From positions 32,984,001-33,048,000 of the forward strand of contig OX597822.1 of the NCBI GenBank assembly GCA_951406725.2: 64,000 nt of DNA, in the 5' to 3' direction. This document shows positions 1-64,000 of the stretch, piece by piece. The notes beneath the pieces were generated by a model. It made no database searches, was not told where the DNA came from, and saw only the letters and a program-made list of their open reading frames with translations. Made by a program: the position numbers and the translations under genes. The DNA is from Octopus vulgaris. Taxonomy: Eukaryota. Every line of letters starts with the position of its first letter. Position 1 is the stretch's first letter.

Positions 1-844
1 TGCAATAGTATTTTCTTAAGCATTGTCCATGAGATGAGAATTTCTTTAAAATATTCGTTATCATCCAGAATAATTTTAAATATTTAGTAAATAAATGCAT
101 AACGTACAACACCGTGTCCACTAAAATGAGAATTATGTGTTGTAGTATTTCAACATTTACATGGAAGCAAATCTTCAGCAGATCAAAATATAACGGTTTA
201 ACGATTTAAAAAAATGGTTTAATTACAACTCCTACAACATTTTGTCGTGTTATGTCACATCGAGTTCTATTTCAATAGCGTTGAAGCAAGAGTGGTTGTT
301 TTCGTTTGACCTTTACTAATTCATAATGTCAGATTCTTAATTATTATTTTGAAAACAATAAAAAAATTAATGGCCTTAAATGAAACATTTAAGATTGCAT
401 AGTTACATGATAAGACTGATACAAGATAGTGGTATTTTTAGTAATTTTTTCTTTACAGTGTTAATTCTCTTTCTTTTGTTCTGCGTTCAAATATTGCCGG
501 AGCCAAATTTCATTTAATTTTCATGATCTTCAAAATAGAATGGAATTCATAAAGCTATTATTGCAGTGCTGAGCTTGGCAACATTTAATTTTCATTTCAA
601 GCTGATGTTAAATTAACATTTTCGTTATCACATTAGTTATTTTATTTGATGGTGTTTTATGACAAATTTATTCTAAGTGGGGAATGTTCAGTCCCTAAAT
701 GGTGAACCGTCGCCCACAAAGTTCCTACCGGAAGTAGCGTGATCTGCATTGATGATAAAAATGAAAATATTAACATTTCTAACGTTTAAATTGATGGTCC
801 GTTATGGAACATTGATAGCATTCGTTTTAAAATAAAAGCAGTCT

Positions 845-1018
845 TGTAGAACCCAGTTCAATATGCTGGTCCCTCGATTCCATTTTGATCAATATGTCAT
901 TCAAGTATGGGACAGCAAACTCATAGTCTGCTAGCATAGTGTCCATCACTTGCTGAAATATTGCTGGTGCGATGCTAACCATAAATGGTAGTCTTTTGAA
1001 AAGGTATACACCTTTACG
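845..1018 (-). mobile_element. Ty3/Gypsy LTR-retrotransposon reverse transcriptase fragment (decayed)
   Basis: Manual translation RKGVYLFKRLPFMVSIAPAIFQQVMDTMLADYEFAVPYLNDILIK matches the Gypsy RT core (LPFG...APAIFQ...YLDD), with YLDD mutated to YLND. Confidence 0.85.
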
Positions 1019-1204
1019 AGTAATACCATGCCATCTAAATATTCGATATAAATGACTATTCTCATTTACCTGAAAACAAAGATTAGCGTTAAAGGGACAT
1101 CATATTAGCCTACTGCAGGACTTCATTTTCTTCATACCTACAGGTTTCCGAGCGTAGCACTGGTCAACACTGTCGCTCTAATATGACAGTGATCGATCAC
1201 TTAC

Positions 1205-1237
1205 TCTTGTTGCTTATTTTTCCCATTGCAGAATGGA
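1205..1237 (-). other. Candidate 33-nt micro-exon of an unidentified gene
   Basis: Acceptor tctcttttccactgttactccag and consensus donor gtaagt. Length is a multiple of 3; phase-1 reading xHSAMGKISNK. No homology evidence. Confidence 0.35.
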
Positions 1238-1419
1238 CTGGAGTAACAGTGGAAAAGAGATATATACACGTATATATATACATCTACATATATATGCACA
1301 TGTGTTTGTAGATATATATATATTTATACATATATATACATATATACGCATATATATTTATATGCATACATGTATACAGGTATATCATACACACACACAT
1401 ATATATATATATAACGTTA

Positions 1420-1662
1420 TTAATTTTCTTTCATTTTGCTAGATAAGTTGCTTTCGTTTTAACTTTATTCTTCATTGTAAAGTAAATTAATTCATTAATG
1501 GTAAATGTACACTATACAACAAATAGTGAAATTGAATATTGTTTGCAGAAGCCTTCTTTCCATATATAGAATAATTAATTTCAATTTTCGTCGTATGTTT
1601 ACCAATGAAGGATAACTAATTAATCTGGCTATTGATAAAGGAAAGGAAAGGAAAATGTAAAC
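1420..1662 (+). repeat. Local ~245 bp direct duplication, copy 1
   Basis: Aligns by eye with 4838-5084 (shared taaattaattcattaatggtaaatgtacactatacaacaaatag and accaatgaaggataactaattaa). Confidence 0.9.
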
Positions 1663-2230
1663 TTATGATAGGGGTGGGCATTTGCCGAACAACTAGGTCA
1701 TGCACATTCTGATCTAAAAACAATATAACATTTCTAAATTTTCGTATATCAAACTTTGCAATACTTTCTCAAATAACGACACACAAAGAAAAATGATATT
1801 AAGAAACACTGCCAAACGAAAATGACAATATGTAACCATTTATGATGAAACACCCCTGAGTAACTTTCCTATTTTCATCAAGCTCGGAGACTTATATACA
1901 ATAATGCAGTTAACGAAAACCGAGCATTTGATAATTCGTATGTATTAAAAAAAAAAGAAAAGAATCACCATGCATTCAGAATTATATATCCAATTATAAA
2001 AAGAGAACAGCAACTACATCTGAATTTGATAAAGTAAGTAAGGGGATGAGGAATTTGATATAGAAAAAAACTGGACGACTGAATATAAAAGACCAAAGTC
2101 TGAGGATATCGCTAAAAAGTTCGTGCTTTTAAACTCGAATTTTTACTGACCTATACCTACTAAATCTATATATAGGTTGTTATATTGGCGTCTCTGTGAT
2201 TAGCTGTTAATGTCACTACCTGCAGTCTCA

Positions 2231-2254
2231 TTCTTATTATTCTTCTTCTTCTTC

Positions 2255-2292
<38 letters not shown>

Positions 2293-2417
2293 GTTGTTAT
2301 TATTATTCTTCTTCTTCTTCTTCTTCTTCGTCTTCTTCTTCTTCTTCTTCGTCGTCGTCTTCTTCTTCTTCTTCTTCATCTTCATCTTCTTCTTCTTCTT
2401 TTTCTTCTTCTTCTTCT
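2231..2417. repeat. Compound (TTA)n/(TTC)n microsatellite
   Basis: Directly visible; source of the poly-K/N/E/L ORFs. Confidence 0.95.
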
Positions 2418-2610
2418 ACGTAGTCTTCATTATCGTGTTTGAAGTCTTGCGGCATTGATAGTCTCCTCCTATTGATAGTCTTCTTGTTCACGTTACCTGA
2501 AGTGAGTGAAATTGGAAGAAAGGAAGAACGACGATTGTTATTTCAATGTCTACCGAAGTCACTGATTGTGCATCATTTGCAAATCTGGAAATGTTTCTCA
2601 GTACGTACCC

Positions 2611-2624
2611 ATATGTATGCATGC

Positions 2625-2657
<33 letters not shown>

Positions 2658-2669
2658 TGTATGTATGTG

Positions 2670-2701
<32 letters not shown>

Positions 2702-2928
2702 TGTATGTATGTATGTGTATATGTATGTATGTGCATGTATGTATGTGTATGTACGTACGTATGCATGTGTATTTGTATATAAATATGTGAATCACTGTGT
2801 TAAAGAATTTGTAAAGTTTTATGGTAGGACTTTCTTGTGTATGTGAACGTACTATGATGCTTTTTTGAAGACCAAGTCTTGTAGGATAACATATGTATAC
2901 ATATATATATATATAGTATGTATGTATG

Positions 2929-2972
<44 letters not shown>

Positions 2973-2975
2973 TAA

Positions 2976-3025
<50 letters not shown>

Positions 3026-3052
3026 CTATATACATATATATGTATATATATG

Positions 3053-3089
<37 letters not shown>

Positions 3090-3325
3090 GTATATATGAA
3101 TATATTTGTATATATATATATATGTATGTGTATGTATATATATATATATAGTATGTGTGTATATATATGTATATATATATACATATATATATATACATAT
3201 ATATATATACGTATATACATATATATATATATACATATATATATATATGTATATATATATATATGTATGTATATATGTATGTATATATGTATGTATATAT
3301 ACATATATAGCATGTATGTATACAT
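2611..3325. repeat. (TATG)n/(TA)n microsatellite field
   Basis: Directly visible, interrupted by unique sequence at about 2785-2890. Confidence 0.95.
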
Positions 3326-3542
3326 AATTCCTTCCGTATTCTGGTACTCGAATTCCAATAATGATAGGAACACCAGTAACCAAATCGGCGATCGTAGTAA
3401 AAGGTCATTCTAAACGACTTGGTTACTTATTCTGTCTACTGAATTTTGTAAAGCAGCAACAGATTAAAATAATTTTAGCAACAGTAGCAGCAACAACGAC
3501 ACCAACAGTAATAACAACACTCATAATAATAAAAATAAGAAT

Positions 3543-3581
3543 ATGATGATGATAATAATAATAATGATAAAATTAATAATG

Positions 3582-3663
<82 letters not shown>

Positions 3664-3689
3664 TAACATTAATAATAATAATAATAATG

Positions 3690-3747
<58 letters not shown>

Positions 3748-3885
3748 TGATGATGATAAAATTAATAATAATAATGATAAAATTAATAATAATAATAATA
3801 ATAAATAATAATATTAATAGTAATAATAATAATAAGAAGAAGAAGAAGAAGAAGAAGAAAAAGAAGAAGAAGAAGAAGAAGAGGA
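3543..3885. repeat. (TAA)n/(GAA)n microsatellite
   Basis: Directly visible. Confidence 0.95.
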
Positions 3886-3976
3886 ATTAGAAGAACGGTG
3901 ACTAATTCTATCATCGGTCGATCTTACAATTTCTGTTCATTAATATTCGTACTTATGCACACACAAACAGACACAG

Positions 3977-4009
<33 letters not shown>

Positions 4010-4642
4010 AATACACTCTCGCACGCGCATGCACACACTCAATGCATACACAAATGCACACTCACACACAAAGCGACATACGTATATAACTACAGAAATA
4101 CACGCACATACATGCGAACAAGCTGATTCAAATACAGACGGTGCAAAACACCAATATAAAACACTGAATATAAAGCAGCAAATTAAAACACTGGACGTAA
4201 AATGTCTAGACAAAACAAATCACCGAATAACAAGTAAAAATTTACAACCCGCCATTTTTCCTTTGGTTTTCGGTTCTTCTTTAGATAATGTAGGAAGCAA
4301 CTATTTCTTTTTTTTATTTTCTTTCTTATAAAAGAAATATGGCAATAATTGCTGTTATTTGTAACTGAATGGTATTCAGTAACGATAAACAAAATGTAAC
4401 CATTAATAATTTATATCAAAAGTATTTTAAGAGACTGTATTCACTGTTGTTATAATTTCGTTTTTCTTTTTTTCTCTTTAGAAAAAAAATAATTCTTTTT
4501 ATAGCTGAGAAAATAGCAGATGAAGGACTAAATTTAAACATGTCGCTTCATTAAAATCGAGCAGATTTAAAGAACATTTCAAAATTTATTTTAACATTCT
4601 GTATACACACACAGTTACACAGAGGAAGAGGGAGAGGGAGGC

Positions 4643-4675
<33 letters not shown>

Positions 4676-4837
4676 TATACGCATGCATATATGGATATAT
4701 ATTTATATGCATACATGTATACACGTATATTATATATATATATACACATGCACACGCATATATACGCACACACACACACGCACAAACATATATATGTATA
4801 TATATGTATATATATATATATATATTACGATATTAAT

Positions 4838-5084
4838 TAAGTTTCTTTCATTTTGCTAGTTAAGTTGATTTCCTTTTACCCTTTTTGCTTCATTGTTAGG
4901 TAAATTAATTCATTAATGGTAAATGTACACTATACAACAAATAGCGAAATTGAATACTGTTTGCAGAGGCCTTCCTTCCATATATAGAATAATTAATATC
5001 AATTTTCCTCCTATGTTTACCAATGAAGGATAACTAATTAACCCGGCTATTGATAAAGAAAAGGCAAGGAAAAGGAATATAAAC
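4838..5084 (+). repeat. Local ~245 bp direct duplication, copy 2
   Basis: Paralogous to 1420-1662; both copies are preceded by a TA/CA microsatellite. Confidence 0.9.
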
Positions 5085-5417
5085 GAACTAAAGAAATGAA
5101 AGAAAGTCTTTGATTGACAAAACGAAATATGATACATAAACACGTAACGGAATAAATCTAATCTCCCTCGTGACCAGTACAAATGGGTTCGATCATAACA
5201 AGTTCGAAGTTGGCCACTTAAGAAGTATATTCTTGTGAGATAATACGCTTCATCATTTGAAGCATTCGGTTTAAATAAGCCACCGCGTTTCTTCATCAAC
5301 ATGTGAACTGTCGCAGATCGGCTAGACGGCAGCATGGTCTTCGACAGCAAATATCCGAAGAGAAGATAAATCACTATTTCGAAAGAAATTTGGACTATTG
5401 ATTTGTGTGTGTGCGTC

Positions 5418-5457
<40 letters not shown>

Positions 5458-5577
5458 TGTGTGACTGTGTGTGTGCCTGTGTGTCTGTGTGTCTGTGCGC
5501 GTAAATCAAACTGTTTAAATAATACATGTAACGCCTATCAAGTGTATCGAGTGCCCTTTTTGTCATTTGTCAACTCG

Positions 5578-5609
<32 letters not shown>

Positions 5610-5884
5610 ATGATAAATCTCAGAGCGAGTTATAAACAGCAGCGGCAACACATCGTGACGTATATTTGCCATTTGAATATGGCTAACCCCTAAGGGTGGA
5701 TGCTACTGTAGTTTGTAGCCCCAGGAAGACACCTCCTCCAGCTGGCTATAGACACACTTTCTGTGCTCTATCAGTATTTGTGAAGGGAAGTCATCCTTCC
5801 CGTCCTCAACTTATAATTTATGTATATATATGCTGTTCAATGACGGAAAGGTGAATTTCGAAGCAGATATTACTAGAAATATTC

Positions 5885-5932
5885 GGAGACTGTACAGGAA
5901 ACTCTGAATATATATATACCAGCAGATGGCAC
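5885..5932 (-). promoter_or_regulatory. Candidate core promoter (TATA + Inr-like) next to a CTCF-like/E-box motif
   Basis: Minus-strand TATATATA begins at 5918, about 27 nt upstream of an Inr-like tacAgt (A at 5891). CCAGCAGATGGCAC at 5919-5932 (+) fits CCASYAGRKGGCRS. Confidence 0.25.
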
Positions 5933-6291
5933 CAGCAGACAAAATGGAAAAGCTGTTGCACCGGTTGATAGCAAGGTAGATGTGTTTGTGCACACACACA
6001 CGCACACACACATAGGCTGTTGTCTTGAAAAATATTCGCAAATTCATACACATTTACACACGCTAATGTAGTTGTGTGTGTATGAGATGGAGGTGTTTCT
6101 CTGTATGTGGGTTTCTGTATGTGTAGTGGGTTTCGTGTGTGTGTGTGCGTGTGTGTTTGAGTGTGTGCTCCTCCATAAAACATTAGCTACCAGCAAGAAG
6201 TCTACCCCATTTAAAATCAGAAAAATATTATCACGTTTCCCTAAAGAGTTAAGCTGATACCTTATTCTATCAAACTGATCTATCAAACCTT

Positions 6292-6912
6292 TAAGGCGGC
6301 CCGCTGACAGAATCGTTAGCAGGCCGGGCGAAATGCTTAGCCGTATTTCGTCTACCGTTACGTTCTGATTTCAAATTCCTCCGAGGTCGAATTTGCCTCT
6401 CATCCTTTCGGGTTCGATTAAATAAAGTACCAGTTACGCACTGGGGTCGATGTAATCGACTTAATCCGTTTGTCTGTCCTTGTTTGTCCCCTCTGTGTTT
6501 AGCCCCTTGTGGGTAGTAAAGAAATAGGTATTTCGTCTGCTGCTATGTTATGAGTTCAAATTCCGCCGAGGTCGACTTTGCCTTTCATCCTTTCGAGGTA
6601 GATAAATTAAGTACTAGTTACGCACTGGGGTCGATGTAATCGACTCAATGCCTTTGTCTGTCCTTCTTTGCCCCCTCTATGTTTAACCCCTTCTGGGCAA
6701 TAAAAGAAATAAGAAACATTATCACACCGGGCGAAATGCTTAGTGGTATTTTCGTCTGACTTTACGTTCTGTGTTGAAATTCCGCCGAGGCCGACTTTGC
6801 CTTTCATCCTTTCGGGGTCGTTAAATTAAGTACCAGTTGTGTACAGGGGTCGATCTAATCGACTGGGCCTCTCCTCCAGCATTTCGCGCCTTATGCCTAG
6901 AGTAGAGAACAA
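6292..6912 (+). mobile_element. tRNA-derived SINE family A, trimeric array
   Basis: Head ggcggc..ctgacagaatcgttagc, B-box-like gagttcaaattcc, and central gcctttcatcctttcggggtcgat..aagtaccagt repeated three times. Confidence 0.9.
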
Positions 6913-7269
6913 TATCTTATGTATCTGGATATGTTTTAACATATAAATGATCATGCTTATATAGATATCTCGAAATTCCTTTTTATTTAATCTGATGGTG
7001 GTTTTACCTATCAACTGTCGCTTAGCAGATTTAACCTCGTTTTCCTTTTTCATTTATACTTACTTTCTACAAACATATTTGAATGCACTTGCAAAGAAAA
7101 AAAGCAGTACCTAGCACACTAGAAATACGTGAATATATATAATACTTTTCTATATTAAGAATATTAAGTAGTGAACTTAGTTAAGCTTCTCTTGGTGTCG
7201 ACGTATTTCTTACATGATACAGAGTTAGGAGAATCACCAACCGAAGATCAACCATCTTGGGCTGGATCT

Positions 7270-7770
7270 CACGTATACATAGAAATTATCAAGGTGATCT
7301 TCTGAATGCCAAGCCGAATGATATTTTAATGTAGGAAATGTATTTTTCAGCTGAAGAAAGAAGCCAAACACGCAGCAGCTATTATATAACTGTCATTTCT
7401 CAGTACATCTAGAGCAGTTGATACATCCTTGTATTCACATTTTATTCGAAGATACTTGTATTTTTTATGGTTTTGATGAACTGTCGTCCTGTTCACGGAA
7501 ATCTTGGCAAAACGTGTTCTATACAGTTTTAAGTTGTGATAGCATACTGGTGGAGAGAATACTCAGCAGGAACCTGGAAAAGTTGTAAATATTTGAACGA
7601 CTGACTTCAAATCAGTTTCTGCTTAAATGCATCAGCAATGAAAAATTATATTGGTTTAACGGTAATATCGTTTTAAATAAGATATAATTAACATTCACAA
7701 ACGTTCTGGGACATAACCGAAGGTGACGATCTCACTTTGTAAAGATATATTAGGATACATAAATGTTAAA
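7270..7770 (+). mobile_element. Highly decayed non-LTR RT remnant (possibly R4/Dong-like)
   Basis: Residual motifs in the expected order: YQGDLL (~7287) and HILFEDTCIFYG (~7436, compare HLLFVDDLKLY). Many stops. Confidence 0.3.
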
Positions 7771-8077
7771 TAAATCTAGCTTCAATTTGAAAGTTTTGTA
7801 AAGATATAATCCTTCCATCTTTACATAGTTCAGGATTCCCCTGAATCAGCGAAAGCTAAATATTTTTGATTTCTTCTGTAGAACAGTTCACAGTTTACAT
7901 ATTTCTAACTATACACTTACATTGACTACCATTGCTAATGAACTATATCTATATAATTATATTAATTCAAGGCCCTTCAGGGCTTCACAATCCCCATAAA
8001 CTCCTGTTGCATTCTCAGTCATTTCTCTTTTCCACAGCTTTACAGCGTACACATTTCATAACAATCAAGATATATAT

Positions 8078-8327
8078 TACCTATTTCTTTACTACCCACA
8101 AGGGGCTAAACACAGAAGGGACAAACAAGGACAGACACACGTATTAAGTCGATTACAGCGACCTCAGTACGTAACTAGTACTTATTTAATCAACCCCGAA
8201 AGGATGAAAGGCAAAGTCGACCTCGGCGGAATTTGAACTCAGAACGTAGTGGCAGACCGGTAGACGAAGTACCGGTAAGCATTTCGTCCGGTGTGCTAAC
8301 GTTTCTGCCAGCTCGTCATTACCGCCA
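8078..8327 (-). mobile_element. SINE family A
   Basis: Reverse complement of the 6292-6530 unit. Confidence 0.9.
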
Positions 8328-8659
8328 TTTTAAATGGAAAACATTGAAACCAATGAAAGAAGTTGTTTCTTCCAAAAAAGAAGACTTTTTTTCCTATTAT
8401 ACAAAACATAAGCATTTGGAAATGATTTATGGCTATAAATAAGATTTAAATCATTTAAAAATATATTCATTACTTGATCTGCCGAACCTTGAACTCTGTT
8501 CTTGCCATATTAATTAAAAACCAGATTTTGTCGGTTTTATACCACTCTTATTAATGTAGTGTGTACATTATTGTCCTCTTTCTTTGCACTAACATGCCAT
8601 CACTCATTCATTATTCATGTCGGTTCCAAACTTCTGGAACAGTCAATGTTTATATACAT

Positions 8660-8691
<32 letters not shown>

Positions 8692-8986
8692 GTATATATT
8701 TGTATGTATGTATGTATATACACACACACATAAACGCACATATAAATATATATATATATATATAGTCTTGCCATTTACTGTACTTTTAAATTTGCCAGCT
8801 TTTAAATTTTCTTAATGTCGGTATGTGAACTGAATTTTCAAGTGGTTTATGCAATGAAATTATGCATATTGTCAACCATAAATGCGTTTGCTCTTTTTAA
8901 CACTGTGTTACTGTGTTGCTATTTTCCCATTTTCTCTTTGCCTTTCTTACTCTGCCCTCTCAGTGTGTCTTTCTCTACTCTCTCTC

Positions 8987-9028
<42 letters not shown>

Positions 9029-11403
9029 ACACACACACAAACACACACAAGGTTTTCTATTTCACAATGATTTCTTACTCTCAAATTCTCTCCTCTTTTT
9101 CCTTTACTTTCCTCTTATGAATATATGCATCTCATACCTAGAAATACACAAATGCTTATCGATAATGTTTGTATGCAGAACAAACACATTTGAGTCGTTA
9201 TTTTGAGAAACTATATTAAATTCATTTGTAGTTATTTCAGTCAGTTGACACGAGAAGTAGTTTCCTTGCTTTATTTGCTAGAAATAAGAAACACATATTT
9301 CTATCACATCCGCTGGTCTTTAAAAACAAACAGATTAAATATATTGAATGATGAAATACGAGATAACCTATATTTGAAAAACATGATGGGAAATAGTTAT
9401 TGGACTACTTAAACAAGAAAAATCAAAACGACAGGATGATCAGGACAAGAATGCTTTTTTTTTGTCGTAAATCTCTCCGATAGGAAGTTACCTTAGGGTT
9501 AAACGATATCCCACATCCGTCACTCAGAAGCGTGTGTGACTTAACTGCTTGCATCATGCATTTGCTTGACATTTTAGGTGCCTATGGGGTTACGAACAGG
9601 CATAGTTACCCGCTTGATACCAAAGACACTGCTGGAGCGAGAACGTGCCGCATCAATACCTAGTTGAATAGACAGAAGCAACATGTACTGGTTCAAGAAT
9701 CGAACCCACAACGTTGTGATCGTGAGCCATAATCATTGTCCCAATTCGAAATAACGTCGTGTTAAATATTTCCATTAAAGCTCCGAGTTCAATATTCAAA
9801 TATTTCTTTTTATAACAGGATAAACTTTACGGAAGAGACAGAGATTAAAAAAAGATCTGGTCAAATTAACCATACATGATAATGTCTCAATATGAATACA
9901 GTTAAAGTTTCGAAATCATTAAAAGAATGAAAGCTTAATAGAATACACATTTCCTTCTGTATGGTAAACAAGGGATGCAATCAGTATAAGACAGGGTCTA
10001 TAAGTATCATTATTCTCTCTTTCAATTCTATCATTCCTTTATGATGTTCATGGTTTTCAACATAGAAGTGAATGTTTTTAGCAGATACAATATAAGTTAT
10101 GATGATTGACTAAGGACGCTATATCTACTCTCAAGGCAACCAACAGATTGCTATGATCTTGAGCCGGAACACAGTTCAATAATTATCGTTTAAACAGTGT
10201 CTTATGATCATTGAACATAGTTGGTCTTCTGCCATTCCTACCAAAGCACTACCACAAGATTTTGTAACGATTTTCTTCTCAACGTCAGCTTTCTGAATTT
10301 CCTACTTTGTACATCATTTTTTAAAACCACCGATCTTTCAAAACAAACATTAACATTGTATATCTAAACGGATTAAGTGGTCATACAATGGCCATAGGCT
10401 CCAAACTGTCCACCATACCAACCCTAATACAAAAGAAATTTAAACAGCAAACCTTATGAGACGCAAGTTCATTATATAAATACAGATAGTGTACGGCTCG
10501 CTAGTAAGAACAACACGATTAGCTGTTCTATGTGCAGCGTCAATAGCGTCGATCTAAACGGTTTCATTGGACTTGTGACCAGTTTAACATCAAAGGAAAT
10601 AAATTAGTAAATCTTAACAGATACAAGATCACTATAAACACAGATTCTATGAAGTTAGTTAATAAGAACCTCATGATTAAATAATCTATGAGTATTATAT
10701 AAAATTTGAGTGAAATCCTTAAAGTTTCGTGAAGAAACGTCTAAGTTTCGCATACATTTCAAGATATTCGTATTGAAAAGATATGCCAAGTGTCTTAACA
10801 TTTCCTCGTCATGAATGATTGATTTTGTGATAGCTTTGGCAGGCAATTCTATAATCATACATTTAAATTATCTCTCATTTATACGAACTTCTTTGAAGTC
10901 TTGATATGTGAAGGACATTCATTTGTGATGTAAGATATTGTTCGTTGATGTGCGATAATGGCAACGCTTTTGCATAAATCAAGATAAAACTTTTGAAGTA
11001 TAAGCTGTCGAACAGAATTGAATCTTCGTCACAGAATGAGCGTCGTTACATATAAATATTCGTCGCAATGTGTGTTTATGTAGGTTTCTATTCTTGTATG
11101 GCTAAACAATAATACATTCAAATGCATATCACCATTTCACTTCTAGGTTTCCTATCACATAAGCGGTATTTATTGAATATTCATTACACGTTAAAACAGT
11201 AGACTTTTTTTTCTGTATCGTGTTTTGATGCGCCATAGAGCAATTAGCTAAGAGGTAGCTGTCATTGCCTTATGACGGATGTTTTTGATTTATCACTGTG
11301 CCCAATGCATTCTTCAAATATTGACATAAGGAGGTTATATGGATCGTTAAATCTTATGAAGAGGAGACTACTGTCTAATTTAAAAGTTCCTCACACGGGT
11401 GTT

Positions 11404-11495
<92 letters not shown>

Positions 11496-11544
11496 TGTGT
11501 GTGTGTATTATACTATAATATATTATACTATAGTAAATTGGTTT

Positions 11545-11715
11545 CAAATTTCGACCGATGGCCAGCAAATTTGGGGGGATGGTGTAAGTTGAATACATTA
11601 ACCTCACTGCTCAAATGGTTCTTACTTCATCGACACGGAAAGAATAAGAGACAAAGTCGACCTCGCCGAAATTTGAACTCAGAACGTAAAGATGGATGAA
11701 ATTCTGCTAAGTTGA
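11545..11715 (-). mobile_element. SINE family A, degenerate partial copy
   Basis: caaagtcgacctcgccgaaatttgaactcagaacgtaaag. Confidence 0.75.
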
Positions 11716-12070
11716 CGTACTAACTAGTGAGACTGCAGAGTTTCTGGACAACTTGTATTAAGATTGGTTTCACTATCTTTATAAAAAGAAGTGCTTATCT
11801 TTCGTTTCCCAGTTGCCCAGTTGCCCAGTACAGTATAGTATGTAAATATATATATATATATATATATATCTTATAAATTCTTGTGTGTGTGCATGTGTAT
11901 GTGTGGGTGTTTACAAGAATGCACTACCTTGTCGAATACTAAAGTGATACCAATATGATTATAAGTGCCTATGTATACATTCATGCAGGTGTCCACAAAA
12001 TGTATACATAAACTGAAAGAAATTAAAACGGAGTTATCAGCTGTTAAAATGCCTATTCTTGAGAGGGACG

Positions 12071-12104
<34 letters not shown>

Positions 12105-12162
12105 GTGTGTGTGTATGTGTGTGTGTATGTATGTATGTATGTATGTATGTACGTATGTATGT

Positions 12163-12235
<73 letters not shown>

Positions 12236-12899
12236 GGATAGATAGAGATATATCGCAATCATATGAATATTTCACAGGTACATTGGGAAAATGCTTTCAT
12301 GCGAAGCAAATTAACAAGAACGCTCAATAAAAGAGAATAAAGACCAAATTTCGTGCGATAATGAATGCATAGAAATCGCAAGATCGATGGCGCTACTATG
12401 TGCATGATAATAAAACTTATTAGTCGATTTACCGTTGCCGATGGAGGTATTAAATTGACGGAAACTTCACTAGGCTTTAATGCAAGTAGCACAGGTTCTC
12501 CGAATACCGAGTATACAGTAGACATTTTAAATTAATTTATGTTTATGTGCCTTTCTGCTCTAATTGTATCACTATATATTTCCCCATGTGTGTGTGTGTG
12601 CACAGGTTTATATAAGCTCTCTTCTGTTTATAAGTAAATGAAATTTTGCCGCAAAATATCTGGTCTCTGACAACAATTAAATGCTCCCATCTTTGAAATG
12701 TGGATAACAAAAGGAAACTTACTTTAGAAAGGTTTGCATATGTTTAGTGTTTTGCTTGTTATCGTAATGTTCATGTTAGTTGATTGATTCAATTTTCTAA
12801 TACACACACACAGACATACATACATACATACATACATTCATACATACATACATACATACATACATACATACATACATACATACATACATACATACATAC

Positions 12900-12976
<77 letters not shown>

Positions 12977-13009
12977 CTCCAGATTCTCACTTCTCATTTA
13001 CTAATAGAA

Positions 13010-13345
13010 TAAAGTACACCGAATATAACTGGTATTATAAATGTGAATGTATTATCCGGAATAGAAGCTGCAGACTTCGATGCATTTATCCTTGTCTTTC
13101 TCCTTGTTGTTCGATGAAATAATCACGTTGGCGAGGTACCTGGCGATACATTTTTTTCTTTTATCAATTCCCAATAATGTTATCCGGGCTGTGATCTTTG
13201 AGTTTGCTAGAGTTTTTGATGGGAATGATCTACCAATATTTTTGATGTTGACGTTTATGTGTGTATTAAATACCAGCGGTCTCTCTATATTTATCCCCCA
13301 GGAGATTCTTGTTTCCGCATGGCATTGTATATTGTTTTAGCGACA
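13010..13345 (-). mobile_element. Decayed R4/Dong-type LINE, restriction-like endonuclease region
   Basis: Frameshifted reading YW*IIPIKNSSKLKDHSPDNII...LQLLF...FTFIIPVIFGV parallels the copy at 51735-52250. Confidence 0.55.
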
Positions 13346-14126
13346 ACATCAATTCGCATTGGGTTAGACGGGTAGTACATTGATGCCATTTTTGTGAAGC
13401 TGCTAATTACATATGTCCTTGACATATGTAATGTCCTTGACATATGTTATATAATTGACTTATTTGCTTGTATCTTTGGGCTCCATGGACTTTACTGTTT
13501 CTTCTGTTTATTAGGTATTTTGTAGCAATATCCTGTCCTGGGTTTCCATGCACATTACCAACGAAATGTAGTGTAATGTAGCGGTCACGTTTCCAGCAGT
13601 AGGTATTCTACATGTCGATGTTGCAGTCATCTTCAAGTGTTCAGGAAACGTAACCATACATAGTATTGTTTTTATGTACTGAGCATTTCATAGTCAGATT
13701 TTCTTTGAAGTATGTTAGGCCGCTGGAGTAGTCATCATGAAGGGAGTACTTCCCGAAGAACTCGATCGATATTCACAGCACATTTGTGACTAAAATTTCC
13801 CAGAAATTAAAAGGGTTCTATGAAAGCACAGTGTCTCTACCAAGCATAGGTTAAACTAAGGCTACAGCAAAATTCACTTACTCGAGGTGCCATACAGGTA
13901 CTGAAGAATGTATAATATGTGGATGTGAATTGACAGTCTAACCACGTGGCTATGTCCGCTTGAATACTAAAGTCCTTGCGTTACCATATTGAAAAACAGT
14001 GATAGGCGTACAAATAAATCAACTAAAACATGTAGAATGCATTTTACATGGGGGTTATACATCATAACCATAAGTTCTGTTAAAATCATTGTTACAGGTA
14101 ATCTCGAATACAATAATGGAACAATA

Positions 14127-14368
14127 CAGTAATTCCTCGACTATCACGGGTGTTACGTTTCAAAACCTCGCACGATAGATGAAAATACGCGAAGTAGAAA
14201 CAGTACTGCACTGTATATTTTTTATATTTTTATTATTTATATATATATTTATTATAAATCCAGAACAGCACCACAGAGGAACCGACGCAAGCTTAAATAA
14301 TAAAACGCGATAGGTGAATCGCGATAGGTGTATCGAGATAGGTGAACCGCGATAGCGAGGGATTACTG
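14127..14368. mobile_element. MITE (Tc1/mariner-pogo type)
   Basis: TIRs CAGTAATTCCTCGACTATCACGG ... CCGCGATAGCGAGGGATTACTG, TA duplicated on both sides, and subterminal cgataggtg repeats. Confidence 0.9.
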
Positions 14369-15891
14369 TACAAAAAACACCAACATTCATATTTTTATCA
14401 TTTTTGTAACGTAAGCTCTAATTAATAAACGCATTAACTTATAACTATTTTCTATGTTTATTTGTAAATACAGTATAAGATAACACTTTCCCCGCCACGA
14501 TATTAAGTTTTATCATATTATATATTGATGAAAATTCATTGACCTCTGAAAATTAATCACGTGTGGTAGCATATATTATTTTTGTTGGTTATATTTTATG
14601 TTAACAATCTATTACAACATTGCTATTATCTTATTTTCTTTATAGATATCACAGCAAAAACGGCTACGAAACCATTTTGAATTCATTAATCTAATATGGT
14701 CAAGAAATATATGGAAATATGTTTTAGTGTCACAAAAATGTGAGTTTTATGTCGCATAACTACTGATAATATTTCATATCACCTCATATAAAACAAGATT
14801 TGCTGATCAGCACATTGTCACTATCTAGAATGCAAACGTTTTAACACAAAAGCGGTTCTCGTTCATTTTTCCTGTCAGTTTTTACATAAAGGATTTTATA
14901 ACAATAGAAAGAAAGAATTTCTTTCTGATATCTCATTGTCAATAACATATATTTATATATATTTATGTATTTTAATTATATTTATATAATCTTCTGATGC
15001 ATTGTTAAATATTTCATTATCAAATGTCGTTCCCCGACTATTAGATAAAAGTTTTATTGTTGCTGTTGATTTTTTAGAATTTGTAATATATTCCTGCCTA
15101 AATATGAATGCAGAAAACAATGTTAGAATGATTGTGCATGAGAGGAATATTGTATAACATTGTGTTATATTGTTAGACACCAAAAGAAAATTGCATCGTA
15201 TATGAGAATATATCTGAATCGATCGATTTTCCTGATACATGCGCATGTGTTAAAAAAAATATTGATACATAGTTAGGCCTGCCGAGGTTCTGAATTCGAT
15301 TTCGTTGTGCAGCCACTTTGGAAGATCTCTTCCACCTCTGATCAATGATATGACTGAAATAATGTATATGGAAAATATCCAGACGTTTGTCCAATTGTCT
15401 TTGGATGGAAAAGATCATCTGTTACTCAATGTAACAGTGTATCCATTCTGAGGATGACTCAAACTTTTGATGCGTTGATTGATACTTTAGGACAAATTAT
15501 AAGTCATAGTTCCATCCTCTTTACTTGTGTCGCTGGCTCTTCTATTGAACCATTAAAAATACATAAATTTTCGTCTGGTTTGCAAAATAAATGTTTGCAA
15601 ATTGAACTTGAATACGAGAGGAATTTAGAGTCAGATAGATTTCAATTACTTTCATTCCTCTGCGTTTGTACCATATTAGATATTAAAGAGCATTTCAGAA
15701 TTTATTAGTATAGAAAACAATTTTCTTTCCATTTCAATAATCACGATTTTGAAGGATTTTGTATTATATTCCTTGCAAGAAAATATGTGAGACACGATGA
15801 TGTTTCTAAGGAATTCCATTGTACTGAATTTTTAAGCTATATGACAAAGAATATAAGTAATCGTAATATTATTTTCAAATTTTGGAACTTA

Positions 15892-15965
<74 letters not shown>

Positions 15966-16061
15966 GACATATATATATGTATATATATATTTATACATAT
16001 ACACGTATGTATATATGTATATATATATATATATACATAGATATATATATACATGTATGAA

Positions 16062-16190
16062 TGTATGTATTTGTGTCTGTGTTTGTCCCACCACCATCGC
16101 TTGACAACCGATGTTGGTGTGCTTACGTCCCGTAACTTAGTGTTTCAAGCAAAGAGGCCGATAGAATGAGTACTATGCTTACAAAGAATA
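16062..16190 (+). mobile_element. SINE family B, internal fragment
   Basis: catcgcttgacaaccgatgttggtgtg..acgtcccgtaacttag matches 41366-41460. Confidence 0.8.
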
Positions 16191-16214
16191 ATCGAGTCCG
16201 ATTCCAAGCAGTGA

Positions 16215-16340
<126 letters not shown>

Positions 16341-16445
16341 CAACAATAATAATAATAATAATAATAATAACAACAACAACAACAACAACAACAACACCAG
16401 CAACAATAATATCGGAATGAGAACCCAGGTTCGAAATTTCCCCAA

Positions 16446-16491
16446 GATACCTGAAGAAGGCTGCAGGGTATATCAGCCGAAACGTTGTATT
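16446..16491 (+). ncRNA. Minimal type-I hammerhead ribozyme in a short PLE-like repeat (~16411-16575) after (AAT)n
   Basis: Stem I GATAC/GTATT; core CTGAAGA plus extra A; stem II GGCTG/CAGCC; GAAA; palindromic stem III AACGTT; GUU site (predicted cut after 16486). Confidence 0.8.
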
Positions 16492-18249
16492 AACAACAAG
16501 ATGAGGACAAATATCCGTCAAATTTAAATAATGTAAATAATGTACATAATTTCTCATCTCTTAAATATAGAATTACAAAAAATAAGTATTTCGCTATGTG
16601 ATGCAATATCTAAACGATTAAACAGAATTGAAGATGGCCTCTAAATTCCCCAAAATAGTACACAACACGAAACAACTGCGGTCATCAGAGGCTAGCTTTC
16701 GTATCTTTATTGATGAAGTGTATATAAGATAATTTAAGACTCTTAAATCTATCAGAGCCACAGTTCAGGCTCGTGTTAACAATTAATATGGCTGATACGG
16801 GGCTTCAGTAAGTAAATAATGTGATTAAGTTTTAATATATAGACCTGAAATACTCCGTAAAACCATGTAAGGATACATCACCTAATAACACATCATTGAA
16901 TAAAAATAACAACAGATGACAATATAAAGTTTATGAGACAACAACAAAATAAAATACATATTCTACTTAAAAAGAAAATTATCAATTTTGACAACAGAAA
17001 CTTCTTTAGTTACAAAACAGTAAATCCAGGATCTGTTAGCTGAAAATGAAAGAGAAGCCTTTTAACAATGTATGTAACTCTAGTTTAGTCGTCATTTTTA
17101 TCATTTTAAAGCAGACAATTTCTGTTGTTTTACATAATGTTAATGGTAATATTATAGAGCTTAAATTTACGGGTATTAACAGTAAAAGGAAATAGTGTCG
17201 AGATCGTAATTCCTTCACCATATATTTCGTAAATCGAGGTGTAAGTCTGAAGCAGAGTTGAAATGGAGAAATATATTTGGGATTTCAGGAAGAATCATAT
17301 TTGAATGTTGTTGATCGCATAGCTTTTCTGTGAAATACAAGTAGCAAACGATATCTGCTTCATCACTTAGTCTTGGATAAAAATAATGGAAATCGAAAGT
17401 ACCAATTAAAGACAGGATACCAAATAATCTGAGACGATTGAATATATGCACATTAGAAGAGAAATGGATATCAGTATATATTACATATGCAATAGCTTTG
17501 GTGTTTGGTGTTAGGATATACAACGTTAAAATAAGTGTAGATTTATGAGAGAAGCTATGACAAAGTAATTTGCACTTGTCTTCCGTGGAGAAATATATTT
17601 GTAGTTGATCGACGAACAATCTGCAAGCCAATGTCTCTAAAGTAAATCGTTTTGTTAAACATGTAGATGAATTTTCTATTATGATGTGTGAATTTGTGAG
17701 AGAGAGCGAAAAGATATGGGATTGATGTGAATGTTTTCATTATGAAAACCACAGAAATATGTTTGTTTAGAGTAGAAGAAAAATCGATTTCTTATAGAAA
17801 TAACATTCTAGATAATACAAATAGGTATTGCACGCGGATGATTTTTTTTAAATCCTGATAATATCTTTTGAATCGTCATTTACAGAAGAAACAGTTTTTA
17901 CGATCAAAATAATAATATCCATTCATTACAGAGCGTGTCCATTTAGATAAAGCAGGGATAAACATATCACTTCCAGACACAGTAGTTCAGCTCATGTCAA
18001 AGTAACCCAGGTCATTTTATTTAGCTTTGCACATCCACTCCCAATCGCATACTGTCTGAAATACGGCGTTGGTATGTATTGTATCAATACTTCGTGATTT
18101 ATTTTCACACCAATTATTTTTCACTCAACGCATTATAAGCGCTGTGGTGTGCTTACGTATATGTGACTATATATACATAGTGATCCGCTTCGGTCAGACA
18201 CTGACCATGGGTTTGCACCTAGAGAGTTACTCTCTGAGGCACAAGTCTG

Positions 18250-18512
18250 GGCAAGGTTGTTTCATGGAAGACCAGCAGTCGCCCATGCATACCGGCCTCC
18301 CCTCTCCACGTCACCGATGTTGTCCAAGGGAAAGGCAAGGGCCGATACAGATTGGCACCTGTGACGTCGCAACTCATTTCTACAGCTAAGTGAACTGGAG
18401 CAACGTGAAATAAAGTGTCTTGCTCAAGAACACAACACGCAGCCCGGTCCGGGATTCGAGTTCACAACCTCACGATCGTAAGCTCGACGCTCTAACCACT
18501 GAGCCACGCGCC
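18250..18512 (-). mobile_element. tRNA-derived SINE family C
   Basis: Minus-strand head ggcgcgtggctcagtggttagagcg...gtgaactcgaatccc (A and B boxes); second copy at 50340-50542. Confidence 0.85.
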
Positions 18513-18541
18513 TTATATATACATATATATAATATATTATA

Positions 18542-18651
<110 letters not shown>

Positions 18652-18779
18652 TATAGATATATATCAGTATTGTCCAATGTCTCATTCCCATACTGGTATG
18701 GGTTCGAAATACTGGATGCAAAAATGTCTCTATATAAGTATACACATACGCACACACACATATGCATATATCTTAGGGT

Positions 18780-19370
18780 TCCAGTTGGGTTTATAAGGTA
18801 GTTGATGTGATTTTCATATTTTCAGCCATTCAGTTTGGGGGAGAATTACACTATGAAGTGTTGTTCCATATTTTTTCTGAAGAAGGTATTATTCCTTGGG
18901 CTTTTATAGAAGGGAAAGATCTTGATTCTTCCATCTCCACATGTTTCTTAGTGGAATTTTTGTAGCTCTCCTTGTCGGATATGTTGTCGGTGAATTCTGG
19001 CTCGTTGGCATAAAGAATTGCCAGTTTCCCCTATATAGTTCTTCTTGCATGTGGGACAGGTTATGCAACATATTAACTTTTGCGTTTTGCAATTCATGTT
19101 TGCATTTATTTTGAATGTGTGTCCACTAGTAAATTTTATTTGGCCGTTTTCATCTATATATCTGTAGGTGGGATAACTGCAGAGCCCACATCTACTATAT
19201 CCACATTCTTCCACAAAGAATTCGGCTTAATTCTCTGATGAGAATTTTTCTCTTGTCAGCTGTTTTTTCAGATTTTTGTCTTGGCGTTAACTGTTTCTTG
19301 TGCAGTATTTGTTTAATAGGTTTCCAATTTTGGAGCTTTGTAGAACTATTGCTAAGTTTGATTGTATTCA
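18780..19370 (-). mobile_element. Penelope-like element, GIY-YIG endonuclease remnant
   Basis: ORF 18948-19214: CGYSRCGLC...LICCITCPTCKKNYIGETGNSLCQRARIHRQHI (Cys linker, YIGETG, R..H). Confidence 0.9.
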
Positions 19371-19371
19371 T

Positions 19372-19409
<38 letters not shown>

Positions 19410-19567
19410 AGTGATTAGAGAACAAACATTAAATTCGAGTCAACAACTTTATATAACGACACGCTTCCATACATTTGATCACATATAAATATTACCAGGG
19501 CCTGTAACATATAAAGAATACATATAGAAAAGCACAGAAGGTAAAAAAATATACATACGTAGATAGG

Positions 19568-19616
<49 letters not shown>

Positions 19617-20280
19617 TCCTCCATACATATTTATATATATGTATGTATATATATAACCATGTATGTATACATATATATATGTGCATGTTTGTATGCGCGT
19701 GAGTTTGTGCACGTTTTTATTAACATTTTTCATATTTTTATTAACATTTATATTAGTTCATTCCTAAAATCTAATTGTAATGTGTTGCAAAACGTAATCT
19801 CCTCCAAACTACTATCAACGTTTCTAAACATTCTTGGTCGCATCTTCCTAATGAAGTGATTTTGGTGTGTCTTGCTACTACTTCTTGCAAGACTGTCTCA
19901 AGGACTGTTGTTGACATTACCTCTCACACATGACTCCTAGATTTATGCTCATCAGGCAGATGTTTTTTCTTCTTTGTGAAAGCAATTTGCGGTTTTTATC
20001 TTCCTTTGTCATGTGAATCGCTTTCACTCTAATATATACTTGCCAAAAATGAATTGTATAAAATTCGTAAGTAGATAGGAAACAAATTGAATAATAGGAC
20101 AACACATAAACACAGCTGTATATACAATATATCTTATTTGTAACAGCAGGTGGTCCGTGAATGCATACATACATCTCTCTCTCAATAAATATATGTGTGT
20201 GTGTGTGTTTGTGTGCGTGTGTGTGTATGTGTGTGTGTGTGTGTCTGTGTCTCTGTGTGTGTATAATCGTCAATTAAACA

Positions 20281-20697
20281 TGACTAAGTTTGAGAATAAC
20301 ATCTAAATTGCTAGAAATAGGAGCTAACATGTTCCAATGTTGTTACGAAGCACATAAGATATACTCTGATAAGGGCTGCAACCGCCCCGAACACCGAATC
20401 GAAAATTCCTTAGACTGACCGGTCATTTTCGGCTATTGCCGCAACCATCTTCAGTAAAGCCAGCTCGTTCAGTTTATTCTGGGCTACCTCGCCTATCAGA
20501 GTATGATATTCCATGGCTGATTTAGCTTATCGCTATTGTGTTTACGAAAAATTTATAAGCAGTTGTTTCCAACGTTATACCGTAAAGGAAAATTATACGC
20601 ATCAACTATACTTGACTAAGGTGTGAATAATACCTACATTGCTAGAAATAGGAGCTAAAGTGCATCAATACTGTTGCAAAGCACATAACATATACTC
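20281..20697. repeat. Two ~85 bp direct repeats (20281-20366, 20613-20697) enclosing ribozyme motifs
   Basis: tgactaag...ttgctagaaataggagctaa...agcacataa.atatactc occurs twice, 332 nt apart. Confidence 0.85.
20408..20459 (-). ncRNA. Type-I hammerhead ribozyme (near-canonical)
   Basis: Minus strand CTTTA-CTGAAGA-T-GGTTG/cggcaa/TAGCC-GAAA-ATGACCGGTCAG-TC-TAAGG. GUC site, palindromic stem III TGACCGGTCA, one mismatch at 15.2/16.2. Confidence 0.8.
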
Positions 20698-20874
20698 ATA
20701 TATACTCCTGTGTTCAAAATTCCCTTGATTTCGACATCCATTCATTCGTAGTCAATAAATTAAATTCCAATTGAGTACTGTGGTCGATATGAACGACTCA
20801 ACCGTTTCCCTTATCTTCCTGACCTTGTGCTAAAATTTGAAACCATTATTGTTATTATTGTCATTATTATTATT

Positions 20875-21242
20875 TAGTGTCTTTGCACAGCTTCTAACGC
20901 TGGAGATCTACTACGGTGCCAGCTGTTCACTACTAGTGAGATACGGTAACACACCTTATTTTTCCCAGCACCATCCGGAGTATTCGAGCGGTTATAAGCA
21001 GTACTGTTTTCTGCAAATGTTCCACCCTTATTAGAACCCCTATTTGTTCCATGTACTTCCTATGATTGTTACTCACCATTCCCAGGGCTCCGACAATTAT
21101 TGATACCACAACAGCTTAACCTCCCAAGCTAATCTGTCATATCTATTGACTTTACTTTCTTCTTTATCGCATTCTTTGTTGTCAGCTGGGCATACTATGT
21201 CTATGATCCAGTATCGTTTACTTTCTTTCTCAATTAACACTA
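20875..21242 (-). mobile_element. R4/Dong-type LINE 3' fragment between (TAA)n tracts
   Basis: IVLIEKESKRYWIIDIVCPADNKECDKEESKVNRYDRLAWEVKLLW, the PD-(D/E)xK endonuclease C-terminus. Confidence 0.8.
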
Positions 21243-21274
21243 TATTATTATTATTAGTATCATTATTATTATTA

Positions 21275-21610
<336 letters not shown>

Positions 21611-21663
21611 TATTATTATCGTCATCATCTTTATTATTATTGTTTTAACATTACTATTATTAC

Positions 21664-21741
<78 letters not shown>

Positions 21742-21757
21742 CATTACTCATCTGATT

Positions 21758-22160
21758 ATTACTCTTTTACTCTTTTACTTGTTTCAGTCAGTTGACGTGG
21801 CCATTCTAGAGCACCGCCTTTAGTCGAGCAAATCGACCCCAGGACGTATTCTTTGGAATAGTACTTATTCTACAGGTCTCTTTTGCCGAACCGCTAACTG
21901 ACGGGGACGTAAACACACCAGCATCGGTTGTCAATCGATGTTGGGGGAACAAACACAGACACATAAACATATACACACAAATACACATACATATAAAGAT
22001 ATATACGACATGCTTCTTTCAGTTTCCGTCTACCAAGTCCACTCACAAGGCTTTGATCGGCCTGAGGCTAAAGTAGAAGACACCTGCCCAAGGTGCCATA
22101 AAGTGGGACTGAACCCAGAACCATGTGGTTGGTAAGTAAGCTACTTACCACACTACGCCT
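21758..22160 (-). mobile_element. tRNA-derived SINE family B (CORE-like ccttgggcaagt domain)
   Basis: Reverse complement of 41138-41545. Confidence 0.9.
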
Positions 22161-23756
22161 ATATTGATAAACAGGCGCAAACGTGGTTGTGTGGGAGTTT
22201 GGGCAAGTGTCTTCTTGTTTAAACCAGTGCTGTCACTCGAAATTTCATTTACCATTAACAATGGAAAATAGTTTTGCATACCAACCTAACTTTTGGTAAG
22301 CGATGGTATTTTTGAAATTATTTCCTATTGAGTTAAGTCATGTTTATTGAGGCAATCTGTCTTGCAGAAAAATACTAATTCTGCTTTTTATTTTTTATTA
22401 TTTTCTTGGCATATGTTTAACATCATTACTGGAATAACCATAACTTCGAATTAAAGGGGATAATGTTGCTTTCACGTCTCAAAAGATTAATTCCTTGTTG
22501 TATTTCTATAAGGAAAGCATCAAATGCTGATGCGTTCCATAGAAACAGAACTATTTAATTTTTAATTTCTCTACTTGCCGATAAATATTAGTAATGAGAA
22601 GTATCCTCTGCCACAATCTAACATTTATTGTTAATAGTAAACAATATTTAAGCCACATTATTATAATTCAATTTAATTAATTTTATTACAAGTGTTTAGG
22701 TAAATATGCGTAACAAACATTAAATGTAACATACCATGTTTGCTCATTCATACTAGAAGATATTGTCTTCAGTTGATTAGTTGCGGTATTGTTGTTTTGA
22801 TAATTATCAAAACAATAATTGATTAGTTTAAAATAGCATTTGGATAGAATGATATCAGTTGACATTGATTCTTTGTAACGAATGCAACTTTGGATCCTAT
22901 CAATGCCGAGATCGTTAAATTCAGCAATGATAGAATTTATCGCAAACAAAGAGATAAGCTTTAATCCGATATGTCAGACTAAAACAGTTTTTTTTTCTTC
23001 TATTTTACTCGTTCTTCTCTCACTTGTTACTAGGGTCAATAAAACAATAACAAAAACGATTAGAACAACTCTTTGTTTCTATAAATTCTAGGGCCAATAA
23101 ATATTTCGCTTCTATTCTTAATTGTTCTATAAATATAGCTTTTTGTTTATGCGACAAATGTACAAATATAGCGCCAAAATAAGATTTACAACATACAGTT
23201 TCAGCTATTTCATAAAATAGAATTGCTTAAGCATTTATATGGCTTCGTTGCTGTTGTTACTATGTACCCTACTTTCAGACCAGTTGTTGAGATATTCTCG
23301 TCTGTCAAGAGATGTTTTATGTAAGTTTCGCCAATTCTGAATCCTTAATGCGCAAAATAAATCTTATTTGGGTTCCAAATAAGAACTTTAACCTCGTCGG
23401 ATTATTTGCCGAAGGAAAATAGTCAAACAGACTATAGTCTCTACAAGAATTGCACAGTTGATAAAGTGTAATAAAAATAAAGAAAAACAGAACTGGCGTT
23501 AATTTGTTTTCTTGAATTGTGATTTCAAATCTCTCTCTCCCAATCTCTCTCACTCGCAGTCTCTCTCTTTATTTATCTATATTTCGATCCCTCCTCCCTC
23601 TCCCTCTCTCCTTCTCACTTTATCCATCTATCTGTCTATCTAAAATAAAACAGCTATTCTAGATTATGTACCCTTTTTTATCTTTCATTAAATTGAAACT
23701 GCAGGTCAAAAACTAACGTGTTAACCCATTGGCCTTGTAAAGTATGTATTTATGTA

Positions 23757-23868
23757 TGTCATTATTTAGTTTTAATCCAAGATTTCTTGCCAACACAGAA
23801 AGAGCCGGTTTCTAGCCAACATCCAAGGCTCTTTCATTGAAATTCCAACAACACCAACAGGGTAGTTT
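23757..23868 (-). repeat. Short interspersed repeat within (TATG)n; second copy at 52505-52614
   Basis: ccctgttg..gttggaattt..atgaaagagccttggat...tagaaaccggctctttc...ggcaagaaatctt shared by both copies. Confidence 0.75.
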
Positions 23869-24009
23869 CGTATGTATGTATGTATGTATGTATGTATGTA
23901 TGTATGTATGTATGTATGTATGTACGTATGTATGGGCATAATTCAATACCAAGACTTTTATCTTTCTTCATTTCGGATTACTTTTAATATTTACTTATTC
24001 TATACTGTT

Positions 24010-24218
24010 ATTCTTTTATTTGTTTCAGTCAGTTGACTGCAGCCATGCTGGAGCACCGCCTTTAGCCAAGTAAATCGACCCCAGGACTTATTCTTTGTAA
24101 GCCTAGTACTTATTCTATCGGTTTGTCTTGCCGAACCGCTTAGTTACGGGGACGTAAATACACCAGCATCGGTTGTCAAATGATTTTGTGGGGACAAATA
24201 CAGAAACACAAACACACA
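24010..24218 (-). mobile_element. SINE family B, 3' half
   Basis: tgtttcagtcagttgactgcagccatgctggagcaccgcc...acaccagcatcggttgtcaa. Confidence 0.85.
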
Positions 24219-24224
24219 GCCGGG

Positions 24225-24480
24225 TTTTTTTCTGCATATGTCCCAGAGGTGGGGAGTGAAAACATTTCAAAATTGTTCACTGAGTCCCTCCCTTATCATC
24301 TCTGGGTCTGCAGTTAGTGAGCCATTCCCCTGCTGGAGCAGTGGTCCTATTTAATATTGTATTGTGGCTGCTTCTTCTGCAAAGTTAGGGCTTGTTTTTA
24401 TGCTTCCCACAGCTCTGTTCTCTCTGTTCTTCCCTTTTCATGAGAGAGTTTGATCTTGCTTTGGATTTCGATGTTTGAAT
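24225..24480 (-). mobile_element. CR1-type LINE fragment (EN-RT linker)
   Basis: Frameshifted reading IQSKIKLSHEKGRTE...IGPLLQ..GSLTADPEMIREGLSEQF*NVFT resembles the CR1 linker (IGPL..DG.LT.D....E.LN.QF.SVFT). Confidence 0.6.
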
Positions 24481-24506
24481 GTATACATATATGTGTGTGT
24501 GTTTTA

Positions 24507-24572
<66 letters not shown>

Positions 24573-24576
<4 letters not shown>

Positions 24577-24845
24577 TAATATAGCCTGAACAGGTTAAGC
24601 TACCCCTATTTTGGAGATAAAAGTGTTGGCGCGCGACGCGTAATCACAGAGGGGTGAGTTCGTGTCTCATAGCCGGTCGCCAACACTTTTTCTGCAAAAT
24701 AGGGGTAGTTTATCCTGTCCAGGCTATATTATTAAGCATTATCCTGCGTTTAAGAATTTAAAATAACTTTAACTTTATAGGACATCCCAGCGCTTCTAAA
24801 GCAAACTTCGTTTGTTTGTTTACGTTCTTCGTAATTGGAATTTAA
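24573..24845. mobile_element. Foldback element in (TA)n: ~58 bp inverted arms (24573-24631, 24678-24735) plus a one-sided tail
   Basis: ttaataatatagcctgaacagg..ctacccctattttg..aaaagtgttggcg pairs with cgccaacactttt..caaaataggggtag..cctgtccaggctatattattaa. Confidence 0.8.
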
Positions 24846-24859
24846 TATATATATATATA

Positions 24860-25272
24860 CGAGCAAAACGCCCCCCCACATCCGTCCCAATGAACGGTGC
24901 TGAGTTGTCAAACATTTAAACCAAATTTTCTCAAAACAACTTGTCCGACCGTCCCATAGGCCTCCGCTTTGAGAAAAACTGATTTAACCTAAATTTGAGA
25001 CACCAGCAAAAGAAGAAATAAAGATATACTTTCTCTCGCGTACGCGTAGTATCGATAGCAACAGCTGATGTACTTGCGCGTACAAATGCACGTTCCACAG
25101 CTTTATCGATCGCATTCTCACCTGAAATCCATTTTTTTTACTTTTTTCATGACTTATACACGCCTTGATACCGTCGGTATCTAAATATCAAATTTGAGCG
25201 CATTCGGATGGAGGATGCCCGAGATCCTAGAAGACACACACACACACAGACAGAATGGATTTTAATTATATA
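24860..25272 (+). mobile_element. Non-autonomous Helitron/Helentron-like element
   Basis: The 3' module aaatttgagcgcattcggatg...(ca)n cagacaga..ttttaattatata resembles invertebrate non-autonomous Helitron ends; inserted in (TA)n. Confidence 0.5.
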
Positions 25273-25340
25273 TATATATCGCCATGATAGATCGTTAGCC
25301 ACTACACACATTTTTTTCTTTTCTTGTTTTTTGTGTGTCC

Positions 25341-25376
25341 CTTTCTGCAGAAGAGCGTAGGCTCGAAATGTAAAAG
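25341..25376 (+). ncRNA. Variant minimal hammerhead motif (A6 replaced by C) in a short repeat (~25300-25470)
   Basis: CTTT-CTGCAGA-A-GAGC/gtag/GCTC-GAAA-TG-TA-AAAG; family copies at 52304 and 62995. Confidence 0.65.
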
Positions 25377-25468
25377 AATTTTTCTATTCCTGAGCGTTAT
25401 ACTAATACATCTGTTTGTATTGTACACCACCTTTCTTCGTCTTTTGTTTTTTTCGTAAACTCTCCCTC

Positions 25469-25566
<98 letters not shown>

Positions 25567-28500
25567 ATATTGTATGAGTGTATGCATGTGCACGCATGTA
25601 CACGCGTTTGTGTAAAATGCACTTCACAGTTTAAAGCAGAAAAGCTGAAATATATTTAAATATTACAGAGTAATTTTTTTTTTATATTTGCACACACATT
25701 AATGCGTGCGTTTCTTTTTAGACGTACCTTTGAAAGATTTTGTTTGGAATACAAATGTCTCCCTAGAGACATTACGTTCAAAAGCACATCTATGTCCATA
25801 CATCAGTTGACTACGAGATACGATGCGGTGGTTTGAATTAGCGTTGTCGGTAAAAGAAACCGTCTCAGTGATTTTGAGTTCGAGTGTAATTTCTGTTCCT
25901 TTATAGATAACATCATTTGCTAACGCTTAATGGGTGTGTGGGTGTTTCTTTGTTTATTTGCACACATACAGCATATATTTAGAATGTTTTTGGTATTAAA
26001 TTTTCGCATTTAAAAAATCATTTTTTCGTAGTTATTACGCAGTTACTACTCGATTTCAAATAGTATGGAAGATAGAAATTAATTTATGCCTTTATTGTTA
26101 CTCAGTTAATTTTATTTATGATTTTAAAATATCCAGGTTTTATGCTCAATAAATTTTAAATGTAACTTCGTTGCTGATGCAGTATTGTGTAGTATTAAAT
26201 GTAGTTTAGTTGTTGTTGTTGTTTAATATAAGGCTGATTTTGATTGGTAAAAGCCTGTGATCATGTAGCATTCAAGATATGACTCACATATTATAAAGGA
26301 TTACTCGGGTTACGTTACCTAATGTCTGTCTTTTCATTGTTAATAGAAAATTTTATTGCCATTTTAAGCAATATAACAGCTGTGTTATATCTTGCAGGTC
26401 AGACTAGCTTTGCCTATAGGAACGCTATAACGTAGTATTGTAGAGATTACAGACCCAATGATATTTTCCAACTACTGGTAGTTATTAATCCATGCTTAAA
26501 GGCCGCAAATTATTCAATATTTCACGATTCCTCTCAAAAGCCTCGTGCTTAATTATTTAGTAAAATGGTAAGTTACTGATTTCATTGCAGACAGTCTGGT
26601 GCTTCTTATAGTTATTGCTCTCACCAGCTGTCACAACCTGAGACACTCTGTTTATTGAAAGATGGTAACAAAGGTTGACAATATCTCTGGGCAGGGATAT
26701 CTAAAACAATGATCAACATCTAAAGCAATGAACACATGTGACGTTATAGTAAGCGATGCTTGCCCGCAAGTGACGGCTGGCTGTATTTTAAATACAGTGC
26801 AGTCTAATTAGTAATGGCTAATATTACTATATTGGTTCTAGTAAACAAAATAATATTTTTTCCCAGATCGTAACACACGGAGAGGATGTAATATTCTTAG
26901 GTTTTGTTATTTCTGCCAAGTTTTTATTTTATTTTTAACTTCTTGCTTATTTGGGCGCGGCAAAATAATGTTTCGCTTTGTTAAGTTGGTTTGGTTTGTT
27001 AATTAAGCAGTCACTTTTAATAAGATCGCATTATCAAAGAGAAGATAAAACCGTGAAATAAATGAGATTATATAATCAAACATGCCCTGTAACACAAATA
27101 CATGGAAAGAGGATTAAGAAAACATTACTCTTTGGTTGTAATTAAGAAGGAACAAAAACAAAACAAAAGACTGCCAAAATAAACCTGCCATGATGGATTA
27201 TTAGAAAGCAACTTACGCAAACATGGAATATAAAATAAAGAAAGAAAATCTTCGAGAGATGGGATGTATTCATTCAATGTTCATATCAAATACTGGCCGT
27301 TGCTTAAATTATTGACACAAACTGAAATATATGGATCTCTGTCGGTTTCGAGGATAATTGTTCAGAAATTCTGTCAGCTATAATATTTACTGAAATGAAT
27401 TACCATAGAAGTGTTGGATATTGCGCACATAGTGCACCATGGATGTAATTCTCATACGAAATCAGTACGACAAAACTGTGCCTTTGAAGTGCCGGTATAA
27501 TTCCTTTGATATTTTCTCACGCTTAACACATTTCACTCGGAATGATTTGTTTCAACTGGTGTTATGGCAAAAGACATTTGTCCTAGGTGTCACTCTATGA
27601 GATCGAACCCTGGACCTCGTAATTGCAAAAGCGAACTATATAACCATGTTACTGTCATACTAATCGATGCCTTGTATTCAACTGAAACAAATATATACAC
27701 AAACAACATGTTTATACACTTCACGCATTCATAATTAATTAACACTATTTCTATTCTCTACTCACAGCTATCTAAGTATAAGTATGTGTGTGTGCGTGCA
27801 TATACGTGCGCGCGTGTGTGTTTGTGTGTATGCCATATGTACTGTGACTATGTGCCTCCAAGATTGTATCTCCATTAATTTCAAGATGGCAAAGGGTAGT
27901 TTGAAGTGTGTGTGTGTGTGTGTGTCTGCATCTAGCAGGGCTCGCAAACACAATGAGAGCCCTTCAGTGAGTCTTAAGCGTTATCCACTGGATACCGTAC
28001 CGAATCTCCAGTTACGATTCTTAAGATACTGGTTTTAAATCTCACCGAATGCAGACACGCTTTTTCTCTCCATTCACATTCTCCGAAACGCTATCCCTAA
28101 TACATGACTTTCATGTTCAAGTATCAATTATATTGATCACGTCACCATCGCTCTGATTGTAAACTAAGACGAATGGCGATATTGCATGTTAACTCATACT
28201 AGGATATACTAAGAAAAAGTAGGTACAAACTCCTCATTGAACAGGATAACTCTGAGTCATTGAGTTAATCACCATTACCAGTTATGTAATCAAAAACTGG
28301 AAATGAAATATCTTGCTAGAGGACTTAATTATTTTGCGCTGCGTTGTCTAAGAATCGAATCTGAACTAATGGTTGCGAGGCCATCATACTGAACACTAGG
28401 CTACGTGGATGCATGGAATATACTATATTTCTATGCCTCTGGAGTTAATAAAAATGAATAATCTTTAAGAACGAGTATTGCTTAAACCGACTGTTTCCAT

Positions 28501-28749
28501 TCCAGCATTTCTAATCGATTGCATATATTATCAAATTTTCATGTCATAGGTCCCTCAACCTCGAGGGATATGAGACGATTGAAAAGTATGCAAGAAAATA
28601 GTGAAGAAGGAAAAATGAAATAGATGAAAAATATTTCGTCTTCTTACCAATAAAGAGGAGGCTAACGTTTTATTAACATTTTTGGAGTGTAGTAGTCATT
28701 TTGAGAACTACTGTCCAAACGCATATGTTAAAATTATCATTTTATCATA

Positions 28750-29110
28750 GAAAAACGCCGCCGCCGTGGTGATCTCATTCTCGCCCACACCATAATAAGC
28801 GGAAAGTTTGACCTCTCGAAAGAGCTGTTCTTCACTCCTGCTCCAGAGCGTCGGCGAGGTCATTCCGAAAAGCTCTACCTGCGACGATTTCATCTCAATC
28901 GAAGGAGAGGAGCTTTCTCCGTCCGGGTTGCGGATCCGTGGAACAAGCTGCCAGACGAAATGGTGAAGATGCCGACGATCGCTTTGTTCAAAGCCTCCCT
29001 TGACCTCAAGTGGCCTGAACTCTTTACATGAACACCACCCTGTACTTAACTCCATGTCCCCCTACATGACCTTGCTATTTGGTTTTGAGCCAAATTAACT
29101 AACTAACTAA
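28750..29110 (+). mobile_element. CR1-type LINE 3' end
   Basis: EKRRRRGDLILAHTIISGKFDL...RGHSEKLYLRRFHLNRRRGAFSVRVADPWNKLPDEMV...FKASLD, then a short 3'UTR and (CTAA)n tail. Confidence 0.9.
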
Positions 29111-31509
29111 CATTTATTGCTTTTGTCGCCATCGTCATCGACGTCATTGTCATAAAATTCTTTTCCGAAAATCCATGTCTTGAATAATATTCTACTTGTC
29201 TTATATATTTTGTTTTCCCTGACACGAATTAAGATTATTGCATATAACTTTATGGCTAGAATCGTTAGAATGTCAGACAAAATTGCCTGTTACAAAATTT
29301 TACATCTTGGACTCAAATACTGGCAATCGTTAAGATTCGTCCTTTTGATTTTCGTAATCTTTGAACGTTTGACAATTCTTGGGATAAAAGAAATCAAATA
29401 TATTAAGTTTGGGGGATGCCTGCATACACGCACACATGACTACTGTTTCATTATAGTGAATTCGGATGCCTATTTATTCTGCCAAGATCACTTTTATCTC
29501 TAGTTCTTCTCGATATCAATAAAATAGGGTACCAGTCACATACTGGAACGATTTATATTCCTACAGTTTATGATGGTATGTGAATACGTAATGGAAAGCA
29601 TTTTAGTTGACACGTTCAAGGCTCTGCCAATCCACCATTCTCATCTACATGGATGATCGTGGCAAGAGTATAAGCAATAACGTTAATAATGAGTCATTAT
29701 ATATTTTAAATAATCAAACTTCTGTCATTAATGATGAGAATAGATCATGGTGTAAATATTTTGGATTGAGAAAACTTTAAATTGAAAAAACGGCTTTTAG
29801 CCATACAGATTCAACCATGGATATGTTTCGGTCTTATGAGATATTATCAGCTTTGCCGAATCCATATTTCAGTTTGATGCGAATCACGTCATCTTCACAA
29901 TTCTCCGTTCTTTGCTTTGATTTAAATGTTTGCGTGAAATGTTTTACAAGTAAATATATTTTCCTTTCTTGTTTCGGTTATTGATACAAAGATTAGAGTA
30001 TCATTGTGGTGTATTGATGTTCACATATGATACCTGTATCTTTATAATAGTTCTGTCAGTGTCGTGTACTCTTGTATATCACAAACTTTTATCTTTCCAA
30101 CTTTCAGTTTTGTTGCCATATTAGAAATTTCTACCGTTTGTTTCTTCTCTTAAACCTTTCTCATATTTAATTGTATGTTTTGTATTTTCGTTGCTACAGT
30201 TCAGAGTAAATTTTTATCATTTATCACTGTTGTGTTGGGATAATGCAGAAACATTATTTACTTTTTACTCATTTATTTTTTACTCTTGCAAGCGCTAACC
30301 CTATCTTCCTGATTTCCATTTTGACTTTGTATTATCTTGCTGTCTTTCATTGTGATGTCTTTACTTTTCTGTTGTATTTGAGCTGTTTGTTTATGTTTTA
30401 TTTTCTGAATTATATATTATATATTTTTATTATGCATTTTTCCTTTCCTGTCTTCTATTTCTAAACTTGATATATTTGTACTTTTGAATACGTGTCTTGT
30501 TGAATTCTCTTGTCACTCCTAAAATCAATCTATAATGAACACTGTTTTCTCTCCAGGAATTAAATTTTGCCTCAGTTCTTTGTTCGAAGGCTTGAAGCTG
30601 CCAAATACGCCTGTAGGAAGAAAATGTATTCTTTTCGACATCCATCATACATATTTTTTTCCTTGACAATTCGCAAGTTTTGAAGAGTAAATTCTGTTCG
30701 CTTTGTCAAGGTGTATCTCAAGTACCAGTTGATTCTCTTCTTGCGATACGGCATGAAACATGCTTTATTCATCTATCTACCTATCTTTCATTTATCTCTC
30801 ACTTTGTCTGCTTATCTTATAGAGCTGTAGTATCTGATTACAAGATTGAATATGCATTTCCCTCTTGAACTGGGCAAAATTATCCAGTATTGCTCATATT
30901 GTTTCTCGAAGGAAGCCCCTACTTGCTATTCATTTCATTTGCTCTCTGTCAGTGTAGTTACACACGACAGTCAATCGTGATTTTGCATAATTAATTTTAG
31001 AGGAACGGAATATAATTCATAAAAATGAATTAATATTTTATTTACATCTGAATCAATCAAGACACGTATCAGCTGTTATGAACTTAAGTTGTTGATATTT
31101 TTTCCGCGGCATGAACTCCTATCAAGATAAACAACGCATGACCTTGCAGAAGGGTCCCAGTTAGAATTTCACTCAGGTCGAGTAGACCATCCTCCTCAAA
31201 AGGTCCCTGAATAACGTTTGTTTTAAGGATGATGAACAAACACCCGCTCTTCTAGAGGGGAATTATTCAACCCCAAAGAACTATTTCAACGCCTGGCTAT
31301 GAGGATCCCCCACTAGTTCAGCTCATGATCACATATTGTCAGCCACCAAGGACATACCCAACTGGTTAAAATCAAACAATTGACAGACAAATCTCTGAAA
31401 TTGAGCACTATATTTGTTTTACTCCATATTTTATACCAAGACAATCAATGTACATGGCAACACTTCTAATCAGTTAAGATCAAAAGCCATGAGAGCCACT
31501 CTATCAGGG

Positions 31510-34255
<2,746 letters not shown>

Positions 34256-34945
34256 TCAATAGTCTTATTTCTTCCATGTGCTTTCACTGCATTACCGTGT
34301 GCAGCTCTATGTGCCTTGGATATCTGCTGTGGTTTGTTGTGACGCTCTTATTATCACTGAATTGAAAGTGTTTTATGTAGGATGTGTGCAGTGCCTAGTA
34401 GTGCTATTTCCTGTATGTTTCGTATACATGTAAGGCCTGGTGTTTTTGCTACGTATTTTTTTGGATGTTCTTTCATCATAACTAATGCGCCTGCTATGAT
34501 AGAAATTGATTTTGCTTTTAGGCTTCACATTTGAGTTACCTCTATTTCCAGATCTTTCTATTTTGAAAGTTTCTCTGTTTATTTTAGCGAAACGCTGTCA
34601 TCTACTGGTATTGATACATCGATTAGAAAGCACTTTTTCTTGATGATCTCTGACAACTATATCCCGCCTAATTGCCTTGATTTCTCTATGTGTGTGTATT
34701 GGCATATCCCAAAATATGGTTGCTTTCTCGTTTCTGTGACCCTTTCTGGGGTGTACCTATACCGTATTTTTTCTGTTGTTATTTCATAGTGTTGGAATAG
34801 TTTGCATGATATATAGGTCCCAACTCCGTCGTGTCTAAGAATATAGTCCTTCTTAACCAGGACTGGGCAGTCATAGACAATATGATTTATTGTTTCTTCC
34901 CCATTACCACATATTCTGCAGTTACTTGTATTTCTTTCATTATGT
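34256..34945 (-). mobile_element. Second, more decayed R4/Dong 3' copy
   Basis: Homologous to 31610-32300 (shared gatacatcgattagaaagcactttttcttgatgatctctgacaactatatcccgcctaattgcc); bounded by (TAA)n. Confidence 0.9.
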
Positions 34946-34947
34946 GC

Positions 34948-35057
<110 letters not shown>

Positions 35058-35689
35058 TTGCTGTTGTTGTTGATGTTATTTTTCAACGTTTTTTACAACT
35101 CACTCATTTTACAACTAGTAGATGAAATAATAAATAATCTATACTGGCATTATAGATTACTTGTTACAGTTTGAGACGAATCACAAAGAACAAAAATGCC
35201 GTGAATACTTCGCTCATGCGCACAAAAGCAATACCATTTTATTTGAAGTGCAATATATTAGTATTAAACACGAACTAAAATAAATCACAAACATTTTAAC
35301 AACATCGAGTAGAATTCATGTCAACAACAAAACTACTGTATACATGCAAGTATCCTTCTGGGTGTAAATAAGGATAGCGTAAATCTTTCCTTTGTAAACG
35401 TGCATTGAAACTCTCTATCTGGAATGTTTGGCTGAAAGATCGAACATTAAATAACTTGTGCATAGACTGGCACCAGTGTTCTTCAGCCAATTACGGCAGC
35501 TCTCAAGTCAAGAAGAAAAGAAATCTATCTCTGCCTTGCCTTGAAGACAGCAGTTTTCTTTGTTAATTAAACACTGAAAAATTACCAAACGGAAATACAT
35601 AGCAAAAAGCTATAAAAAGTAAGATGTAGAGTAGACAAGCTGCACAAAAGAAACTCTTTTCGCTGACGAAGACCCAATCGCATAAAAGA

Positions 35690-36520
35690 AATTGTATGCC
35701 TTTTGATGTGAAACCAGCATCGGCCCTGAGCGAAATGAAATTCAAGCCATTCACAAGAAAAACAAATATGCAAATTATAAATCGGGAAGAAAATGGCATT
35801 ATTTTAAACATCATAAAAGCGGTGGAATACTTGTACAAATTTCGGATATACATTTCAGAAATTTAGGATGTAACATTAACAACTGGATTTTTATACTGTT
35901 CGCATGCCGTTTCTAATTTACCGGAGGAATACAGTCATATGATATCAGATCTAGGAAGAATATTTTGCTTTTTAAGACGATTCCTTGTGGCCCATTCTAT
36001 ATAATATGGATATGCTACATTACAGAACAATATAACAGGGGAATACTGAGTAATATCAGATACTGGAGAATATTTGCAGTCTACAAATTCAAATCAACCA
36101 CAATGAGAACTTAATTACGTCCGTTTATTCCAACTCTGTGTAATATCCACACAATATCCCATATTATTAACCAATTCAAGGATACGTAGAAGGCCATGAT
36201 AGCTTGACAGTTTAGAATATCTTCGTAGATATTCAAGTCATGAGAAGCCAACAGTTTATCACGGTTTCATATTATTGACACTTATATCTTGATAAGCCAG
36301 ACGTGCAGGACCGAAGTAAAACCTTGTAATCATTTTAGTTGTATGACCGATTCCTTTTACTTATTTTTCCATCATCCATTACCATTTTGTTAACAAGGAG
36401 CTACGTTTTCAGTTCAATGGATTCTAGAGTAATTTACAAGAAGAAAAAAAACAGAACATATGTCATATACATTAAAACGAGGCGTCTAAAATTAGAGGGA
36501 AAATAAAATATTAATTATAC
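35690..36520 (+). mobile_element. Very decayed non-LTR RT remnant (possibly R2/NeSL-like)
   Basis: Residual motifs in the expected order across frames: GPE, NINNW (compare NNWRPI), IFVDI..TVYH (compare FVDIAKAFDTVSH), KRGV. Confidence 0.3.
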
Positions 36521-36749
36521 AGGGAATGTTTTACCACTTTGAACGATAAGAGATGGAATCGCAAATCAAAAAGCAGACGGAATCACTCGTCCATTAAAAT
36601 TTTCCGTTACTACAAATGGTATGGTGATTCACTGAATTACAAAATTTTTAAGTCCCGCATCACCAATTCATCATGGCCTTTAGAGAGATGATGTGTAACT
36701 GTGATCGATATGTTTCAGTTTCACCATAGGTTTGATGTTAATTTGCAGG

Positions 36750-38770
36750 TTTTTCTCTTCTCACATAAGCTTGGAACGATTTTATGTCAAACTCGTTCAG
36801 GTCTTCTTCATTATTACTTCCAATAGTACGAAAGTTTCGGGAGAGATGAAGAGTAGAAGGCCTTCAAACTAGAAACCTTCTTCGAGTAAGTGTTTTGTTC
36901 CTTAACTTCTTTCGATCTAAATAGAAGCGAGCCACATCCAGGTCATGACATCTAAGTTCCCTGATGCCAACATTTTATTCCTGTTGCCAACGCTTTTCCA
37001 TGAGCGAAAAATCAATTCAAACCTCAACAATTTAGAATGGAAAAGTCTAATTGAACTACAAAGTGACAAAGATCTGACAATTTAAAAAGCAGACAAAGGA
37101 AGTGCAGTAGTCCTGATGGACACAGATTACTACAAAAACCTAGTATTAATCATACTAGAAAATGATACCTTCTACGAATAAGTTGTAAACTATAAGCAAC
37201 AAAAAACAATGAAATATTTTGCAACATTTTCTCCTGTGAAACCCGCCGCCTAAGCAATTTTCTAGACATCGTACAGAAACCCTTGCTGCAATATATCAAT
37301 ATTTCCATTAGGGACGATCAAGACATTCTTCTACAATTCATCTACCAAAGACAGCAAATGAAGAGACATTATAGGCTTCCTTCGATGTTATTAATTTTTA
37401 CAACGACATCCCACATGACTATGGAATACAAGCAATAAAATTATGGCTGGAAAAGTATTCCGAAACAATTCCGCAACGCATAAACCAGGTTTTAATTATT
37501 GAAACATTAAAATTTGTACTTCAGAATAATTACTTCCTATTTGATGACACTTACTATCGTCATAAATGCGAAATTGCAATGGGAACAAAAGCAGCCCCTG
37601 CTCTTGCGAACCTAATAATCGGATATTTCAAATTCCCCATATACGAATTGTCAATGCAAAAATATGGATATCCATTTCACCATTATACAAAAGAGAACTA
37701 GAAAAGACACCTGGATGACAGCTTTATGATTTGGAAGGAGACCACAGATAAATCAATACTAAATAATATAAACCTTAACGTTCAATTCACAAAGTATATA
37801 GCAAAAAAAAAAACAACTTACTTTCTAGGATATTATGAAGATAAAAAATCTCAGCCACGAAATTGTATCCCAAATTTAACATAAGCCAACTGACTGGAAG
37901 CAATATCTCCTGTTTAACTCATGCCACCCGAAACACATCAAAAGAAATATCCTCTTTAATTTAGCTAAAAGGATTTGCACAATAGTGTCTGATGGATATA
38001 CTTGGGACCTTAGAATAATATTAACTGAAAGGCAATATCCACTCTCACTTAAAGACGATGGAATTTAGTGTGCTAAGAAATTAGGCATTGAAACACTAAG
38101 TATAACAACACGTAACATCACACTTCATCTCAAAACACTACCGTATATCAACTCACAACCCTAGAAACAATGGGGCATACAACACTGTTGTACAAAATCT
38201 ACCTATGCTTACTAGGGATCCAAAAAGGAACAACATTTTGAAAACACATAAATCCTTCAAATACAAAAAGGAACATAAATCGCTGAAAAAAGACTTCTAA
38301 CAAATGCGAAACTTTAAATAACAACCACGAAACCAACGGTTAAAACATGTGGTTGCCCAAATTGTGGAACATTCTCCAACCTACTGGAAGGCTCGGAATT
38401 CCTATTCAAACAAGGAGAGAGGTTCACAATTAAAACTAACTTCATTTGTGCTTCAGAAAATCTAATTTATGTTATAAAGTGTTCAGATCCAGTTCCCGCA
38501 ATACAAACAGATTCCTTTGAATGGAGACATCGAGAGATGTGCAGTTAATATCCAACCGAACTACACAGTTCAATCAAACTTCTACTAGTTCAAAGAAATA
38601 TTTTTTGTCTGTACAAGAAAGTTTAAATAAAGAAAATTTGTTCATCGAAAAATACAGAACACATCTAAATATGAACGCTTAACCAACTTCGGTATCACTA
38701 TATATTTTAATTCATGATGACATACCCATCACTCTACATATTTCATCTCACTACTTTAGCTTTTGAGTTT
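36750..38770 (+). mobile_element. Penelope-like element: RT and start of GIY-YIG, pseudogenised
   Basis: SNLNNLEWKSLIELQSDKDLTI*KADKGSAVVLMD, ASFDVINFYNDIPH, NNYFLFDDTYY, AMGTKAAPALANL, RHLDD, KPTDWKQYLLFNSCHPKHIK, CGCPNCGT...NLIYVIKC. Confidence 0.92.
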
Positions 38771-38772
38771 TC

Positions 38773-38835
<63 letters not shown>

Positions 38836-39124
38836 CTGCCCGAATAATGTACAATAATAACCTCCCCTGTCCCCAATAATAACTATCACCAATTACTTCT
38901 CCTTAGATTTTTTTTCTTTTTGAATCGTTCATTCACAAACTTCTCCATACACGACATGGACTAAAATATTCTTAAGAAAATATGAAATTACAATAATTTC
39001 AATGTCATGATTAGTGAAAGTGAAACCGGTCGACAAACACAATATTCTTTCATTTATGAAGTATATTAAAAATATATTAAATCTATGTAAACAGTGTGCA
39101 TTTTCCTTTTTTGTATATATATAT

Positions 39125-39382
39125 ATACATGTGACTTGATCTGAGATCGTGTGCTGGAACGGAAACAATTGCAGCATGGAAGGTGTTTGCAAGCCATTTA
39201 AGAAACACAAAAACCCGTTAGATTCACTACAACATTTAAATTTAATTTGCTAAAATATTTTCGTCGCTTAGAGACCGCGACCTGTTTACTGACAAAATTC
39301 CGTACTGCAGTGTTGAAGTGAATCTAACGGTTTTTGCATGTTTCTTAAATGGCTTATAAACACCTTCCATGCTGCAATTGTT
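39125..39382. mobile_element. Foldback element (arms 39164-39234, 39311-39382) with a minus-strand G3:C8-type hammerhead motif (39246-39296)
   Basis: Arms pair by eye; same family as 45406-45713. Minus strand TTTGTCA-GTAAACA-G-GTCGC/../GCGAC-GAAAATATTT. Confidence 0.8.
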
Positions 39383-40279
39383 TATATATAAATACACACA
39401 CATGCGCGCGCGCGTGTGTGTGTATACGTGTATGTGTGTATGTGTATATATAATTTGTTAGATACCGTGTTATTATGAGATATTTGCCTTATATCTTGTA
39501 GTCATTTAAATGATAATACATTTATTTTTCACCATTTTAAATTCCATCCACTCACATATTCTAAATGTCATGGTTTCTCTGGAAAACTGATTTTTCTTGA
39601 TTTAGTTAGCGTCTTCACGGCACAGCAAAAGTTAGTAAATCGACACAGTGATTCGTCTAGGCAACGATGTCTAATGGTAAGTAATTGATCACGTTTACAA
39701 TCTTGCATCTTACCAGTGCATGAAAATTTTATCAAGTCTACCTTTTAGATTCGTGCCCCCTGCAGTGAATTTTCACATGTCAAACATTTTTCCTCGGATT
39801 GGTAGAAATTTTATAGTTGGTGATGTTTTCAGAAATTCACACCTACTTTGTAACAGCTTTTTGCAATGTAGCTCGTTGATCTCAGTCTCCTGTCACACGA
39901 AACGAAGGTAATTGTTTTCAGCTCGTAATTAACCAGATGATAGTCGGACACTACATGCTGTTCGACGATTTCGCTTTTAGAAAATGTAAACACTTTCTGG
40001 AGTATAAGGGTTTCATTAGAAATCCAGTTTCTTCGTATTAATTTACAGAGGATTGTGATGTATCACTTAGAAAGCCGTTTTTCTAGCAGGAAGTCCATTT
40101 AAGTCACGCACACCTTTGAATCTTTTGAAGTATAAACGTGCTGTTTACACTCCCTTCATCTGACTTCCTCTTTCATTCTTCCCCATTTATTTCTCTCTCC
40201 CCTACTCTCTTCTCTCTCTTGCATTCTCTCTCCCTGTCCCATTCTGCTTTTCACTCTCTCCACCCTCTCCCTCTCTCTC

Positions 40280-40357
<78 letters not shown>

Positions 40358-40418
40358 GGCTTCGCTTTCTTCTACCACTTACTATAGAGGATTTTATTCC
40401 TTAGAAACGGCTCATTTT

Positions 40419-40822
40419 ATAGCCGAGCCGGCAGAAACGTTAGCACGCCGGGCGAAATGCTTAGCTGTATTTCGTCTGCCGCTACGTTCTGAGTTCAAAT
40501 TCCGCTGAGGTCGAATTTGCCTTTCATCCTTTCGGGGTCGATTAAATAAGTAACAGTTACGCACTGGGGTCGATATAATCGGTTTAATCCGTTTGTCTGT
40601 CCTTGTTTGTCCTCTCTGTGTTTAGCCTCTTGTTAGTAGTAAAGAAATAGGTATTTCGTCTACCGTTAAATTCTGCGTTCAAATTCCGCCGAGGTCGACT
40701 TTGCCTTTCATCCTTTTGCGTTTCAACAGTTATGTACTGGAGTCGATATAATCGACTTAATTCCTTTGAATGCCCTTGTATGTCCCCTCTATGTTTAGCT
40801 CCTTGTGGGCAATAAAGAAATA
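40419..40822 (+). mobile_element. Dimeric SINE family A with a 16-bp target-site duplication
   Basis: agaaacggctcatttt at 40403-40418 and 40823-40838. Confidence 0.9.
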
Positions 40823-40896
40823 AGAAACGGCTCATTTTCTGACAAATTTTTTCATGTATCCTCTATTTGTCTTCTGTTATCTTGTCACTGCTTTTA

Positions 40897-41112
40897 AGGC
40901 GGCAAGCTGGTAGAATCGATAACACGCCGATCATATCAGCGGATGGGTAAATCGATTCCATCAAACTCAGTATTCAGCTGGCACTTGTTATTTTATCGAT
41001 CCCAAAAAGCAAGGTTGACCTCGAGGAAGTTAAACTCAGAACTTAAAGACAGACAAAATATCTCTAAGCATTTTTGCTCGGCGCGTTAACTATTGTGCCA
41101 GCTCATTGCCTC
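40897..41112. mobile_element. SINE family A fragments (short + head, then degenerate - copy)
   Basis: aaggcggcaagctggtagaatcg; gacctcgaggaagttaaactcagaac. Confidence 0.7.
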
Positions 41113-41137
41113 ATAAATCTGTGATGTAAACTATCCT

Positions 41138-41545
41138 AGAGTGGCTGTGTGGTAAGTAGCTTGCTTACCACCACACGGATCCGGGTTCAGTCCCACTGCG
41201 TAGCACCTTGGGCAAGTGTCTTCTACTCTAGCCTCGGGCCGACCAAAGCATAGTGAGTGGATTTGGTAGACGGAAACTGAAAGAAGCCCGTCTTATATAT
41301 GTATATATATATGTGTGTGTGTGTGTGTGTATACGTTTGCGTGCCTGTATTTGTCCCCCCACCCAACATCGCTTGACAACCGATGCTGGTGTGTGTACGT
41401 CCCCGTAACTTAGCGGTTCGGCAAAAGTGACCGACAGAATAAGTACTAGGCTTACAAACAATAAGTCCTGGAGTCGATTTGCTCGACGAATGGCGGTGCT
41501 CCAGCATGGCCGCAGTCAAATGACTGAAACAAGTAAAAGAGTAAG
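41138..41545 (+). mobile_element. tRNA-derived SINE family B, full length
   Basis: gagtggctgtgtggtaag (A box), gggttcagtccc (B box), ccttgggcaagtgtcttctac, internal (TG)n, tail tgactgaaacaagtaaaagagtaa. Confidence 0.9.
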
Positions 41546-41683
41546 CGAGTAAGTGCGTTTGATATATCTTGTTCTGGTTTAGCCTCATATATATCCTCAA
41601 AGAGCATATATTTAAAAGCTTTCTAGCCATGACCATCCCAACATATTTTCAAAGCTAGTGTACGCTCGAATGTATTATTCTCG

Positions 41684-41885
41684 GACGAGCTGACAGAATC
41701 GTTAGCACATCAGTCGAAATGCTTAGAGGGATTTCGTCTGTTTTTACGTTCTGAGTTCAAATTCCGCCGATGTCGACTTTGCCTTTCATCATTTCGTGGT
41801 CGATGAATTAAGTACCAGTTGTGTACTGGGGTTGATCTTAATTCCAACAAATTTCTTGCCTTGTGCCTATGGTAGAAAGGATTGT
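41684..41885 (+). mobile_element. SINE family A
   Basis: gagctgacagaatcgttagc...ttacgttctgagttcaaattccgccga. Confidence 0.85.
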
Positions 41886-42339
41886 TCTTACCTTTATTGT
41901 AAGATCCGTGTCTATTTTGCAGGGGATTCGATTGCTAATAGCATTAGATCGTATCACCACGTAAAAGCTCTGAATTTGTCTTCTTTGCTGTCATCTTTAA
42001 ATATAGTGGATGCTATTTATTTTAATCATAGATAATGCTATGACGTAATTTTTGTTGGGTTTTATTTTTTTTATTTTTGTTCTCTGTTTTGTTGTTTTTT
42101 AGAATTCAGTACTCAAGCACAAACTCGCTCATGATACAGCTTTATTTTCAAGTTTATGTTATGAACTTGTTATTGTTATGTAAAAAAAAAAAAATCAAAA
42201 ACATGTCCGTGCCAATTGATCACAATAAACAAATTTCACTGAAGTTTCCTACGCTTTTGCTGTTATTTTGCTAAATACTCCACTATATCTCAGTTTCTAA
42301 TTGCCTCTCCCTCTCTCTCGCTCTCTCTGTCTCGCTCTC

Positions 42340-42410
<71 letters not shown>

Positions 42411-42906
42411 CCCTCTTTATCAAACTCTCATTTGCTCTCAATCGTTTTCTCTTCATTTGAAAACTCGGGTCTCTATCTATCTTTTTATCTATTGTCTCCT
42501 GCTAATTATTTTCAATTTCAACTTTCATTTATTTATTAAATTATTTTATTCATCATCTTAGTTTGTTATATATTATTTATTATTTTAATTTTATTTTCTT
42601 CTTTATATTTTGGTCTCGTGCTTTCTTTCATTATTTCATGATTTTCTTCTCTGCTTTCTACTTCTAATCTCATTTTTATTCCTACAAATTTTAATCTCTT
42701 TATAGCAGTTTGTCGCTCTGTCTCCCACAAACCGGTCCATTCCCACCACTTACCTACTTATCTTGTTTTTTCTTGATGTTTGCCATTTTCAGATCATCGT
42801 TCTCTATAGCTTACATAACTTTAATAAAACATATACGTACTTCAGCTGTACGTTAACTTCGTCTAACTTTCACGACGCCATTTCGTTAATTAAGCTCATC
42901 TTCCCG

Positions 42907-42948
<42 letters not shown>

Positions 42949-43307
42949 TATATACATATATACATATACATATATACATATGTATATACATATACTTACA
43001 TATATATACATATATCCACATACATATATATATAACATATGTATGCTTATATATTATGCATATATCATATATATTATATATGCACACACATATATTAATT
43101 TATATTATATATATATATATACATACACACACACATATATATATATATATAGCATATATATATATCATATATATATATGTATATACATATACACATACAT
43201 ATATTATATATATATATATGTATACTTATGTATTATGCATATATCAAATATATATACACACACATATACTCATCTATATATTATATATATATACATATAC
43301 ACACACA

Positions 43308-43341
<34 letters not shown>

Positions 43342-43367
43342 ATGCATGTATTTATGTAAGTATGCAT

Positions 43368-43405
<38 letters not shown>

Positions 43406-43794
43406 GGAAATTGGCTAATTACAGTTTTTGTGAAATTCACTTTTTTTCCTCACTCAGACAATGAATGTTTCAGCAGTGAGTGAACTGTCCTGTGCACTAG
43501 ACTGTAATCCGTCTCCACAGTCATGTTCTTAGATAATTGCGCAATCATTGATAGTGCAAGCAATACAATACTTACCCACTCTACCACAATTCACACAACC
43601 AATACATGGGACGTCTATGAGATTATTTGAAGTGCTAGAAATAGCAGCCATATCTCATTCAAATCACACATTACTGTTTATCGAAAATATAAAATATAAA
43701 CAAAGCGAATAAGGAATTAATATCCGACAGTCTCAGGTATAAGTTTTATCTTTTCTCTTTTATTTGTTTCAGTATATCAATATTTATATTGAAA

Positions 43795-44025
43795 AGCACT
43801 GTGAATTGGCTAAGTATTTAGGGTGTCGGACGAAATAGTTTCCAGTATTTCTTTCTGTTCTTTATGTACCATGTTTGAATTCCGTCGAGGTCCGCTTTGT
43901 CTTTCATTACTCCAGATTAAATAACACAAAGTTCCTGTCAAATACTGGCGCCAGTAATCGATGTAATCGACTTATGCTGCTCTCCTCAAAATTCCTGGCG
44001 TTGTGCCTAAGTTAAAAGCAATTAT
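43795..44025 (+). mobile_element. SINE family A, old degenerate copy
   Basis: gtttgaattccgtcgaggtccgctttgtctttcatt...tcgatgtaatcgactt. Confidence 0.65.
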
Positions 44026-44409
44026 TTGCTTTGCTGAAATCGTGAAAACATGGGACAAAATACTCTAAAGAATGGAATGGCTGGTGTAAGAATAAAGTAA
44101 AAGGACTGACAGGTTAGTCTGGTCAAATGAAAAGATAAATCTATAATATTGTATTTGTGACGGAAAGTATTAAACCTATCAGTATTTAGCTTATTCTAGT
44201 TCTTTCTGAATTTCCAATCGCTATTAAGTAGAACATTTCTTTATCTGGTATCGATGAAATACACAAGACATCTTCTCATATCAGTACGAACAATTAGGTT
44301 CATCGCAGTGAATGTATAGCTTTGTTCCAATTCAAAAGAGTACACTGCTCTTTATAGTATGGTAGTAAACGCAACACACACACACACACACACACACGAT
44401 TGTAGAGCT

Positions 44410-45170
44410 GTTCACTGGTGCGGCAGACCGCTGCGTTGTCATCAGCATACTGAAATGATCTTTTGCTTCTTGTTTAGTCTTCGTGACTTCAATCTGGCAA
44501 GGTTGAAACATGCCCCCGTCATATCGGTACCTGATGTTGACTCCTAGATTGTCCGAACGCAGTTCATGAAACACTGCTGCAAATTACAGAGAGAAGAGCG
44601 TCAGAGCCAAAACGCATCCTTGTTTTAATCTTCCAGGGATGGGAAAGTCTTCAGAGAGTTGGCTTTGATGGAAGATGGTTCCAGGCACACCGTCTTGTAA
44701 ATCCTATACTAGGGAAATGAACTGATAGGGGCAGTCGAAGCGTCGGAGGGCCTTGAAACGGTATCAAAGATATTTTTGATGTAGAAAACAAAATATATGG
44801 GGGTTTTTTGTTGGTTTCTATTCTTTTTCCAGAAAGGGCCTTGCACAGTTTTTCCATGCGGTAGAGAGCAGAGATTCCACGATAGTTCCCACATATATTT
44901 CTATCTCATTGTTTGAAGATGGTGATGATAACAGCACCCTTGAGGTCTTTGGGAAAATGGTGGTTCTTCCACATTCGGAAAATCAATGTGAACAGACTGG
45001 AGTTTAATAGTAGTCCAGCATATTTTAGAAGTTCTACTGGGATGTTGTCTGGGTCACGGGACTTCTGCTGCTTCATGCGGTCGAGGGCTCTTTGTAGGAT
45101 GGTGGTGGCGTATACATCTAGTGTCCAGTTGGATGCATGCGTACGTTCTTCAAGATGTCTTCCGCCGCAT
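44410..45170 (-). mobile_element. RTE-clade LINE RT fragment
   Basis: MKQQKSRDPDNIPVELLK...PKDLKGAVIITIFK..CGNYRGIS, KQGCVLALTLFSL, GVNIRYRYDGGMF. Confidence 0.85.
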
Positions 45171-45405
45171 TAGGGAATAAGTTAGAAATAAGTTAGTAAA
45201 TATAACTTTACTTTAACCTCGAAACGCGTATGTAGCTAATCTGAGACGTGTGAATTCACTATTTTTTCTTTTTGCCTACGTAAAAAAGTGTTACTGTCTG
45301 GGAGATCATTATGGTAGTAGAAAAGGAATTTTAGCTCCTATTTCTAAACTCGGTGCGTGGTGAAGCAATTAGCTAACCCCTAATCATAATTTTATAATAC
45401 GTTTA

Positions 45406-45713
45406 AAAAACACACAAAAACGGTTAGATTCACTTCAGCATTTGAATTTAAATTGTCAAAATATTTTCGTCGCTTTGAGACCGCGACCTCTTCACACACA
45501 AAATTCCGTGCTGCATCATTTTTTTCAGTGAACAGGTCGCGGTTTCAAAGCGACGAAAATATTTTGACAAATTAAATTTAAATATTGAAGTAAGTCTAAT
45601 GTTTTTTTGTGTATTTCTTAAATGGCTTATAAACACCTTCCACGCTGCAATTGTTTTCGTTCCAGCACACGATCTCAGATCAGGTCTCTTGCTATGCAAG
45701 TACATCTCCGTAA
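45406..45713. mobile_element. Foldback element with hammerhead motifs on both strands
   Basis: Arms ~45406-45503 and 45521-45620 plus a tail homologous to 39125-39234. Confidence 0.8.
45521..45571 (+). ncRNA. Minimal type-I hammerhead-like ribozyme with G3:C8 core
   Basis: TTTTTCA-GTGAACA-G-GTCGC/ggtttcaaa/GCGAC-GAAA-ATAT-TT-TGACAAA; palindromic stem III AATATT; UUU triplet. Confidence 0.7.
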
Positions 45714-46880
45714 TGTATATATATATATGTATATTTGCATTCACATTCATGTGCATATGTAAATGTTTGTAGTGTGTGCGTTGGTGCGCGTTGGTGCGCA
45801 AGTACGTGTGTGCGTGTGTCCGTCTGTATCTGTCTGAATGTTTGTCTGTCTGTGTGTCTTTTATCGATAGGCAGATATTGGCAAAAGCAAAACTAGTGCT
45901 TTATTAACGAAGTCCCTTGGGCTATGTGTCCCGTATCGAGTTAAAAACGTGATATACTGAAACAATAATTGGCGCTGCGTAAGTCGGTAATTAAGAGACT
46001 ATAATTCCCCAATTGCAATATAAAATGTTTAATAACCAAATAGAGAAATAGTTTTACAATGAAGTCACATTTCATTTCCTTACTAGAGAGCCAATGTGAT
46101 ATATCATATAGCATCGCATGCACTTTACTATATGTCGTTTGATAATACATATAATTTTGAAATTTACTTAGAAGTACAACACAAATATTCGTTTAAAAGA
46201 TTATATGATTAAATATATTTAGAACACGCATGGATTCCTGTTTGTTTAATGTTTTCGTAAATTATTCTGTATTGTATTAAAGATTCAGTGGCGCTCATTA
46301 GGAGATTCTTGTGTCTATATTAATGCTTCTCACGTACATCTTACACAAACCTCATTCAATGTTTCCCCATTGTTTTGAATTAAATTATGTAAAACATTTT
46401 GTGTCTCATTGACAGTTAAGTAGTTTATATTTCAAATTAATCTTTTAGTCTCTTTGAAATACGAGAATTTGAATAATGAATTGCGAGAGAGTGTGTTTTG
46501 TTCTACAGAAACTTGCATAATAGTTCTATAAACTGAATGATAAATGAAAATATGTATAGCTTGGTGCTTTATAGAATATTATTAGAAATACGTCTTTTCT
46601 CATTTAATTTACACATTTATAACAATCCATTAAAGATTTGTACATTGCAACACTAAAACTTGTATTCAGAATATTCCACAATGCCAAACATCCTCAACTG
46701 TGTAGCTACTAATTACGTAATTAACGTTCATCTTGATAAAGAAACTTCATATTTTCACGAGAATTTGAGATTTTCTTTTATTTCAGTTACCATCGTTCTT
46801 ATCATAGTGTCTCGAAGTGCTGTATCTTAAACTATAAAATGAATGGCGTTGGATCGATTTTCTTAACTGTAAAAAGAAGA

Positions 46881-47026
46881 TAGGCGCAGAGGCGCCTGTG
46901 TGGTAAGAAGCCTGCTTCACAACCACATGGTTCCAGATTCAGGTCCACTGCGTGGTACGTCGGGCAAGTGTCTTCTACTATATCCTCGGGCCGACTAAAG
47001 CATTATAGCAGACGGAAAAGCCCGTC

Positions 47027-47067
<41 letters not shown>

Positions 47068-47303
47068 TATGTATGTATGTATGTGTGAGTGTATCTTTGT
47101 GTCTGTCCCCCTACCACCACGACTTCACAACCGGTGTTGATGTGTTAGTATCCCCGTAATGTAGCGGTTCGGCAGACGACCGCTTGAATAAATACCGAAC
47201 TTAAAAAAAAAGAAATGGAGTCGAGTCATTTGACTAAAAATGCAAGGTGGTACCCCAGCATGGCCGCAGTCTAATGACTGAAACAAGTAAAATATAAAAA
47301 GAT
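46881..47303 (+). mobile_element. SINE family B
   Basis: ctgtgtggtaagaag...gggcaagtgtcttctactata...taatgactgaaacaagtaaaa. Confidence 0.88.
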
Positions 47304-47429
47304 AAGCGATTCTTTAAGGTTTTTGGTTGCATTAAAGAAACAAAAGACCTTTAAAATTTTTGGTCCACTAAGATAGCAAAAAAAAAGAAAAAACCCGTAG
47401 TAATGTTTTGCTGTTTGCGTTGTGTTATC

Positions 47430-48110
47430 TTTTATTTATTAGATTTTGGGGAAGTGACACAGCACATACTCTTCGCAGGTCTCCCTTTCGAACTTTTCGA
47501 ATCCTTCATTACCTGCAGGAAATCGATGAGCAAGAATGTAATTTCAAAGAGCTGACGTTCTAGGTTGAAAGAAGTGAGTATAGGGATTGGTGTGGAGGCC
47601 AGAAACTGGACACCACAAGGAGGATGGGAGGTTGATTGGGAATACTTGAATTGAGGTAGTATGAGTGCAGCTAGGTCCGATAAGCAGCCTCCGTTGTAGT
47701 AGCCGTATGAAAGGTAGTGAGAGGAGATTGTGCTCTGCACCAAAGACTGCAGCGTGTCTGTGTGTAAAGCTAGTCATCTGCTGAAGACCTTAATATCTAG
47801 TTTTAAACTAACACAATGTGAACGAGGGAAAAAGCCTTACCTTCAGTGTTCTATACGAGAAATGCTATTTGGTCAAGGTTATGTTACAAGCGTTCATGCA
47901 CACAGACAATTTAAGTTTTATTGGAGAATATTTAGGTTTCTATAAGTTCAAATTCATCGGGCTTTTGCTCTGCTTCTGAGTATGGCGGATTAAACAGCAA
48001 AACTTAGTGTTGTTGCTTTGGCTGTATGTGAATATGACGAAATAGATTTGGTGGGGTGAAGTGCTGATTGATGAGAAAACTGGAGAGCCGGTACGAAAGG
48101 AGCGCAAAAT
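47430..48110 (-). mobile_element. CR1/L2-group LINE RT 3' remnant
   Basis: HRHAAVF..YGYYNGGCLSDLAALILP...FFQPRTSAL resembles HRR.V..L..FYRYYNG.CS.ELA...FFPRT..LWN. Confidence 0.7.
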
Positions 48111-48202
48111 GAGAGTGGATGATAAATATGATTGAACTAAATTCAGTTTTATCACGAGTAAACTTTTGTGAACCTGATATGAATGAAATACCCGCCATAA
48201 TA

Positions 48203-48420
48203 TTGGTTTCAAATTTTAGCACGAGGCCAGCAGTTTTGAAAGCGGGGCTAAGTCGATTAAATCGTCCCCGTTGCTTAACTGGTACTTATTTTATAGACCA
48301 CAAAAAGGATGAAAAGCAAAGTGGACCTCGGTGGAATTTGAACTCAGAACGAAAAGATGGACGAAATGCCTCTAAGCATTTTGTCTGGTGTGGTAACGAT
48401 TCTGCCAGCTTACCACCTTA
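48203..48420 (-). mobile_element. SINE family A
   Basis: aaggatgaaaagcaaagtggacctcggtggaatttgaactcagaacg. Confidence 0.85.
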
Positions 48421-48437
48421 CATGCAATTTAATATTC

Positions 48438-48832
48438 TTTTCTATTCTCTACTCTAGTTAGAAAACACGAAATTTTGAGGGAGAGGGCCATTCGCTTAGA
48501 TCGACCCCAGTGCGCAACTGGTACTCAATTTATCGACTCCTGAAAGACAAAGTCGACCTCGGTGGAATTTGAGCTCAGAACGAAAAGACAGACGAAATAT
48601 CTATTTCTTTACTGCCCACAAGGGGCTACACACAGAGGGGCCAGACAAGGACAGACAAACTGATTAAGTCGATTATATCGACCCCAGTGCGTAACTGGTA
48701 TTTAATTTATTGACTCCGAAAGGATGAAAGGCAAGGTCGACCTCGGCGGAATTTGAACTCAGAACGTAGCGGCAGACGAAATACCGCTAAACATTTCTCC
48801 CGTCGTGCTAACATTTCTGCCAGCTCGCCGCC
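48438..48832 (-). mobile_element. Dimeric SINE family A
   Basis: Two core units ending in ctgccagctcgccgcc. Confidence 0.88.
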
Positions 48833-50339
48833 ATACACGGAATTTAATATTAAACATTTAATGATTTCGTTAATTTGTCTCATTAAGTACATGCAATATG
48901 TATTAACTATAAATATTAGTAAACATGCTGAACAATACTGATTTTATTATTTACTCTGATGTAGATGTAGCAGTTCAGGCCCCATTTCCCTTTTTTAATA
49001 CTGGGTAGAACGAGGTGGAGAGTAAGATACCCTTGAATCAGAGACACCGGAAATGAATGCTTGTAACGAATTTAATTCTGATAAAGTCACACATGCGATA
49101 CGTAATTTTCATTTTTAATCAGATGAAGGATTACAGCCACTCGCCCCGCCATATTCTTTGATTATCAGAAATTCTCGGGATCGGAATTTACTATATTCAG
49201 ACTTCGGTTCATGCTTTAGGATCATTCACTTTCTTTACACCATCAATACGGATAATATTCTCTGAAACTGTAAAAAATGTAAAGCTAGAGCTGAACTAAA
49301 TATTGTTTCCTATGGGAGATATAATTTTAGATCGTAATTTGAAGTGTTTGTAGAAAGAATTTTGACAGGTTCCATTGCACAACTATAAATATTTAAATGA
49401 ACAACAACCGCCAATCACTTCTAACTACTAACCAAAATCAACCTTAATTCATGGTTTAGTGTCATTCATTTCCCTTATGCCAGCAAAATTCTCCAAAAAA
49501 ATTTAAAATGTTGAATGGATTTCCACGAAATATCATTTGCTAAGTGAGATATAATTTTAACATGAAATTTAGTTAGAAAATCAGAAATTGATTGCAATTT
49601 AGATAATACAGTTTGAGTAATTTCTATCACATGTAAGACAACGATGACATATTGTAGTCTAAGGTGAATGATTGAGTGAAATGAATGATTCAATTATAAT
49701 CTAAACGAAAGATATATGGCGCTGGAAAAGAAAGAACGTGAATTCAGAAGCCTTCGAATTATTCTTTAAATGGTCAGATAAAATCGTTTGAATGAAAAAA
49801 ATATTTAAAGCGATATAAATAAGTTTCAAAAGTCAATAATATAACACCAAACACATAAATCTTTCAATGTAATATATCATCATTCGGAGATTAAAACCAA
49901 ATGTCATATACATTTCAATACGATATATATTTCTCAGTGAAATCATATTTAGATATTTACAGCCGTCACATGAAGCTAATGATATTGATACCATATATAA
50001 ACAAAAGTCCGAAGGCTGGGAGACATATTGTGTTGCTTTAAGAGACTTGACTTAAAGTGCATTAATGGGATAATTTATTGACTATAAACTGGGTAAAAGA
50101 AAATGAAATGCTTACAAAATTTTACCTCCTAAGAATAACCTGTCTACATAAGCGCAATAATAATTCCTGTTTGGTTTATGACAGATACGGAAAATCTCCA
50201 GTTTACTATGTCTCGATAAAACGAGTCTTGTAAGAACTCAAGACTTTACATTAACTAGTAAAGATGTCTTCCAAAGTAATAATTGGGGACGTATCAAAGG
50301 AGCGACAGATAGGTTTAGAACGTGAGGTAAAAGTGTAAA

Positions 50340-50542
50340 GAGTAAAGGGTAAAGACCCGCTTCGGTCATGAATGACCATGGGATAACACCTAGAGAATTT
50401 ACCTCCAAGGTACAAGTCCGCACAACCGATGTTATCCAAGGGAGAGGTAAGGGCCGATTACAGCTTGGCACCAGTGACGTCGCAACTCATTACAGCAGAG
50501 TGAACTGAAGCAACGTGAAATAAAGTGTCTTGCGCAGGAACC
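50340..50542 (-). mobile_element. SINE family C, 5'-truncated
   Basis: ccgatgttatccaaggga...gtgacgtcgcaactcatt...gcaacgtgaaataaagtgtcttgc matches 18310-18430. Confidence 0.85.
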
Positions 50543-50739
50543 TGAGATACTACACTTGCAAAAGTAAAGCCATATTCTTGCAAAATCTCATGTAGTAGTG
50601 GCGGCCTTCTTACAGTATGATATGAGGGATCGAGGGTAATGTGACGGAGTGTTGGTCAAAGATCGGTCAGATGTATTCTCTGAAATATGCAACTAAAATT
50701 GTTGTTGATATGCTTATGATAATAAACTTCATAAAGATC

Positions 50740-50774
<35 letters not shown>

Positions 50775-50935
50775 GTGTTTGTGTGTGCGTGCATTTGTAA
50801 GTGTGTGTGTGCCACTTTTCCTCCGAGCAAAACAGAGGCTTATGAGAGAATTTGCTAGACAGAAGCTGAACGAAACCAGGCGAAATATATATATAGCGAG
50901 AGAGAGAGAGACAGACATACAGACAGACAGACAGT

Positions 50936-51142
<207 letters not shown>

Positions 51143-51734
51143 ACTATATAGTCCCAAACTTACATATACGTTACATACAATAATTTTTTTCTTGGCTTGG
51201 ATTCGCGAGCAAAGATTTACGAAGGAGGACGTCCACATTTGATGCAGGCTTCTGATGCCAATGAGTCCGTTTCGGGCAAACAGTCACGTCCGTGCTATGT
51301 AAGGACAGTCATTCATACATGCTTATACACTTGTGGTTGTAATAAAATCATCATACATGCATACAAGTAATGGTAGACTTTCATAGTCCGAAAATGATTG
51401 TTCTACAATTTCTTGCTGAACTATCTGCCCAATATTTTTTTCTTTGTACTGATCAAATGTTTCTGTTGTCACATTAGCTGACTCCTCTTCATCAAATCGA
51501 CGTTGCTTGTACAGGTGTTCCATACTTCAGTAGTCGATGTGATCACAGATGAACGTGAGATGAACAGTTTTGCTGAAAAACACAGCACACCATCCAGTCT
51601 AGGGATTAAAACCATGATTCTTCAATCGTGAGTGCAACACCCTAACCAGTAAGTCATATGCTTTCTTGTATATACATACATACATACATACATACATACA
51701 TACATACATACATACATACATGCATACATAGGAC

Positions 51735-52250
51735 TCTATATAAGGAAATCCGTCAGAAGGATATCCCAATGACAAAGAAATAAGAACCCACAATATAGTA
51801 GAATCCATAGCCACTCATAGAAAAAAGGAATGCTGGTGGAATGTACCAGTGAAGACCACAATAAAATGTAAGCACAACAGATCTGATATAATGATTTGGG
51901 ATAGAGAAGGGAAACTGCCCGGCAGATGTTAACATAAAGCTGAAGATCAGTGAAAAAGGGAACACTTATGCTGAACTATTCAGAAATCTGCAGTTACTCT
52001 ATCCAGATTACTAGTTCAGGTTTATACCTGTAATTGTTGGGGCCCTGGGATATGTAGCATATTACCTAAATACCAAGGTTGAGAAATTAGGTTTCTCAAA
52101 ACCAGAAAGGAGAAAGCTAATTTGAAGACTACAGATCTAATCCATCACTGTAAAACTTTCCAGAAGCTTATCATTCAAATATATATGAACATGTCTAGAT
52201 ATGCAACTATATGCATGAGAATACATACATAAAACATACAAATCTGCTCA
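51735..52250 (+). mobile_element. R4/Dong-type LINE endonuclease fragment (second family)
   Basis: ECWWNVPVKTTIKCKHNRSDIMIWDREGK..PADVNIKLKISEKGNTYAELFRNLQLLYPDY*FRFIPVIVGALGY; lies next to (TACA)n. Confidence 0.8.
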
Positions 52251-52303
52251 TACATGCATACATCCACATACTACTTGTTTCTCTCCTTGTTTTTTCTGTG
52301 TCC

Positions 52304-52339
52304 CTTTCTGTAGATGAGCGTAGGTTCGAAACGTAAAAG
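52304..52339 (+). ncRNA. Variant minimal hammerhead motif (A6 replaced by U) in a short repeat (~52270-52437)
   Basis: CTTT-CTGTAGA-T-GAGC/gtag/GTTC-GAAA-CG-TA-AAAG. Confidence 0.65.
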
Positions 52340-52504
52340 ACGTTTTCTATTCCTGAGCGTTATGCTAATACATCTGTTTGTTTTGTACACCACCTGTCTT
52401 CGTCTGTTGTCTTTTTTTTTTCGTAAACTCTCCCTATGCATACATACATACATACATACATACATACATACATACATACATACATACATACATACATACA
52501 TACA

Positions 52505-52614
52505 AAAATACCCTGTTGATGATGTTGAAATTCTAATGTAGGAGCCGTGGATCAATGTTAGAAACTGGTTCTTTCTCAATTGGCAAGAAATCTTTAAATA
52601 AACTGAATAATGAC
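52505..52614 (+). repeat. Short interspersed repeat, copy of 23757-23868
   Basis: Alignment by eye. Confidence 0.75.
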
Positions 52615-52748
52615 CTACAAACACACACACACACACATATATTTATACATATATGCATACATACATACATAAAAACACACACGCATACACACAGACATAT
52701 ACAAAGATACATACATACATACATGCATACATACATGCATACATACAT

Positions 52749-52795
<47 letters not shown>

Positions 52796-52796
52796 A

Positions 52797-52827
<31 letters not shown>

Positions 52828-53256
52828 TGTATGTATATGTCTATCTTGTATGTACTTTTTATTGTAAGTATTTTTCTGCTTAATTCGTATACGTGCGACT
52901 GTATTTTCCTGGTGCGCTTCCTCATATACTAGACTTTATAGACCATCTGATGTTTTATCTTATCTGCCAATATTTACTTCATTTATAACCATTTACTAAC
53001 AGTTATTTATTTATGTCAAATAAAATATTCTAGCTTATTGAACACCGGAGCATTGCGTTGGAATGTTCGCTATGGATAAGCGCATGTGTGTATGCATGTA
53101 TGTATGTATGTATATATGTATGCATGTATGTATGTATGTATGTATGTATGTATGTATTATGTATGTATGTATGTATATATGTATGTATGTATGCATGCAT
53201 GCATATATAAATGCTTGTGTAGGTCTGTGCAAATCATTATGGATATGCGTTTGCTG

Positions 53257-53288
<32 letters not shown>

Positions 53289-53462
53289 TCAGCAAAATCT
53301 AGATCCAAATGAATATGGTACTTAAATTAGATGCACCAGAATCTTGTACGGTATTATCCATATAAATCCATGTGATTATTATAATCAAAATAAGCAACAA
53401 GTATATCTTCGGTAATTTGGTACGATCGTTTTACGCTACATCATTTTGTTAAACATTGTGAG

Positions 53463-53625
<163 letters not shown>

Positions 53626-54280
53626 CTTTCTATCTTCTACGATATATATTTTAATAATTACTGGTATTTTTGTATATGTAAAGCTTAATATGTTATACAT
53701 GTATGTATATTGTTATAATTGCTTTTTATAAATAAATAGACATAATATAATGTCTAAAACTTGATGAATACCACCTCTTGATCCCTTCCATTTTCTTATT
53801 GCTGTATATATATATATATATACATATAATGCATATATACATATATATGTACATATAATGCATATATATATATATATTATATATACACATATATATATGT
53901 ATACATACATACATATACACATGAAGTAAATTTTCTTGAGTTACTAAACAATGTATCACAACTATGGAATGTCCTGCAACGAACACATATCGTTTTCCAA
54001 TAAAGAAATTTAAATCCACCACTTTACATTGAGTAACGAAGTTGTACATCGTCTCGGCTTCTCCACTTTTAACATGTTTGAACTTTGCAATATAAATATG
54101 CGTATGTAAAAAAAAAAACATCATAGAATATAAAATAATGTTTTCAAGGTGATCATGCTACTATATCATTGTCAATATTATCTTCTGTTTAGCAACGTTA
54201 AATTAGTAAAATATTTCATTATTCGATAAATAGCGTCCATGTTATATTATATAATAAATAATATCCATATCCTAGGAATG

Positions 54281-54323
<43 letters not shown>

Positions 54324-56534
54324 GTGTGTATGTATGTATGTATTTATGTATGTATGTATGTATATATATGTAACTGAATGAAACAATATATGCTGTAGAT
54401 AAAGGATCACAATCCTAACATCCTTCATATATATTAGTTTTAATATTCTAATGCTCAATAACGCAGTATCTATGTAGTTTCAGCTTCGTTGCAACTGTGT
54501 ATTAGGGTGAACATAATCTATGTGTAAGGCTTGATAGATGGGAAATTTTCTTTAACCAATCAGATGCACTGTCGCTGTTCTCATGAGGTAAATGTGTTAC
54601 TTGTCCTGGTATGAAATACATCACCCGAACTTTCGATGTATTTTGTACATACCACTCCATTACAAACATTGAAACGCGCGCTCTGCTCTTCATTTTCTGA
54701 TTTTCAATAGTATAGTTTAATTCACACGTTCCTTACCTATATATACCTATATGTGATAATCTATGTGAATGTGTGTGTGCGTGTGTTCCTGCATGCATGA
54801 GTGCAGACCCACGTGCATTGGTCTATAAAGAAGTAAGTAACTTCATTGCGACAGCTTTCTAGCTGGTGGCAGCAGCCAACGGAAGCAATTGCAGTTGGTG
54901 ATAACTTACCGTGATGGTTGAAATAGAAGTCATGATTCATTGTACGCTAAGTGGTACAACAGTGTCTGGAATTTGGCAATCAGCATTCTCACACAACCCC
55001 AATTATCTTGACTTTATATTGTTACTGGACATTGTGTAATAGCTAGAGAGTGAGTCCAAAACGCATGCAATTCCTTGATTGATATAAACATTACTCTGTC
55101 TTAGTATCAGTGTCTTGCAGATCAGAAGAAAATGTAGCACAAGATTGACAGTTCCTTGCCTCAGCTAATCGTATTGTATTGGTTAACGCTCATGTACGAC
55201 ATTGAAATAATACCACTTCTCTAGTTTCTGGCGCATTAAAGATTTAGTTTTAGCAGGAATTAGTTTAAGCTACTGTTCTCTAACCGCTACCATGTGACTG
55301 CCTCATTTCTCAAAGTGTGGCACAATTAGTCATTGGATATGATCTTCATTGATTATTGATGACTAACGCTTTTTGAAACCGTAGGCGGTAGTTCTTTGAT
55401 TGTATCGTTAAAAATTAGTAATATGGTTTTGAATGGGGATATTTTTTTCATTTTATTTGCCACTGTAACAATTTTCAATTTTTATCAATCTACTTTCTAT
55501 TCACAAATTTCAAACCACAAGACATTTCGCGTGTTACATTTACATGTTGCCTTCCATTTATTACTTCTTAAAGTGCTACTTTATAAATACATACATTATA
55601 CCTTTTTATGATGCAAGGTTGTATACAACTAGCATCTCAGATTACTTGGTAGGTAACAAAAACATGAGAACTTTACAAGAAAAGAAAACATGCAAGGAGT
55701 CGTATTAGAATTGATCACACCACAAGAAACATTTTTTATGAAACAGTAAACAGGAAATTTTAAATAATTTCTACATGGCTTGTTATGAAAACTAGCAGTG
55801 GTATTTTGAGCTACAATCGCTTTTTAGATGTTTACATAAAATGTATTCTGTGAAGCGCAAACCACTTACCATTGTTTCTACTGTAAAAGCAAAGAAGTGT
55901 TCTAATATTAAGTGCAAAAATAAATGCTTACTGAAATGTTAGAGTAAAGTGTTTTGAATAAGATTTAAAACAGTAAATAAACTTTGTTCTATTAAAGCTG
56001 ACATGCAGAGAGAATTTAGGTCGGGTATGCGAATATTTATCTTAGAATTCGAGAAGTATCGGCGAAAAAATATATAGATAATAGTAAATCTACAATAATG
56101 TTAGTCCTAAATAAGTCACGTATTTGAATTTGTTAAACTGGTCATAGTCCATTTTTTTTGGAAAACACAAAAATAAAGTAGCAATACAGAAGTTCTGCCA
56201 CAAACTATAAGCTAATGTAGTGCAGTTATAAAATGCTCTGTCAGGAAATTGCATACTATAATCATCGGTTGTTTGACATTTTTAACCATAGCACACATAT
56301 ACCTTGTGGAATGTTACGTATTTTCCAATAACATTAGTTGAAACACAAATGTTATTGAGGAAACTAGAATCAATTCAACTATGACCAGTCTTTGATTGAT
56401 ACTTAATGTAATCGAACACAAAATGAAGATATGCAAAGCCAATCATGGCGTGATCCGAGGTTAACATATGAAATGAAAGGTTGGTGTCCAATGACTGAGA
56501 CAAGTAAAAGATATACGTACATATATATATATAT

Positions 56535-56825
56535 CACCGTGATCACCGTGACCGACCAGGCTATCAGATGGCGCTATACATCGCTGGTCACAAAGCGCTT
56601 CGCATTGTTTTAGCCTTCAAATGACGCCACTCCGCTAGCTAAGCGAGCAGGCCAGCAGAAGAAAGAGTGAGAGAAAGTTGAGACGAAAGAGTACAGCAGG
56701 GATCGCCACCACCACCTGCCGGAGCTTCGAGGAGCTTTAGGTGTTTGCGCTCAATAAATACTCACAACGCCCGGTCTGGGAATCGAAATCGCGATCCTAC
56801 GACCACTGGGCCATTGAGCTTCCAC
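56535..56825 (-). mobile_element. tRNA-derived SINE family D (internally deleted head)
   Basis: Minus-strand head gtggaagctcaatggcccagtggt...gatttcgattcccagaccggg; short tandem cacggt tail. Confidence 0.7.
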
Positions 56826-56838
56826 ACACACACACACA

Positions 56839-56907
<69 letters not shown>

Positions 56908-56940
56908 ATGTGTGCGTGTGTATGTATTGTAAAGTAGTTA

Positions 56941-57200
56941 CTCGTCGTCAATTATTATAGTATCGCCACAATATATGACGAGCAATAAGATATATAAGGA
57001 AGCAAGGTAACAACAACGTACAAATTCAACAAACTCTCCACCAACTATACACGAATCAACAAACGATATTCCGACAAACTACTAAAAGCTTACGACTTCC
57101 TCCAATTAACACCTACTCCGTCACTCATTCAGACCATTAACATTCAAGGACGTTCGGTCAACACTATTCTCGCAAGGGAGTTGTGACACTCACCACAACA
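56941..57200 (-). mobile_element. Gypsy-type LTR with primer-binding site (truncated 5' end)
   Basis: Minus strand starts TGTTGTGGTG and ends TACTATAATA (differs from the perfect inverse only by C>T), immediately followed by atTGACGACGAG, close to the TGGCGACGAG PBS. Confidence 0.55.
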
Positions 57201-57203
57201 ATA

Positions 57204-57248
<45 letters not shown>

Positions 57249-57756
57249 AGAAAGAGTGAAAGGTATATGAATATTTGGTATAGGTTTTTAATGAATAAAA
57301 TGTGGGTCATACAATATATGGGGGATAATAGAATTACATATGAATAACTACGTAGTGTAAGATAATTAAAATAGAGAGTATTATAGAATAGAAATCATAT
57401 ATATATAAGTAGTAGAGAGGGGTATTATTCAAAAAACTTAAACTCTAATCTATGCTATTACATGCTTAGGGTGTGGTAATAATTATATTGACCAAACAGG
57501 AAGATCACTCCGTAGAAGAAGCACTCTCCACAAAGAACAAATCTGCTACACACAATACAGACAGGTACAGGTCAGTGAACACATAGGTGTGCTAGGAATC
57601 TTAATCCTAATATCCTAATTTCCCCTTCTATTAATGTTCACAGAACACCTCAGTACAACAAAGAATGAATAAAGAGGCAACTTTCGTCAATAAATATCTT
57701 CCACAACCCAATATCAACACATAACATAATACAGAACACTACTAACTTGCAGCTAA

Positions 57757-57993
57757 TACCTATTTCTTTATTACCCACAAGGGGCTAAACACAGAGGGAA
57801 CAAACAAGGACAGACATAGGTATTAAGTCGATTACATCGACCCCCAGTTGGTAACTGGTACTTAATTTATCGACCCCGAAAGGATGAAAGGCAAAGTCGA
57901 CCTCGGCGGAATTTGAACTCACAACGTAACGCAGACGAAATACCGCTAAGCATTTCGCCCGGCGTGCTAACGTTTCTGCCAGCTCGCCGCCTT
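57757..57993 (-). mobile_element. SINE family A (young, near-consensus) nested in the PLE
   Basis: Near-perfect reverse complement of the family A unit. Confidence 0.92.
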
Positions 57994-58402
57994 AACTAAT
58001 ACCTTGCAACTAATACCACTAACCCACTTACATCCCATACACCAGTCACATTACAGATAGATATCTACCCTAATTGCACCAAATCTAGAAATACTCACCT
58101 CCCTTACAAATAATCTCTTTACTCTGGGACTATTACACCTGACACCGTACAGTAATTATTGAGCATTCAAAGCAATGATTAGTAATTTTGCAAAACCGGT
58201 ATACTTTTAAATCTCTTTAACAATTCCCAATAATGACTTTTATTACTTTTATTCCTACCTCAGTTCATCTAATTGTAGATATCTATCGTTATTTTTCATT
58301 AAAAGCCTTTACTTTTTTGATTTCCAATGAGCATTTTCACTTATTTTTCTTCTTACTTCCCCCTTACATTTCCACGTGTAGTTTCTATTTCGTTTTTGTA
58401 AC

Positions 58403-58486
<84 letters not shown>

Positions 58487-58654
58487 ATTAGTGACGGTGT
58501 ATTATTTTTATTTTGGCTTTAAATTGCCTTTAGCCACCTTAATTATTTTACAATTTTCACGTTGCCATTTTGGGGAATCAGCCTCTTATTTCTATGGTAT
58601 CTTCTATAATACTGACAGGTAAAAATTCAGTTTCACTACATGTTATGGAGTAAG

Positions 58655-58705
58655 TACTACTGATGAGTATTAATTTCTATATGAAATTCGCATGTTAATC
58701 TAATG
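58655..58705 (+). ncRNA. Type-I hammerhead motif (weakened) downstream of the PLE GIY-YIG
   Basis: TACTA-CTGATGA-GTAT/taatttct/ATAT-GAAA-TT(cgcatgtt)AA-TC-TAATG; AUC site. Confidence 0.6.
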
Positions 58706-58894
58706 AACTTAGCTTGTGGTGGGGAGGTTTTTCTCTCTTGGCATTTCAAACAGGACATGTACTTTCTGTAGCTAAACAGCCTATGGCTCTTGTTTCTATT
58801 AATGCAGGTGCTCCCTGCACGCTTGGTCACTTTTAGTGATAGTTAATTATTTCCTTTTTGATTTTACATTCCGTTTGGTCACCTTAATTATTTT

Positions 58895-58992
<98 letters not shown>

Positions 58993-59303
58993 GGGGTTTG
59001 TACGATTTCTAAAAATAGCCAAACAACTACTATTGCTGCCAACAAGAATATATATAAAGGACAATAGACAGCCAGTCAACCACAGCTGAAACACTCCTGT
59101 CACAATCTGGGACCTTGAAGACTGCTATAATGCAAGAAAGTATTCTAGTCCCTTAATATTTTATATTCAATATTTCATCTATTCAATAAGTCAATCAATG
59201 CTTCATTCCATCTTACTATATATACTATTTATACTATGTATTCTATATTCTACCTTAATATTATAAAGAATATAAATAAAACATAAATGTTGGAATTCCT
59301 TTG

Positions 59304-59354
<51 letters not shown>

Positions 59355-59361
59355 TTAGAGA

Positions 59362-59422
<61 letters not shown>

Positions 59423-59465
59423 GTATGTATGCTTATGCTTGTGTGTGTGTGTGTGCGTGTGTGTA

Positions 59466-59968
59466 CAGGGTGCGTAAAGTATTTGAGGATGTACCTTCTG
59501 GGGTTCGTTGCTGCATTTTTGCTAACTGTATAATCTTTGTTTCAGAAATTAATGGTAGTCCCTCAGCTTACTGAAGAAATGAAGAGGCACGCGGTTATTG
59601 TGTTTATAAAAGCTGAGTATAGCTATTTAGAAATATCTCGATTTTTAACAGTTGCCCAGATCTTTCGTCTACAAATTTTGTAGGAAGCTAGAGAATGAAG
59701 AGGGAAACGTATCACCAGTATCAAAGCGAAAAAGCATTCTAAACTCTCTGAAATTATCAGAACACCTGAAAATTATCCAGCAAATTCAACAGACTATTGA
59801 TTACGATCCCAGAAAGTCTATGGGTTCAATTGCAAAAGATCTCCATGTGTCAAACGAAATAGAAATGCTGTCCACGAAGACAACAGATATAAGTCTTATA
59901 TGACAAGGAAAGGTCAATTTGTCAGAAATAGCAAAAGAAAATCCCTACACCAGAACTAAAAGGTTCTT
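59466..59968 (+). mobile_element. Tc1/mariner-superfamily transposon 5' remnant with transposase N-terminus
   Basis: TA-CAGGGTG terminus; MVVPQLTEEMKRHAVIVFIKAEYSYLEISRFLTVA/RSFVYK...DPRKSMGSIAKDLHVS (paired-like HTH); frameshifted. Confidence 0.75.
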
Positions 59969-60134
59969 ACGGGCTTAAATTGGTGGACTGCTGCAATATC
60001 TATGAATCTGTGATGGGAATATATTGAATAAAATCATAATTAGCTGATCTTCCAGGATTTTCCTTTATGCAAACCAGGTACTTTTCAATATATCCTAATA
60101 TATATAATGTATATATTGTATATAATATACTCCC

Positions 60135-60172
<38 letters not shown>

Positions 60173-60173
<1 letters not shown>

Positions 60174-60383
60174 TTTATTTAAAAGCAGCAGAAATTTAAC
60201 AAAAGCTGTTACTCGGAGTTTCACGCTCCCGTTTATCGGACAGTTTTTAACGAACGGTAACAAGAACTCCGAGTAACAGCTTTTGTTAAATTTCTGCTGC
60301 TTTTAAATAAAGCATATTACTCTACCTCTGGTATTTGAGTACTCTTTTTTCCACCTTGTTTCACATTTATGTATTTACTCCGG
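60173..60383. mobile_element. Foldback element in (TA)n: perfect 48-bp arms (60173-60220, 60265-60312) plus tail; hammerhead motif on minus strand (60206-60243)
   Basis: Arms are exact reverse complements. Minus strand CTGT-CCGATAA-ACG/ggag/CGT-GAAA-CTC c GAG-TA-ACAG. Confidence 0.85.
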
Positions 60384-61618
60384 TATATATATAGTGAACG
60401 GATCTGTGTTTTCTAAACATGTATATAGTTAAGGAATCTCAATTTGTGGAGGCGTTTTCTAAGCATATAAATGTGTGCATATGTCTGTGTGAGGGTGGCG
60501 ATAAATTCCTGTACATGCATATAGCGTAGATTCCGTTTTTTTAATACATAGTATGTATATTGTGTCGATACTAGCTTTGAATAATTCAATATAAATGTGT
60601 TATTATGTTATTAACTTTAATGAAAAATAAATTCCTAGGAAATTATCTCCGTGAGAAATTGAGTGAAGTAAATCTTAAATGTCAGAACTTTTCGTGACAT
60701 TAAGAATTGACGCTTGCATAGCGAAGTATTGTGTGTGTTTATTGCTTAGATCAATTTATCAAAATCACCAAATAAACATATATACATAATTTTTTAAAAC
60801 ATAGCTGTTAAGAAATTTATGGAAGACAAACATAACTGCAGCCACCACAAATAAATTCTTTCCTATCATATGTGTATTTGAGTTATTTGGTTATCTTTAT
60901 TATTATTATTATTATTATTTGTCTTGTTTTGTTTTTGGCTTTGCTATATATTTTAATTGGATTTCTTTACATTTAATTTTAGTGAGTCGTATTTATTACA
61001 TGCGAATCTTATTAACTAATAAGTTGTTTTGTTTAATGTTGGCTGATACATTATTTTCCATTTAATATTTTACTGAGAAGCAGAAAATTTAATGGAGTGG
61101 CTAATAACGTGGTGTTCACCATTTTGTATTCTGACATTGATAATAATAATATTATTATAAAAAATGTTAATGATAATGATGATGATGATGATGATGATGA
61201 ATAAATAAATGAATAAATTGAACATTGATTAGAATGACTTGTATTATCCACAAACATGTTTTTGGTAACCTCCTGAGATGCATCATTCCATGTAATCTTC
61301 AGCGGGTAAGTTACTAATAGCTCATCTACTGCATTAGGCGTGATGCAGTCGATATTTCTATACAACGGCTTTTTGCTTCATTTTTTAAAAATTCCTATCC
61401 CTTACACATTCTATAATAAACCCATAATAAAGTTAAAGTTTTCCTGCAGCGAAAGGTATCTCTTTGCAAACCTGGAAACGCAACCATATTGGAATTTCCC
61501 TTTTAATCAATAACCTATTCAACGTGATATTCATGGGATTCGAGAAAAGATTTAGATAGCTAACGAAGTAGTGTAATGTATATTCATATCTGCGTGTGCA
61601 TCTGTGAGTATGTATGTG

Positions 61619-61663
<45 letters not shown>

Positions 61664-62407
61664 GCGCGGAGTAGACGAAACAGAGGCGGCTGAAGAAGGG
61701 GAATTTTCCTTGTGTTGTATGTCTTGTACTTTGTTTTTTCTTTGTTTAAAAAAATGTCCGTTTCCTTGGTTTTGTTTTTATGTTTTTGTTTCTCATTGTA
61801 TTCGACGATTTTTTTTGTCCTGTACCCATATATGCATGTATATATGCATATAGGTACGTACATATATGTATGTATATATACATATGTTTTATTTATTATT
61901 TTGTTATTATATGATGGAACACCACGCATCCACTTCCAAGTAAGTTTTATATATGTATATATGAAACTAAGATCCAAAGATCAACGTGTAGGAAATTAGT
62001 AAGCAACAAGTAATTCGTAGAAGATATAAAAGACAACTTTCAGGAACAATTCTGGTTTATTGACGCATTTAGATCAAATTCTCTGTTAGTTAACAAGGAA
62101 TTCCTAACGGCAATGTAAACTTCATGTAATCAAGATATCCTTTGGGCCTGAACTGTTGCCTGTGGTATAACCCACGTTTCGATAATTACTACGTCTGATG
62201 TGCCGCTCTGTATGAAACACATGTAGCCCGGATTTTATCTACTACATTCCTGAATTATGGCCTATATATATATATATATATATAAATTAATTTACGAAGG
62301 TGTCATTAATTCTATTATTATCCAATGTAACTATTTTAAAAATGATAATAACAGAATCAATGACACAGGCGATAGCAGGCCAAAAAATAGCATTAAATAG
62401 CCGAGGG

Positions 62408-62667
62408 ATTAAAATTAATCAAGGGACATACTAAGTATGTCTACCTGCTAGGAATAACAGTGAAAACTCTTTTCAAATCGCCAAAAGAATACACTGATGA
62501 AAACTACAGAAATCAAACGAAGGCAAAATCAGGTTAAGAAGATCTACTAACATACATCTAAGTATAAGGACTCACGCGGACCGGTTTCTTTTGGCGATTT
62601 AATAAGAGTTTTTACTGCTATTTCTAGTATGTAGACATACTTAGTATGTCCTTTGATTAATTTTAAT
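62408..62667. mobile_element. Foldback element, ~80-bp inverted arms (62408-62489, 62586-62667)
   Basis: attaaaattaatcaagggacatactaagtatgtctac...aaatcgccaaaagaa pairs with ttcttttggcgattt...gtagacatacttagtatgtcctttgattaattttaat. Confidence 0.85.
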
Positions 62668-62994
62668 ATATATATATATATATATATATCTGTGTGTATG
62701 CATGTATGTGTGTATGTTTGTGTCTCGCCATGTTGGACTGTTTAACTCTACAGATTTTCCTCTCTGTTTTTTTTTTTTATTTCCTCTCCATTTTTGTCCT
62801 CTTAATCCTTTCTTTTCAAGACCGTACGTTCTCAACGTAAAATACTTTTCCATTCTTCTCGAGCGTTAAATTAATACAACTGCTTGTTGTTCCTATACTT
62901 GACTTGGTCTTCTTTTCTGAAAATTTGACCGCGTGCATATCGTTGGCGATTTTTTTCCACCGCCTTCCATTCCTTGGATCTTTCCTTATTCTGT

Positions 62995-63029
62995 GTTTCT
63001 GACGAAGAGCTCCGCTCGAAACGTTAAAT
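62995..63029 (+). ncRNA. Intact minimal type-I hammerhead ribozyme in a PLE-like repeat (~62720-63070)
   Basis: GTTT-CTGACGA-A-GAGC/tcc/GCTC-GAAA-CG-TT-AAAT; palindromic AACGTT; GUU site (predicted cut after 63025). Confidence 0.8.
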
Positions 63030-63067
63030 CCTCCTTCTTTCTTTCCTTCCTGAGCGTTCAGTAACAC

Positions 63068-63130
<63 letters not shown>

Positions 63131-63141
63131 TATATAGAAGG

Positions 63142-63192
63142 AGCTTCTACAGGACTAGTACTGTTTCATTCAAGAGAAATCTTCAGGAAGCT
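63142..63192 (-). ncRNA. Degenerate hammerhead-like motif
   Basis: AGCTTC-CTGAAGA-T-TTC/tctt/GAA-T-GAAA-CAGTACTAG-TC-ctgta-GAAGCT; the stem I junction is imperfect. Confidence 0.5.
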
Positions 63193-63300
63193 ATTTAACA
63201 AGAATTGTATTAGCATTTATACATTTAGAGGAGTGGTGGTGGGGGACTTTTTGGGGGTAGGCATAGCGCAAAATATCATACTTGGGGGAGTGGTCAAGGT

Positions 63301-63523
63301 AATAAAAAAATAAAAAAATAAAAAATAAAAAAAAATAAAAGGATAAAATAAAAGAATAAAAATAAAAATAAAAATAAAAAATATAAAAAATATAAAAAAT
63401 ATATAAAATATATAAAAAATATAAAAAATATATAAAAAAAATATAAAAAATATATATAAAAAAATAATATATAAAAAAAAATATATATATAAAATATATA
63501 TATAAAATATATATATAAAAAAA
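63301..63523. repeat. A/T low-complexity minisatellite (aaaaatata-like units)
   Basis: Directly visible. Confidence 0.9.
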
Positions 63524-63621
63524 GGGGGGATAGAGTTATAGGTAAATAAGGAGATTCTCACTTATACCTATACACACATGTATACGTATCTACACACACA
63601 TACGCACATACACATATATCT

Positions 63622-63676
<55 letters not shown>

Positions 63677-64000
63677 CCTACACATACACACATACATACA
63701 TACAAATATACATATACATATATATCTATACAATCCAATACAGGCCCATTCCCTAATTTTAATTTTATTATCTTCATTTATTACTTTTGTTATCTTTGAT
63801 CGCTAGGGCTAAGAATCCTGGCAATAGCTGCTTGTCCGTTTGTCTGTCTACTAGAAGGCAAGTACTCATTCCCGCACGCACACTCATTAGCACGTACATT
63901 CACCCATTCGTACACTCATACACATACACGTACGCACGCGTTATATTCATACATACAAACATCTACATACGTTCACGTATATACACATACGTACTCGTAC

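What the first reader, a model, noticed from the sequence alone, without database searches (positions are those of the whole stretch)
45521..45571. Natural G3:C8-swapped minimal hammerhead ribozyme family
Seen: three copies (45521-45571 +, ~45453-45503 -, 39246-39296 -) give the consensus TTTGTCA-GTGAACA-G-GTCGC-loop-GCGAC-GAAA-ATAT-TT-TGACAAA. This has a 7-bp stem I in the consensus, a 5-bp stem II and a palindromic stem III, the geometry of the other minimal HHRs here, but the core reads GUGAACA instead of CUGANGA. Established: C3 and G8 form a tertiary Watson-Crick pair, and engineered G3:C8 double mutants regain part of their activity. Inference: this repeat family carries a compensatory core swap that CUGANGA-based searches would miss. 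Caveats: G3 is in 3/3 copies but C8 in only 2/3 (cores GTGAACA, GTAAACA, GTGAAGA), and UUU is a weak cleavage triplet.
Basis: partly seen in the sequence, partly recalled or inferred. Interest (0 to 1): 0.82.

Follow-up and report, generated by a model that had tools for sequence, protein, structure and literature searches.

The report
Swapped-core hammerhead in a Penelope retroelement
Thousands of copies of a Penelope-type jumping gene in this animal genome carry a hammerhead-shaped RNA in which two normally fixed, paired core letters are swapped (G3-C8 instead of C3-G8), while two sister elements use C-G and U-A at the same spot, so it is likely a natural, weakly self-cutting variant, although cutting has not been tested.

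Summary
The three motifs lie in the 3' end of the pseudo-LTR of a Penelope-like retroelement (PLE) with RT, CxxxCxxC linker and GIY-YIG; a pLTR-ORF-pLTR copy was found. Genome-wide, 4473 of 4810 motif matches (93%) read G3+C8 and none reads C3:G8. Two sister PLE families carry the motif at the same place with C3:G8 and U3:A8, with compensatory stem II changes and otherwise mostly constant core. The swap is therefore real and most likely kept by selection. Against strong activity: G3 can wobble-pair with U17, stem III is two A-U pairs, copy 5' ends do not pile up at the cut site (1 of 118), and one sister family tolerates A9C. The three window copies are decayed, and the adjacent two are on opposite strands, so they are not a tandem dimer. 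My library searches found natural U3:A8 and engineered G3:C8 in print, but no natural G3:C8; a key paper was not held. This scan noted G3:C8 hammerheads before in phage and protist DNA (unchecked). Verdict: new variant of a known kind; cleavage untested.

The parts
45521..45571 (+). Minimal type I hammerhead motif, G3:C8 core (G3 45528, C8 45533, extra G 45535, stem II 45536-45540 with 45550-45554, GAAA 45555-45558, predicted cut after T45564); one stem I mismatch in this copy
45521..45714 (+). Sense arm of insertion 1: 3' end of the PLE pseudo-LTR (hammerhead, 57-nt spacer, ORF start, tail)
   Evidence: 87.6% identical to L157 pLTR end
45622..45714 (+). First 31 codons of the PLE ORF; in the full-length copy L157 this sequence runs on into the N-terminus of the RT-endonuclease protein
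   Evidence: window sequence
45653..45714 (+). Optional ~60-nt 'tail' (present in some copies, absent in others), the PLE signature of two reverse-transcription start sites
   Evidence: PMC11167929 passages
45391..45517 (-). Inverted arm of insertion 1 (antisense copy of the same pLTR end, no tail)
45452..45502 (-). Hammerhead copy in the inverted arm; G3:G8 core, stem I broken
39128..39309 (-). Sense arm of insertion 2 (pLTR end with part of the tail)
39246..39296 (-). Hammerhead copy in insertion 2; G3:C8 but G5-to-A and damaged stem I
39304..39383 (+). Short inverted arm of insertion 2, lacking the hammerhead

Best explanation
The motif is the hammerhead of a Penelope-like retroelement's pseudo-LTR, with G3 and C8 in place of C3 and G8 across the family, and it likely still works as a weak self-cleaving RNA that needs a second copy. 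Shown: it lies after the ORF end and 57 nt before the next ORF start codon; sister families have C:G or U:A at the same two positions; stems I and II can form. Inferred: G3 and C8 form the tertiary Watson-Crick pair that positions the 2'-OH of residue 8; two RNAs, or the two pLTRs of a tandem transcript, pair through the palindromic stem III strand; cleavage after U17 trims long tandem or read-through precursors. Most genomic copies, including the window's, are short dead insertions made by reverse transcription of uncleaved RNA, which likely starts at a capped site about 20 nt upstream of the core.
For: 4473 of 4810 matches are G3+C8, none C3:G8. Parent element with 1118-bp direct pLTRs (98.4% identical), RT, CxxxCxxC and GIY-YIG. 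Sister family B: C3:G8 in 97 of the first 100 of 3848 matches; sister family C: U3:A8 in 92 of the first 100 of 2842 (rows counted by eye). The RT tree puts this family as sister to (B, C) at 100/99. Five metagenome relatives have C:G (3) or U:A (2) at the syntenic site. 3:8 is Watson-Crick in all 7 families tested, 1 of 105 permutations (before family C was added). Stem II covaries between families (88% of cells paired, 0 of 500 shuffles as high; slid controls 10-55%). Common variants (minor allele 10% or more) are in 0 of 13 core and 1 of 24 stem columns but 5 of 8 loop II columns (p = 0.0003). A one-base indel in loop II rules out a coding constraint. Engineered C3G/G8C partly restores cleavage in a PLE hammerhead (PMC11167929) and is the only rescue in that part of the core in a full pairwise scan (PMC9901934).
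Against: No cleavage or RNA-end data. G3 can pair with U17 as a wobble extending stem I (-14.6 against -13.3 kcal/mol, probability 0.67), by analogy with the inhibitory C3-G17 pair (PMC3884650). The stem III palindrome gives only -0.2 kcal/mol as a duplex. 5' ends of copies show no pile-up at the cut site: 1 of 118 exactly, 3 within 2 nt, 73 keep the whole motif. Family B has spread to thousands of copies with C at position 9 (92 of the first 100 rows). About 2% of this family is G3:G8 (46 of the first 100 of 239 non-C8 rows), and these copies are no more decayed than G3:C8 copies. Core plus stems are not significantly more conserved than the rest of the pLTR end (1 of 37 against 16 of 151 columns, p = 0.2). 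The families are related, so the permutation and shuffle numbers are not probabilities. The G:C state is one evolutionary event.
Confidence: 0.65

Rival explanations
1. The fold is kept, with its G3:C8 pair, for a non-catalytic job (binding the PLE protein or shaping the 5' leader for translation), and cleavage is negligible.
For: G3-U17 wobble and near-absent stem III; no copy ends at the cut site; A9C tolerated in family B; hammerhead mutants do not affect insertion by a PLE protein in vitro, and no RNA-seq reads end at the site (PMC11167929); PLE hammerheads cleave poorly even as dimers (PMC4209133).
Against: The positions kept constant across families A, B and C are the catalytic-core ones (U4, G5, A6, G12, A13, A14, A15.1, G10.1:C11.1), and the 3:8 pair belongs to the active conformation.
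Confidence: 0.25
2. The motif is a dead relic: two neutral changes in one master element happened to be complementary and were amplified with it.
For: G:C is a single event; genomic copies decay neutrally; core and stems are not significantly more conserved than the spacer and ORF start (p = 0.2).
Against: Of 13 core positions only 3 and 8 differ from the canonical consensus, and they differ in a complementary way (rough chance 1/78 x 1/3, my arithmetic). Loop II has diverged between subfamilies while the core has not. The flanks of A, B and C do not align by BLASTN while the motif layout is kept.
Confidence: 0.08
3. The repeat is a DNA fold-back (MITE-like) element and the hammerhead resemblance is incidental.
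For: Many copies are near-perfect inverted repeats; the window insertion folds as one long hairpin (-125 kcal/mol).
Against: The arms have variable ends, an asymmetric tail and long target-site duplications (17 of 27 against 2.7 shuffled), and they are the end of an RT-encoding element.
Confidence: 0.02

Closest known systems
Minimal type I hammerheads (min-HHR) in pseudo-LTRs of metazoan Penelope-like elements (Cervera and de la Pena 2014, PMC4209133)
   Same: Place in the pLTR; extra nucleotide between 9 and 10.1; G10.1:C11.1; short palindromic stem III; mostly single or opposite-strand copies from truncated PLEs; a natural 3:8 covariant is known (U3-A8 in Schistosoma).
   Different: G3:C8. 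None of the 9 GUGA strings in the text of that paper's supplementary file 2 (alignment of 56 motifs) is at the core (supplementary file 1 not searchable).
PAc (Poseidon of Anolis carolinensis) hammerhead and its engineered C3G/G8C mutant (PMC11167929)
   Same: Hammerhead next to the ORF start in the pLTR; tail from two RT start sites; the double swap is partly active; uncleaved RNA is the main template.
   Different: The swap there is a laboratory mutant. This element has the CX2-5CxxC linker of Neptune/Nematis PLEs, and its ORF starts 57 nt after the cut site, not inside stem II.
Natural core variants of Perreault et al. 2011 (PMC3088659)
   Same: Compensatory change at the 3:8 pair in nature.
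   Different: Section 8 reports U3-A8 only; G3-C8 is not named in the text I read (figures not held).
Neptune/Nematis-type EN+ PLEs (Craig et al. 2021, PMC8557442)
   Same: C-terminal GIY-YIG, CX2-5CxxC linker, tandem and inverted 5'-truncated insertions, tail, many insertions at (TA)n.
   Different: Tail about 60 nt rather than 30-40; clade not assigned against named references; their core-only search string 'cuganga' would not match this core.

Membership tests
Hammerhead ribozyme, type I minimal (PLE min-HHR) | Stems I and II around the core, G10.1:C11.1 closing pair | tested here: met
   Intact copy L157 folds with both stems; stem II covaries across families
Hammerhead ribozyme, type I minimal (PLE min-HHR) | U4 G5 A6, A9, G12 A13 A14, A15.1:U16.1 | tested here: met
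   Each is the majority base in 93-100% of the 208-237 arms covering it
Hammerhead ribozyme, type I minimal (PLE min-HHR) | Literal C3 and G8 (CUGANGA box) | tested here: not met
   0 of 4810 matches are C3:G8
Hammerhead ribozyme, type I minimal (PLE min-HHR) | Watson-Crick complementarity at 3:8 | tested here: met
   G3:C8 in 4473 of 4810; C:G and U:A in sister families
Hammerhead ribozyme, type I minimal (PLE min-HHR) | Short palindromic stem III allowing a dimer; NUH triplet | tested here: inconclusive
   6-nt palindrome and UUU are present, but the duplex is only -0.2 kcal/mol and G3 can wobble with U17
Hammerhead ribozyme, type I minimal (PLE min-HHR) | Match to an Rfam hammerhead model | tested here: inconclusive
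   No hammerhead hit at E up to 10 for L157, but a canonical C3:G8 minimal motif at window 62999 is missed too
Hammerhead ribozyme, type I minimal (PLE min-HHR) | Site-specific self-cleavage after N17 | not testable with these tools
   Only contig-level runs were available; no pile-up of copy ends at the site
Penelope-like element, EN+ (Neptune/Nematis type) | Single ORF, RT followed by C-terminal GIY-YIG | tested here: met
   1025-aa open frame in L155 with RT motif and GIY-YIG; PF01541 at 24.9 bits in L091, over the cut-off, and 20.9 in L123, under it
Penelope-like element, EN+ (Neptune/Nematis type) | Direct pseudo-LTRs, inverted truncated copy, optional tail | tested here: met
   L157: 1118-bp direct repeats plus inverted copy; two 3' ends
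Penelope-like element, EN+ (Neptune/Nematis type) | CX2-5CxxC linker before GIY-YIG | tested here: met
   CxxxCxxC in L123, L155; definition from PMC8557442
Penelope-like element, EN+ (Neptune/Nematis type) | Phylogenetic placement with named Neptune references | not tested
   The tree holds no named reference elements
Non-LTR retrozyme | Short head-to-tail tandem units, each with a hammerhead | tested here: not met
   Copies seen are dispersed single arms, inverted pairs or ends of long PLEs
MITE / fold-back DNA element | Fixed terminal inverted repeats, short fixed TSD, no RT parent | tested here: not met
   Variable arms, long TSDs, RT parent

The most novel reading that the evidence does not exclude
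This is a catalytically active natural G3:C8 hammerhead family in an animal, apparently undescribed, and it acts as a tuned switch in the retroelement's 5' leader: slow, dimer-dependent cleavage 57 nt before the start codon removes the cap from a fraction of transcripts, while uncleaved RNA is the insertion template. The G3:G8 minority would be a standing 'off' allele or the surviving intermediate of the swap, and the three sister families (G:C, C:G, U:A) a natural experiment on the 3:8 pair.
Probability: 0.25. Interest if true: 0.75.

Novelty: new variant of a known kind. Interest (0 to 1): 0.55.

Why it matters
The 3:8 pair is central to the active hammerhead structure. In the papers I could read, G3:C8 was known from engineered mutants and only U3:A8 from nature. 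Here it is fixed in a family with over 4400 copies, beside sister families with C:G and U:A in one genome and one scaffold, which gives a matched set for asking how much cleavage a PLE hammerhead needs. What these ribozymes do for Penelope elements is an open question (PMC8557442, PMC11167929). It also shows that CUGANGA-based searches can score an element as lacking a hammerhead when it has one.

Tried and rejected
Rfam scan of the window: no hammerhead among the 150 of 164 rows shown, nearly all microsatellite-driven miRNA hits. Targeted Rfam scans miss both this motif and a canonical control, so the miss says nothing about the swap. GIY-YIG family search did not reach the parent (the one BLAST match, L059, is a short copy of the pLTR end lying next to another PLE); the parent came from a widely spaced inverted pair. 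L122 proved to be a segmental duplication, not a tandem element. Sequencing runs: no RNA holder listed; all four runs laid were contigs, so no start, end or expression could be read, and no splice joint was listed. No hammerhead was found in 4 of the 9 metagenome relatives whose 3' ends were printed (L347, L348, L351, L352), and the other 10 of 19 loci gave no motif I could place at the homologous site. MAFFT misaligned L346 in A2 and L345 in A3; L345 is the 'other' cell. Rejected: a tandem dimer from the two adjacent window copies (opposite strands; read-through RNA would form one long hairpin); a coding constraint on the motif; random decay as the source of G3:G8. No covariance model was built. 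Lunse et al. 2017 (PMC5785218) was not held; Przybilski and Hammann 2007 was seen only as a reference entry. The earlier-findings look-up by sequence was empty.

Full report
Observation. They belong to two insertions of one repeat: 45391-45714 (inverted arm plus sense arm) and 39128-39383. Each window copy is damaged and none folds into the hammerhead shape, while an intact copy elsewhere does. The genome has 2.8 Gb in 227 contigs. The best protein relative of the parent ORF is labelled Octopus vulgaris by its source, so I infer a cephalopod host.

Family-wide core. A pattern with positions 3 and 8 free matches 4810 times, the reversed control 0 times. Of these, 98 lack G3 (10 have C3, all with C8) and 239 have G3 without C8. 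So 4473 (93.0%) are G3:C8 and none is C3:G8. These are exact-pattern counts and miss more decayed copies. In a sample not selected with the free-position core pattern (29 of its loci were best BLAST hits to the window element), 187 of 208 arms were G3:C8. The G3:C8 core also appears in loose-end consensus lines for runs labelled organisms B, C and D, and no variant at positions 3 or 8 was among the rows shown, with 23 rows not shown.

What the repeat is. Aligned copies have one or two arms, two alternative 3' ends about 60 nt apart, and target-site duplications (9 nt or longer in 17 of 27 loci against a shuffled mean of 2.7; some matches are AT repeats and three loci were mis-anchored). Longer copies continue upstream into an ORF end with a CxxxCxxC linker and GIY-YIG. 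L157 is a pLTR-ORF-pLTR copy with 1118-bp direct repeats at 98.4% identity and an inverted partial copy; its ORF carries stops and frameshifts, and its 5' pLTR tail runs on into the ORF N-terminus. L155 holds a 1025-aa open frame. This is the anatomy described for EN+ PLEs, with the linker of the Neptune/Nematis type (PMC8557442, passages). The tail matches the two RT start sites shown for the Anolis element (PMC11167929, passages). The window element is thus the last ~200 nt of the pLTR: hammerhead, 57-nt spacer and first 31 codons.

Comparative evidence for the swap. Family B (55-60% identity over the endonuclease) has the motif at the same place with C3:G8 (97 of the first 100 of 3848 matches). 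Family C has U3:A8 (9 of 9 copies in loci; 92 of the first 100 of 2842). The RT tree gives (A,(B,C)) at 100/99, so the ancestral pair cannot be fixed. All three keep U4 G5 A6, the extra G, G10.1:C11.1 and GAAA. Stem II differs by compensatory pairs: 10.3:11.3 is C:G in A and B but U:A in C, and 10.4:11.4 is G:C in A and C but A:U in B. Five of the nine metagenome relatives whose 3' ends I printed (of 19 loci) show a motif at the homologous site, three C:G and two U:A. Over seven families, before C was added, all 3:8 combinations are Watson-Crick, 1 of 105 permutations. On a seven-row alignment 88% of cells pair, 0 of 500 shuffles reach that, and slid controls give 10-55% (two rows are family A and one row is misaligned). 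Relatedness means these numbers are not probabilities. Within family A, common variants fall in 5 of 8 loop II columns, 0 of 13 core columns and 1 of 24 stem columns, the last a wobble-compatible change. The contrast with loop II is significant (p = 0.0003); that with the rest of the pLTR end is not (p = 0.2).

How it likely works. By established structure C3 and G8 pair in the active core. The engineered swap partly restores activity in a PLE hammerhead (PMC11167929) and was the only rescue in that part of the core in a full pairwise scan (PMC9901934, passages). PLE minimal hammerheads are inactive as monomers and weak as dimers (PMC4209133, parts 1-2 of 4 read; PMC6765202, passages). I therefore infer a weak, dimer-dependent cut after U17 that processes tandem or read-through precursors. 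Of 118 arms anchored at the ORF start, 43 begin 55-62 nt upstream of the cut site and only 5 reach further upstream. Among 35 copies starting at that point, 20 have an extra G against a 12% background. This suggests a capped transcription start copied by the RT; junction microhomology could contribute, and the same spot also looks like a splice acceptor (976 matches).

Results against activity. Only 1 of 118 arms starts exactly at the cut site, 3 within 2 nt, and 73 keep the whole motif. Uncleaved RNA is thus the main template, as in the Anolis element, where ribozyme mutants did not affect insertion. G3 can extend stem I by a wobble with U17 (probability 0.67), and the stem III palindrome is worth -0.2 kcal/mol. 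A 3:17 pair is the proposed inactive trap, and an engineered G3-C8 was less active with C17 than with G17 (PMC3884650, passages, 'data not shown'). This family has U17 in essentially all arms, which avoids the Watson-Crick version of the trap. Family B spread with A9C. A G3:G8 minority (46 of the first 100 non-C8 rows) occurs on several subfamily backgrounds and is no more diverged than G3:C8 copies. C-to-G changes at other C columns were 0-2 of about 190, and 6 of 188 at one column. I cannot explain this minority.

Literature and novelty. Natural U3:A8 is reported (PMC4209133; PMC3088659 section 8). Library searches for G3-C8, G3C8, C3G with G8C, GUGANCA-type strings and octopus hammerheads found no natural G3:C8; the library lacks most subscription papers and figures. 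None of the 9 GUGA strings in supplementary file 2 of PMC4209133 is at a core (file 1 not searchable). Lunse et al. 2017, the most likely place for a prior example, was not held. Also seen: the first fifth of bioRxiv 10.64898/2026.07.22.740005 (supplements closed), and passages of PMC13725137 and PMC11300833, none naming a natural G3:C8. Earlier notes of this scan list G3:C8 hammerheads in phage DNA and in PLEs of other genomes, three described as protist or microbial eukaryote. I did not check them and they are not support, but they suggest the swap may recur in nature.

Verdict. A real, family-wide compensatory core swap in a known kind of PLE hammerhead: new variant of a known kind. I put homology and the swap at about 0.95, and retained weak cleavage at about 0.65. 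Interest 0.55.

Noticed in passing
window 16451 (+), 62999 (+), 20454 (-): Three canonical C3:G8 minimal hammerhead motifs of other repeat families; the 62999 type recurs in L160 and L303.
   Followed up: partly
L324:6682-6740 and 3848 genome matches (family B): Sister PLE family with C3:G8 but C at position 9 in 92 of the first 100 rows and A in 7; a second core variant.
   Followed up: partly
L338:6380-6425 and 2842 genome matches (family C); L038, L040, L041, L044, L049, L055, L170: U3:A8 hammerheads in at least three PLE or repeat families of this genome.
   Followed up: partly
L163, L164, L298, window 45452-45502: G3:G8 minority on several subfamily backgrounds, no more decayed than G3:C8 copies; unexplained.
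   Followed up: partly
L157:3200-3222; 976 genome matches: Branch-point-like, pyrimidine-rich, AG-ending stretch right at the common 5' start of copies; could be a splice acceptor, an initiator, or both.
   Followed up: partly
G000:C16, 4.8-14.7 Mb: Eight copies of this element's endonuclease on this stretch of contig C16 are 77-81% identical to the query, against about 90% for most others; an older subfamily or a faster-mutating region.
   Followed up: no
window 40424-40710 / 48541-48827 / 8078-8257; 24008-24193 / 41359-41544: Other interspersed repeats of 180-290 nt, about 87-89% alike, in inverted orientation.
   Followed up: no
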